64,000 nucleotides of DNA, taken from contig JBHGNT010000012.1 of NCBI GenBank assembly GCA_043228905.1, positions 6,138,001 to 6,202,000 on the forward strand, in the 5' to 3' direction. The stretch comes from Azolla caroliniana (taxonomy: Eukaryota; Plantae; Polypodiophyta). The stretch's first letter is position 1. Each line of letters begins with the position of its first letter. The position numbers were made by a program, and so were the translations under genes. Under the pieces are notes generated by a model that saw nothing but the letters and a program-made list of their open reading frames with translations, was not told the DNA's origin and did no database searches. Below, piece by piece: positions 1-64,000 of the stretch.

Positions 1-204
1 CGAGTGCCATGTCATCCTGGATGAAGGCAGAGCTGGTTTCTGTGGCCAATCAGGTTGTGCCACATCATCGCTGCCGCCACATGGCACATACGGAGCAGCA
101 ACAACTAAGAGGGTGAGCAAGAAATGGGGTTTAAGGGAAATAAAAATAAAGACTTTAGAAACTACCCTAATTCTTCTTCTTGCTTCACACTGTTGACAGT
201 ACAG

Positions 205-305
205 AGAAGAAGCAGAAGCAGAAGAAGAAGAAGAAGAAGAAGAAGAAGAAGAAGAAGAAGAAGAAGGAGAAGGAGAAGGAGAAGGAGAAGGAGAAGGAGA
301 AGAAA
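205..305 (+). repeat. (AGA)n/(AGGAGA)n microsatellite just 5' of the MTM1 start codon
   Basis: Visible purine-only simple repeat; it explains the poly-Arg ORF 124-324. Confidence 0.9.
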
Positions 306-313
306 TAGAAGCG

Positions 314-3094
314 ATGATCGGTGAAAGTCAACCTTCTCCTCCCATCTCCATCCCCGTAAGAAGCTCTACAGACAGCTCCTCCTCCACAGAAGCAAAAAGC
401 TCATCATCATCTTCCTTCGTCAGAGGTTTCTTCTTCAGCAATCACTCATCTCCTTCCTCAGATGCCGATAATCCTTTTCCTCCTCTCAACCCCTCCTATA
501 ACGCTGCTGACATTGTAGAGAGAGGCATCTCTGCTGCCGGTGCTGCCTTCTTTTCTGCTATCATTGTCAATCCATTGGATGTGGTCAAGGTTAGTGCGGC
601 TTATATCCCCTCCTTTCCCCCATTTTCCTTGCTAATTTCTGAACAAAGAAAATGCCAAGTGATATAATGCGGATGATGTATTATCATCCTCTGGAGACAC
701 GTAACTTGACCCGCTTGTCGTCTGTGTCTGGTTCTGGAAGAACATAAACAAGGATAGTTTCTGAGCAAATAATTGTCAAGAGTTATGATTTGGAGTTCAG
801 AACGTCTTGACAAATGGCCCAACCATCTTGATTTTCTGCGCATCTACCATTTCCTCAGGTTGATCTCACATTCTTGAGAGAGAAAGAGAGATCAACCTGA
901 GAAAACGAAGTTTAGACTTAACATCTACTAAAGGTGAAAAATGGCCTATCAGAGAAAAACTGTAACCATTGTTTGAAACACGAAACAAGTTCCAAATATA
1001 AGCTAAACAAAAAGGAAAGAGTGATAGCAGAGTTTGGAAACAAGAGTTCGAGTAACCATGTGCTCAGAGAAATGAAATGAAATGTTAAATTAATGTCTTC
1101 AAAATGACAAAGAAACCTCTGGGAGAAAAGTTACATCAAAGTCAATATCATGGGATGTGTAACAAAATTATACCAACTGTCCCTAAATTAGAGAGATAGA
1201 GAACGATGATGTGTTATCGTCCGCTGGGGGCCAAAGTGACCAATGATACCTCCAAGCTTTTACAAAGTAAGCTACCCAGAACTAATGGGGGGGGGAATTA
1301 GGAACAAAGATAAAATGAAATTAGAAATAAATGTGTATTATGGAATTCCAAGTATGCTTGCATTTGCCAATTGTAAACTGAGTTGAGTGCAAAATGCTAA
1401 CAACTGTGCAGCAAAGCTGCCCAAAACCATGAGTGAGGGGCTGCTCTTGGTAGCAGTTCCTGAAATGTGGTGCATTAATGTGGTGCTCATGAAAAGCATC
1501 TCTAATCTCATGATATCCTGGGCACAGCAAGGTCACATGTGCATTTCTGTTACATTTGCCTCTTCTCCTCATTATCCATCCATGCATTTCTATTTTCAGT
1601 GTGTGGGAAAGTGTACACATCAGTGTGATGGCATACCTTGCTCTCTTGGTCATGGTTGTTGGAATGTTCCCATTATTAAGGATACTATGATAGCAGTAGC
1701 CTTCAAACTTTGGGCTATGTTTAATGCTCTATGGTCTTTCAACATTCAAGAACTCCTCCATCATGTTCCACCATGCAAACCATGCATAGCGGGAGAATAT
1801 TTAGCATACTATACACTTAGAATATGTATGCTATGTATTCTAAAAATATTCTACTGTTTTTGTAAAAAAATATTTAGGATACATATTCTACAGATAAAAT
1901 ACATTAAATATGGAGAATATGTGTAGAATACGTTAAGTACTTCTTAAAATTTAAAGTTCAATTTCTTTGAAGGTTTTTGGAAATGTGAAATACTTGTTAA
2001 ATCCGTAGAATATGTGAAACATTTTTAAATGGAATTTCTAAGACTTAGAATAGTTCAGAGCATTCAGAAACTTACTCTCAACATAGAACACACGTTTTTT
2101 TAGCATTTATGAAACTGTGTCAAAAACCCAAACTGAAGAAAGAGCTTGCCTTTATGGTTCTTCTCTGGTTAATCTCCTATTTTCCATGCTATGCTAGGTA
2201 GGCAGAGCTAAGGCATAGAATCAACTTTCCAAAGGTACTTGTACACGCATTAAGAGGGCATACAATTACTGACAAAATCGTCCCTCTGGCTGGCATTCCC
2301 ACTTCAGATTGCAAAGCTTAAATTTGATTTACATCAAGTAGATAGACAGATTTCCTAGTTCCCATATCTTAAAACAAGATAAAATGTAAAATTCTATTAG
2401 CCTGCTTCTAATATGGGGTTGTGCTTTTATTTGAGGTTTTATTATACAGCAACAGAAAGACATGTTATGTCGCTTATAGAGCTGGCTGAAATACTTGCCC
2501 CTTATCGTGGCTTAATATAAAAGAGTTTGCAACACAAGCATAGATTGACACATGTGTGATTCGTGATATTCTCCATGCGTGATATTCACAATATTTGACA
2601 ATATGAAATGGCCCCAAGAATATTATAAAACCATTCATTTTGCAAAATAAATATAAAAAAAAAAATCATTTTTTGAAAAAACAATTAAAAAAATATTTAT
2701 TTCACTAAAAAAAGAACAGTCATTCATTAATAGATTATAAAAATATGATTAGTATTAAGTCTCCTTTATAGTGTCAAATAAAAAAGGAGCGTATAGTTAA
2801 GTTGTTGTAGTTAAAAAGCTCGTAGTTGGATCTCAGGGCGGGGTGAGCGGTCGCCTCTTTGGTGTGCACTGGTTGCTCCGCTCTTTCTGTCGGGGACGTG
2901 CACCTGTCCTTAACTGGTCGGGACGTGGATTCGGCGATGTTACTTTGAAAAAATTAGAGTGCTCAAAGCAAGCCTATGCTCTGAATACATTAGCATGGAA
3001 TAACGTGATAGGACTTTGGTCCTATTGTGTTGGTCTTTGGGACCGGAGTAATGATTAATAGGGACAGTTGGGGGCATTCGTATTTCATTGTCAG

Positions 3095-3126
<32 letters not shown>

Positions 3127-3127
3127 T

Positions 3128-3158
<31 letters not shown>

Positions 3159-6100
3159 AGTTTATGAACCTTTATTTTAATTAATGAAATAATTAATTAT
3201 TTAAAAAAAACGAATAATTTTATATTTATTATAGAAATGTGATTAGCGTGAAGTCCCATTTTTAATGTGAAATAAAAATATCCATAAAATTTGGAAGAAT
3301 AAAAAGTGGGGAATTAATGAACTTTTATTTTATTTTATTTATTTATTAAAAATAAAACGAATATCTTTACATTTATTATGAAAATTTATTAGTGTCAAGT
3401 CCCTTTTTTATTGTTCCGGTTTGATTGTGAACTTCCCTTTTTTATATCTAGGAAACTAAAAAGGAGGGACTTTATGAGCTCTCACCCTTTTTTTAACAAA
3501 TGCTTTTCATGCATTTGTATGCATTCGTTTGGGAACCCCCACGAATGTGAATATATCAATCAATGAACGCAAGTGATAGTTCTGTTCCAGCTGTGTCATG
3601 TTCAAGCTATGCATGCCTTAGGTCTTATTCACAATGTACACAACACTTGCGAATTAATATAAAAAGTGTGTTTTAGGCGGTGAACTTTATGGTGGGAAAT
3701 ATATACCTTTTTATGTTTTGGTTACTTGTTTATGTAGAGAGTAGATAGATGGTATAAAAAAGTAAAGAGATGAGAGAAGTGCACCATTGCGAAATAGTAA
3801 CACACACATTGCGATGAACTGCCATCCATAACATAGAAATCCCATTTTGCATTAAGATTAACATGGGAAGGACAATAGACTTCCTCATCATTAGTTAGAT
3901 TCTTTGCTGAGGAAATGTGGTCATACTTGGACTAGTTCACACTTGTGAAGGTTGAACTTAATGCCAACCACAGATTACTAGAGACACATTGTAGTTGACC
4001 CAAAAATTTCATAATGAGGACAACTTGTGCAACCTGATTTCTTTATGTAGCAACATTGAAGATGATGATTATATGGAGAATCATATCAATTATTTTCTTC
4101 AACATAGTTTTTAAAGTGTGGAGAGTCTAAATTTAATGTCATATTGAACATTAGAATTAGGAAACAATGGACCCTTATTAAATAACAACTCTCACATTTA
4201 TCAACTTTAACAATGCACAGCTGTATGAATTTCACAATGGACGTGCTTCATTATTCATAATAATCTACAGCTGAAATTCCATATTTGGAAACTTCAAGGA
4301 AGATATTGTCATGGAAGAATAAGTGCTGACAATCATAAACAGTTCTTTTTCTTACCTAAGCCTAGCAATGGGCACGGTTCGGTTTCAAGGCAAAGAAACC
4401 AAACCAAACCGTTTATTTAAAACAAATCCAAACCAAACTGTTTATTTAAAACCAAACCAAACCAAACCTGTTTATGAACTCTCAGTATTTAAACCAAACC
4501 ATTTAAGAAAAAGTTAAAACCAAGCCTTTTAAAACCAAACCGTTTAGGGAAAAGTTGAAACCAAACTGAACCATTTAATAAAAGTTTTTAACCTAACCAC
4601 TTAAGTCAAACTAGTTAAACATCGAAAGAAACAAAAATAAATTAAATTAAATAAGCATTTAAGTTAAATTTATTAAATCAATAAAAGAAACATTAATTGA
4701 ACCATTAAATTAAATAAACATTTAAGTTAAATTAATTAATCAATAAAAAACCATTACATCAATAAACTATTAAGGTAAAAAAAAAAGTTAACCAAAAACC
4801 TATAAACCTTTAAACCTTTAAACCAAACCTGTAAACCTGAGTTTTAGAACCAAACTGTTTATCGAGAATCCAAACCAAACCAAACCATTAACGTTTTTTG
4901 GAACCAATAAACCGTTAAACCATGGCTTTACGGTTCGGTTCGGTTTGAGCCGAAACCGTGCCCATTGCTACCAAAGCCCCCCAATACCAATATATGTCTT
5001 AACACTATTTGGGAACCTGGATCGAAAAAATTTCGCTCTATCCATGAATCTGCTACTGAAGTTGGAGTAGATTTGGATCTGTTGGAAGGATGGAACAATG
5101 TTCATGAATGCATATGTTTTGTGCTTGATTTCTTGGATACATTAACAGTAACCTTTTTCTATGATTATTATGCTGGATGGGTTTCATCACATATTCTCAC
5201 ATATAGCATATTCAAATGCTAGAAGCATGTGACATGTTTTCTTGTGAGTGAACTTTTTCTGCTATTTGTTGCATTATTGTTTGCATATTGTGACAATGTT
5301 CTTGTTGTTTATTTTATTTAGCTGCAAAGCATCACATCATACAAATAATTATTAAGCATCATAACTCTCGTTGATGACTCTGCTCAGTTCTTTGTGCGTT
5401 TCTTATATTGTTATATTGGATACAGACTAGACTTCAGGCGCAAGCTGCAAATGAACCATACCATCATCTAAGACATATATCTCTCAGTCCTGAGTTTGTG
5501 GTAAATATCAACTCTTGCATATTCTCAACATTTAATGACATTTTTAATGTGTGCTTGTTGATGCATGTGTCCAGCTACATGTGTTTGTTGCCATCTCTGT
5601 TTAATGGCTAGTTATACTGCTATAAAACTTTGTCATAACATTAACTTTTTGTTACCATTAAAAATCTCCTAAATCTTACACTTCTTGTTGACTTTGGCAA
5701 GTGTCCTCCTGTTTGTCCACGTGGTGGTGTATCTGGCATTGCCCCGTTATGTCCACCTAGTTGTTTCCGTTACAATAGCACATTTGATGTTTTTGACAAA
5801 ATTATACGACAGGTATGGTTGATGATTTATGTTCAGTATTCTTGTTTAGGCAACGTTCAGATTTCTCTTTTGAACTTTCGTACTCCATGATATCTAGGAG
5901 GGAGTTTTGAGACTCTGGAGAGGCACCAATGCTGGACTCGCACTTGCAGTGCCAACTGTAAGCATAAGCAATGTTGTAAACATTCACTAATATTTGACAT
6001 AAGTTGTAGTTTAGAGTTTCGTATATTTTTCAGGTTGGGATCTATCTGCCATGCTATGATTTGTTCCGTGATTGTCTTGAAGGATATGCTACAAACAACT

Positions 6101-9100
6101 GTCCACAATTAACTCCTTATGCACCTTTGATTGCGGGTTCAATAGCTAGATCTTTGGCTTGCATCATATGCTCACCAATTGAGCTCACAAGGGTGCGGAT
6201 GCAGGTAAAATCATAAGGGATCTTTAATTGTTATACATATTTCTAAATCCATTTTTTAAGCAGAAAGAGTTGTTGATATGGGCTGCTGCAAAGCAAAGCT
6301 TACTTTGCTGTGACAAATTTATGTACAATAATGTCAATAATGTATATATAAAATGTGTATGTGTGGTATGGTCCTAGGGTCAGATCTCAGGACTTTTGCC
6401 TAGGGTAGTGAGTTTTTTTCCTGAAGATGAGTTGTGTTATGTCTTCATATTCATATGTTTATGTTCATATTCTTGTTTATAGATAGATAGATATTTTTAG
6501 TGTCCATAGAGAGGCCAATATTGACCCATGGGACCTAAGTACAAAAGTTATCTTGATGTGTCTCCTTCCTAAGAAAAGGGTTATTCATTCTTTGAAGCAC
6601 CAAGTCTCGATGTGTGAATAAGGCATACACATATGAGCTCAACCTTCTAGGTGTTCTCTTTAATGTGACACTCAAGTCATCATCCCCTCTTATATATCAT
6701 CATAGCTTTCATGAATTGCAATGCGCTGTATGTAGAGCATGTAAAAAGCAAGTGATACTCATCCTCTACTAGCCCTTCCTTCCATACCTTACATCCATCC
6801 CCTTCCATGCCTTGAGAGAATGCAACGTCAATACCTAGGTTGATCGAGTGTGAATGAGTGTTAGGGCTCTAGAGAATTAATACTCATGCTGGTAATGAGG
6901 TAAGGTTGAATATGATCAATAGGCCTTCTTGCCTTATATGGAACCCAACATTTGGGATTCTTCCTTAATGGGTCAATACAACATTCCTCAATAACTACAT
7001 ATTTCATAGCATCACTTGAAAGCTCTAGGAGATCTTTCACATCCATCTTGGGTGAACATTAAATGCATGGGTTGTTGTGATCTTTCTCACTGTGGACTGC
7101 ATTCTGGGATGGAACCGTTGGGGTTCTAGACCACGAGGTAGGTGAATCGAGGAAGGAGAGTTTGATAGCCAAATTCAATTGGTAAATTTTAGTTACAATA
7201 AAAAATTCTAAGATTGATAGTAAAACCCCATATGAAAGAAGTAGATTTATTCTGTGATCAATATACACCCTAATTAATAAAGTAAGAACCCAAAACACGA
7301 TTAGATTAGGCCCCACTAAAATTTCCTAAGTAAGCCGTTTCTAAGATAGCACAAGTTAGCTTTCTTTTTCTCAAGATAGCTTCTAGTCTATATTCCCAAG
7401 TTGGTGAAGCAATCTAAAAAGTAGATGTTGAATGTGCTTTGTGGCCTAAAAAAGGTAGATGTGTGAATATATATTAATATTTACAATGGCTTACAATATA
7501 ATGTGCATAACTGACTATGCTAGTCTGATATTCATCGTTCGTAACTGTGGACTATGTTGTTCCGGAAACTGTTTACACTGTGCCAATGGCAACATGGCAC
7601 CGTGTGGAAACAAGAACAGAGAAATACCTAAAAAGAAGACACCCACTGCATTGTTCATATAGCCCCTTGAGCAATCACTGCATTTGGCCTTATTCCTGTG
7701 TCAACAAGCACAAAGCACACCTTTTATTTTGAAATGCTGGCATATGAATATTTTTTGTATTATTTCGATTTCCAGTCTATGTTACTGAGATGCTTCCAAC
7801 TCCATTATATATCTTTCATGCTGAGGTTTAAGCTTAATGAATTCTTTGAGCTGATGTAGACAAAGCCGATATAGTGTTGGATGATAATGGACATCCTTGA
7901 TTGACTGTTGTCAAGCTAGAGAATGCAGAGACATATATGATGATTTTGTGCAGGCACAAAGAGAATTTCGACCAGGGGTGAAGCCACCTGGGATGTTAAA
8001 AACAATGCTTGAAGTTCTCTCCAGAGTGACCATTTCTTCAGGAGAACGAAGTGAGTTTTTAAATGACACTCATTATGGCTACATATGCTTATATTGTGTA
8101 TGGCATTTAAATGAATGGGTGATTTACATTTGTTTGATAACATGCTGATGTATAATGATAATGTATATTGTTTTTAAGAAAGGTCTTCAAATTATCTAGC
8201 AATGTCATGAGACTGAAAAAAGCAGTATATCAGACATCAAAGGATTATAATCTGTTTGAGTAATTTTTGAATAAATGTGCTGTTGCACAGTGGATGATCA
8301 TGTATGGGCATAACTTTTGAGCATAGTTGTTATTTTCTTTGACTAACAAAAGTTTCATTAATACAGTGAAGGGAGTTACAGCTTTGTGGACTGGAGCTGG
8401 AGCACAACTTGCACGAGATGTTCCATTTTCAGCAATTTGTTGGGCTACGTTAGAGCCGGTTTGTGGGATTTCTTCCCTCATGATGAACGGTTCAAATAAA
8501 CATTATGTTTTCTATTTTCTGTTGGACTAGTTTGGGTCAATAAATATCTTGACTTAATGTAGTTTGTTTGCATCCACGTCACAGTGAAGCCATCCTTGGT
8601 TTGTCTGCTGGTTATAAAGTCAAAGTTACATTAGAGTTCAGTCATGGGCTCAGAAGGTATATAAAAGCATGTTAAATATTGTTGTTATGATTTTTAGCTT
8701 AGAAGACGTTTCATAGAGAGCTTATGTTCGGAGACAAATGCGACAAATATCCTTGGGGCAAATTTTGCTGCAGGCTATGTTGCTGGCAGCATTGCTGCTG
8801 CTGCAACTTGTCCTCTAGATGTCGCTAAAACAAGGCGTCAAATTCAGGTTAAATTTTTTGCTGTATAAAAAGAAGATTGTGGATTTTGGATTGCTATGTA
8901 GATATTCTTCTTTTGCAGGATCCATTGAAAGTTGCCAGAACCAGCACATGGCAGGTGCTAACTCAAGTTTGGAGGTAAAAACAAGCTTTTGCTTAGTAGT
9001 AACTAGTAGTAACAAGGTAAAGCTTCACATGCTTGCCATAAGGATTAATAAAAAGAGAGAGAAGAGAGAAATTTATATGGGAGATGATGAAGCATCAAAT

Positions 9101-9439
9101 CAACAAGTGTTAGAAACAAAAATATATTTAGAAAAAAAGATAAAATCATTAAAAATGTACATTCAAACAAGATGAAAGAAAATTGAAAATTCTTTTTGTT
9201 CCTAAGAAAAGTATAACTGTACTGCCTGATTGCACTGGAGATGACTGAGAAATTGTCATGAAGAGCAAAGATATACAGGAAGAAAGTCATGTGTATGTGT
9301 TATCAGGCAAGGAGGCATTTCAGGATTGTTTATGGGTGTGGTCCCTCGAGTAGCAAGAGCAGGTCCTTCGGTTGGAATAGTCATATCTTTTTATGAGGTT
9401 ATGAAGTACACTCTTCATCAAGCCCACTGTCTTTCTTGA
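314..9439 (+). CDS. MTM1: Mitochondrial carrier protein, MTM1-like (SLC25A39/40 subfamily), 10 exons, about 406 aa
   Basis: Exons 314-589, 5426-5500, 5702-5812, 5898-5957, 6034-6204, 7954-8050, 8367-8458, 8698-8847, 8919-8974, 9307-9439. All introns are GT-AG and the joined 1221 nt is open to TGA. Three carrier signature motifs: NPLDVVKTRLQ, SPIELTRVRMQ, CPLDVAKTRRQ. MTM1-type segments: CPPSCFRY, LWRGTNAGLALAVP, LARDVPFSAICW, PRVARAGPSVGIV. Confidence 0.93.
1190..1780 (-). mobile_element. Degenerate 3' fragment of an RTE/RTEX-like LINE in MTM1 intron 1
   Basis: Minus strand reads SHTLKIEMHGW...HVTLLCPGYHEIR, matching the SHxLxIExGRW...H...CxxY C-terminus. The family 3'-end motif and a GATA/GA tail are at about 1190-1258. 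Confidence 0.65.
2788..3158 (+). pseudogene. Isolated 18S rRNA fragment (V4 region and flanks) in MTM1 intron 1
   Basis: Conserved 18S blocks AGTTAAAAAGCTCGTAGTTGGA, TTACTTTGAAAAAATTAGAGTGCTCAAAGCAAGC, GGGGGCATTCGTATT, CAGAGGTGAAATTCTTGGATTT, GCGAAAGCATTTGCCAAGGATGTTTTCA. No other rDNA nearby. Substitutions at normally conserved sites (GTTGTAGTT for GTTGCAGTT). Confidence 0.95.
4363..4970. mobile_element. Non-autonomous hAT-type MITE, 608 bp
   Basis: 17-bp TIR TAGCAATGGGCACGGTT ... AACCGTGCCCATTGCTA. 8-bp TSD CCTAAGCC / CCAAAGCC (1 mismatch). Subterminal AAACC/AACCG arrays around an AT-rich core. Confidence 0.88.
6479..7060 (-). mobile_element. Degenerate 3' fragment of an RTE/RTEX-like LINE in MTM1 intron 5
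   Basis: Minus strand reads VEDEYHLLFTCSTYSA (zinc-knuckle-like C-terminus). (GATA)n tail and family 3' motif at 6479-6537. Confidence 0.65.
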
Positions 9440-11269
9440 AATACATCAAAGATATAACAGATAACCAAACCATTAAACATATGAGATTTCGAGGTTTGCT
9501 ACACTTCTTTCTCTTAGGTTCAGATGTACGTGACCAAATAAAAATGACCACCCGATGATTCATGAAGTCAAGTTTTAACATTCATGAGCCTGTTTGAGAC
9601 ATTCATGTCCACTAATTTTTGTAGCAATTACATAGCATAACAGAAGCATTGCTGGCTTTTTGAGCAAATTTTACATAAATCAGTGTTGCCTTCTAAAGAG
9701 TCATCCTGATATTTTGGTTCCTATGTATAAACACCAATATATTGCACCTATTTATTTTGTTTTTGCCTGAAGAACCATTGTTTGTTTTTTTTGCTTGCTG
9801 ATGTTTTGAGTACATTGTGGAGGTGGATCAGAAACTCTATTTAATACCATACTGCTGTTTATAATATGACCTTAAGAGGCTTGGATAAATGCATGGCACA
9901 CAATAGACCTGTGAACATTGATATGTGGCACTTCCATTGATTTATTGTGTATTTAATTGATATGTGATGTAATATGGTAAGACGAATTGCTCATAGATTG
10001 ATGAACAAAAGTGAACTGATTTAGTCATTATTATAAATGTAAAAGAGGTTAATCAGGTTTGTGTAATTTGATTGATGGTTTCTTAAAACAAATAACCACT
10101 ATAATTGCACAACTAAATCAATATTTGTAAATAATTGATTAGTAATAATAATTGTGAACCTATGATAGTGATATGACATGTGCGGTTAATAAGAGAAACC
10201 AATCAAGTGGTTACTATGACAGATGTCTTAAACACAATGTATGATATCAGTAAAAACGAAAAAAGGGGTAATAATATAGTAATCCTGAAACAAAGCCCAA
10301 ATTTTGATGAAAAATATAATAATAATAATTTAACACTTTCCTGAGTATATGACAATTATTAGAGGTTTTGTTTTACCTTTCTAGAGCAATTTCAAATTCT
10401 GTAGAGAGTGCCACAAATTTGGTTGATCTTTTCCTTTTGCCATGAAGCTTGGGTTGGGAATAATCTTAGCTACCTACTAGTGTCACAAGAAATGCACATC
10501 CAGTCTGGTTTGTGCTTAGATTTCTTGGATTTCCTTTTTCAAACTTGGGTTGGTCATATAATCATTGCTAGTCCAGTTGTGAACACTCCTATAACAAGGA
10601 AACCCTTGTTAAGTTCTCATATTTTTTATCCCAATTTGTAGGGTTGAGCATTTCCAATTCAAGTATTAGTGGATTTATGGTTTAAAGCAAGAACACATCA
10701 TTTGAAGATGCATGGTTCTATACCATGGAAGCATGAGAAATATATCAATGATCTATGAAAGATTATTAATTTAATCATCTTGAAATACTATGAAATGTAT
10801 CAGTGATCTAAGGAAGATTATTAATGTAATCATAATGGATAACACAAATATAAGGATGTCTTGATGATTTAAAGCTTGATCCCATCATTTTGAGAAAGAC
10901 ATGACATACTAAAGCACAATATGACTTTGGGCATGCCCACCGAATCGACCCACCAACTTGTTGTTTCTAGTTTACATGTTGAACTAACTTTGACGTTCTT
11001 TTTAGTCTAAGATAATACTCATTAATAATGTTACTCTTACAGAATTGGCATTGGAAATTCACTTTCGGAATCTTACTATTGGAGCCAAAGACACAACCAC
11101 ATAATCTTCCTATATTAACAACATAGAAAGAATGGCTCACAACTTAAATGGTTCATTTGCAAGGTCTATAATAGAACGGAACCATGAATATAATAAAAGA
11201 CACAACATTTGTATTTTTTACCTTGGTCTATCAAAAAAGTCGTACTAATCTCAACACACTGCATCATTA

Positions 11270-11373
11270 AGCTGACAAAGGTTCAAACTAAACCCTTGAA
11301 CCAAATTGTTTAAATTGTTAAGCTATGGTTTTATGGTTTGATTCAATTCAAACAAAACCCTTGTCGATTGCTA
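11270..11373. mobile_element. Terminal remnant of an hAT-MITE-like element
   Basis: Ends ...CCCTTGTCGATTGCTA. It is the reverse-complement relative of 24455-24670 and has the same TAGCAAT terminus as 4363. Confidence 0.45.
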
Positions 11374-12289
11374 ATAACCATAAAAAAGAAGTCACAAACT
11401 CTCATTCAAGAAATTGGGTAAGCTCCATTGTGGTTCATTCAAATTCCCAAACACACTTCAAACACTTGTTCACACAAAAGACAGACAAGAGGAGGGTATG
11501 AAATGAACTTAAGAACACTATATAATCAATTATGTGTGTTATGAAATTAACACGGGCATTGGTGGAAAGGCATAATCTTGTTTCATGCAAAAGTAATATA
11601 TTCAATATTGTGAGTCTAGTGTGCGGAGTTAGATATGATGTGTGGGGTCTGGGGGCAAGGGAAGAGCCTTAGGTCCACAAAAACCAAGAAAGAAAGGTAT
11701 ATGAAAGTAGAGATGGTGAAAGTTAAACGAAGTGTTGGAGACAAGAAAATTGGCAAGAACCAAGATAAAACAACAATTAAAAATATGGATTATTTATAAT
11801 TTTTTTGATTGATCAAGTAGGCAATTCCAACCATGGATTATGTATATTGTTTTTTATTGGTTAATCACGCAATGTGGTTGTGTGCAACAATGATTGTTGT
11901 GAACAAACTCTTCCCTTGCTTGTCAATGTGTCATTGGTCAAGCCTATTTTTTTGTGAAAGTATTTGGAAGGCATGTGTTATAAAAGTGAATACTCATTAG
12001 TAGGCTAGGACAAAACCTTTTCTTAAGATGTCTTTGAAAATGATTTAAATAGCTTAACTTTCATTCACTTGCTAGAATTTGGATGTAAAATTAAGACATT
12101 GTAAAACCTAACATTGTAAAAATATACTCAATAAGAGTAAGAGAATAAGAACTTCCATTGAAGCTCAAGAACAGTGTCCATCTTTTGTCTCTCTTCTTGT
12201 TTTACATTTGTGTTTATTGTTGTGCATCTCTTGAAAGTCCTCATACACATTCTTCCGCATATATGTTCATATACTTTCATCACTTAATT

Positions 12290-13020
12290 GCATGGAAGCA
12301 ATGTTTCGAATGGTAGACAACGAGATGGGCTCTAACATGTATCAATGTGTAGGACTTCCTCGTTCCATGAAGAATATGGTTTCGTAGTTAGGTGCAACAT
12401 GTGAAGTATAATGTGTGAAGCGTGAGCATCCACATTTGCCCCATGTCATGATACATTTGTGTTGCAAAAAAGCCTCATTTAAAGAGGAATCTAGTGATGC
12501 ATCATGAAGCAAGTGTGTTGTATCCCATCTACCAAACCATTTTCCAATATCTTGCATCCAAGCGGAACACAAAAATTTGCTTTTATACATCTTTTAGATC
12601 TTTTTGCCTGCTTTCCATGCAATTCTAACAAGTCGATGTAAGGGACTTTTTTAAACCTTAAGCACTTATTCAACAACCCTTTCCATGGCCATGATCTCAA
12701 TGGGAAGTGGTCCTGCTCAAGGAGGAGGGTGTATGGTGTTTGTTTCTTAACTTGTAGAAACTTTGTAAGAAAATGTTTTTGAACATTTTCAAACTTTTTC
12801 CAAGTTGATTACTTCCACCCCATAGAGAAGCACCAGTGTCACTAAAGTGTCGAAAAGGTATTTCATGAGGACCCAACACTTAATATCTCCATGGTTGCAA
12901 CTTGCACATGTCCTCAAGTGCATAATATGCTCTCTTTCTCGCATCTAAGCAGTGTGTAGCACATTCATTCCATCTATGATTTTAAGGAACTCCAAGGCCT
13001 TGTATTTGAAGCTTTCCACG
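12290..13020 (-). mobile_element. RTE/RTEX-like LINE fragment, second diverged copy in tandem with 13030-14595
   Basis: Aligns by eye with 13410-14120 (shared GGGCTCTAACATGTATC, CATCCCATCTACCAAACCA, ATTTCATGAGGACCCAACACTTAATATCTCCATGGTTGCA). Many stops. Confidence 0.85.
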
Positions 13021-13026
13021 TGAGAG

Positions 13027-13029
<3 letters not shown>

Positions 13030-13058
<29 letters not shown>

Positions 13059-14595
13059 TCTATTATCGTCTTCGGAGGTCAAATATGACCTATGAGACCA
13101 AAAATATTACATTTCACGTGATACGTGTGAAAGTGAGTAGGGACGCTTGATGTTCAAGAACTTTACCAATGAATGTTGCAATCGAGAGTGCACATTGTGG
13201 TTGTGAGAGAAATTTGTGCAAGGATTGGGCGCAATTGAAGAGATGTGGAAAGCATGGTTGAATATGATCAAAGGCAGAGCATTGTATCAAAGTGTGATAC
13301 TTAGACTCTCGAACTTGTTTAGGGCAAAGTGTGCATAGTCGACCATTCTCATCACTTGTGCCCCAACGCCCCGTCTCACATCGTAATGCATGTGAGCTAA
13401 GTCGCATGGAAGCAATGGTCTGAATGGCAGATAACAGCATGGGCTCTAACATGTATCGATGTGTGAGGTTTCCCCGTTTTGTGAAGAATATGGTTTTGTA
13501 GTTAGGTGCAACATGTGTGGTATAATGTGTGAAGTGTGAGCCTCCACATTTCTCCAATGTCATTATACATTGGTGTTGCAAAAAGGCCTCATTTACAAAG
13601 GAATTTAGTGAGGCATCATGAATCAAGTGTGTTACATCCCATCTACCAAACCATTATTCCATATCTTGTGTCCAACCAGAACACACAATTTTGGTTTTAT
13701 GCGTCTTTTGGATATTTTTGCTTGCTTCCCATGCAATTCTAGGAAGTCGATGTGAGGGACATTTTTTAACCTTAAACATGTATTCAACAACCCTTTCCAA
13801 GGCCGTGATCTCAATGGGAAGTGATCTCGTTTCAAGGAGGAGGAGGGAGTAGGGCGTTTGTTTCTTAACTTGTACAAACTTTGTAAGAAAATGTTTTTGG
13901 ACATTTTCAAGGGATGCTACCACCCCATAGGGAAGCACCGGTGTCACCAAAGTGTCAAAAAGATATTTCATGAGGACCCAACACTTAATATCTCCATGGT
14001 TGCATGTGTTCTCAAATGCATAATATGCTCATTTTCCTGCCTCTAAGTGGGGAGTAGCACATTCATTCCATCTATAATTTGAAGGAACTTCAAGGCCAAG
14101 ATATTTGAAGCTTTCCACACATTCAAGTGGCTCATTATTGTACATAATGCACGGTTTATTTCTTTTTTTGTTCTTCACAAGCATAATCTTTGTTTTAGTG
14201 CTATTGACACTTAATTTAGTATGCATGCAAATTTTTTCCAATGCCTTCATAAGCTTCTGTGCATCTCCTAAAGTATTTGCAAAAAGCACTACATCATCCG
14301 CATATAGCAAAAGCATAATGACAACATTCCCAATGGCTACTTCTTCAATACATTCTTCCTTTACAAACTTGGCAACCATTTCTTCTAATTCGTCAATGCA
14401 TAGACCAAATAGAGTTGGTGAGAGTGGGCATCCTTGCTTAACACCAATAGTGCTATTGAAATTTTTTTAAAGTCTATCGCTCATTCGCACAACATATAAC
14501 ATTCTCATATATTCGGGAAATTTCAAGCATATATTCACTTGGCACCTTGAGTTCTTCCATTTGCCTCCAAAGATGCTCACGAGGTACCATGTCAT
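13030..14595 (-). mobile_element. 5'-truncated RTE/RTEX-like LINE (RT C-half plus zinc-knuckle-like tail), frameshifted
   Basis: GVKQGCPLSPTLFG, LLLYADDVVL, KTKIM, ESFKYLG, SHALRCETGRW...CTLC...YHTLIQC. (TATC)n tail at about 13030-13057. Confidence 0.92.
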
Positions 14596-14743
14596 TCTCC
14601 TTCCCTAGCCATATTATTTAATAGTGTTAGAATAGTTATAACCACTAAGTGTCAATGGACTCAATAGGCATCCTCATCTCAACAATTTTCAAAGTAGAAT
14701 GGGACACCACCATTAAGAAACATATGCAATTTTGACCCCTCCC

Positions 14744-15085
14744 TAGCACTCGACAACGGTTCGGTTTGAAGCAAAATGAACCGTGAAACCGCGGCTTAAC
14801 GATTTAAACAGTTTGGTTTGGTTTAGTTCAAGTTCAAGTTTTTGTAAATGAATCGGTTTCGGTTTGGTTCAGTTCGAGCCTTTATCGGTTTAACAGGTTT
14901 CAGTTTAAATGGTTCAAATGGTTAAAAAATTTAAATTTTGAAATATTGAAAAATCTAAAAATTTTGAAATTAAATGTGAAATTTTGGTTTTTTATTTTAA
15001 CTTAAAAACCAAAATTGAACCGCAAAACCGCGTTTTTAACAATTTAGCCGTTTGAAAGTCTCTAAAACCATTGATTTAGCCGTTT
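14744..15085. mobile_element. Degenerate hAT-MITE-like copy
   Basis: Starts TAGCACTCGACAACGGTTCGGTTTG, followed by GGTTT/AACCG arrays as in 4363-4970. Right end not resolved. Confidence 0.55.
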
Positions 15086-15099
15086 CATAGTTCATCGCC

Positions 15100-15600
15100 A
15101 TTGAATTATTAGGATATTGTATAGATTATCATCCCTCTAAGTACATGTTGTGCCCTATTAATAACCTTGGGCAAACACTTTTGCAATTTGTTGGCAATAA
15201 CCTTAGCAATTTTTTTATTTATCCCCTCAATCAAAGAAGTGTGCTTCCATCGATTAAAGTGTGTGATGGAGCCTTATTTAAAAGTTTAATAAACCAAATT
15301 TCCACGATTTAAGCTTGTGTTGAAATTCTAAACTTGTTGTCAACTGTACCCCATAAATTTGGAAGATTTTGCTTGTTAATCCATCCCATCCAAGACTCTT
15401 ATCAATAGAATGATGAAATATGACCACCATTACCTCATCCTCCATGATATCTCTATCAACATTTTTAGTATCCTCTAGTGGTATATGATTCTTAACCCCA
15501 AGGATAAATGCATATCACAAACATCTACCATCTCATTAGTTAAACAACCAAAGCCAAACATGCTTGTAAAATGATATCTAGTTTTATATACATTTGCCTC
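15100..15600 (-). mobile_element. Degenerate L1-type LINE RT fragment
   Basis: Minus strand reads KKIAKVIANKLQKCLPKVINRAQ, resembling the L1 RT KIxxKxLxxRL motif. Confidence 0.55.
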
Positions 15601-15614
15601 TCCTCCTTTATCCT

Positions 15615-15970
15615 TGCCATATTATATCTAGCACTTGTTTGGTGTAATCCACATGAAAATGAATGTAGTTGACAATTATTGTATTGAGGTTCTATGTGGC
15701 TTTGATGTATACGATATTGAGAACATTTCTATGAATCGATGAAGTTATGCCTCCATGTCAATATTGTTGCCCCAATGATCCAAGCCTCTGTATGCCATAT
15801 TATATCTAGAACTTGTTTGGCGTAATCCACATAAAAATGAATGTAGTTGACAATTATTGTATTGAAGTTTTGTGTGGCTTTGATGTACACGACTTTGAGA
15901 ACATTTCTATGAATCGATGAAGTTATGCCTCCATGTCAATATCGTTGGCCCAAGGATGCGAGCCTCCGTA
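15615..15970. repeat. Tandem duplication, about 178-bp unit x2
   Basis: TGCCATATTATATCTAG...GAATCGATGAAGTTATGCCTCCATGTCAATAT begins at 15615 and again at 15793. Confidence 0.9.
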
Positions 15971-16560
15971 TACCCTATTAGTAACAAACAAGGCAAGAGT
16001 GGTTGTTAATCACATTCGAGTCTTTACTCCCACAACCCTAACCTTACTACATCTCAGTATCTCACATTAACTCCTAGCTTAACAGATCAAATAGGTCTTA
16101 ATGCGACTTAATTGTTAGTACACATACACATAAGATAAGTACAAACATAAATAAGACAACCACTTCTATTAATATAAATGTATATTGCACACATCAAGAG
16201 GTAGAGTAATTAGGGTTTAGGTAATTAAAATTTAACCTATAACACTCTCTAGCTCAACTAAAATATTAAGAAAATGAGATTAGAGCTCTAGTTAAGATAA
16301 TATGAAAGGAGAAAAATCCAATAAGGAAGAAGAGCTATCAAAGTCACCGAAATGTCTTTCTATAACTTTTTACAATGAGGTTGGGCCTCTTTCACAATAA
16401 AGTGGCCATTTGGCCTCTAGTTTTGGATGAGATTTGCTCTATCCCCTTTCCCTAGTGTTCCTTCGAGCTTTATCTCTACTTTGGTGTTGGTGTCTTTGTG
16501 GGTCATGTCTCGGATGGCAGGTACTTGACAAGTGGTTGTTTCATTTTGTTGATAGTTATT
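15960..16560 (-). repeat. Dispersed repeat; inverted relative of about 38700-39200
   Basis: Reverse complement contains GTGACTTTGATAGCTCTTCT...TTTTCTCCTT and TAACAACCACTCTTG...ACTAATAGGGTAT. These match 38876 GTGACTTTTGTAGCTCTTCT...TTTTCTCCTT and 39161 GACAACTACCCTTG...ACTAAAAGGGTAT. Confidence 0.6.
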
Positions 16561-16908
16561 ATCTTGAAACTCTCAAATACATTTAACAAAATAAGTTGTA
16601 CTTCTAATAATTCTCCATCTCTCATACTTAGCAACAACAAAACAATATATCTCTCTACTATCTAGCAAATTAGCTACGGCATATAGTCTTTGTCTCTTCA
16701 ACAAGCATAATGCATACCATAAATTTTGGACAATTTATGTACAATTTCTAAAAACATTTCCTAATGCAATTACCTCCATTTGAATGTGTTATGAGAATTC
16801 CTCCATTACTTATCCCATATTGTAAAGAATCGGGTGTGATTCTGTGTAGCGGAAATGATCTATGTGTGTGCGGGAGAGATAGATATATTATATTATCATC
16901 TTCAAAGG

Positions 16909-16983
<75 letters not shown>

Positions 16984-17299
16984 ATATAGAAAACTATATT
17001 CACAAGGAGCAAGATGAATCAACAGCTTATGTAGTCACCTTCTCTCTATGTTCTCTCACTACAACCACCACTTGGAAAGGAGGTGGACACTTAACTACCT
17101 ACTAAGTATGTGTCATAGGACTTAACTTCTATGACACTTCGTTTATGATACAAGGAGGTGGGATGTTCACACACTTGGGTATTCCTAAGGTGTGTTCGGG
17201 CCACACTAGGGAAGTTGAGTTTGATTCTCAACACATATAATTCCAAACTCCTCTAGTCAAGGAGTGGTGAGTTAAGTTTTTAGTGGGGGCTTTCCTAAT

Positions 17300-18950
17300 A
17301 TGTGCTTGAAATGTGCTACAAAATGTCGCATGAATTCAAACACTATTGAAAAATGTTATGAGCCACAATGATTATAAGATAGAAAGATATCCATTACTTT
17401 GGCCTCAACAAGAGTCCAACATGCTCAAGCCATCGGAGATGACCACATATAATTTTTGGTTATCAATCTAAATAACATTGATAAACCCATGAAAGTATGG
17501 GAACTATTTGTCGTTGCTTTAGGTTTGAGAATTATCATATTTAGAGAGGGGGCTTTAGAATCTAGGTTAGGTAGGTATGACTATTCCACGTAGGATAAAT
17601 TGTTGAGACTTACTTTACCCCCATTGGGGTGGATATGTCTGGTCAGGGATAAATTCAAGTATTGGAAGACACAAAGATTGCCTTTTCATCTAAAAGATAG
17701 CCTTTTTATCTAAAACTAGGAGTGATATATGCTATTCTAGTTATGGTTTTGTACTTCGTGTCTCCATTACCATCATCAAGAAACACAATTGATAAGCCAA
17801 AAAACATAACACACTTTTTTGTTATGAAGAAAAAGGACAAATTGGACAAGCTTGAATAACATGGCAAAAGTTGTGCAATCCAAAAAGATTGGGCAAGGTG
17901 GCAATCTTTAACTTGCATGACCACGTGGTGGCATGAAGATCTTGTTTTCTTTGAAGTATGTTTGAGTGTAACCAGCCATGGACAAAAATGATGACTTTCT
18001 TTACGGAAGAAAATATGATTCAATATGGAGGAACAAACCAATTTATCGAATATAGTAGGGAATTGTATTAAACAAGTCAATGCTAGTGGATCAATGTTAG
18101 TAAATCATTTGTTGACATCATGGTAGAAGGTGTTGGGATATGTATATGGGCGTCTACCACCACATTCACAATATGAAAGTTCTTTGCCAAGTGAGTTATT
18201 ATGGACTTAAAGAGCATTGTGTCTAGGAGGAAAAGAATTCTTCCAAGGTTTAATTGCATCGAACAAGAAGGGTTGGGTTTATTACAACCAAAGATGCTAT
18301 GTTGTCCACCAAGAGAACAAGGAGGTTGAAATCGGCTCTCCGACAAGCATTTCAAGAGTTGGGATTCCCTAATCACAGAGTGTCAGAGTAGCTCGCATAG
18401 CACAGGCGTTATGATACGGTTCGGTGAGGCATTCGGGGGTTTATGGAATGCTTGGAGGATGCAATGGATTTTACACTAAATATAGAAGTGTTCGTGCACT
18501 ACCATGTCTATCTCTATGGTTTTCAGGGATAAGGACGGAAACCCAGCCAGTATGGGAGATACTGAGTAGTAAGATTGTTAAAGCATCACTAGCTAAATTG
18601 GTTACAAATATATTGGCTAGACATGGGTCATACTTTGAAGGGTCGATGGGATGGTATAGTTGGAGATTCTGATGCTAAAATTGCTCAATGTCACGAGTTT
18701 CTTTGCGTGTGGACAACTAACTCCATTCATGACCTCTGAGAGTGGCACTCCTTTCTGGCACTTCCAACCTCCGAAATGGTTGTTTCCTCCGTCGATCGCA
18801 TAGAGTCCAAAATCTTGTAAACTGTATCTCGTAAACATACATTACATAACATAACATAACATAACATAACATACATTACATACATGCATACATACATAAC
18901 ATAACATAACATAACATAACATAACATACATACATACATACATACATATA
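17300..18950 (+). mobile_element. Degenerate 3' part of an L1-type LINE with (ACATA)n tail
   Basis: CCPPREQGG (CxPKxxGGLG-like), WYSWRF and WHFQPPKWL parallel WYVWQT and RWNYQPPH in the L1 at 60945-62470. Microsatellite at 18835-18950. Confidence 0.6.
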
Positions 18951-19099
18951 ACGTAATATTCGTGTTCGTGCAAGCATTCAAACGTTTGGAAACGAACACG
19001 TTTGAAATGGGAAAAATACGTGCTCCTTTTTTTTGTTGTTTATGTCTCGGGTTTGACTCCCAATTTTCTCATCTCTTTCTCTCTCTCTCTCATTAGTAC

Positions 19100-19460
19100 C
19101 ATGTTGTAGCAAAATTTTATGTTAGTGTTATAATAGTATTTTTCTTTTATAAGTTGTTGTGCTACTACTATTACTTGTGTTTTGGGTTCAATTCCCTACT
19201 TTCTCATATCCTCTTGTTAGTGTCATGGCAAAATTTTATGTTAGTGTCATGTTCCTTTTTCTTCTTTTTCTTTCTTTCTTTATTATTAGAAATTAGCTCA
19301 CCAAGTGGTAAATTGTTATGCTACTACTGCCTATGTCATGGCAAAATTTTATGTTAGTGTCATGTTCCTTTTTCTTTCTTTCTTTCTTTCTTTCTTTGTT
19401 ATTAGAAATTAGGTCACCCTAGTGGTAAGTTGTTATGCTACTACTGCCTATGTCATGTTT
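19100..19460. repeat. Tandem repeat, about 113-117-bp unit x3
   Basis: GCAAAATTTTATGTTAGTGT...GTTRTGCTACTACT recurs three times. Confidence 0.85.
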
Positions 19461-19903
19461 TCTTCATATTCTCGAATATACGTTTTATGAGTTTTTGAAC
19501 GTTTGATTATAATTCAGAATGACATATTTTGATTCAATCTCTATAGTTCATACTCATTTTTTTGTAAAGTTCTAAAGTGAGGATGATACAAATGTCTTGA
19601 TTCGTATCCCAAAAGTATGCATGTGATACAATGCAAATATTGCAACCATACTTATGTTGGTGGTTCACAATGGATTAGAGTCCACTTATTGGGATTGAGA
19701 GTGAATCAATATATAAATAATATAGACCCTAGTCAATCCAATCCAATCCAACTTTGAGATAGATTTACCATACACGTTTGATTGAAGAAGGCGCGAATGC
19801 GAATGCGAATGCACGTATGATACGTATGGTTCATTCTATGAAGAAGAAGAGGGTTCCCTTTTTTCTCTGTATTTTATGTGGGCGATTTTGTAAAACAGAG
19901 AAA

Positions 19904-19942
<39 letters not shown>

Positions 19943-20150
19943 ATCAGACAGAGACAGAGACAGAGACAGAGGAGGTGGAGGTGGAGGACGCAGACAGAGG
20001 AGAGAGGGAAAAAACCCACAGTGTAGATGAGGCATTGAAAGAAAGAAAAGGAAAGACAGAAAGAAACTTATTGCACAAGAGAGACAGACCTATTCAGAGT
20101 AGAAGAAGGAGAAGAAGCGCTTGGAAGGACAGGTAAAGAAAGAGGAAATA

Positions 20151-20801
20151 ATGAATTCGAAGGCAAAGGAGCCCACCACAGCTCCTCCATCTGAGCAATG
20201 GTTCCCTCTCTCCCTCGGCTCTAGCTTCACTGATGATCCTTCTACCTCCTCCTCTCGCTTCTACAGCTTGCGATGTAAGTAAGATCTTTCCTGCTTCGTG
20301 GCTTGTCTTCGTTTTTCTTTCTTTCTTTCTTTTGCTTCTTCCGATTGGATTGATAAAACAAGTATCTTCTTTGTTCATATGTTCAATTAGGTGCATCTCA
20401 TGTCAATTCCATTAGATCTTCTCTGGAGGAAGGGAGTAAGAGATAGAGGGATCTGTGTTTCCTATAGTTTTAGGTGCAATCTCATGCCAGCAGAAAACAA
20501 ACCCTTTGTAATTGGTTGTTTGCTGATCGTCTACAAGTGTGTATCTCCAGACAGAGAGAGAAACGAAAGAAAGGAAGAAAAAAAAAGAGGACACATTAAC
20601 ATCAACTAGAGGCTGCAAATCATAATATACAAATACAGGTTATCCATACTGAAGAAAAAAAAGGGTTTTAGGTTTCCTAAGGGTCAATGACATTTGAATT
20701 ATAAAACACAGATTTTGGTAGAAGTTCAAGTGCTACAAAAAAATGGGCGTACGAAACAAACCTTGTACAACTGTGCATGTCCTGTGAGTGACGGTGAGTC
20801 T

Positions 20802-20854
<53 letters not shown>

Positions 20855-21160
20855 GATGATTTATGATGTCATGATCATGATCATATATTAACATCCATGG
20901 GAGGCAATAGGACCTTCACAGATAGATAGATAGATAGATACATACATACATACATACATACATACATACATGGGTTTTATTATTGTATTTGGAGGTGAAA
21001 CATGGCTGATGATACCAAAAATATAACATTTTCATTTCCATGTAATACATGTGAAAGTGAGTAGCGACTCTCAATGTTCAAGAACTTTGCTAATAATGTC
21101 ACAATTGTGAGTGTACAACTGTGATTGTGAGAGAATGTGATCAACGGCAGAGCATTGTAT

Positions 21161-21198
<38 letters not shown>

Positions 21199-23003
21199 AT
21201 ATTTTTGTTGCAGATGAATTTAAACCAGCATCTATAGACACAACACGCCCTGGTACACTGTTTAAGAATGCAGAAAACAAAGTTACTGTTGATTTCTGCA
21301 ATAATCAAGCTGGTAAGCCCAAAGTTTCATTTCAAGGAAACAGTGAAGATTGCAGAGATCTCGATGGCGTAATTTTCTTTGATGGGAAGAGCTTTAGGTT
21401 GGAAAGATTGCATAAAGCTGTAAAGAGCCTACGACATGTAAGACTCCCTGGAGAGTCTTCAAATGCTAGCAGTAATGTGAGTGTTATGGGTAGTGGAGTA
21501 GCTTCAGCTGTGGAGTCAACAACATCGCCAGGTCATCTCAATGGAGGATTGATCTCGTCTAATCTTGGGTCCATTCCTTCTAATGTCAACGTAGAAAGGA
21601 TAAATCCTCTGGTATATTGTCTATCTCAGAAATCGTTTTTGGATCAATTCATCTAGCTGCTTGTTTATAGATAAACGAAAATGCTTTCATTATTTCCCCA
21701 TCTATAGCGTTTGTATCTGCTATTTGAGCAAGTAATCCCATTGTTTTTCAATGGAATAGGTGGTTTGAGTAAATTTAGGGGTTTGTTTTTCAATTTGATA
21801 GGTGGTTTGAGTAATTTTAGGGTCATTTTTGTTCCCTCTTATCTGTTTTGAGGTTTGAACTGGGGCATTAGGGGAATTGATGAAAACTCAGGGATGTTCA
21901 GATAAATGAAGAAAAACACAGGATATTGCAGAGCTTATTCTTTTGTTTATATTTGTACTGAAATTGCTCTAGACTTCTCATGTCATGATCTTGTTCTATG
22001 TAGGTTCAAATAGAGGAAATTCATGTTGGTCAAGCCACTCAAGCCGAAAATCCAGGTATTTCTTCCATCAGTAAGATATCAGCATCTTCTATGTGCCTAA
22101 ACTGGGGCATGCTGATGAAGTTGACTGTCTTGCATGTTATGAGCTGGATAATCCAATGTTTAAGATTGCCCAGATAGCTTTCATCTTTGTATGCCTATCT
22201 TTTATCTTATTATTACGATGCCTCTTTTTCCTGAGTTTAGTGGTTGTGATACATGGGAAAATTACCAAATATGCTGGTATGCATTAGATTTTCAAAAAGT
22301 ATGCTTGATTATTTTCAAAATTACACATATATGGTTGGTCAAAATTGAGGGTTCATGTCATTCGCAGCCTTGACTTTAAATTTCTACTACAGTCGGCATA
22401 AATTTCCTTATTTATATGTAAATAATGCTCTTAATGTTCTGCATTTTGCCAAATTCTTCTTCCATCGTATGGGACTAATACCAAGCTTTTCTTTTTGGTG
22501 CAGCTGAAAGGAAAATTATTAAAAGAAAGGCAGACACTACTGCAAAATTGACAGCAAAAGGAAAAATATCACCACCGGTAGCTGCAGTAGAATCACCACC
22601 ACTACCACCTATTGAAAACAAGTTTAATAATTATACTGAGGAGGTGCATGTGGAAATCGAGACAAATGAAGAAGAAGATGAGAAGTTAAAGAAACCAAAG
22701 GCATCAGAATCATTGCAAGCAGAAGTTAATATAGATGATGAGATTGTAAGTGACTATGAGATGATTGAGGATGTGGATGTGAGTGACGATGATGAAGGGG
22801 TGAATGCAGCAGAGGCACTAAGAGCTCAAGCAGCTGTCAATCAAAAGCAAGAAAGCTCAAGTGAGAGTAGTGGGAGCGGGAGCGGAAGTAGTGGTAGCGA
22901 GAGTGGAAGTGGGAGTGGAAGTGGAAGTAGTAGCAGCGGATCTGGGAGTGATGATGATGATGATGATGATGAAGACTCTGCGAGCTCAGCTGATGATATT
23001 TAA
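20151..23003 (+). CDS. EAF: ELL-associated factor (EAF) domain protein, Pol II elongation factor, 4 exons, about 357 aa
   Basis: Exons 20151-20274, 21214-21611, 22004-22055, 22504-23003 (GT-AG, 1074 nt open). EAF motifs WFPLSLGSSF, LRYEFKPASID, FQGNSED, IFFDGKSFRLERLH. Acidic Ser/Gly-rich C-terminus. Confidence 0.9.
20919..21160 (-). mobile_element. Short 3'-terminal fragment of the 13030-14595 LINE family in EAF intron 1
   Basis: TGTGAAAGTGAGTAG...ATGTTCAAGAACTTT...GGCAGAGCATTGTAT matches 13126-13288. (GATA)n(CATA)n tail. Confidence 0.8.
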
Positions 23004-24169
23004 CTGTTATTTACTACGAGGTGAGGACCGATTTCTATCTGTATGCGAGAGATTTTCTATAAGACTGGACATGCCTGGTTTTCTTATGTATAGGGGGTGC
23101 ATTGTAGACAAACAAGAGTATCATTGGCCCAACTTACCTAACCTACTTGGTGTGTGTTGCATTCAGCTGAAGTCCTCTTTCTACTCATGAAGTGTCTTGG
23201 TGTGTAGCATCCATGTCATTTGTTAACACTTACCGATCTAAAGAGGGGTTAGTCTATTCTTTTTAGATGTCTAGACTTTTGAAGTTTTTATCCAAAACAT
23301 ATATTCCAGGATGAAGAATAGTTGTATGTGTGTTTTCTGCCTATTGAGCTAGTTTTATTAGTAAAGCTAATTGTACTGTAAGATGGGTTCTGTGCTCCTT
23401 CTCTTAATTCATCAATACATCTATAAAAATGCCAGTTTTTTTAATTGTAATCATAACATAATCTGCTTTCCACTCCTTATCATAATTCATCGATACATTC
23501 ACAAAGAAGACAAATTGTGGATTGCACATAATGTCTTGTTCTATATTATATTCTCAATTCTTGGAATTTCGAACCTTTTTTTTCTCAGACTATAATGTTA
23601 TTTCATATCTTTCTACTAATATATTCTGTGGTATGTATAGGTAAAATGTCACCCATGAGGTTTTAATTCATGTCCGAGGCATCATACTCATTCTTCACAC
23701 GATGAAGGCCCTTGCAGAGGTCTGAGATATGTATTGATAATAGTCCTTCATATATGATGATAAAGAGCATATGTAGAAAAATGCTTCATTATCTGCAAGT
23801 GGCTTTACATGATCTTCATCGTGATAGGCAAGAGGTGAAAAAAATAATAATGGAAAGATGACCATCATCATTCTTTTGGTAATGCTCTTATTTGCAGCTT
23901 TGGTACCTTGAAAAGGAACTCTTGCAACCTCTTCCTATTTATTGCTTAATGTGCTCACCTCAACTTTTAGTTGGGTATCTTGAAAACCCTATAATAGTGA
24001 GATGTTGTTTCATGAGATATGCATGAAAGAATTGTTCATCATAATAAAGAAAAGAGTTCCTAGTTACCGCCAGATATGTGAGTTATCCGATTTGTGACAG
24101 TTTTCAACCATTTTTAAAGAAGCAATGACTAGTAAAGAATTCATTTCTTTCTATGTTTCTCAATTGTGT

Positions 24170-24340
24170 TATTTGGTCATAATAGGGTTTTTGTTATGGT
24201 CATTGATTAATCATTGTAGTGAATGAATACATCTCCATCATGTAATCTACATTACACATTATTTAGTCATAATGAGGGTTGTGTTGTGGTCTTTGATGAA
24301 TCATTGTGTTAAATGAACACATGTCCATCATGTAACATAC
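24170..24340. repeat. Diverged tandem duplication, about 90 bp x2
   Basis: TTATTTRGTCATAAT...TCATTGT...TGAAYACATSTCCATCATGTAA occurs twice. Confidence 0.7.
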
Positions 24341-24454
24341 ACAAAAGTAAATACGTTTGAGGCTATTATATCCATCTTTGTGGATTTCTTCCCAATTATT
24401 TAGGCATGGGTTTACCATGCGTAGATGAACAAAATTCTCTTATTCTATGATGCC

Positions 24455-24670
24455 TAGCAATCAGCAAAGGTTTGATTTGAGTTGAATTGAACTGCATAAT
24501 CTGTGGTGAAAGGTTTGAATGTTTTTGTTTGGTTCAATTACGTTTAGGTTTGGAAAGTTGTAAACAATTCAGTTTGGGCTTGGTTTGGCTTGGGGGTTCA
24601 AGGGTTTAGTTTGAACCTATTGGCTTTAACCATTTATGGGTTAACTGGTTTGAAACCACAACTTAAATGG
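24455..24670. mobile_element. Degenerate hAT-MITE-like remnant
   Basis: Starts TAGCAATCAGCAAAGGTTTG with GGTTT arrays; inverse match to 11270-11373. Confidence 0.45.
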
Positions 24671-25589
24671 CTTGAGACATTTGTGTAATCTTGATTAAAT
24701 ATGAATTAACTTTACTTTTAGTTAAGAACTTAAGAGCTATAGCCTACTAATACATAAAGTTATTGTGTGAGCATATGCAAAAGGTTTCAACGTATTTAAA
24801 ACTTACATCCAAATGTCAAATAGAGAATGTTTAATTGTTGTGAATGTAGTGATCCACAAAGTCTTTCTAGAGGTAACAATGTCTCGTGATCCATGAGCAC
24901 ACATGTGCTATTGTGCAACCATAGTGTTGGGCAAACTCCCCAAGAAAATATAGGGGGAATTAGAGGAAGATGTAAAGATTAGAGGCCATAGGTGATACAA
25001 ACTTCTAAGTAATACAATCTAATAACATATAATTCTTTCTTATGTAATGACAATCAAATGTAAGTGGAATTGGCTTTTAGAGCAACAATTATATGTCATT
25101 CATCCTTATTTCGTGCGTACTCTTGTGATTATTATTTCATCTTCATCTTATGTAGTCTTTTGTGGAAATTAATTCTCCGCCCATACCAAATAATCGGTGA
25201 TGTGTAAAAGTGGTTTTCAAAACAAAGTATTTTCAAAGCATGATGATTCCAACAATTTTGTCACAATGTATACTTATGAGTTTATGCGATCAAGAAAGGA
25301 GGAGTTTTACATGAAAACTTCAAAATATCATTCGGCTTTATAGACCCCTTTCAAAAAGATAGTGACAACATCAATAATAGCTTCGGGTCAAGAACAACTC
25401 CACAAATGAATATCCACACAAATCAATTTATCCACCCCATGAATAGTGTTGTGAAGATATGTAATAAAACATAAGTCTTGCGATTGTGTAGGTTTGATAG
25501 CAAGTACATATTTTGCCTATTGTTTTGCTTGAACTTCTTCTAGGAAAACATTAGTATAAGAGTTCATTCATAAAAAGCGTCAAAGGTAC

Positions 25590-26145
25590 TGTTAGAAATG
25601 TTAAAATAACTATGCTACTTGATTCAAAAGCAAAGATAATATAAAGCCAGTTATTTATTATAAACAACAAAAGGAATGCATAATACAAGACAAAATTTAA
25701 CATGGAAACCCTCTAAGAGGGATAAAAACACCACAATACGAAGTCTAGAAAACTAGCCACTATAAGCAAATATAAGGTATAGCTATATCTTACTCTTAAT
25801 AAACCGGAGAGTTACAAAAACCAAGAGTAAAACACAACAAAGCACAAAATCACACCCAAAGTTCACTACACATATTGATGCCCAAGATGTCACCATTTGG
25901 TTGTCGGTGTTGATGGTGGAAGTAAAGAGGGTTGAATCATGCTCTCATGGTTCAACTCTACACACCCTCCGATTCTTCCCATATCTTTTGTCCTCTTCTC
26001 CCTTTCAAAAAGTAGTAGGGTATATATGTATACACATATATTAACCGACATTGGCACTATTCACACTATAGAAGAAGAAACTTAACATTTGGGCATATGT
26101 GACCCATTCACACACATGTAAAGCATGTGGCGAGACATACTAACA
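25590..26145. mobile_element. Solo LTR, 556 bp, probably Ty1/copia-type and in reverse orientation
   Basis: TGTTAG...CTAACA ends. 5-bp TSD GGTAC / AGTAC (1 mismatch). Internal TTTAACATGGAAACCC...GGGATAAAAACACC motif typical of copia LTRs. Confidence 0.7.
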
Positions 26146-26751
26146 AGTACCTCATCAAACACAAAAGTACCTCTTATTATCATGGGGTATAATGGACAAG
26201 TATGTTTTTGGGGGGGTAAACTCCAAGCAACTATAGGAGCCATGCTTTTGGTCGAGTATTTTCCTACAAGGTTTTGCGGGGAGTAGATTATGAAGTCGGC
26301 AATGGAGGAAGGTGTTCGTTACTAATGTTGCGGCATGTAGGTTAACCGATTTAGGCCTCAAGGTTAGGCCTCGAGGGTGGCTTTATGTGACAGACAGGTT
26401 GGAGCAGTTGAATGCATCACAAGTTTTTTATTTGATTTTAAAGATACTTTGCATTAGTTAGGTAGAGTGTCTTTACACTCTAGTAAGTACAACAGAAATG
26501 TAATCATAGACATTCAACCACATTACCCTAGTATGTGTTTATCATCCTGCAATATGTGTGTATCTTGTAAAAAGTTTCAGAAAACACAGAAGTTGAGCAC
26601 CCACATAACGGCAATCGCTTAAAAGTTAAAACACTTAAGGCTCCTTCCGGTCCTCATTAAATCGGTTTCACACATATAGTGCTTATATAGGTGAGAGGCT
26701 TGATGGAGGAGAGATCATTAAATCGGTTTCACACATATAGTGTTTATATAG

Positions 26752-26799
26752 GTAAATCCATTGGCAATGCCTACGCTGGTTCGAATCTAGCTCGGCCCA
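26752..26799 (+). pseudogene. trnY: 3' half of plastid-type tRNA-Tyr (trnY-GUA); nuclear plastid DNA fragment
   Basis: GTAAATCCATTGGCAATGCCTACGCTGGTTCGAATCTAGCTCGGCCCA covers the anticodon, long variable arm, T-arm and 3' acceptor strand of land-plant plastid trnY. The 5' half is absent. Confidence 0.8.
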
Positions 26800-27443
26800 A
26801 ATATGAGACGGATACACTTTTGTGTATCACCTCTCCTACATTGCTTCATGAATTAGATAGAGTCTTACATGCTTAACCTAAACCCTAAACCCAAAGTTAC
26901 CCCCCTTCCCAAGGGCAATATGGGGGGTTAGAAATTTCTTGCAAATGTCCAAACCAAAGTGTGTGGGGTATAGTAAGTTAGTAAGCATTCTGGCTAAAAA
27001 GACATCAAGGAATGGATATGGTTTTTTGTTTGTAGTTTAGAGAATCTTTTTTGGGAGAGTTTAATGAGCTATTATTAAAAGCAGCCTACAAATTACAATC
27101 AGTCAATCATCCTATCCTATCCTATCCTTCCTTTTTTCTCTTTAAATGCACACACACATGTATACATATATGTACATACATTCATATATATCTATATATA
27201 ATATACTGTATATGTATGTACATAGATAAATAAATATGTATGTATATATATACATATATAAATATAAATGCTAAGAAGCAGGAAGACTGTTTTTGTTGTG
27301 TACTTATTTAGTCAATTAGCATTTGGTGAAAGAAAACAAACACAGCAAATGCAGTTCCCCAAAATAGCAGGAAATAGGGAATCAATATAACAATTACAAT
27401 GGTTTCTTCTAATAATAGGAAATGAAGTGCTCTGTTTCTTCTA

Positions 27444-27476
<33 letters not shown>

Positions 27477-27682
27477 TTTTACACATATGCATACACATTG
27501 ACACACACAAAGGAATAACAGAGTACTCTGCTTCCTTCTAATACAAAGAAGAACAGAGCATTTTTGTATATGTATGTGTATAAATATGTTGTACATGTAG
27601 CTAAGAACAGAAGTATTGTTGAGCATATCAAAGATCAATACTGAATTTCCGGACACACTGTGCTAAGAATTAAGATTTTTAG

Positions 27683-29869
27683 ATGGCAAGAAGTTTCGCT
27701 TTCGCTTTCAATAACTCGCATTTCTCCGATCGACTTCTTCTCTTCGAGGTTTCGAGTTCTCCCCTAATTCGCCCACATTACAAGGTATCATTCAGATTCT
27801 TCTTCTTTTTATGAGTAGATGAAGATTTCATTTGTATGGTGGGTACATAAAAGAATTGTGTATACATTTCATACAATGAATGAATCCTTCACTCCTCTGT
27901 GTGTATGTGTATACAAACATTCCCTGAAGCATTATACCTGGTATGAGTATTATAAACACGTATTCACTGGTATCATATACTTATACATATACAGTACATC
28001 TTATGCATATCTTTTGGTTCAATAAATTGGTTTTTTGTGAATAAAATGTGATTTCGAGTTTACTTCATGACATTTATACATGTCTTGTTGGTGTATAGGA
28101 AATTGTACAATCAAAGAATGAAGAAAATGGGGAAAGATTACACATAGCTGCGAATGAGGAAGATAGAGAAAGGTTGCATGTCGAGATAAATGGGGAAAGT
28201 AGTGAAGGATTACATGAAGAGATGAAAGAGGAGAGTAATGAGAAAAGATTACAACTTCATGTTAACTCTGTAATACTAGCTTCACATTCTGAGTACTTCA
28301 TGAGCCTATTCGGTAATGGAATGAGCGAATCGAGCTCCGAAGTTGTGGTTGTGCAAGTCACAGAAGAAGGTGTTCTATCTTTCTTGCCGAAGAAATTGTA
28401 TGCTTGCTAATGATGGTACCATTTGTATTCTTTGGAGATGTATTATCCATAGAAACAAATGTTATCATCATCATCAATCCAATTTATGTTGAATTCTGTA
28501 AACTGGATATAAATTTATTTATATAGATGTAGGTTATGGAATCTGGATTATTAGTATTTATATAGTAGTATGGTTATAGATCAAACATTTGTGTATATTA
28601 TGGATACATATATACATATAATGACTAAAAAACGGATACATTGATTGTGTGTTTTCCATTTTGTTTTGTTCAGAGAGACTTGGCTTGATGAGCCTCATCG
28701 AGTATATGTATACAGGACATCTGAAAGAACCATCCAACACTGAATCATCACTAATGCTCCTTTGCTTAGCTGATAGGTTTGCTATATATTCATGTATGGA
28801 GCCATTGGTAGAGGTGTTTAAGAGCTATCCCAGCACACTCCATGATTGTCTCTTAGTGCTGGGCCTTCCGGAAACATTGAAATCGAACAAAACTGTCCGG
28901 CCAATCGTAGAGAGTTGTTGCCGCTACTTGTGCGAACGATTCCGAGACATATCCAACACGAAGCATCGGCCTGAGCTGCTCTCGCTTAGTGTCGAAGGTT
29001 TCAAAGTGGTTCTCGGGAGCGATTTGCTCGACATCCAATATGAAGAAGATGTTTTCTTTTGTCTTTCGGATTGGATTGAAACTAACTACAATGATGCAGA
29101 GAGCCGAGCCGTGGTGGCATCGGAATTGGCTGAGATGGTGAGGTTTCCATGGATAACCGGGGATTTCCTCGAAGATGTCGTCTCAGAAAGTCCCCTCATG
29201 CAAAGCCATGCTTGCCGAGCTCTTGTGATGGAAGCTGTGAGATTTAGAAGCTATACACAAGCTCGGCAACAGCGGGCGATGCTTGAGACAACCTCCCACA
29301 ACCGCTTCCGACCTCGCAACAACCTCATTCTCGAGAACTTCTGGGGGAGTTGTAAAACCTATGTCCTACATCAAACGGAGACAAGTTGCCTTGCACATTT
29401 TGAGTTCCCTCTAGAGTTGGTAATTTGTATGGGTGAGAGCTTTAGGTCTCGAACATTGACACTAGGTTCAGATTCTAAGTACAATTTCTACCTCCGTGCA
29501 ACTCCGAAAACCATAAAAATGGCATATAATGCTCAGGTCACTTGTTGCATTGCTCTCATGTGTGCAAGGAATCCAATGTGGAATAGAGATTCAGATGAAG
29601 AAAGCCATTCTAATTCCAACACATGGCTTGAATATACAATCTCCATGAAGAGGCAAAACTCACAAGACTATGACTCAAGTGATAGTGGTCATTGTGATTT
29701 GGGGGTTTCTGAGGGCACTTGCGTTCAATTTGATGACCTATTTTCTGGTTGGTTTGTTGAGAGAGGATTTAGCTTCCCTCGGTGGAATTTGTCAATCAAT
29801 GGTTCCATCTCCTTTAAGATTGATCTTCACTTGTGTCATAAAGCCGATGATGCAGAGAGCAATGCTTAA
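27683..29869 (+). CDS. BTB/POZ-BACK domain protein, POB1/LRB-like, 3 exons, about 522 aa
   Basis: Exons 27683-27784, 28099-28369, 28674-29869 (GT-AG, 1569 nt open). FAFAFNNSHFSDRLL, LHVNSVILASHSEYFMSLFGNGMSES, LIEYMYTG, LADRFAI and the BACK segment EEDVF...WI...VRFPWI. Confidence 0.9.
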
Positions 29870-30948
29870 AAGGTGATGTGCTTTTTCTGGATATGGTTTC
29901 CACACAAATTCCTCAAAACTTTGATGTTTTTGTTGTTGAGAAGCTAATGCAATTTTTCATTGTAACAAGTATTTTTCTTCTAATATACGGATTCAATGTA
30001 ATAGCGAGCGGTTCTTTCATTGTCCCAAAAAGGAAGAAAAATACATATGGCTCAAAACATAAAGAAGCCTATGCCAATGAAGTATATGACAGCCCCAGAA
30101 CACCACATCCAATGCAAATCAACTGTGTGCTTGTATATATCACTGCATACATTTCATGAGAAGACTAAGGGTAGCATTTCTCCTAAACCTTAAAATCATA
30201 GTTGAAATGAACACAATTAACTTACTGAAGGTTTGATTTCTTTTACCCACTTCAACATGTATATAATGTAGAAGGCCACTAATTGCAAACAATTACTGCT
30301 GTTGTCAATCATTACAGTTACCATGGCTTATGTAATTACTGACTAATTGCAAGTAATTACGGATTTTGCCAATCATGTTTAGACACTCAATCATAGTGAG
30401 ATTATGTATGCAACCAAAGTTAGAATCAAGTAGAAGAATACATGAAAACAATTCACCTATTATCACCATGTCTGATTTTCAGCAACTGTCTCCAAACCTT
30501 TGTATTATGAATTATATTAGTAAACGATATACACCTATGAAAATGTTCGATATAGTTGACAAACTGAAACCAGGAAAGGATTATCAACAGTTCTTCATGG
30601 CTTTTATAGAACTTGATTATGAACAAATTATAAATAAAACAGATAGTTTAAGAACAATTTATGAATGAAATAAAAACATAAAAACACATCATAACAAATT
30701 GTAAAACTCAAAAATCTTTTACCCCATTTTTGTAGGCATTTTCGGCATTGAATATTTGAACGTAGTATTTTCATGATCAAGTATTTAAACATAATTGCTC
30801 TTGTTTATGGTACACAGATAGGCACCAAATTCAGCCTAGAAGAAGATGTTGACATTACCTAGGCTTAGTTCTAACTCTTCTTACATTGTCTAGCTGATGA
30901 ATATAAGGTGTGGACTACTCAAAAAAACAGAAATTTCTGCCTTCAGCA

Positions 30949-33900
30949 TCATCGTCTCTTCTTTGCCTTTGATACCTTTGACTTTGAGGGTGTCACCAAC
31001 AAATAGGTAAAAAGGCCCACAATAGAAATTACAGATACAAGGGGACCATATTTTCCAGCTAATGCCTGAATAACAAGCACACAGTAAACAAATAGATATA
31101 AGTTGGTTTTTACACCTATAAACTAATGCAAAAAACATTAAAAAACAAGTAACTAGGATTTTCTTTTATACCTTCACCTGTGGAAAGTGATGAATCCATG
31201 AAATCCCATCAAAAGAAAAAGAAAACAAGAAAAATAAGATTGACTGCAGAAGAGAAAACCATTGTAACCTAAACAAGTTTAGTGCAACTGTATTTATAAT
31301 ACTTACCCATTGATATTTCTGATCTGGAGAGACTTCCGAGAGCAAGTCTAATTCAGGAATGGGGGTTGACAATGCCTCCTGCACACCAACGCAGCTAGGC
31401 TTAAATCATATAGAACATATAATGCATAAGATATACCTGACAATTTAATCAATCTTCTTAAATGCAATTCGATCAGAAAAACAAGAGATATTAGACCTAT
31501 TCAAAGAAAAGCAGTCATGTGACATTCTTTGATCAAACAAAACCATAGTTCCCCAAACGTAGTTCATAAAGAGTACTCTTTACTTGATCAGAAAAGCAAA
31601 ATCCTCTACAGTAAGTAGCTCCACACTAGCAAATTACCTCAAATTACTATGCATGTTGTATCTTTGTAATCACTTGCACAAGAATTCAGTTGGAAAGAGT
31701 TTCCACACTATTTGTGGTCTTTCCTCAAGATACTTTATACTCAACTAAGTTCCTCAATCAGGTGAGGTTTTGTGGGTTATGGACCACATGGATACATCCA
31801 TACCCATACATGAACTAAGTTCCTCAATCAGGTGAGGTTTTGAGGGTTATGGACCACATGGATACATCCATACCCATACATGAATGTAAGTCCCAATCAT
31901 ACTAGACTTGATGTAGCTATTTTATCAAATATAAAATCTCACAGTTTACCACAGGATATATCATCATACTGTACACATTCATTCATTGTAGCTTTCAATC
32001 AGCCTATAATCTTCATATATTTTTGGATAAAACAGAAGACATACCTGTAGAGTGGATTTTGCAGCAACTCTGTATTTTACCACTGCAGGTGGACCATAGA
32101 AGAGGCCTTTTTCTTTGGACTCTAGAGTGAAAGTATGTGTCAAAGTCTTTCCACTGGATACACAAAAGAGTGTTAAAAGTAAGATAAAACTATTTGTAAT
32201 TGTATATCATCAAAACATACATGGAGATATTATATAAATATAAAATATACAACGAAGACATATACCCTTCTAGCTTGTCCCAGGAGTTAGAACTGTTTCC
32301 GCTAACAATGGTGAACTTCTCGCTGGGCCATGTATCATCATTTAAGCTCACATCATATGCAGTGCTGAAAAAATAGACAAAAATTTAGCACTGGAATTTC
32401 GAAACTGCTATCCTGCCTGAATTTTTCTACGGAACTCCAAAATACCCTGATCTTATTTAGTTTCCCACGCATCTCTTTAAGTTTTCTTCATTTCCCATGG
32501 TCAAACCCAAGAAAGAGAGAAATGAGAGGAGGAATAAACATGTCATTGCTAGCAATAAAAATAATAATCAAGAAAACGGGAGTGAATTAAACATGTAACT
32601 GTTCAAATAACACATACAATTGGTCAAGCTGGCTTTTACCATGGGTATTTGGTAAAATAAAGAATAATGCAGGCCTATTTCAGAGTTTCCCCTGAATTTT
32701 ATCATGGTCATGCACAACACGGGTGAAATGCTCATGAAGATTCAGCGCTCCTTCAACTTGAGTTTTTTCTCTAGGTCTTATAAAGACATAAAAATAGAAA
32801 TGTTAACAATGATCAGCAAATTAGCATTAAGATCATTATATTTTGACAGGAATGTAACAGAAAACTTTGTTTTTGTACCAAAATGAAAAGCAATTTATCA
32901 GACTATGAACAAATTAATACTTTTAAGGTTTATGACACAATTACAACATGATTTTGTCTGGGTTAATAAAATGGATTTTGACAGGACTAAAACATGAGAG
33001 TTTGGTTCTCATGTCCTCATGAAAATTGGACGTTCATGTCACATGATACAGCAAATTAGAATGAAGAATGTTAACAGCAGTGCCCTGTCCCTACATCTTT
33101 CTAAAGAATTCAATCATTCAGCTGTCCAATCCCCTCTCTAATGCCATAGATTTTACATTATTCTGATCGATAATCAATAAAATACTAGAAATTAGATTTT
33201 AAACACTTAAGAGAAGAGCAATTCTTTTATGGTGAATCAACGAAATAGCATGGTGTATATTTGCATAGACCTACTGAAAAAGCATCTTCAATGCCTATGT
33301 ATTTGCAATGTTTCGAATGGAAGTTCCCAGAGGACCATAAATATAGGTGATGTGGAAGTATCATACGCAAAAGGTCATTGAGAATCACCAAAACCGAATA
33401 ATTTACCACAGATCAAACAGAACAAGGAATAAGCTATCTTCTACACCAATAATTTCAACAGTCTTTCCCATGGAAAATTGCCCAAAAAGATTGTTTTTGT
33501 ACAGACATTTCAGCTGTAAGTTTTTTTCAGGCCTAATCTTGCATAAAATTTGATGAAGGATCACCAAAACGTGTGCTTTATAGTGATGGAAAAACCGAAA
33601 TGATCAAACGCAGATCTACCAAAACCTTGATGTATATCCTCCTACAAAAGAGCCTAAGTTTCTAGAAAAATTTGATCAAGAAATCGGTAGAAACGTAAGC
33701 TTTAACATGTATCTAAAATATATTTGAGGTATAACAACTTCTTCAAGCAATAAGCTCTTAGCATAACTTCCATTGAGAATCACCAAAAGGGAATGATTTA
33801 GTACAGATGTAGCAGAACTTGGAAACATCATCTTCATTAATACCTTCTCCGACATAAGATTTTAACAAAATACCCATCAAAATTCACCAAAAAAGTCTGC

Positions 33901-34573
33901 TTTGGCACCGATCTTACAGAAGCTTTCACAAAATTGCCCTAAAATTTATGATTAAAACACAAAAAACAAACAAAAACTCTTGGCAAAATTGTCCATCAAA
34001 ATTCACCAACAAGAGAATGATATAACACTGGTCCACCATAAGCTTTTTACAGAATTCTGAAAAACAAATTCGCCAAAAGGTTATGATTTAGCACAATTCT
34101 AGCAGAAAACGGAAGTACAGTCTGTTGTGATACTTTGTTCAAGGGCTAATACTTTAGCACAACTTTGAGGTAGAAATCACCAAAAGAGTTTGTGATAACA
34201 GCAGATCAAACAGAAACTAAATCTAATTTCTACAAAATTATGATCTAGAATCACCAGAAAGAGCTTTGTATAACACGGATCTAACAGGAGATAGGATCTC
34301 GCCTCTACAAAACTCCAAATCTACGTTCACGAATAACGGATTTCATTATTACAGATCTAGCAGGGAGTCCAGGGAATTTACTTACGTGAATCCAACGTTG
34401 TGGAGGCTGATCGAAACGGTGACATGCTCAGCGGATTTGACCTTAGAGATGGAAGCTCTCTTATGGACGACAAGAAAGGCGTCATCAGCAGCCATGGCAG
34501 AGGGGGAGAAGAGGAGACATGACAGGAGAAGAAGACCGAGGGAGAGACAGGGGGCTGTGTTGAAGCTCGCCAT
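30949..34573 (-). CDS. SSR2: Translocon-associated protein beta (TRAP-beta), 5 exons, about 194 aa
   Basis: Exons 34573-34386, 32364-32266, 32153-32045, 31378-31307, 31065-30949 (GT-AG, 585 nt open). Signal peptide, AFLVVHK, VTVSISLHNVG, TAYDVSLNDDTW, C-terminal TM helix and basic tail PSKSKVSKAKKRR. Confidence 0.93.
31743..31882. repeat. Near-perfect 70-bp tandem duplication in TRAP-beta intron 3
   Basis: AACTAAGTTCCTCAATCAGG...CCCATACATG at 31743 and 31813, with one visible mismatch. Confidence 0.92.
33375..34375. repeat. Degenerate minisatellite in TRAP-beta intron 1
   Basis: Recurrent AATCACCAAAA...CAGATC..CAGAA modules, roughly 60 bp apart. Confidence 0.6.
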
Positions 34574-34664
34574 ATCCTTTCTGCTACGGCTACTGCTCCT
34601 GCTTCCCGAATTGCTGAGTATGAATGAACAGAATCGCCCAAAACAAACCCTTCTTCTGACTGAC

Positions 34665-34948
34665 TGTATTTGTATAGTATACATAGTATATACTATAAAG
34701 TATATACTATAGTATACATAGTATAATAGTAAATACATACATATGTAGTAAAGTATAGTATAACTCATAAAGTTATAAGTATTTACCTACATAGCATCAC
34801 ATTAGTAAATACATAGTAAAGTATAGTATCGTATACATAGTAGAGTGTAGTATAATAGAGAATACATAGTATAGTAATCATATAGTGTACAAAGTATAGT
34901 GTAGATTATACATATACATAGTATAGTATAGCGATAGTGTAGTGTATA
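34665..34948. repeat. Degenerate (TATAG/TACATAG)n simple repeat upstream of TRAP-beta
   Basis: Visible low-complexity repeat. Confidence 0.8.
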
Positions 34949-37828
34949 CCGGAAGGTTTTGCACTACCGAAGGCTACTACGCACGGGGCGTGTTGGGTGG
35001 TGTGTTTGTTGTCGTCCCGCCTGCCCGTTGTCTATCGATGCGTGCAAACAAGTTCTGTCACTATTAGATGGGGTGAGCATCGCATGCGTAGCCGCTGTTT
35101 TTTGTTTTATAAATTCCCACTACGAAGAGATTATGTGTGGGTGCAGTAAGTGCCTGTGCCCGTTGGTGTATATTGTGTCGAGGTGCAATGTTTGTCATAT
35201 ATCTCAGTATGTTGTGTGGGGCCATGCATTGATCTGAGATCATACATACATGGGGATGCTCAATGATATTAGGTTACACCTACGTAAGTATTCACTCATG
35301 TTTATCTCATGCTCCCAATGTTGGTCCTTTAGATTGCATACAAGTTACATATGTTGAATCAATAGAGGTGCATTGGTGTTAGACAAAGACCCATACAAAG
35401 CATGGAGGGTGTGCATTCATGTAAACTATATGCTCAGGTTATGTTGGCACGTGTAACATCGTGAGATGGTACTTGCACTTGTATTCTTTGGTGTTTACCT
35501 CCTCTCTAACAAAGAGCTCCTCTAAAATTTCCATAAACAAATGTGTGGTTACTTAATGGAGATGCATAGGTGAGAGATGTGGAGGTGTATGTTGGTTTGA
35601 TCTTCTCCCATCCAACAGGGTCCTCTAAGTTATGCATAGATTATACTCGAGTAATGTTTTCATTGGTGTTGAAATTATTCTACGAGGCCAAGTATATATA
35701 CGTAGCTCTCTTTGTTGAATCATGGACGTGCATTGGTATTAGATGATGCGTGGGTAATCTATGATGTGTGCCTCAATGTTGATATTCTATCGTGGAAAGG
35801 AGGTTCTCTAAATTGTATATAGATTATTTATTGGTTTATGTTTATGGATGTTAAGGTTTCCACTCCTTGTTTTATGGATCCAACCTGATTAGCCATTCAT
35901 AAATTGTTAGCTAAACATTGGAGTTATTGAGATTCAACAAGACAATATCACAATGTAATCCAACTTAGAAAATGGAAGATGAACACACATCCTTGTCTAT
36001 AAATTTAAGCATTTATTGGAATTAAAACGACTTTTTCAACTTCTAGTTTACGGGAACCCTATAAGTTATTACATATCCATGTAAGCATAGTACACCACTA
36101 GTAATGGCAATCAAATAACAATATTTGTCATAATGTCATGTTATAAGGTCATGGTTCAAACAAGAAAGTCGTCTCTTTTTGTGTTGCAATTCCATAAGGA
36201 GGGACGGTTCACTAAATTTCTCGCATAAACAAAGATGGTTTCCTAAATGTCATGACAACTAGAAACAATAATGTACCCCAAATCAACCAAAATTTGAATT
36301 ACAAATTGGCCAAGACTAGATCTATCGGTTGATATAAAAAATGAGACATCTTGGGTTGGATTATAACACGAGAATATTATGTCAATTACAAATTATGGCT
36401 GCACATAAAATATGTGACAATAAATGCATGTTTAAGACTTGTATTTTAAATAATATGGAAGGTCATGGCTTGAAATTTTGAAGCTAGAAACATGGAATAT
36501 AATATTACATTTGTTGTAGAATGCAATATTGGAACCTTTATACCTATACTTCAATCTCATTGCTTGCCTCAAAAATAGCTTTCCAAAATCACTTCAATTT
36601 CTTTTACTAAGGTAAATGGTGATGAAAAAAACACACATCTCAATTATGTGGAAGAAATTAGAAGGAAAATTGTAGAGTTATTTGCAGAAAACAAGGACGA
36701 CAATACCAAGACGTTCTTATTTTGACATTGAGATTGTAAAGGAAGTTATAGTTTTCTATTTATAATGACTTTGAAACTTGTTTTTACCCAACTGAAGGAC
36801 CGAAGACGATAGCATTGCGAACAAAATTCTTGACCACTGAGGTGTTTGAAACACTCTCCTAAAAAGGTAGGAACACCCACCATAAGCTAAAATGGGATGT
36901 TGTACAATTTCAAGAGGAAATCATTGATGACACAACATTTTATAAAAAATCAATTAGCAAGCGTAAGGATTTCATTGCAATGGTATTTCAATTCAATGGT
37001 AATTTACCTATATCATGATATTTGGAATTTGATATTTGATTTAAAGGTTCACAACATTAGAGAATACTTAAAGTTCCACCTTTTGTTTAGTAGTTTGATG
37101 CATCTTTGCCATCACATAACTTTGCAAAAACATTTAACCAAGGTTTTACTCGCATTTTTAACTTGATTCGAATCGGCAAAGTCTTTGCACAAATGACCAT
37201 CCACGAGAAAGCATCGAATTATGAAAAAATCCAAAACTCATAAGAGTCCTAAAATATTTCATGCATTTGCCAAACTTCCAACATTCTACAACGTGGCCTT
37301 AAGAAGTACGAAGGAAAAAACCTAAGGACCAACTTAGGAATCAACATTTGAAATGGAAGTACTTTTTGACATTTGACATCGTGACAAAGGTGATGCAAAA
37401 AGTATAACAATCGCATCCAAATGTTTTTTCTATAAATAATTTAGCCTCACAAACACTTTTGTGATTGGAAATATGAGAACAATTTTGTGAATCTATCAAA
37501 TCAATAATTAAAATGTCAAGATCTTGGCAATAATATGGATGGACCAAAATAATGTGTCATTCAGAATTCTCACAACTTTTGGTTGCAAATTATACACGAA
37601 GACATCCCTATAAGTCACTATAAAATAAATGGAATAACAAACATCATGACCTCTATATATTTTATATGAGATTTTAAATGGCCTTCTTGATCCCATCTAA
37701 CTACGGGTGTGTCATATTAAAGCCTATACTGTGAAGTCTGAATGGTTGTGGGTTAGAGGCTTAAGCAATGGATATGTTGTTGCCTCCAAGATTCAAAGGG
37801 CTTCCAAGCTGCCTCAACGGTTAGTACT

Positions 37829-38043
37829 AAAAGATCTAGGCGGTGTTAGTCGCCAAGGACTGGAAAAATTACAAAAGGATATGGGCAACATTAATCTCCA
37901 AGGACTAGCAAATTTACAAATGGATTTGGGCGGCGTTAGTCGCCAAGGACTGGCAAAATTACAAAAGGATCTAGGCGGCCTTAGTCGTCAAGGACTCACA
38001 AATTTACAAAAGGATTTGGGGCGGCATTAGTTGCCAAGAACTG
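37829..38043. repeat. 45-bp tandem repeat, about 4.7 copies
   Basis: AAGGATYTRGGCGGCGTTAGTCGCCAAGGACTRGCAAAWTTACAA unit; translates as a 15-aa period KDLGGVSRQGLxxLQ. Confidence 0.9.
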
Positions 38044-38083
38044 AAATCCTTCAATTTCTTAATTCAATTTTATGAGCACAAAC

Positions 38084-38506
38084 TGTTACAGGCATGACCA
38101 TATAATATCCCGTAGTATTTTATACACGTGGATAAGTGTGAGGGTTAAACAAGAGTGTAAAGAAGGGGATGATTACTTTTAATCCTCGGATTGAGACAAC
38201 CCATTAGGCCAAGAGTGAACTTGCCTGGGGGCCTTGGGTATCGCTATAAATATGAGGCCTACCTACCCTCATTTCATCATATATCTCGACTTGGCCTAAT
38301 GGGAGGGTAGCTAGGCCTCATATTTATAGCGATACTCAAGGCCCCCATGCCAGTTCACACTTGGCCTAATGGGTTGTCTCAATCCCGAGGATTAAAAGTA
38401 ATCCTCCCCTTCTTTACACTCTCGTTTAACCCTGACACTTATCCACGTGTATAGAATACTACGGTAAATTCTCACCGCAGGATATTATATGGTCATGCCC
38501 GTAACA
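38084..38506. mobile_element. 423-bp fold-back element with TG...CA ends and 5-bp TSD
   Basis: Arms 38084-38270 and 38303-38506 are near-identical inverted repeats around a 32-nt loop. Ends are TGTTAC...GTAACA. CAAAC flanks both sides (38079-38083, 38507-38511). Confidence 0.88.
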
Positions 38507-39249
38507 CAAACAAACCACTCCTTAACAAAGACATTCAAGAAGATAAAAAACTATGAGATAAATACGTTTTCAAAGATCTTTTGGTTATTCCCCATCAGTA
38601 CTTGGGTCAACCCCAAAAGGACCAATTACTCACATCGTGTGATCCTGGGTCTAAAGTCAAAATACTCGTTTAATGTGAGAGCTTGTTGCCCTTTAATATC
38701 CGACACCCAATCCAATGAACGTGGAGACCAAGACACCAACAAGGGACACCAAGCTTGACAAATTACAAGAAAAAGGGGATAGAGTAAACCCAAATAGGAA
38801 GCGATATAGCCAATAGGTTGCCTAGTATTAAAGGAACCCACTGACCTTGTAAAAAGTTATAAAAGCCACCTTTATGTGACTTTTGTAGCTCTTCTCCAAT
38901 ATTGGGTTTTCTCCTTTCCTTTAGTGTATTAGAGCTTTCACTCTATCCCCTTAGTCCTCTATTAGAGCTAAGAACAATTAGGGTTAGGAGCTAGTTCAGC
39001 CAAACCCTAGTATTTCCAATCTTGTATGGTGCTAAACCTCCTTGGTAATAAGAAATGGTGTATTCATTGTCTTCAAATCCATTTCTATGTATGAGAGAGA
39101 GAGAGAGAGAGAGAGTGTGTGTGTGTGTGTGTTAAGTAAGCTAGTAGTTAAAGGGTGGTTGACAACTACCCTTGTTCGTCTTGCCACTAAAAGGGTATAT
39201 GTCGGTCGGTTGCTTTTCGCCCCCTCTAATTGTAACCACTCGCAATAGG

Positions 39250-42200
39250 ATCTCTACCCTGATGGCTCCAAACGTGTTCCATCCGATTGAGTAGTATTCG
39301 GACAGGTCAATCAACGTTGTCTGCTCAACCACTACAACCATCTGGAATAGGCTCAATGTTTGGAATCGACACATGATTTGTGATCAACCTCTTGAAATCA
39401 GCACATTGGCATCCAATCGGCAATTACATGTGCTCAACTTGGCTAGATGACATTTGGGAAGATTGGTCGGCTCTGTCCCTTCACTTGTCGTAGTCACTCT
39501 GAGCAAGTTTAGCATCCAATTGTCATTCAGAACCTAATTGACTAAAAAATAGGCCAATTGGTTGTAGTCACTCCAAAGAGAACCCGTTGATAGTCGATAT
39601 CGATTAACTCGTATCCAAATCAGGCTAGAACGAATTTGGGTGAGCCAGTTGGTTGCACTCAACCACCGTTCGTAACCAACTCTGGGTAGAAGTCTTACAA
39701 AAGCCGACACAGAATAGCATCAACATTCGGCTCATCTGAGATTAGTCTCAAGAAATTTGACGGGTCAAACTTCAACTTCTGGAAGGAACAAATGCAAGAC
39801 TATTTGATCGTTAAAGGTCAGATAGATTTGATCGAATTCAAAAATCCTCCATAAGAGTACAAGCTGAATTAAGTGGACAAAGTTAGATCGAATTGTTTGA
39901 GCCACCATTTGGATGCACTTGTTGGAATCAGTGTACTTACTGAAGCAGCTCAGAGGAAATCATTCGTAAACGATTTGACCAACAACGCCTACATAGTACA
40001 TGGTTCGATCGACTAACCGAACAGTCGAGAGAGAAGTTCTTCCTGACCATCGACAAATTCATGAAGTCGGAGCAAGTCCAGGGATAATCGGACATGCAAT
40101 TACTATAAGAAGCCTGGAAAAATTAAAGCCGAATATTGCGCCCTCAAAGCTAGAAACGATAAAGCTTAGAGAGCCGATCACAAGGGTAGTCAGCAACCTA
40201 TGCACTTTTATGCCTAAGGATGATCACCAAAAGTTAGAGCCACGATCTTGGAAATGCATTTTCCTTGGTGATGGATTAGAAGGCGAATTTCGCTATCAAC
40301 TCTGGGATCTAGAGAATAGACAAATTATCCGAAGTTCGGACGTTGTCTTCAATGAGTTGGAAATGCACAAGTCGGCCAAAAGGCCGATCGAAGTCAGACA
40401 AGTCACATTTTTGGATGCTCTGACTCCTTCTGACGGCCTGGCACAACACACTAGAGCGGCAACATGGCAAGTCGTCCCTACCGGACAAGCCAACTTAGAG
40501 AGTGGCCTAAGTGGCGATCCAGGAGTGGATTGGCTACTCAAGAGATGATCATCAATGATGATCCGGCGAGTCCAGTCATCCCAAGACAGTCTAAACGACT
40601 GTCTCAACCACCGGAGAGATACTCTCCTGAACTATTCTTCACATATCCCGGTGAGCCAACGTCTTACGAAGAAGCATTGGCATGTGCCGATTCGGCCATC
40701 TGGCATCTGGCAATGGAGTCGGAAATAAACTTCATCCGCCACAATAAGACATGGGACCTAATCGAACTACCAAAAAATCGACATGCTCTTTAGTGCAAAT
40801 GGATCTATCGTCTCAAAGAGACATCAGATTCTACATGTCCCAAGTATAAAGCTAGATTAGTAGTGAAGGCTTCCGACAATAATATGGCGTCGACTTCAAC
40901 AAAACCTTTTGACCAGTGGTGAAAATGACCACCCTTCGATTCTTATTAGGCGTAGTGGCAGCTAAAGACTTGGAGCTAACACAACTAGATGAAAAGACAA
41001 CATTTCTCCATGACAACCTCGAGGAGGAAATCTACATGGAACAGCCGAAAGACTTTCTTGAACCTGGCCGAGAATGTCTAAACTACCGACTCAAGAAGAA
41101 TCTCTATGGTCTGAAGCAAGATCCATGATAGTGGTATAAGAAGTTCGACAATTTTATACAATTGGTTGGCTTCTCCAAGAGTGATGAGAACCACTACATC
41201 TTCTTGAGAACAACTCAAGATGGGGTCCCCATCTTCCTCATCATCTACGTGGACGACATGACATGCTTCTCTCTGGTCGGCATGCCAGAGAGTTTGCCGA
41301 TCTTGTTCAACAACTGTGGTTGAAGTTCGCAATGAAGGACCTAGGTCCTGCTCGACACATACTCGGGATAAAGATTAGTCGACTACGGAATCAATGACAA
41401 TTATTTTTGTCTCAAGCCGTCTACATCATACGTATCTTGGAGCACTTCAACATGCAATCAACCAAATCTGTTTTGACCCCACTCCCCATTAATCTTCAGC
41501 TCTCTCAGCATGATTGTCCGACATCCAATCCGAAGGGGGAAGATATAAAGTCGGTACCGTACGCACCGGTAGTCGGCTCCTTGACGTACGTGATGGTCAC
41601 AAGACGGCCTGATATTGCTCATGTTGTAGGAGTCGTTAGCAAAATCATGCACAACCCTGGTTGATCGTGTTAGAACACATTCAAGCATGTGTTCATATAT
41701 TTGGTAGGCGCACAAGACGTTGGAATAGTCCGAACAAGAACTTAGGCATTGTCGACTACAACGACTTAGACTTTGTTGGTTGTGTGGACAACCTAAAGTT
41801 GACGATTGGATACTTCTTCAAATTCAACAATGGATCAATTTCGTGGAAGTCGAAACTTCAAGAATGCACCACCACTTCAACGACTAAGGCCGAATATGTA
41901 GATGTGTCCAACGCGACGAAAGAGACTCTATGGCTCAGTTGACTGGCGTGTACATTTCGACGAGTCGATCCCAATTCGGCTCTAGTTGTCTACAATGACA
42001 ATCAGGGCGTTGTGGCCTTGTTGAAGAATCCGGTTCATCATAACGCCTCCTAATGCATTGATGTTCAATACCACTTCAATCGGGATTGTGTAACTTCAGG
42101 GAAGCTCGGCCTCGAGAAGATCTCCACGGTTGATAACATATCAGACGGGATGACCAAGTGTCTCACAGTTGACCGATTCCGGTCACTTCGGTACCAGATG

Positions 42201-42628
42201 GGTTTAAGGAGAAATCAGTTCAATCGAGTCGAACAACAGAGCTAGCCTCAACAATCGACCTTGACAGTCAAATCGACTTTTGCACTCGAATCAGCCAATT
42301 CGACCTCTGTTTCTTTCCGACCATCACTAATTCGTCTATCACTTGTTGTAGCATCTCTTTGTACATCCTGTATACCTTGTTTCATATTATAGGTCTCTCC
42401 TTAGTGTACACGCCCATTATGGGGGAGTGTTGAATACGGGTGTATAATTGCCATATTCACGATGTCCCTTTAGACATACTACATTTAAGACATTTATGTA
42501 AATATGTCTAAGGGCAATTGCCCTAACCCAGTTACTATATATCTAGTCTGGTAACCTAGTTCGAGTTGTTGTTGATGGTAAGTTGTAACCTTTTGGAATA
42601 ATAAAGTTACAAAGTGTGCCTACTCTCT

Positions 42629-42663
<35 letters not shown>

Positions 42664-42790
42664 TTTTGTCTCTTTGATCTTGATCTTTGTAGGTTGATCT
42701 ATTCATCTCAATCTACTTATGTTATCACTTGTCAATCTTCATCATACACTATTGATATTGTTTCTACACTAACGGTCTCATGCTACAACA
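39250..42790 (+). mobile_element. Decayed Ty1/copia LTR retrotransposon (5' LTR not found, internal deletion) with 3' LTR 42428-42790
   Basis: gag KKFDGSNFNFWKEQMQDYL (about 39750), integrase C-term KLEPRSWKCIFLG, RT EPTSYEEA / LEEEIYMEQP / LYGLKQ / IYVDDM, RNase H ISWKSKLQ...AEY. PPT TGGGGGAG directly precedes the LTR TGTTG...CAACA. Many stops and frameshifts. Confidence 0.92.
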
Positions 42791-44949
42791 CCGTATTGTC
42801 CATGTTCTAGTGGAAGCACACGAAAGCCACACAAAACCCTAAAGGGTCCCTTTCACATTATAAGCCCAATGTTGTTCATTGATTGCTCCTACATAATGTA
42901 AAGGGTAGTTCCCCACAATTACAATAAAACAATGTTTCTTACATATATTTGACTTATGGCCAATAGATGAGCTTCAAAAATGCTAAAACATAATAGGGTT
43001 TGTTACAACTCAAGAAATATGGCATTATTTCCCTTAACAGATTCTCTCATTGCAAAGTTAGTCAACAACTCTTCGGATCCTTGACATATGCAAAATCATT
43101 TAAGGTATGAACCACACTTCAGCCCACCCTTTGAGAGTGAGGCCAAAGCAATTATTCTTGTGAGCTTGCATAAATTGTTAAAATGCTCTTCAGGATTGTT
43201 GGCATCTTTGGATATTGTAAAACAACTTAATTAAGTTACTAACTTGGGCACCTTTTGCCATTATTGTTCATTGGTCGGGATACTTGTGTTTGTATCGATT
43301 TGAGAGTGACGGTGGCTCCAAGTTGGAGCGTATGATCATTACTTTGTCCCACGTTTATTCTATGGAAAATTCTTCAGATAGCTCCTTACTGACGAGGGAC
43401 TACTACCTAGCCTATTTGTGTAGGGAAATGAATTCTCTCTACTCAGTGGTGAAACGAGCTTTTTTTGTCTACTTAAAATGTTATTAAGTCATGATATATA
43501 TCTTTTCAACCATGTGTCAAAAGCCAAATCATGCTATGCTATGACAATCGTATTTCAAGGGTCTGGAATTTAGGTACCACGTTGTTATGGTTATGCGCGA
43601 AGAAGGGGCAAAGAAGGTGTTGACTTGTTGACCTCTATTTAGGTCTATATTTGGCGTTAATCTTGGTGTCGAACATTCCCCATATGTTTTATTTCTACCC
43701 CCAGACTCTTCTTTGGGTTGTGGTTAGTTACTTTCATTTTCTATTGTCGAGATAGGCATATAATTGAAAAGTCACTTTAGAGATCCTTCCCAAGTGACAT
43801 TTTTAGGTATGCTTGTGTGTTGGACTAAGTTGGTTTTGTTTTTGGAATCGAGAGCTCTAATCACATGTCCAACCCTTGCATACATTAACCTCATGAACTC
43901 TAACTCGCCTCTCTCGAAAGGGCCAACCTCGCTAATGCCTTATATAGGCTTAAGTGTTAATCATACAAACAAATTAAGCTCACCTCTCTCAGGAGGGAGT
44001 ATTTAGGTTTTGCCTCAACAACACTTAACACAAATAGTTGACAAGTATGGGGGAGAAAGAGAAAGTTAAAGGTTATTTGGAAAGAGATTGGTTCCTTCAC
44101 GTTCGAGTGATCAATATTAGGCTTAAAACTCTAGGACTATCTTTGTTGCACTCCCCTTTCTCCTAGTCCCACACCCGGTCTTTGGTACCAATGCCAATAT
44201 TGTCACGAGTGGTAGTATGTACTACAAGTACTTAACCCGAATGAAATATCAAGCCTTACTTGGAAGGCATGGCATCATATTTGTATTCCAATAAGACTCG
44301 GCAAGGAAACAATTTTTAATTTATATTTTGAACTTCATGGATTTAAATTTACTTGGCAAGGCATGGAGTCATATTTGCATGGCTCAAAGATTCAGTATGC
44401 TTAAGGGTATATTTGAGGGACAACAACTATGGATAGAAATGGTCACTTACATCATTAAGAAATAAGGTATGAAGCATGGAAATACGAAGATTGTAGCCTC
44501 TTAGTGGGAGGTGATAAATAGTGATAGACAAATCAAACATGTAAGGTCATTGACAACTGAACATTTATTGTCCGCTTGGTAGCATGTCTTGGATTTTTTA
44601 GAGTGGCATCAATCACACGAGAGGGAAAATACAACTCCTTGCGATTGGAGGTATTGGAGATATCTCTCGTCTTTCGGTACGAGAGGATAAACACTCCTTT
44701 CTAATGGTTGGGACCCCGAAGAAAAACGATGCCTTTTTTCGGACAGCTAGAATGAGGTTTTGTGTATCCTAGAAATATTGGCATGCTATACATATATGGT
44801 CAGGGGTCGCAAGAAAATAAATGCCCAAACTTTTCAACATCCAGTCCCAGATTCGGATCGACAATGGTAGGTCACGAAAGCCTTGTTGGCGAAGTAAAAA
44901 ACCAGACAAGTGATAAATACATCACAAACTAACTCAGATGTATAATGTA

Positions 44950-45454
44950 CATGGATGGTAGAATGGGTTAGTGATGGACGAGCAGGATGGACAGATGAGC
45001 GGGCGGGCAACCGACTCCTCACCATCACACACTCACTCACACCCACACATTCTCTCTTGCTCTCTCCATTGTGTGTGTGTGTCTCTCTCTCAATCAATGA
45101 TAAGTTGTTACACAATACAAGCACTCCATCTTGGGTTCGAAACCCAATTTCCTCACCTCTATATTATATTCTTCATACATATCTCTTTTAATTCATTACA
45201 TGCCACTGTATGTGGAATGTAGGGGGTTGAACCCACGACCTCGTGGTCTCCATTGGGCAAACCTTACCAACTGAACTACATCTGTATGGGCAATGTGTGT
45301 GTGTGTGTCTATCAATCTCTCAATCAGGAGGTGGTGATGGGCGGACGGATGGATGGATGAATGGCGGGGTGGACAAACGGGCGAGCGGGCAACAGACTCC
45401 TCACCATCACGCAACCCCCCCCCCCCCCCCCCCCCCCAAAACACCCCACACGTA

Positions 45455-45498
<44 letters not shown>

Positions 45499-45550
45499 GT
45501 GTGTGTGTGTGTGTGCGTCTCTCTCTCTCTCTCTCTTTCTATGTGTGTGA
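44950..45550. repeat. Diverged local duplication embedded in microsatellites
   Basis: GCGGGCAACMGACTCCTCACCATCAC...CATTCTCTC...TGTGTGTGTGT occurs at about 45003 and 45385. Confidence 0.75.
45214..45283 (-). mobile_element. tRNA-derived sequence (SINE head or tRNA pseudogene)
   Basis: Minus strand GATGTAGTTCAGTTGGTAAG (A-box-like) ... GTGGGTTCAACCCCCTACATTCCA (B-box-like). The anticodon arm is not canonical. Confidence 0.6.
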
Positions 45551-45668
45551 TTGTATATCACATATGTACATATATAGCTTCTTCTTCTTCTTCTTCTTCT
45601 TCTTCTGGTTCTGGTTCTGGTTCTGGTTCTGTCTAAACAGAAATCATTTCTTCTTCTTCCTTTTTTCT

Positions 45669-45705
<37 letters not shown>

Positions 45706-46045
45706 TGCTACTGTTACCACTTTCTCGTTTTCTGTTTTCGTATTCACTCCCGCGCTGCTACCATCGCCATCGCCATCGCCATCGCCATCGCCATCGCCAT
45801 CGCCATCGCCTGCTCCTCCGCCTTCTTCTTCTTCATCTCTCTCTCTCTCTCTCTCTCGACTGTGTGCTCCGTTCGTCCGTCCATCCTTCCATTTTGTCTG
45901 TCTCACCGAACATAAAACGCCGTCAAATCCCAGGTAAGGATTTTCCTTCCTTCTTTCGCACACACGCATATGTATTATACTTATATACATACATATACAT
46001 ATTTCTTTTTGCTTTATCTCTCCCTCCCTCCCTCTCTCTCTCTGT
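45415..46045. repeat. Compound microsatellite block (C, CT, GT, CTT, TTCTGG, CTA, CCATCG) at the 5' end of the CTLH gene
   Basis: Directly visible; explains the low-complexity ORFs 45196-46121. Confidence 0.9.
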
Positions 46046-47739
46046 GTATACCTCATTCTTTACACACAATCGGTGCAAATGCCTCCTGGCCTCTGGATTA
46101 TATCCGTCGAGAATTGACTAGATTACGTCGAAATATTTTCAAGCCAAGATCTGTTCCTTTGATGCTCTTCTCGTTCCTTCCGTTCTGCTTTTCTTCACTT
46201 ACTTACAACTTCCTTCCCCTGTGACTCATTCAAACGGGCCAAATCACTACGATTAGTCGATCAATTTTGCGGATTTTTGCTCCAAGTAACGCCTTCTTTG
46301 CTCAGATGACGTTGGCTTTAAGTCAAAAATTTTTCCTTCTGAATTCACTCTTTTTGTATCAAATCTGTGGATGTTGATCAAGGTAATGCACATTATCACG
46401 TTCGCATTTTGGTAAAAGTAAGATCTATTCACTTTCGTACTTTCTCTGCTTCATCTGAGTATATTTCATGCTTCCCATACAAACGGATCAAAGAATCCAT
46501 TTTCCTGGTTTACTCGGTTGTTTCTGTTCAACTTCATGCTTTCTCTGCTTAGATTTATGCTTTGTTTACGTCACAGGTAAGATTCTCTTCCTTACGCTCT
46601 TTTGCTTTCCCTCTTTCTTCCTGCATATATCACTTTCTTCCCAGACAAACGGGCTAAATAATTTGTGTCGCTTGGATTAAATCTGCGGATTCTGCTCTAG
46701 GCAATGGCTATAATCCGGAAGCTCTTTGGTCAGATTCTGGTGAACTTCATGAATACTGGTCTTTCTTTGATTGGAACTTTTCTTAGGTGATGCATTTTCT
46801 ATGAGAATCACTTCCTTTGTTTCTTTGAGGGGTTTTCTGTTTCTTGGTCATGTTTATCCAAAAAATTTCAAATTGACACATTTCTGAGATCATATGTCTT
46901 CTTTTTGTTCATGTTTGCCATTCAAGTCAGTTATTCTTAGGAAGCTGGCAGAGATCGACATTCCCATTTTTTTACTTCATTTAAGAGTTAAAATAAACAG
47001 TTGCGATCTTTTTCAGGTCTCACAGGCCATAATGGTCTATTAGAGATGTTAATGTATCTTTTATTTTTCTCTCTACAAATTAAAGGCAAACTCAATCCCG
47101 TGTTTCTTTGTTTCGATTTTGCTGAATTTTATTCTGAATGGAAATTTCCTTAAGAGGATATATTTTCTGTGAGAAAACACTTGACATTTTTTCAGGAATG
47201 ATCTGTTTCTTATTCCTTCCTAGCTGACTCTACTTTCTCTTAGATGATATTCGTTTTATCTGGATTTAGTGAAGTTCAAGGCCAGTAGATTTTGTTCGTT
47301 GAGAACTTTTCTAACATGATGTCATGTCTGTGTGATACCCTCAGGATTTTTCTGTTTCTTGTTCATGCTCAGCAGACTTACTTTGATTGGAAATACTCTT
47401 AGTTTGTTTTATTACACATCCACAACTGATTATTTATTGGTAATTGATCAGTTTGTGTGCAATCCATCTGCTTATCTCCTATATGAGATTATGGATAATG
47501 CTATTAGAGTGTTTCAAATATACGAGTCTGTGATCCATCTCGTCAATCGCTTGCTTCGTCATTTTTTGGAGAGAGATGATATGTTATGCACATGGATTTC
47601 CGTTAAATTTCCTTCTCCAAGTCAGATTATGTATAATCTGTGTCTATCAGTGGAGTTCTATGTAGAAAATTGTTTGAGATCGAGGGATTGTATATGATCT
47701 GATTGCCTTTCCTTGGTTAATCAGAGGGACCAGGCCTAC

Positions 47740-50700
47740 ATGAGAATGATTATTGATGCCATGGATAGTGCAGCTGTCAACTGGAATGCTTTAGATTCCC
47801 TTGTTCTAGATTACACGCAGGTTGAACAGTTGTTGTTAGACAGTGGAACAACTTCAGATAACTTTCTTGTTCGTGGTACAATTGCCAATATTCGCAGACT
47901 AATCGAAGAAGGTTCAATAAGCGAGGCGTTGCAGTTGATTGAACAACATGCACCATCCGTTCTTCAAGATCAACGGCTCCTTTTTAGATTGCATAAACAA
48001 GTAAGCCTCTTTACATGAGGTGGAAAAGTCAGTGTTTTGCTGCACAAGAATGCTTGTAGATGAACTTTTCATCCTTATTTATTTTTCTTCCAATCCATTT
48101 TTCACAGAGATTCATAGAGTTGCTGCGTAGTGGGAATTTGGATTCTCGGGATCAAGCTATTGAATGCTGTCGGACAATCCTACGCCCTTGTGCTTTAAAT
48201 GCATATCCTGTAAGTTCCACAACCCATTATCATACATGATAAACTGGCCTTACCATTATTCTGAATGTGTATGCCTCGTCTGGAGGATGGCCACATGTTC
48301 TGGTACCTGATTTTACTGATTGGACTTTCTACGTGATTCCCTTTTGTTGAATTTGTTTTTATCTTTGTATTTTTGGGATAGATGACACAGAGAAATAAAT
48401 CTTTATTCATTCCATAAATAGAGTATTTAATGTTCGTTGCTGGTTCTGATATCATGTTTTTATTTTTCTTGTTGAATTTTTACTTAGGAAGCATATGAAG
48501 AGTTTAAGCGGTTGATGTTGGCATTTATTTATACAAAAGATGATAATAGCTCTCCAGTTGTGGATCAGGTAATAACTAGTTATTCTGTGGGTGTCCGTTC
48601 AATAAATGGTTTAATATTGATATTATGTTGGCAACGGGGTAATCGATTGTGTAACTCAAAAGGTTTAAGCTGATGTTATACTTAGTTTTCAGCGTTTGAT
48701 ATCATTGTTCAAAACATTTCATCTCAGTGGCACCATCATTCTACTGTTAAGATGCCCTACTAGAAACATAGTTTTGAACACACCCTTCATGCCAACTTTT
48801 GAAGCTGAAAACATTTTAAACCTGGTTGATGAACTTTCTGGATACAAGTAATTTACTGTAAGATCTATTTAAATATTATTATATCTTACAAATGCTATCT
48901 ATGTATTCCAACTCATATCTATGATAGACGAAGAAATTGTTGTTCATTAGTAGAATGTGCCATGTCTTTTACAGTGTGCCTCTACATAATGAGAAAGTGC
49001 TTGCTTAGTCCATTTTGGTTTTTTAATATAAACCTCAAATTGCACACTGTAGTGTAAAACACCTTTCTCTTGGGTTGATTATCATTATTTTCAAAATAAC
49101 GATGAAAGTGTTCTGCACTCTTATTGACTTTGTATATTCCTATGAATAATTTTTTCTTTAGTACATGGATTCAAACTCAATAGTATATCCACAATATACA
49201 TAGAGAAAGTTCTGACTGGAGCAGAAAGAAGTGGTATTGTATTTATTAGAATGCCTTACATTTTAAATGCAATAAAGTACATTGGTTGTTTTGTAATTCA
49301 TATTGTATTGCTTTAGAGGACGTCAATAGTTGTAGTATGTACTATGTATGATCATTGGAGGCAATTTTCATAAAAATGGGAAGCTGAGTTGCATCTTATA
49401 ACTTCAAATTGACAAAGTTTGTATTTTCCATCAATTAGTCAACTGTAGTACATCATTGTATATTCACAAAAGTGCATTTTATCGCATGTCACATTAACAT
49501 TCGCAACACTACTAAACGTGCGGTGAATACTATCTTTTATGTTTGTATTGACACCCATTTGTTCCCCAAATAGATTTTTTATTTCTAAATCTGGAAACTC
49601 ACCTGTCAAAAGTTTATTCTTTCTACAGAATAAGACGTCATCAGATGAGAAGTGAGAAAGCAACTTGATGTTAAATATGTTTTGTTCTGTTTTCTTGCAC
49701 TGATACTCACCCAGTGAGAGAAGGCTTAAATTTATGTCCGACTCAGTTTACTATTCTGTTAACAGTGGGCTGAGTCAAGGAGGTTTGAGCTAGCTGCCAC
49801 TGTTGCATCTGTTTTAAAAGCTCAATTACATGCATATGACCCTCTTTTCTCTCTTACCCTGCGCTATCTTGTCAAGTATGTATTCGGATTTATATTTTTG
49901 ATGTATTTTCATTTGCCACCTCTTTTAAAGTTTTGTCTCTACAATGAAATAAATTTTATTTTTAATTTTCTAGTACGCATATCAGCTATTGTTTTCGCCA
50001 TGGTTTAAATTCATCGATAGCAAAGGTTTGTGAGACTGTCATGTCTAAAGAGAAGGATCCTGCTGCAACTCCATATGATTGTCTTCTAGAGGCCCCAAAA
50101 TTTAATGAGGTTGGTCTGATGTTCTTTGATGATTTCAAAGATTCCTGTTTGATTTATGTGCACCATATGTTCTACATCTACTTCATTCCATGTTGAGAAT
50201 TTTATTGGTTTAATTGCATGTTTGTTCAAGAGTGATGTTCAAGCATTGGCACATGCTGTGGACTTGTCAAGGCAAGAAGCAATTGATAGTCTGAGGTATG
50301 CTGGAGGCGATCTTACTCTTGCTTTCAAGGTACTATTTGTTTGAAAAAATGGTGGTGACCCCATGCTATCTACTCACACATTTTGATTATTTTTGGGGTG
50401 AACGGTTGTCTTTCTCTTTACTGACATGATAAAATGCTATTCACATACAGAATGAATTGAGCAGGATGAAGTTAAACACAAAAGTTGTTGATGAGCTTGT
50501 GTATCACTATTGTCTATATAGAGGTTTGATTGATGGAAACACAGACTCTAGAAACAGCGATATTGAGTCAGAGAATTCTGAAGAGCAAGGAGGCTTACGA
50601 AGGGTTGAACATACATCAAATGCTTCAACTCAAAGTGATATGTCAGTTGAAAACACAGAATATTTAGTTACCTTTAAACACAGGGAAACAGTGGCAGATA

Positions 50701-53700
50701 GAAATGATACAATGATGGAAGATCAAGCCGAGTCTCTTTCCGAACATAGTTTAGCAGGTGAATCTTCTAATGGTGATAGTTGCACACGTAGCGAGAGTAA
50801 CTGCAGCACTAGTGATTATGTAGTCTTGCCAGAGCAGAGGCATAATGCTGTTTGGAAGAAATCACAGTCCAATATCCCTCGAAAAAGATGGAAAGGGCGC
50901 TCAAAATTCTCAGATCTTGGTAATAAAAAATGCACATGCATTGGAAACGGACAAATGACTGTAATTAAAAGTAACAAAATTGATATTGCACCGAATCATA
51001 CAGAAGAACAGGTGTGTTATTTTTCACATACGTGTTTTAAAAACCAGGTTATATCTCATCTCTTCACATGTTCTAAACAATAAAGTGACTTCGTTTCCAG
51101 GGATCTGAGATTGATAAATTCGAATTAGCTCTTGAAGTTAGAGAGCTAGTATTTCAGGGGATGATTTATGATGTCATCCATAAAGTAAAGGGACTGAATC
51201 CACGAGTCTTTGAATGTAACCCACATTTACTTTTTCAATTGAAGCAGGTCTGGTTAATTTAAATACAAAATTTTAGCTCTGTGATTTTGGAGTTCTTGGT
51301 GTCTCATAGTGTTGTTTTTATAGATGGAGTTTCTGAAGCTTCTTGAAGAGGGCAATTATACAGAGGCACTTAGTATAGTGCGTGGTGTTATGGGTCCACT
51401 TGCAGCAAAATATTCCGATTTATTAAAACCCCTCAAAGAAACCATGTTAGCTTTTGCAAAGCCTCAGGGGGAGTCATTACTGAAACCTATTTTTGCATCA
51501 GGACTTGGTGCAACCTTTCAGGTATTCTCTGACTTACGGGAAATTTGCGATTGTTCTCTTGTTTTTCTGTTTATAGCTCATTGAAAGGATTTTAATGATA
51601 GGCCTATCTTGTGATCATTATTAAAAATATTTTAATGAAGTCTCAAGCTTTTCTTGACTTGCATGGGATGATGCTGAGATTGGTTTTCAGTGCAAACAGA
51701 TGGCTATAGGAGGCGGACCTAAGTGGCTGGGGTTGCGGAAGTATGATTAATGAAAAGTTTCAAGTAGTCTGGAACTGTAGGGATAGGCTGATTTGAAATG
51801 GATTGGATATTAAATGAACTTCTTTGGTTATGGTTAGGATGAGGAGGAATGGTTAAGCCAATAAAATTATGAAATTTAAGGAGACTCACAATTTAACCAT
51901 GCTGAATTTTTGCCAATTAGCCATTCCAGCCAGATGTCCCTTAGGATGGAACTTGTCAAAATGTTCGCAGTAGCAGAACTATGCAGTTCAGCTCAAACAT
52001 GAAATTTGCAAATATTGACTTCTCTGTTTTGGTGATGATATTAGGGTTTTAGGCACATGTTAAGCATAATAGCAGTAGTGTATTGAGAACAAGCTAGTGA
52101 GCAGTAAGATGGCAGATTTGTTTGTTAGAAGGGAATAAGGACGAGTCTCAAACATAGAATGGAGTTGATTTTGGACAGTTTTTTGACAATTAATTAATTA
52201 AGAAACAAGAATGATGAGAAAAACCCTTAACAATAGCATAGAAATCAAAGGGATTCTGGAATTTGGTAATTCAAGTTTCTCTGTCTGTGAAGCTGACCAA
52301 GGCGTGGGCTTTGTCTTCAGATCAAGCCTCATTTGTTTAGTTTCAAAGAAGACTGCTAGAATGTTCTGGTTTTGTAAGAGTATGATAAGTTATATTTCTT
52401 TGTTTGTTTAATATTCTGCGCTTTTTGGCATGAATATTCATGTAATGAGACGGAAAAGAAGAAGAAAAAAAGATATAAATGTCTATCTATCTGAGGCCGA
52501 TTGGGTATGAGACCAATCACGTTTATAAATTTCTGTAACTTCAGGTTATCCATATTGAAAAAATAAAAGCTCTAGGCTTCCAAAAGAGCTATATGGGGTA
52601 TTTTTATAATTTGCAGTAATTCATCAGATGATTTTACAAGCATGAAGTGCTAACTACTATGTGTAAGCTGTGGTGAGGGAACATGGTATTGGTTGGTGTT
52701 GTGGAGGGAGGTGATGACAAATAGATAAACTGCATCTGGGGTAGTTCAGACATAGTGAGTAATGATCTCTATGATCTGGTGAGGGCATGACCACATGTCT
52801 TGTATCTTGGTACTTGCAGTCTCTGTTGCTGTCAACATTGCCCCGCTCACTTAGTGGGAGACTCCTAATACATTTCTAGAGGCATGTGATTATGGAATAA
52901 GTCAGTGATAAGAGGGATGTAGGCACTGCCTCTGCATTCCATGTGCTATATTTATAGCTAATAAAGAGTCTATTCCCTATGCTGCTGAATTATGAGAGAG
53001 CCTTGGACAACTGACTATAAAACTCCTCCATCATTTGTCACAGGGTGTTGTAATTGGTGAAGAGTTTGGTAGGGTGATGTAAGCTCTTTCAACCTTGCTT
53101 TCGTGTGAATCACAAAGTCTGTCAAACCTAGTTATGTGAAATGCTTGTCCTGTTTGATCTCTAGCTGGTGAGAGGAAACTCTGTATTGGCCTACTGCTTG
53201 GCAACCATTATGGGACATGGAAATATGCATGTTACATCGAACTCCATATGAATCCATCCTTTCTGAAGCTCATGAGATGTTGTAAGCTTGTTGTCTTTGT
53301 GGGAAAAGGCTCTCTTTTAGGTATAGAGTTGTCATAGATCTTGCTGCCATGTGTTCATCTTTTGGGGCAACATAGAAAGTTCTCAATGTGCAGGCCATTG
53401 TTTTTGAAACACTTACACATGTGAGTAGGGCTTCTTCGCTACCTATTGATGTCATTCCCTTGGATGCTTCAAATGCTTAATGTGTAACACTTTTGAGGCA
53501 TGGTTTGCATCCAGTTGATGGGATTCACTTGTCTGGAACAATGAGTGGCGAACTTTGCTTGGATGATCATGTGTGGGATCAAGGCTTTGATATGTATTGT
53601 CCATAACCACATTATGACTAGTGGATGCTCTATTTGGGTCCATGTATAGTAGATCGGGAAAAGCTTGCATCCCATATGGCTTCTCGCACACATGGGCGAG

Positions 53701-55200
53701 GGTCACCATGATGTCAAATAATTGTACTTCAATATGAGGTTCCTGGAAGTGTGTTTGGCAGTTGATTTGTTCTAGCATGCCGCAACTGCAGATTCTCAGT
53801 GTGTTGATCTTTAGTGTCTTGGATTATACAGAAGTAATGGTGCTTGTAATTGTGATTCTTATATAGACATAGGAATCCACTACTATGATTGGCTGCCTGC
53901 TCTGCCTCCAGGGGTGAAGTAACTCTCGAGCTAGCTGTCCTGGGCTTAGTTTTCTTGAACCTTAGCGTAAATCGTGTGTTCCACTATGAGCATCATGAAG
54001 ATGTAGTCAGTTGGATTAACTATTGTGTTCCACTTTAAGCACATGATCTTTTGTGGCCAGTCATGATAGTACATAAAGTGATCTCCTGAGTTATGGATAG
54101 GTGTAACCGTGTGCAGGATCCATGTGTTAACAAGGCATTTAAATTGAACATGTATGTGATGATTGGGACAAGTATGTTAGCTAACATGTATGAAATGTTT
54201 ACTGCCTTCTACTATCACCTTTATCTCACATTCGTGTATTGGTTTCAGGTTTCACTAAATACAAGTTTAGGTATTTCTGAGCCAGCACTAATGAATATAA
54301 TGAAAGTAACTCTGCAGTCACATAGTGAGTGGTTCAAGATTCAGATGTGTCCTGATCCTTTTGCGAAGATCCTGCAAATAGATGCTCTCAAGGATACAGA
54401 GTCTGCAAGCCTTGGTCTGAATGTTATCTCAGAAAGCAGCACCATTAGCTCTAAACATGGTTCTAGTAAAATAAGCTCTGTCACGGATGATGGTGATCAA
54501 CACAAATCAGATTCTAGTAGATCTGGGGGTTTTGATGATGGTGCAATTTTGACTGTTATGGTGAGTTTCCAAGAGGAACCGTGAAGTATTTATTTAATGT
54601 ATTTCAGTCTATGTGCCTTAATATATATTTACTTGCATTTCAATATTAGTAATAATGCTTACAATTGATTTACATTTCATCATTGAACACTAATGGTTAC
54701 TATGGACGTAATGTTTGATGATACGGATGCTATTGGCTCTGAAGGACTGACATTGTCATGCTAATGGCCTTGATTGACATCCATTGTACTATTGATCTTT
54801 ATAGCTAATATTGACTATAAACTTCATTATAGATGCTTAACTTGGAGTTCATCATCAGTCATGATGGCCTACTATTGACGTACAGTTACTGTTTCCCTTA
54901 ACATTGCATTGTTAGTGTTTAGGACCACTATTGACTTAATGCGTCATTATCGATGCTAATTACTATTATTTATTGCTCTGCAAGTCATTATTAATCCTGA
55001 TTGCTGCTATTGACTTTTATAGCACTATTCATTCTTGATGCTAATTGGCAATTTTGACTTTACATAAAAATTTCATTTTATTGATGCTAATGGCTAGCCC
55101 TATACAGGAGTGGATGGCCTTACCAAGAGGAGATGCAATACAACTTCTTGCACAATACGACGGTAGCGTGGAGAACGTGCTTGACCACATGTTGGCATGA
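47740..55200 (+). CDS. CTLH/CRA (CT11-RanBPM)-domain protein with two CTLH modules, 11 coding exons, about 699 aa (692 aa from ATG 47761)
   Basis: Exons 47740-48000, 48108-48209, 48488-48568, 49766-49875, 49974-50109, 50231-50329, 50451-51011, 51101-51247, 51324-51521, 54249-54560, 55108-55200 (GT-AG, 2100 nt open). MDSAAVNWNALDSLVLDY, LLFRLHKQRFIELLR, LLFQLKQMEFLKLL, and UBA-like end ALPRGDAIQLLAQYDG. Confidence 0.9.
52640..54160 (-). mobile_element. Highly degenerate LINE-like relic in CTLH gene intron 9
   Basis: Composition shifts relative to flanking intron, and minus-strand fragments such as FQEPH resemble a LINE AP-endonuclease. Boundaries are approximate. Confidence 0.35.
54650..55100. 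repeat. Degenerate minisatellite filling CTLH gene intron 10
   Basis: Recurrent CTATTGAC...CATTAT..GATGCTAATGG modules. Confidence 0.65.
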
Positions 55201-57630
55201 GCTGTATTTTTTATTTGTATTTTGTGACAAAAATGTGTAAAATTTAAATCTATTTAATCAAAGCTTCTGCAATATAGAGAAAGAAATATGCTTTTAGCTT
55301 CTATGTCAGTGTTTTTGCAAATCGAGAAAGTATGAAAGGCATGCTACAACAATTTTGGGATGTAGAAGTGTTGTCAAATCTCTTATGCATTGAGTGATGG
55401 CTCAAATGGTGTTACGAGTTGTGTTTGATGATGGAATAGTCTAGTCTCTATCATTTTTATTCCCATTTCACTGTATAGATCATAAAATTCCATCCATGAT
55501 ACTCCTTGCATTTAGTTCTTATTTCTATGCAGTATTGCTGTTTATTATTATTTCATTGATGACTCTCATGTTTGATTATTTGCGATTTTCTGGTCACTCT
55601 TCAGTTTTTTGAGTTTGTTTTCTGGTATATGATGGTGATGCTCATCTTTTATTTTTTGAATTACTTTGTAATGAAAATGTTCAATAGCCAACAATAAATC
55701 AGTTTCATGTATTTCTTTTGTTTGATTAACATGTATCCATTCCCAGTTTGTGAGTTCTTCCCTATGCCCATTGCTTGGATTTTCTAACAGATTGGTTTCA
55801 GTGTGTTTATTTGCCAAACTTAACATTTAAATATCCAGTATGGATAAACAAACAATTAAAGCTGCAAAAAGCTTATTTTTATGGCTTTTGTTTTATATAT
55901 TTATTTTGATGGCCTCGTTTGAAAGAAATTATATTTGGGCCATGTAAACCTTTGGTGAAATATTATTAACAGGCCATTGCTCTTGATGGATATATATGTT
56001 CATGAATAAATTAGTTCTTCATTGAGTGTCCTTGTGATATCTCTTTCTCACTCTAATCTTCAACCGCGCCCTTGTCGAGGGTTTTCCACCACAATGGACC
56101 GTGAACACAGTGGCCCCTATACATAAAGGAGGGGACCCAATGGACCCAAATACATATAGGACCATTATGATAGGTCATATGCTCGCTAAACTATATGGTG
56201 TGGTAATGGAAGTGGAACTTAGTGATTATATGGAAACATTAAGTCTTCGAGCACATGAACAAGTTGGCTTTAGATGAGCCTTCTCCACTATTGACCGTAT
56301 CTTTACACTTAGGTGACTTTTGCAAAGCCTTTGACACAGTTCCTAGGGAGAAGTTGTTTGATAGACTTAAGATCTTGGAGATACCAAATGATATGATCTG
56401 GGCCATTATATATGAGCAAGTCTTTGGGTGCGTAAGATACCTAGGTGGCCTATACGATTGTTTCACTAGCACCATTGGTTTGAAACAGGGTTGCCCCCTA
56501 TCACTAACTCTTTTTGGGATCTACATTGACGAGATCATTGATTTTATTGCTCGTAAGGGAGGCAAGGGAGTAGCTATTGGGGATATGCAAGTTAGACTCT
56601 TACTCTACGCAGACGACATTGTCTTGCTCTCGGAGTCAGAACACGACCTACAAAAGCATCTTAATGCCCTAGATGACTTTTGTACGCAACAAGGATTGGT
56701 AGTGAATGTGGCGAAAACTAAAGTCCTTATCTTTCATATATCGTCCTGAGTTAGGAGTAAATATCACCTAATTCTCTCTCATAAACTAGTTGAGGTAGTT
56801 GGATCATATGTATACTTGGGAGTCACTTTTAGTGCTCGCTCAGGTAAATTCTCGATGACTTAGGTAGCCAAAGATAGGCCAACGAGAGGGTATGCATCCC
56901 TCTCACTCTTAGAGAGACAATGCCACAATGCATACTTTCAAGAGCCATGGACTAAGGGGATGGCTCTTCGACTCATTAGTAACCCCGTCCCTCATGTATG
57001 CATCAGTAGTATGGGCCCTAGGTTTACCATTTTTCATGTGGACGCAATTAGAGAGACCTTTGGTGACTATGTTATCACGTCAACTCCGAAGCAAATTGAC
57101 AGTACCACATGACATTATTAGAGTAGAGTTCAGTCTGCCCCCAATGTTAATAGAAGCACAGTTTCAAGTGGTAGATTTTATTCATCGAATACATAGCCAA
57201 CCACAAGATAGGATATCCTGTCGAGCCTTTGAGGCATCTCAATCCCTACATGCGTCGAGAGACACTAGCTCTTGGTATAGCATTGTGGTGAGTTGGTTAC
57301 TTGCAAACAACATAGACATTAATAACCTACCCCCCCTTAAGTACAACCATGGGACTGACTAAACTCTAATATCTCATGAAGACCGTAATAAAGTGATACG
57401 CCAAGGTGTCAAGATTCGAACTCTTGACATAGCCATGTTATAATTGAGTGTTATGTGTTAACCAAACATCTAGCATATAATCATGTATATACTTCCTCAT
57501 TGTAGGTTTTAGCTAGCATCATGTGCATAATTTCTCCCTTGTATTATTAACACTTGGCACATGCATGCGTACCTACTGCCTACATGCTCTATTGTATCAC
57601 ATGCGTGCAACAGGTATGCATGCCACTTAG

Positions 57631-57638
57631 TATAAATA
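57631..57638 (+). promoter_or_regulatory. TATA box of the 5' LTR (copy in 3' LTR at 58961-58968)
   Basis: TATAAATA starts 32 nt upstream of the predicted start A57663. Confidence 0.7.
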
Positions 57639-58029
57639 GTTGAGTTCATCTTGAAGGAATTCAAGGTGAACAACGCCAGTCATGGACATATCAATCTAGT
57701 ATTCCCATTTCGCCCATCCTCTCTCCTTGATCTTCATCTCTATCTTTATGCTCTTGTTCCTCGCGTCATCACTCCGTCATAGCCTCACCATCCGTGCTCT
57801 GTCTTAGTTCGCGCTTGGTGTGTCCATGACAGTTTGTTCACCTTCCAACTAGAAGCATCACCCGTCTCCGTCATCGCCTTTGCTTCTAGAGTTACCATCG
57901 TCACCATACCATCATCAACATCGCTTCATTTCCTATCTTCCTCGTCGTTTCTATCTCCTAGTTTCTTCTCATAATTTTCATTGGCTTTTAGTTCTCCTCA
58001 TCATTGTCTCTATTTTTTAGTTTCTTTCC

Positions 58030-58600
58030 CGTTCGTGTTCGTGTTCTAGTTCCCAGTGAGGGCCGCACAAGGCCGCTCACTCCCATTGGTGTTCGTGTTC
58101 CAGTTCCCGGTGAGGGCCGCATGGTCTCTCACGCCCGTTCGTATTCGAGTTCCCGGTGAGGGCCGCATGGTTGCTCACACCCATTCGTGTTCCAGTCTCC
58201 GGTGAGGGCCACATGGTCGCTCACTCTAGTTATTTTTCATGTTCCACATCCCGGCGGGGACCGACATGGTCACTCATGCCCATTGCGGCTCATGTTCCAG
58301 TTCCCCGTGAGGACCCCACATGGTTACTCATGCCCCTTGGTGTTCATGCCCCCCGTGAGGACCACACATGGTCGCTCATGCTCGTTGTTGTTCATGTTCC
58401 AGTTCCCAGTGAGGACCACACATGGTCGATTACTCCAACTCTCAGCGAGGACCGTTGGTTCATGCCCGTTGGTGTTCGTGTTCCAACTCTCAGCGAGGAC
58501 CGTTCCAGTTCCCGGCAAGGACCCCACATGGTTACTCATGCCCCTTGGTGTTCATGCTCCCCGTGAGGACTGCACATGGTTGCTCATGCCCATTGGTGTT
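58030..58600. repeat. About 12 diverged 45-55-bp tandem units inside the LTR element
   Basis: Approximate unit GTTCRTGTTCCAGTTCCCGGTGAGGRCCRCATGGTYGCTCAYGCCCATTG. Confidence 0.88.
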
Positions 58601-60299
58601 AAATACGTCATCTTGTGGAAGGGTTACTCCTTGTCTAGGATTTACAAAATACTTTGGAGGTGATCTAAGATTTTCATCAACAATATCCCCTTAAGTTGGC
58701 AAACGATTTGGAAAGGCATCGTTGGAGGGGGGATAATGTCAAGATTCGAACTCTTGACATAGCCATGTTATAATTGAGTGTTATGTGTTAACCAAACATC
58801 TAGCATATAATCATGTATATACTTCCTCATTGTAGGTTTTAGCTAGCATCATGTGCATAATTTCTCCCTTGTATTATTAACACTTGGCACATGCATGCGT
58901 ACCTACTGCCTACATGCTCTATTGTATCACATGCGTGCAACAGGTATGCATGCCACTTAGTATAAATAGTTGAGTTCATCTTGAAGGAATTCAAGGTGAA
59001 CAACGCCAGTCATGGACATATCAATCTAGTATTCCCATTTCGCCCATCCTCTCTCCTTGATCTTCATCTCTATCTTTATGCTCTTGTTCCTCGCGTCATC
59101 ACTCCGTCATAGCCTCACCATCCGTGCTCTGTCTTAGTTCGCGCTTGGTGTGTCCATGACACAAGGAATATGGCAGATTTACACTCGATATAAATGGATC
59201 ATCCCACGAGAGCCACTCCCATCTAAAATGTTGTACTATAAGGAACACTTCTTGCACTTCTCTTAGTTAGGTTTTATTACACGACCAAGATATCTAGATA
59301 CATGAATCTTATCAAATGCACCAAGGGTAGCCATTGGACAACTTGGGATATCATCTCACCAACTTGAGATTGAGAATGGCCGGGCTAATAGAGTTCCTAG
59401 GGAGGAAAGGCTATGTAGGTTGTGCCTCATATTGATAGAGGATGAGTATCACTTCACATGCAATTGCCCAACTTATGCCGAGATACGAGTGGAATACTAA
59501 GACATATTAGGACCCTCTCCCACCCTCTCCAAACTATTAGATACCCCAGATATAAAGAGAGTAGGTATGTATATCTTAGAGTTAAAACAACATAGGGAGA
59601 ATAAATTACAAAGTATTAACCATAACCCTTTTACTATTCATCAACTTGTAACTAGTGTAATTTTTCAGGATCAAGGGGAGACAATGAATATGGATACACT
59701 TACGCCGCTCAACCTCTCTCTTGAGGAAGCTGAAACGCAAAGAACAACCAAACGCCCTTGGATGTTGGGCTTCAAAACAAGTCGACACGGAGTAGAAAGG
59801 ATTAAGAAGATAAGGGAATGTGAGCTACGTCGACTAGAAGCTATGGTTGGGGTACTTTTTACATTGGGGCCACGAGCCACATCCACATCAAAACCTTTTG
59901 ACCTCCTGCTTCTCTTCGAGAGACTTGGATGGAAATGAAATTAGGCCTAGTATAACATCATTTTCATTGTAGAACATGTTTGCTATTTTATTTTACTAGC
60001 ACTATTTAGCTTAAAACTCTATTTTTATTTTTATTTTTTACTTTCGATGAATGGGCAAATATCCCATTTTTTGTTGTAAACCATTTGTCTCATGGACCAA
60101 TTTTGGCCTTAGAAGACGTTAATATATCTTTCTTTCTTTCTCTCTAAAGTTAGCATGGAGACAACTCAAGGGAAATAAAGGAAAGATATAATTTATATGG
60201 AACAATATGTATGAAACATGTATGCTTACAACATGAGAGTATTGAAATTGATGATATAATGCTTATGACATTTAAGAGGTGGGAGATATGGTTGAGGCT

Positions 60300-60940
60300 C
60301 AATCTAAAAGGGTTTTTCTCATACTAGTTTTTTGTACCTTGCAACCTTTTTTCCAAGTTTGTATGGGCAAACCTATAATCATGCATATACTTCACTTTTA
60401 TGATGTAATTGTATACTCTTTACGTGGCTAGTAATTCTATGGGCCAAGCACTTGTTTATAATAGCAGGATAGGATATGATGTTTAGGACTTTATCCCCAT
60501 TTTTTTACATGCAAACATTTTTTGGATGTTCTCTATTTCATCCATGCACTAAGTGAGATAGTGTCACCCGACACTTCCACTCCATAAAGCAACATTTGGA
60601 CCACCATAGCATTGAATAACGTCAAACTCATATTCCATCCTTGAGTATCACTTTGGTTGCATTGCTTCTTAAACGTATAGTAACTATTCCAATCCGCTTA
60701 GAGTATATACTCATAACATACATTCAATCTTTTTGTGGATGGGACATTAATACCAAGATATTTGAAGCTTTGCACCACTTGTAGTAGTCCTTCTGTGTAT
60801 GTAAAAATGGGGTAATGGCTTCCTTGTTTCGCCTTTATTACCATCAATTTTGTTTTCTCTACATTAAAGCCTAGTAATTTGAAGAATGTGTCCAATACAT
60901 CAAGTGTTGCATATCATCCAAATAATATGATATAAAACAG
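60300..60940 (-). mobile_element. Degenerate RTE-like LINE RT fragment
   Basis: Minus strand reads NVEKTKLMVI...QSFKYLGINV. Confidence 0.7.
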
Positions 60941-60944
60941 GCAT

Positions 60945-62470
60945 AGGGTCACATGCAACAACATTTGGTCAAGCATATCTCGAAGACACTAATCAAATGG
61001 ACTAGACAACCATTATCTTGGAATCCACATGTGCGAACAAGTGACAACATGATGATAGGGAAGCCAAGGGCCTGTCGCGGGGAAAGCTGGTGCAAACAAG
61101 CGTCCATTCAACAGGTGATTGGAGACGCACAATGGCTTTGGGAGGGGTGAGGGAAGACCTAGTCCCTCCCCTCAAGGGACCTAAGAAAATGCGAAGATTG
61201 ATAATAGAGGCGGTTGACAAGGTTCAAGTGGGGGATGCGAGAGGAGATACATGGCTCAGTCTTTTTGATAGGGTTGGAACGATTAATCTGTGGATTTGGA
61301 AGGGCTACATTATTTGGGGAGAGCCAGCGTAGTGGCAGTTGACACTTGATCTGCGTGGTGGCGCAGGCTGGCAACAATTGGAAGACACACCTTGACATTG
61401 CTACGATGAACCCCCCGGAAGTTATCAGTCTATGGTAATTGCCCCCTCGTGGAACTAAAATGGAACCCAAGGGATTTCAGGTGGAAACACAACGGTAGAC
61501 TATGAACACTAAATTAGACTGAGCTATACAAATGCAGCGGGAAGGTCCCCTATGAAATGGCTAGCGGACATTGGGCATCTCTGACGAGGTGCTCGATACC
61601 TTTTGGAAGGGTCTCTGGTGTCTCCACGTGGCGGAGAAGATCAAGCTATTTTGGTGGCAGATTAACCATAAAGTGGTCCCTGTTGGTGAATGGCTAGGTA
61701 AACGAGGAGGCGTGATAGCTTGCCCACTCTGTTTTGCATCTATTGAGACTCTAAGACACTATTTGTGGGATTGGCCTCAAGCTCAAAGGGTCTGGGACAG
61801 GGTGACTCACCTCCTTGCTACTTGCGAAGTGGAGGGGACAACATCGTGGAGCACAATGGCCTGGATCATTCCCTCGGTTGATTGTTGGATGAGCTCCTTC
61901 AACGTAGGCAATTGGTGCTATGAATGCAAAAGAGGTAAACTTGTCAAGACCCATTTTTTGAAGACCGCATCCCCTCGTTTCTGGGAGATTTGGATGTTGA
62001 TCGCAAGTTTCACCCTTTGGTATGTGTGGCAAACACGTCTTCCAAGATTTGCTACACCCCTCAGAGGACATGGATATTTGGTTCACAATTATCAAATACT
62101 TACGAAGGTAGTTGGATGAGGTTTGCAACCATTTCAACGACATGGTCACTGCTCACTTACGCTTTTGGGAGAAATGGAGGAACACACCGATGGTGATGCA
62201 AGGAGGAAATGGCCCAAGGTGGAACTACCAACCCCCACACTAGCTGTTTTCTACTCAGAAGGCCAGAGGGTTGAACTCATACTGGCTGATGATGATTGCC
62301 ACTAGTTTATAGCTTTAGATACCAACTTACATTAAGTAGAAGGTAAGAGAGGATGCGTACGTAGAGTCATATTCGTGAACTTAGCCGGGGGTGATTCCTC
62401 GACTTATATACTTGCACAGTCTTTCTGTAAAAATCTCTCCTAACTAATGGGAAAGTAGCTCCTTTTTTGG
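60945..62470 (+). mobile_element. 3' fragment of an L1-type LINE with zf-RVT domain
   Basis: FWKGLWCLHVAEKIKLFWWQI...CPLC...ETLRHYLWDW...VW, then LWYVW. Stops and frameshifts on either side. Confidence 0.85.
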
Positions 62471-62606
62471 AAAAAAATGATATAAAAACATTATCAGCAT
62501 ATAGTAGTATAAAAATAATGCATAATTGTACTTTTTTTGTAAAAATACTTGTATAGTCTTTTTGTAAAAATCTCTCCTAACTAATGGGAAAGTAGCTCCT
62601 TTTTCG

Positions 62607-62783
62607 ATGGACATGTATGACAAATGTGGTAGGTTTGGAACAACCAAGGAAGTGCTAGAAAAGTTTGTTTTTCAAGATGTGAATAGCTTGGAATGCACTC
62701 ATTATAACATATGTCCAGCATGGACAAGGCCACAAAGCACTCAATTCATTTGAACAAATGCAAAGCATGGGCATTTCTCTGAT
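62607..62783 (+). pseudogene. PLS-class PPR gene fragment
   Basis: MDMYDKCGRFGTTKEVLEKFVFQDV, then a frameshift, then WNALIITYVQHGQGHKALNSFEQMQSMGISLD. Confidence 0.8.
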
Positions 62784-63019
62784 TTGGATAATGGTATGAC
62801 ATCATTGTAATTTCTTTGCCTATAAAGATTGGCGAGGGTTTTTTTGTCTTACTTATCTTACCTAGAAAGACTGGCTAAAGTCATTCGGCATGGTTTTATA
62901 ATATTTGAAGTAATATTAGCCTATTTTGTACATGGCCTCTGGCCACTTTCATTTTAATACCAATGGAGGATATTTTTTTAGGAAAAAAAATAAAAAAATA
63001 ATGCATAATTTTTGGGCCA

Positions 63020-64000
63020 TTAAATCCAACAACATCAAATAGCGTGGGAGAGAGTGGGCACCCTTACTTCATCCACATGTTGCTCAAAAAGTACTTCGAG
63101 AAACCATTGCCCAATTTCAATTAGCTCCAACCTTGCTCATATAATCATGCTACTAATGGCATTTTGATCTCTATCAATCATTTCCAAAGCTTACTCATTA
63201 GGGTTCAATGTCAAAGCATTTCTTGAAGTCCACAAAACAATAATATAGCATTTGCCCTTATAGTTGACTTTCTTCCATAGTAACTCTTAATGTACCCAAA
63301 TGATCGATAGTTCATTGTTTTGGTTTAAACCTTGCTTGACCAAACGTTCATTTGTGATAGTGTTCAACCCATTAACTAATTTTTTGTTCCATGATAATGC
63401 TATATAACTAGGCCATAACTGAACTAAGCATAATAGTTCAATGGTTGGATACAATTTTTTTTTCTCCTCTATAGATTCATTTAATCCAATTTGTGACACA
63501 ATCTTCAAAGAAACCTTGCTTGATAGCTTGATCTACAATAGTTGCTACCCATGATCAAATTCATGATTCCTATCAAGAGCTCACTTAACATTAAAGTTGC
63601 ATCTACTATTTTGTTATTTTACATCTTTTTTGCCCCTCTATTATTATCTTCAATAGACACACATGCCTTCTGCACAAGTACTTAACCATCAGTAGTCACT
63701 TGTAACAATGACATTTGCGCTCAAAAATGCCAATCAACCCACAAGTGTTCTTCAATTAGTTAAGGTAAAGGAGCTTGCATCAATGTTATAGTTTGTAGTT
63801 GTTTGATAAACCCATAATTGGGCGAGATGCGTGATAATTGTTGTTCTTCAACAAACTCCAAAATTCTTTGAGATCAAGCCTCAACCATATCTCCCACCTC
63901 TTTGACCCCCAAACAAAACAAGCGATAAACCTTCTCAATGAAATATTAGACAATAAATATCTATGGTTGTGAGAGTGAATACATGGCTTGAAATAATGAA
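63020..64000 (-). mobile_element. Degenerate LINE RT fragment running off the window
   Basis: Minus strand K*GCPLSP at about 63047-63070 and DFKKCFD-like motif at about 63213-63230. Confidence 0.6.

Follow-up and report, generated by a model that had tools for sequence, protein, structure and literature searches.

We identified a gene-less LTR retrotransposon of 1755 bp (1.75 kb, 57407-59161) in the stretch of DNA that was analysed (64 kb, hereafter the window), which is probably (probability about 0.8) a recent non-autonomous deletion derivative of a self-priming chromovirus of the Tf1/sushi group (Tcn1-like) in a fern-lineage plant genome. This reading rests on the anatomy of the element, on the complementarity between the presumed 5' end of its RNA and its primer binding site (PBS), on the conservation and covariation of both in relatives, and on its chromovirus ancestry. 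The relatives, given as L-numbered loci, were taken from public assemblies. The features of the window copy are as follows.

57402-57406 (no strand): 5' copy of the target site duplication, CAAGG, supported by empty-site joints in paralogous copies of the flank
57407-57831 (+ strand): 5' LTR (U3-R-U5) of 425 bp with TG..CA ends; its identity with the 3' LTR ends at the borders
57407-57430, and again 58737-58760 (+ strand): short palindrome TGTCA..TGACA opening U3
57631-57638 (+ strand): TATA box of the LTR promoter, TATAAATA, starting 32 nt before 57663
57663-57673 (+ strand): proposed self-primer, 11 nt long and opening R at the presumed transcription start, with a C|A initiator; exact complement of the PBS, with which it covaries in relatives
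57679-57688 (+ strand): 5' arm of the second helix, exact complement of 57821-57830, paired in the minimum-energy structure
57821-57830 (+ strand): 3' arm of the second helix at the U5 end, exact complement of 57679-57688, paired in the minimum-energy structure
57832-57833 (+ strand): GT spacer from the LTR end to the PBS, pairing with 57675-57676 in the fold
57834-57844 (+ strand): proposed PBS for the element's own 5' end, exact reverse complement of 57663-57673, lacking the TGG tRNA signature
57845-58021 (+ strand): non-coding leader, resembling L007 and L008 only
58022-58600 (+ strand): array of roughly ten tandem units, each 46-54 bp long, common to three non-autonomous subfamilies
58598-58723 (+ strand): relic of the pol 3' end encoding the chromodomain, from alignment to the chromodomain end of L011
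58724-58736 (+ strand): polypurine tract, its last nine letters equal to those of L011
58737-59161 (+ strand): 3' LTR of 425 bp, identical to the 5' LTR
59162-59166 (no strand): 3' copy of the target site duplication, CAAGG

A comparison of the two LTRs gave 0 differences over 425 bp, the identity breaking off exactly at both borders. The identical LTRs, the CAAGG duplication and the polypurine tract described in an earlier sequence-only reading were thus all present when the coordinates were checked. The flank is itself a repeat, and contigs of its paralogous copies join 57401 to 59162; this empty site confirms the insertion boundaries. No further copies of the element were found within the 64-kb window. 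Neither of the two ORFs that lie within the array matched Pfam and the period of the array (46-54 nt) is not divisible by three, so that no coding capacity is apparent, in agreement with the same reading. As the array was not more structured than its shuffles when folded, we do not claim a structural role for it. A hairpin like the palindrome at the start of U3, with different stem letters, is present in L013, L014 and L009.

The 5' LTR is followed by GT and then by an 11-mer lacking TGG, and the absence of a TGG-type tRNA PBS, noted before, was borne out. The complementarity between this 11-mer and the segment that starts 32 nt past the TATA box is exact (11/11, 57834-57844 against 57663-57673). 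Shuffling the LTR 5000 times by dinucleotides produced no 11-nt match to the bases directly downstream of it, and a 10-nt match in a single shuffle, which rules out chance for the match in the window copy; within the internal region, no other 11-mer was found to have a complement in the LTR. A second helix of 10 bp adjoins the primer/PBS helix, as the sequence-only reading had also described. RNA covering 57663-57850 folds at -45.5 kcal/mol (z -5.4), a stability reached by none of 200 shuffles, and its minimum-energy structure contains both helices. The conserved motif downstream of the primer was not enriched elsewhere in the window. Judging from the TATA box and from the pyrimidine-purine start in every family, transcription would start at A57663. 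Runs presumed to be RNA yielded contigs, in which a start site was not found.

Self-primed reverse transcription has been described for Tf1 (PMC7175516), and a similar course is proposed for the window copy. The element would have lost gag and pol from an ancestral chromovirus and retained its cis signals, namely the LTR promoter, the LTR tips TGTCA..TGACA, the polypurine tract and the self-priming module, which would be all that the proteins of an autonomous relative need to copy it, the window copy presumably being mobilised in trans. From A57663, 32 nt past the TATA box, an RNA would be transcribed whose first 11 nt fold back onto the PBS lying 2 nt beyond U5, and the helix that 57679-57688 forms with the U5 end would hold this fold-back in place. 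RNase H would then cut after nt 11, as in Tf1, releasing a 3' end from which minus-strand synthesis would start. In the usual scheme of reverse transcription, plus-strand strong-stop DNA would copy the primer, so that a change in the primer would enter the PBS of the progeny. Such copying may explain the perfect pairing in every family.

The relatives show that primer and PBS are conserved in position and change together. Five families bearing gag and pol and one variant sub-lineage each have their own primer/PBS pair at the same two positions. Across three diverged LTR families (the window copy with L008; L006; L004, L005 and L011) the TATA box, primer, U5 end and PBS are kept and the remaining U5 ranges between 90 and 161 nt; the distance from TATA box to primer is exactly 32 nt in six LTRs of these families. 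Four further families (L013, L014, L015 and L012) carry different primer/PBS pairs at the same positions, and in each of them the primer opens with a purine that follows a pyrimidine. The spacer between LTR and PBS is 2 nt in all families and reads GT in 8 of 10 loci. In an alignment of the module (A3), 91.7% of cells pair, compared to 31-43% with the partner slid. Both-sided changes occur in 13 of the 23 pairs, a number equalled in none of 500 shuffles; for the primer pairs, 8 of 11 show compensatory changes and 0 of 11 one-sided changes. The second helix is maintained through wobble and double changes. Pairing in L013-L015 is partly ascertained, since their primer/PBS pairs were found via an inverted-match search; this does not apply to the register that they take in an independent alignment, next to conserved flanking motifs.

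In the variant sub-lineage, seen in loose contig ends of the same runs and in the 3' LTR of L009, four letters of the primer and exactly the four complementary letters of the PBS are altered, the variant primer and variant PBS coming from separate short contigs. The PBS is present in L007, where a recognisable primer upstream was not found. L016 and L017 were left out because the needed part of the LTR is missing, and L002, from a metagenome scan, was rejected as a chance match without LTR features. Compensatory covariation of the 5' 11-mer and the PBS, for which the sequence-only reading had asked, is therefore present, and its view of the window copy as a non-autonomous LTR element that bears the signature of Tf1-style self-priming is supported by this covariation across families.

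The parent of the window copy was a chromovirus, as that reading had suggested; this is supported by the chromodomain relic before the polypurine tract, by the signals in common with L011 and by the domain order of the L014 pol (RT-RH-INT-Chromo). The homology of the relic rests on its alignment to L011, relative to which it contains a frame change, a stop and a gap of 22 nt, and not on Pfam, which gave no match for the two short pieces of the relic searched. L011 is an autonomous-type relative with gag and pol that has the primer, PBS, polypurine-tract end and LTR tips in common with the window copy. An autonomous Ty3/gypsy element with the same LTR ends had been named as a search target: L011 provides the tips and both genes, but only about 59% of its LTR is common to the window copy, and no autonomous element with the LTR body of the window copy was recovered. 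The order PR-RT-RH-INT with a C-terminal chromodomain is found in L014, L013 and L011, whereas the window copy retains the relic alone. Alignment of these three shows a group I chromodomain with the three aromatic cage positions Y/W, W and Y, and the relic retains the cage residues W and Y. Gag and pol lie in separate overlapping frames in L011, L014 and L015, with pol in the -1 frame, and read as a single frame in L012. Neighbours of the parent lineage in a protein atlas were clusters of Basidiomycota and of sushi-type Chordata, which serve as a lead only. Its placement in the Tcn1 clade is presumptive.

The covariation shows that the pairing is kept, not how it is used, and a selected pairing might serve RNA cyclisation, packaging, dimerisation or strand transfer, with a different true primer. 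Ty1 uses pairing of its 5' end with the PBS region around a tRNA primer in such roles, and the second helix together with the 2-bp bridge points to a larger structure. We consider such a function in place of priming unlikely, given that there is no alternative candidate PBS and no TGG after the LTR, that the paired block lies exactly 2 nt past the LTR end, the position required for correct LTR ends, that its partner begins where the RNA should begin, as in Tf1 (PMC7175516), and that self-priming was already predicted for related clades (PMC6317226). It is very unlikely that a host tRNA, half of one or some other small RNA that complements 57834-57844 acts as the primer and that the LTR match is secondary. 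Plant copia lineages with half-tRNA primers do exist (PMC6317226), but each of at least six distinct PBS sequences matches the LTR of its own element, so that a separate host RNA would be needed for each; moreover, no tRNA genes were found in the window, an Rfam search of the element gave no match at E up to 1, and TGG is lacking.

Derivation from the Ty1/copia TAR lineage, whose elements are found in vascular plants and are predicted to be 89% self-priming (PMC6317226), is scarcely tenable: it is already contradicted by the chromodomain relic preceding the polypurine tract, and relatives carrying this primer and PBS encode a Ty3-type gag and a pol ordered RT-RH-INT-Chromo. As to age, each DNA run contains thousands of contigs of this abundant family, and an assembly collapse is therefore possible; either this or gene conversion could make the LTRs of an older copy identical. 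That the copy is not young is nonetheless quite unlikely, as the perfect 5-bp duplication and the sharp borders fit a clean insertion and about a tenth of the contigs are at least 99% like the window copy. The existence of near-identical copies indicates recent activity of the family regardless of any LTR collapse.

Independence of tRNA in a plant, which the sequence-only reading had implied to be novel, is not new in itself, since self-priming was predicted earlier for 12% of the plant LTR retrotransposons in a survey, comprising Tcn1 chromoviruses of mosses and clubmosses and TAR copia elements (PMC6317226, Neumann 2019). In ferns, Tcn1 was not detected by PCR (PMC2864245). Two protein searches placed the host nearest to ferns, with identities of only 59-65%, and their matches do not favour a moss; a water fern, as a guess, would agree with the many leaf and plant metagenomes among the sources. 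The novelty of the self-priming finding is modest and no new mechanism is revealed; new here are the probable fern-lineage host, the abundant non-autonomous family and the natural covariation evidence. Families and one within-genome sub-lineage that change primer and PBS jointly offer a clean natural test of self-priming; for Tf1, the joint primer/PBS evidence was derived from engineered mutants. The host range of self-priming chromoviruses is likely extended to a fern-like plant, and a self-priming module would be enough to keep a gene-less parasite mobile. In annotation, families of this kind will be overlooked or assigned wrongly by LTR finders that require a tRNA PBS. Only tentatively, as a rather doubtful reading, do we suggest that self-priming chromoviruses of the Tf1/sushi type (Tcn1-like) are active in a fern-lineage genome, beyond their reported moss and clubmoss range, and have spawned an abundant, currently mobile, gene-less family in which primer and PBS switch together. 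Because the nearest protein neighbours are fungal, the lineage could have arrived in ferns by horizontal transfer.

Among known systems, Tf1 of Schizosaccharomyces pombe and the Tf1/sushi group resemble the window copy in the 11-nt RNA 5' end complementary to a PBS just past U5, in the further stem adjoining it, in the lack of a tRNA PBS and in a Ty3/gypsy parent with a classical chromodomain. Unlike Tf1, the window copy has a plant host, no genes and an unrelated primer sequence, and its start site and the cut after nt 11 are predicted. TRIMs have LTRs of roughly 100-250 bp and a total length of about 1 kb or less. With these and other plant non-autonomous LTR elements the window copy has in common a non-coding interior with a PBS and a polypurine tract, a high copy number and presumed mobilisation in trans. 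It is larger, and in its 425-bp LTRs and 1755 bp total length it exceeds the usual TRIM size, so that the label of a miniature element or TRIM given to it earlier is loose; its PBS is a self-primer site where that of TRIMs matches tRNA-Met, and its interior consists of a tandem array and a chromodomain relic. The Tcn1 clade (Neumann 2019, Novikova 2010) agrees in predicted self-priming, the 5-bp duplication, the group I chromodomain and the overlapping gag and pol frames (seen in the relatives L011, L014 and L015); the fern-lineage host is a difference, and membership of the clade is presumed. TAR elements (Houba, Osr-1) likewise combine predicted self-priming with vascular plant hosts, but belong to another superfamily, with the copia gene order and no chromodomain.

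Sequence reading of 57200-59400 and repeat-versus-repeat comparison delimited an LTR element of 1755 bp in total, in which LTR identity ends precisely at each border and the LTR termini are TG..CA. The identical 425-bp LTRs, the CAAGG duplication and the polypurine tract reported in the sequence-only reading were confirmed. The main features are listed below, with L numbers designating relatives from public assemblies.

57402-57406 and 59162-59166: CAAGG target duplication, flanking both sides
57407-57831 (+): 5' LTR, 425 bp
58737-59161 (+): 3' LTR, 425 bp, 0 differences from the 5' LTR
58724-58736: polypurine tract
57407-57430 and 58737-58760; L013 ~1075-1095; L014 ~3157-3180; L009 485-505: U3 hairpin
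58022-58600; L007 1198-1375 and 2112-2286; L009 219-408: 50-bp tandem unit

The internal region (905 bp) consists of a leader, a tandem array of approximately ten units of 46-54 bp each (58022-58600) and a short tail. The two ORFs spanning the array have no Pfam match and its repeat length is not divisible by three; the element is therefore taken as non-coding, as claimed earlier. No excess structure compared to shuffles was found when the array was folded. Array length differs among copies, with many internal joints in matching contigs, and the 50-bp unit is common to three non-autonomous subfamilies with different LTRs, one of which has a variant primer. In the self-priming LTRs listed above, U3 opens with a short hairpin (TGTCA..TGACA) directly after the polypurine tract; its stem letters vary from family to family, and it may contribute to priming of the plus strand or to recognition by integrase. 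The flanks (57300-57405 and 59162-59300) are a very high-copy repeat with a contig depth approximately 10-fold that of the element, and empty-site joints are present in paralogous copies of this repeat in Logan contigs. An ORF for a LINE-type reverse transcriptase (56255-56746) and one with zf-RVT (61571-62116) are on the same strand. Elsewhere in the window, a near-perfect 423-bp palindrome (38084-38506; arms 93-96% complementary) with TG..CA ends, CAAAC on both sides and TATA boxes pointing at its centre resembles a head-to-head junction of two LTR pieces, each spanning U3 up to the start site, and an incomplete hit to eukaryotic small-subunit rRNA (2799-3174; model positions 607-1116, 190 bits) is probably a fragment.

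Directly 3' of the 5' LTR lies GT followed by an 11-mer (57834-57844, the PBS) without TGG, which is the mark of a tRNA-type PBS. In reverse complement, this 11-mer matches every base of 57663-57673 (the proposed primer), which begins 32 nt downstream of the start of the TATA box (57631), and the U5 end (57821-57830) is exactly complementary to 57679-57688, forming a second adjacent helix. The PBS is the only 11-mer within the internal region (905 bp) to have a complement in the LTR. When the LTR was dinucleotide-shuffled 5000 times, no shuffle matched the first post-LTR bases over 11 nt and one did so over 10 nt. RNA 57663-57850 folds at -45.5 kcal/mol compared to -27.3 kcal/mol for shuffles (z -5.4), and the two helices appear in the minimum-energy structure, together with a 2-bp bridge that reaches the GT spacer. 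Both pairings described in the sequence-only reading were upheld.

Scanning metagenome contigs for the exact pattern of the U5 end plus PBS yielded four real relatives (L003-L006); L007-L010 were reached via the array ORF and L011-L017 via a search of protein representatives with the L004 gag. L001 and window 20826-22654 share 99.0% identity, so the host or a close relative is present in the sample series of L001, which also supplied L008, a copy belonging to the window family (87-93%). In Logan contigs of four runs, thousands match the element, in three organisms, and about one tenth of these are at least 99% like the window copy. The proteins nearest to the intron-free ORFs of the window are from the ferns Adiantum (63%) and Ceratopteris (59-63%), compared to 49-54% for gymnosperm, clubmoss, moss and liverwort proteins, suggesting that the host is probably a fern-lineage plant. 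L007 (880-920) carries PBS and leader as in the window copy, with neither primer nor TATA box upstream and two C-to-T changes at its LTR end, and may represent an old copy or one that was rearranged. L004 (minus strand, ~200-830) has primer and PBS as in the window copy, and its gag N-terminus directly abuts RNase H fragments containing stops; it is a further derivative of the lineage with an internal deletion.

Three diverged LTR families (window/L008; L006; L004/L005/L011) have one and the same primer exactly 32 nt after a retained TATA box, and one and the same PBS; they also retain the U5 end and GT spacer, and their remaining U5 is 90 to 161 nt long with many substitutions. Four further families (L012-L015) have different primer/PBS pairs in the same two places; L013, L014 and L015 keep register in a MAFFT alignment and the L012 spacer is shifted. 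The primer starts with a purine preceded by a pyrimidine, the usual initiator dinucleotide, in all families. When the proposed structure (11 primer/PBS pairs, 23 in all) was scored on an alignment of relatives, 91.7% of cells were paired, compared to only 31-43% with the 3' partner slid by 1-3 columns. Both-sided changes occurred in 13 of the 23 pairs, and 0 of 500 shuffles equalled any observed measure. Among the 11 primer pairs, eight showed compensatory changes and none a one-sided change. The second helix is conserved more loosely and includes some mismatches besides wobble pairs and double changes. Because the L013-L015 pairs were located by inverted-match search, ascertainment partly accounts for their perfect pairing, but not for where they lie relative to flanking motifs that were aligned independently.

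Four primer letters are changed in contigs of two organisms (loose contig ends), and four PBS letters are changed in exactly complementary way in 34 records of one organism, on contigs separate from those with the primer variant. The 3' LTR of L009 bears the variant primer, and its U5 end matches that joined to the variant PBS. These variants, known from separate molecules, point to a possible primer/PBS switch within one genome.

In the proposed mechanism, the Pol II transcript would begin at A57663 and its 5' end would fold back onto the PBS, assisted by the second helix. RNase H of a helper element would cleave after nt 11, and the freed primer would be extended through U5 and R. The usual strand transfers would follow, the polypurine tract priming the plus strand and integrase removing the two extra bases beside CA. 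On the standard scheme, the primer would be copied in plus-strand strong-stop synthesis and its changes written into the progeny PBS, which may be why pairing is perfect everywhere.

The earlier reading proposed looking for an autonomous Ty3/gypsy element with the same LTR ends, and L011 answers to this in part. It runs from the pol chromodomain end through polypurine tract, whole LTR, PBS and gag to pol in a -1 overlapping frame, a layout usual where an assembler collapses two LTRs. L011 and the window copy have the primer, PBS, last nine polypurine-tract letters and LTR tips in common, but only ~59% of the LTR body. The tail of the window copy, which encodes a chromo-box-like W-K-G-Y stretch in one frame and a second piece after a frame change and stop, can be aligned, across a 22-nt gap, to the chromodomain region of L011, and both translated pieces match the expected successive parts of that domain. 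The pol of L014 comprises RT, RNase H, integrase, SH3 and Chromo, and the chromodomains of the relatives carry the three aromatic positions of classical group I type. In the Atlas, L014 pol and L011 gag lie beside clusters of Basidiomycota and of sushi-type Chordata elements instead of typical plant clusters, which we regard as no more than a lead.

Tf1 of Schizosaccharomyces pombe pairs its first 11 bases with the PBS, and RNase H cleavage falls between bases 11 and 12 (PMC7175516). The view of the element as derived from a self-priming chromovirus was largely right in mechanism and ancestry, but its novelty was overstated, as self-priming was already predicted for 12% of the plant LTR retrotransposons surveyed by Neumann et al. 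(2019), namely the Tcn1 chromoviruses (83% of elements) and the TAR copia lineage (89%) (PMC6317226). Tcn1 elements are reported from mosses and clubmosses only, with overlapping gag/pol frames in 60% and a group I/II chromodomain (PMC6317226), and Novikova et al. (2010) found none by PCR in ferns or horsetails (PMC2864245). Reported plant group I chromodomains are those of Tcn1, Chlamyvir and two Selaginella elements (PMC3350952). A literature search found no description of a non-autonomous self-priming LTR element, which is weak evidence of absence. Set beside these systems, the element is of interest for its probable fern host, for belonging to an abundant, young and gene-less family, and for the evidence of covariation.
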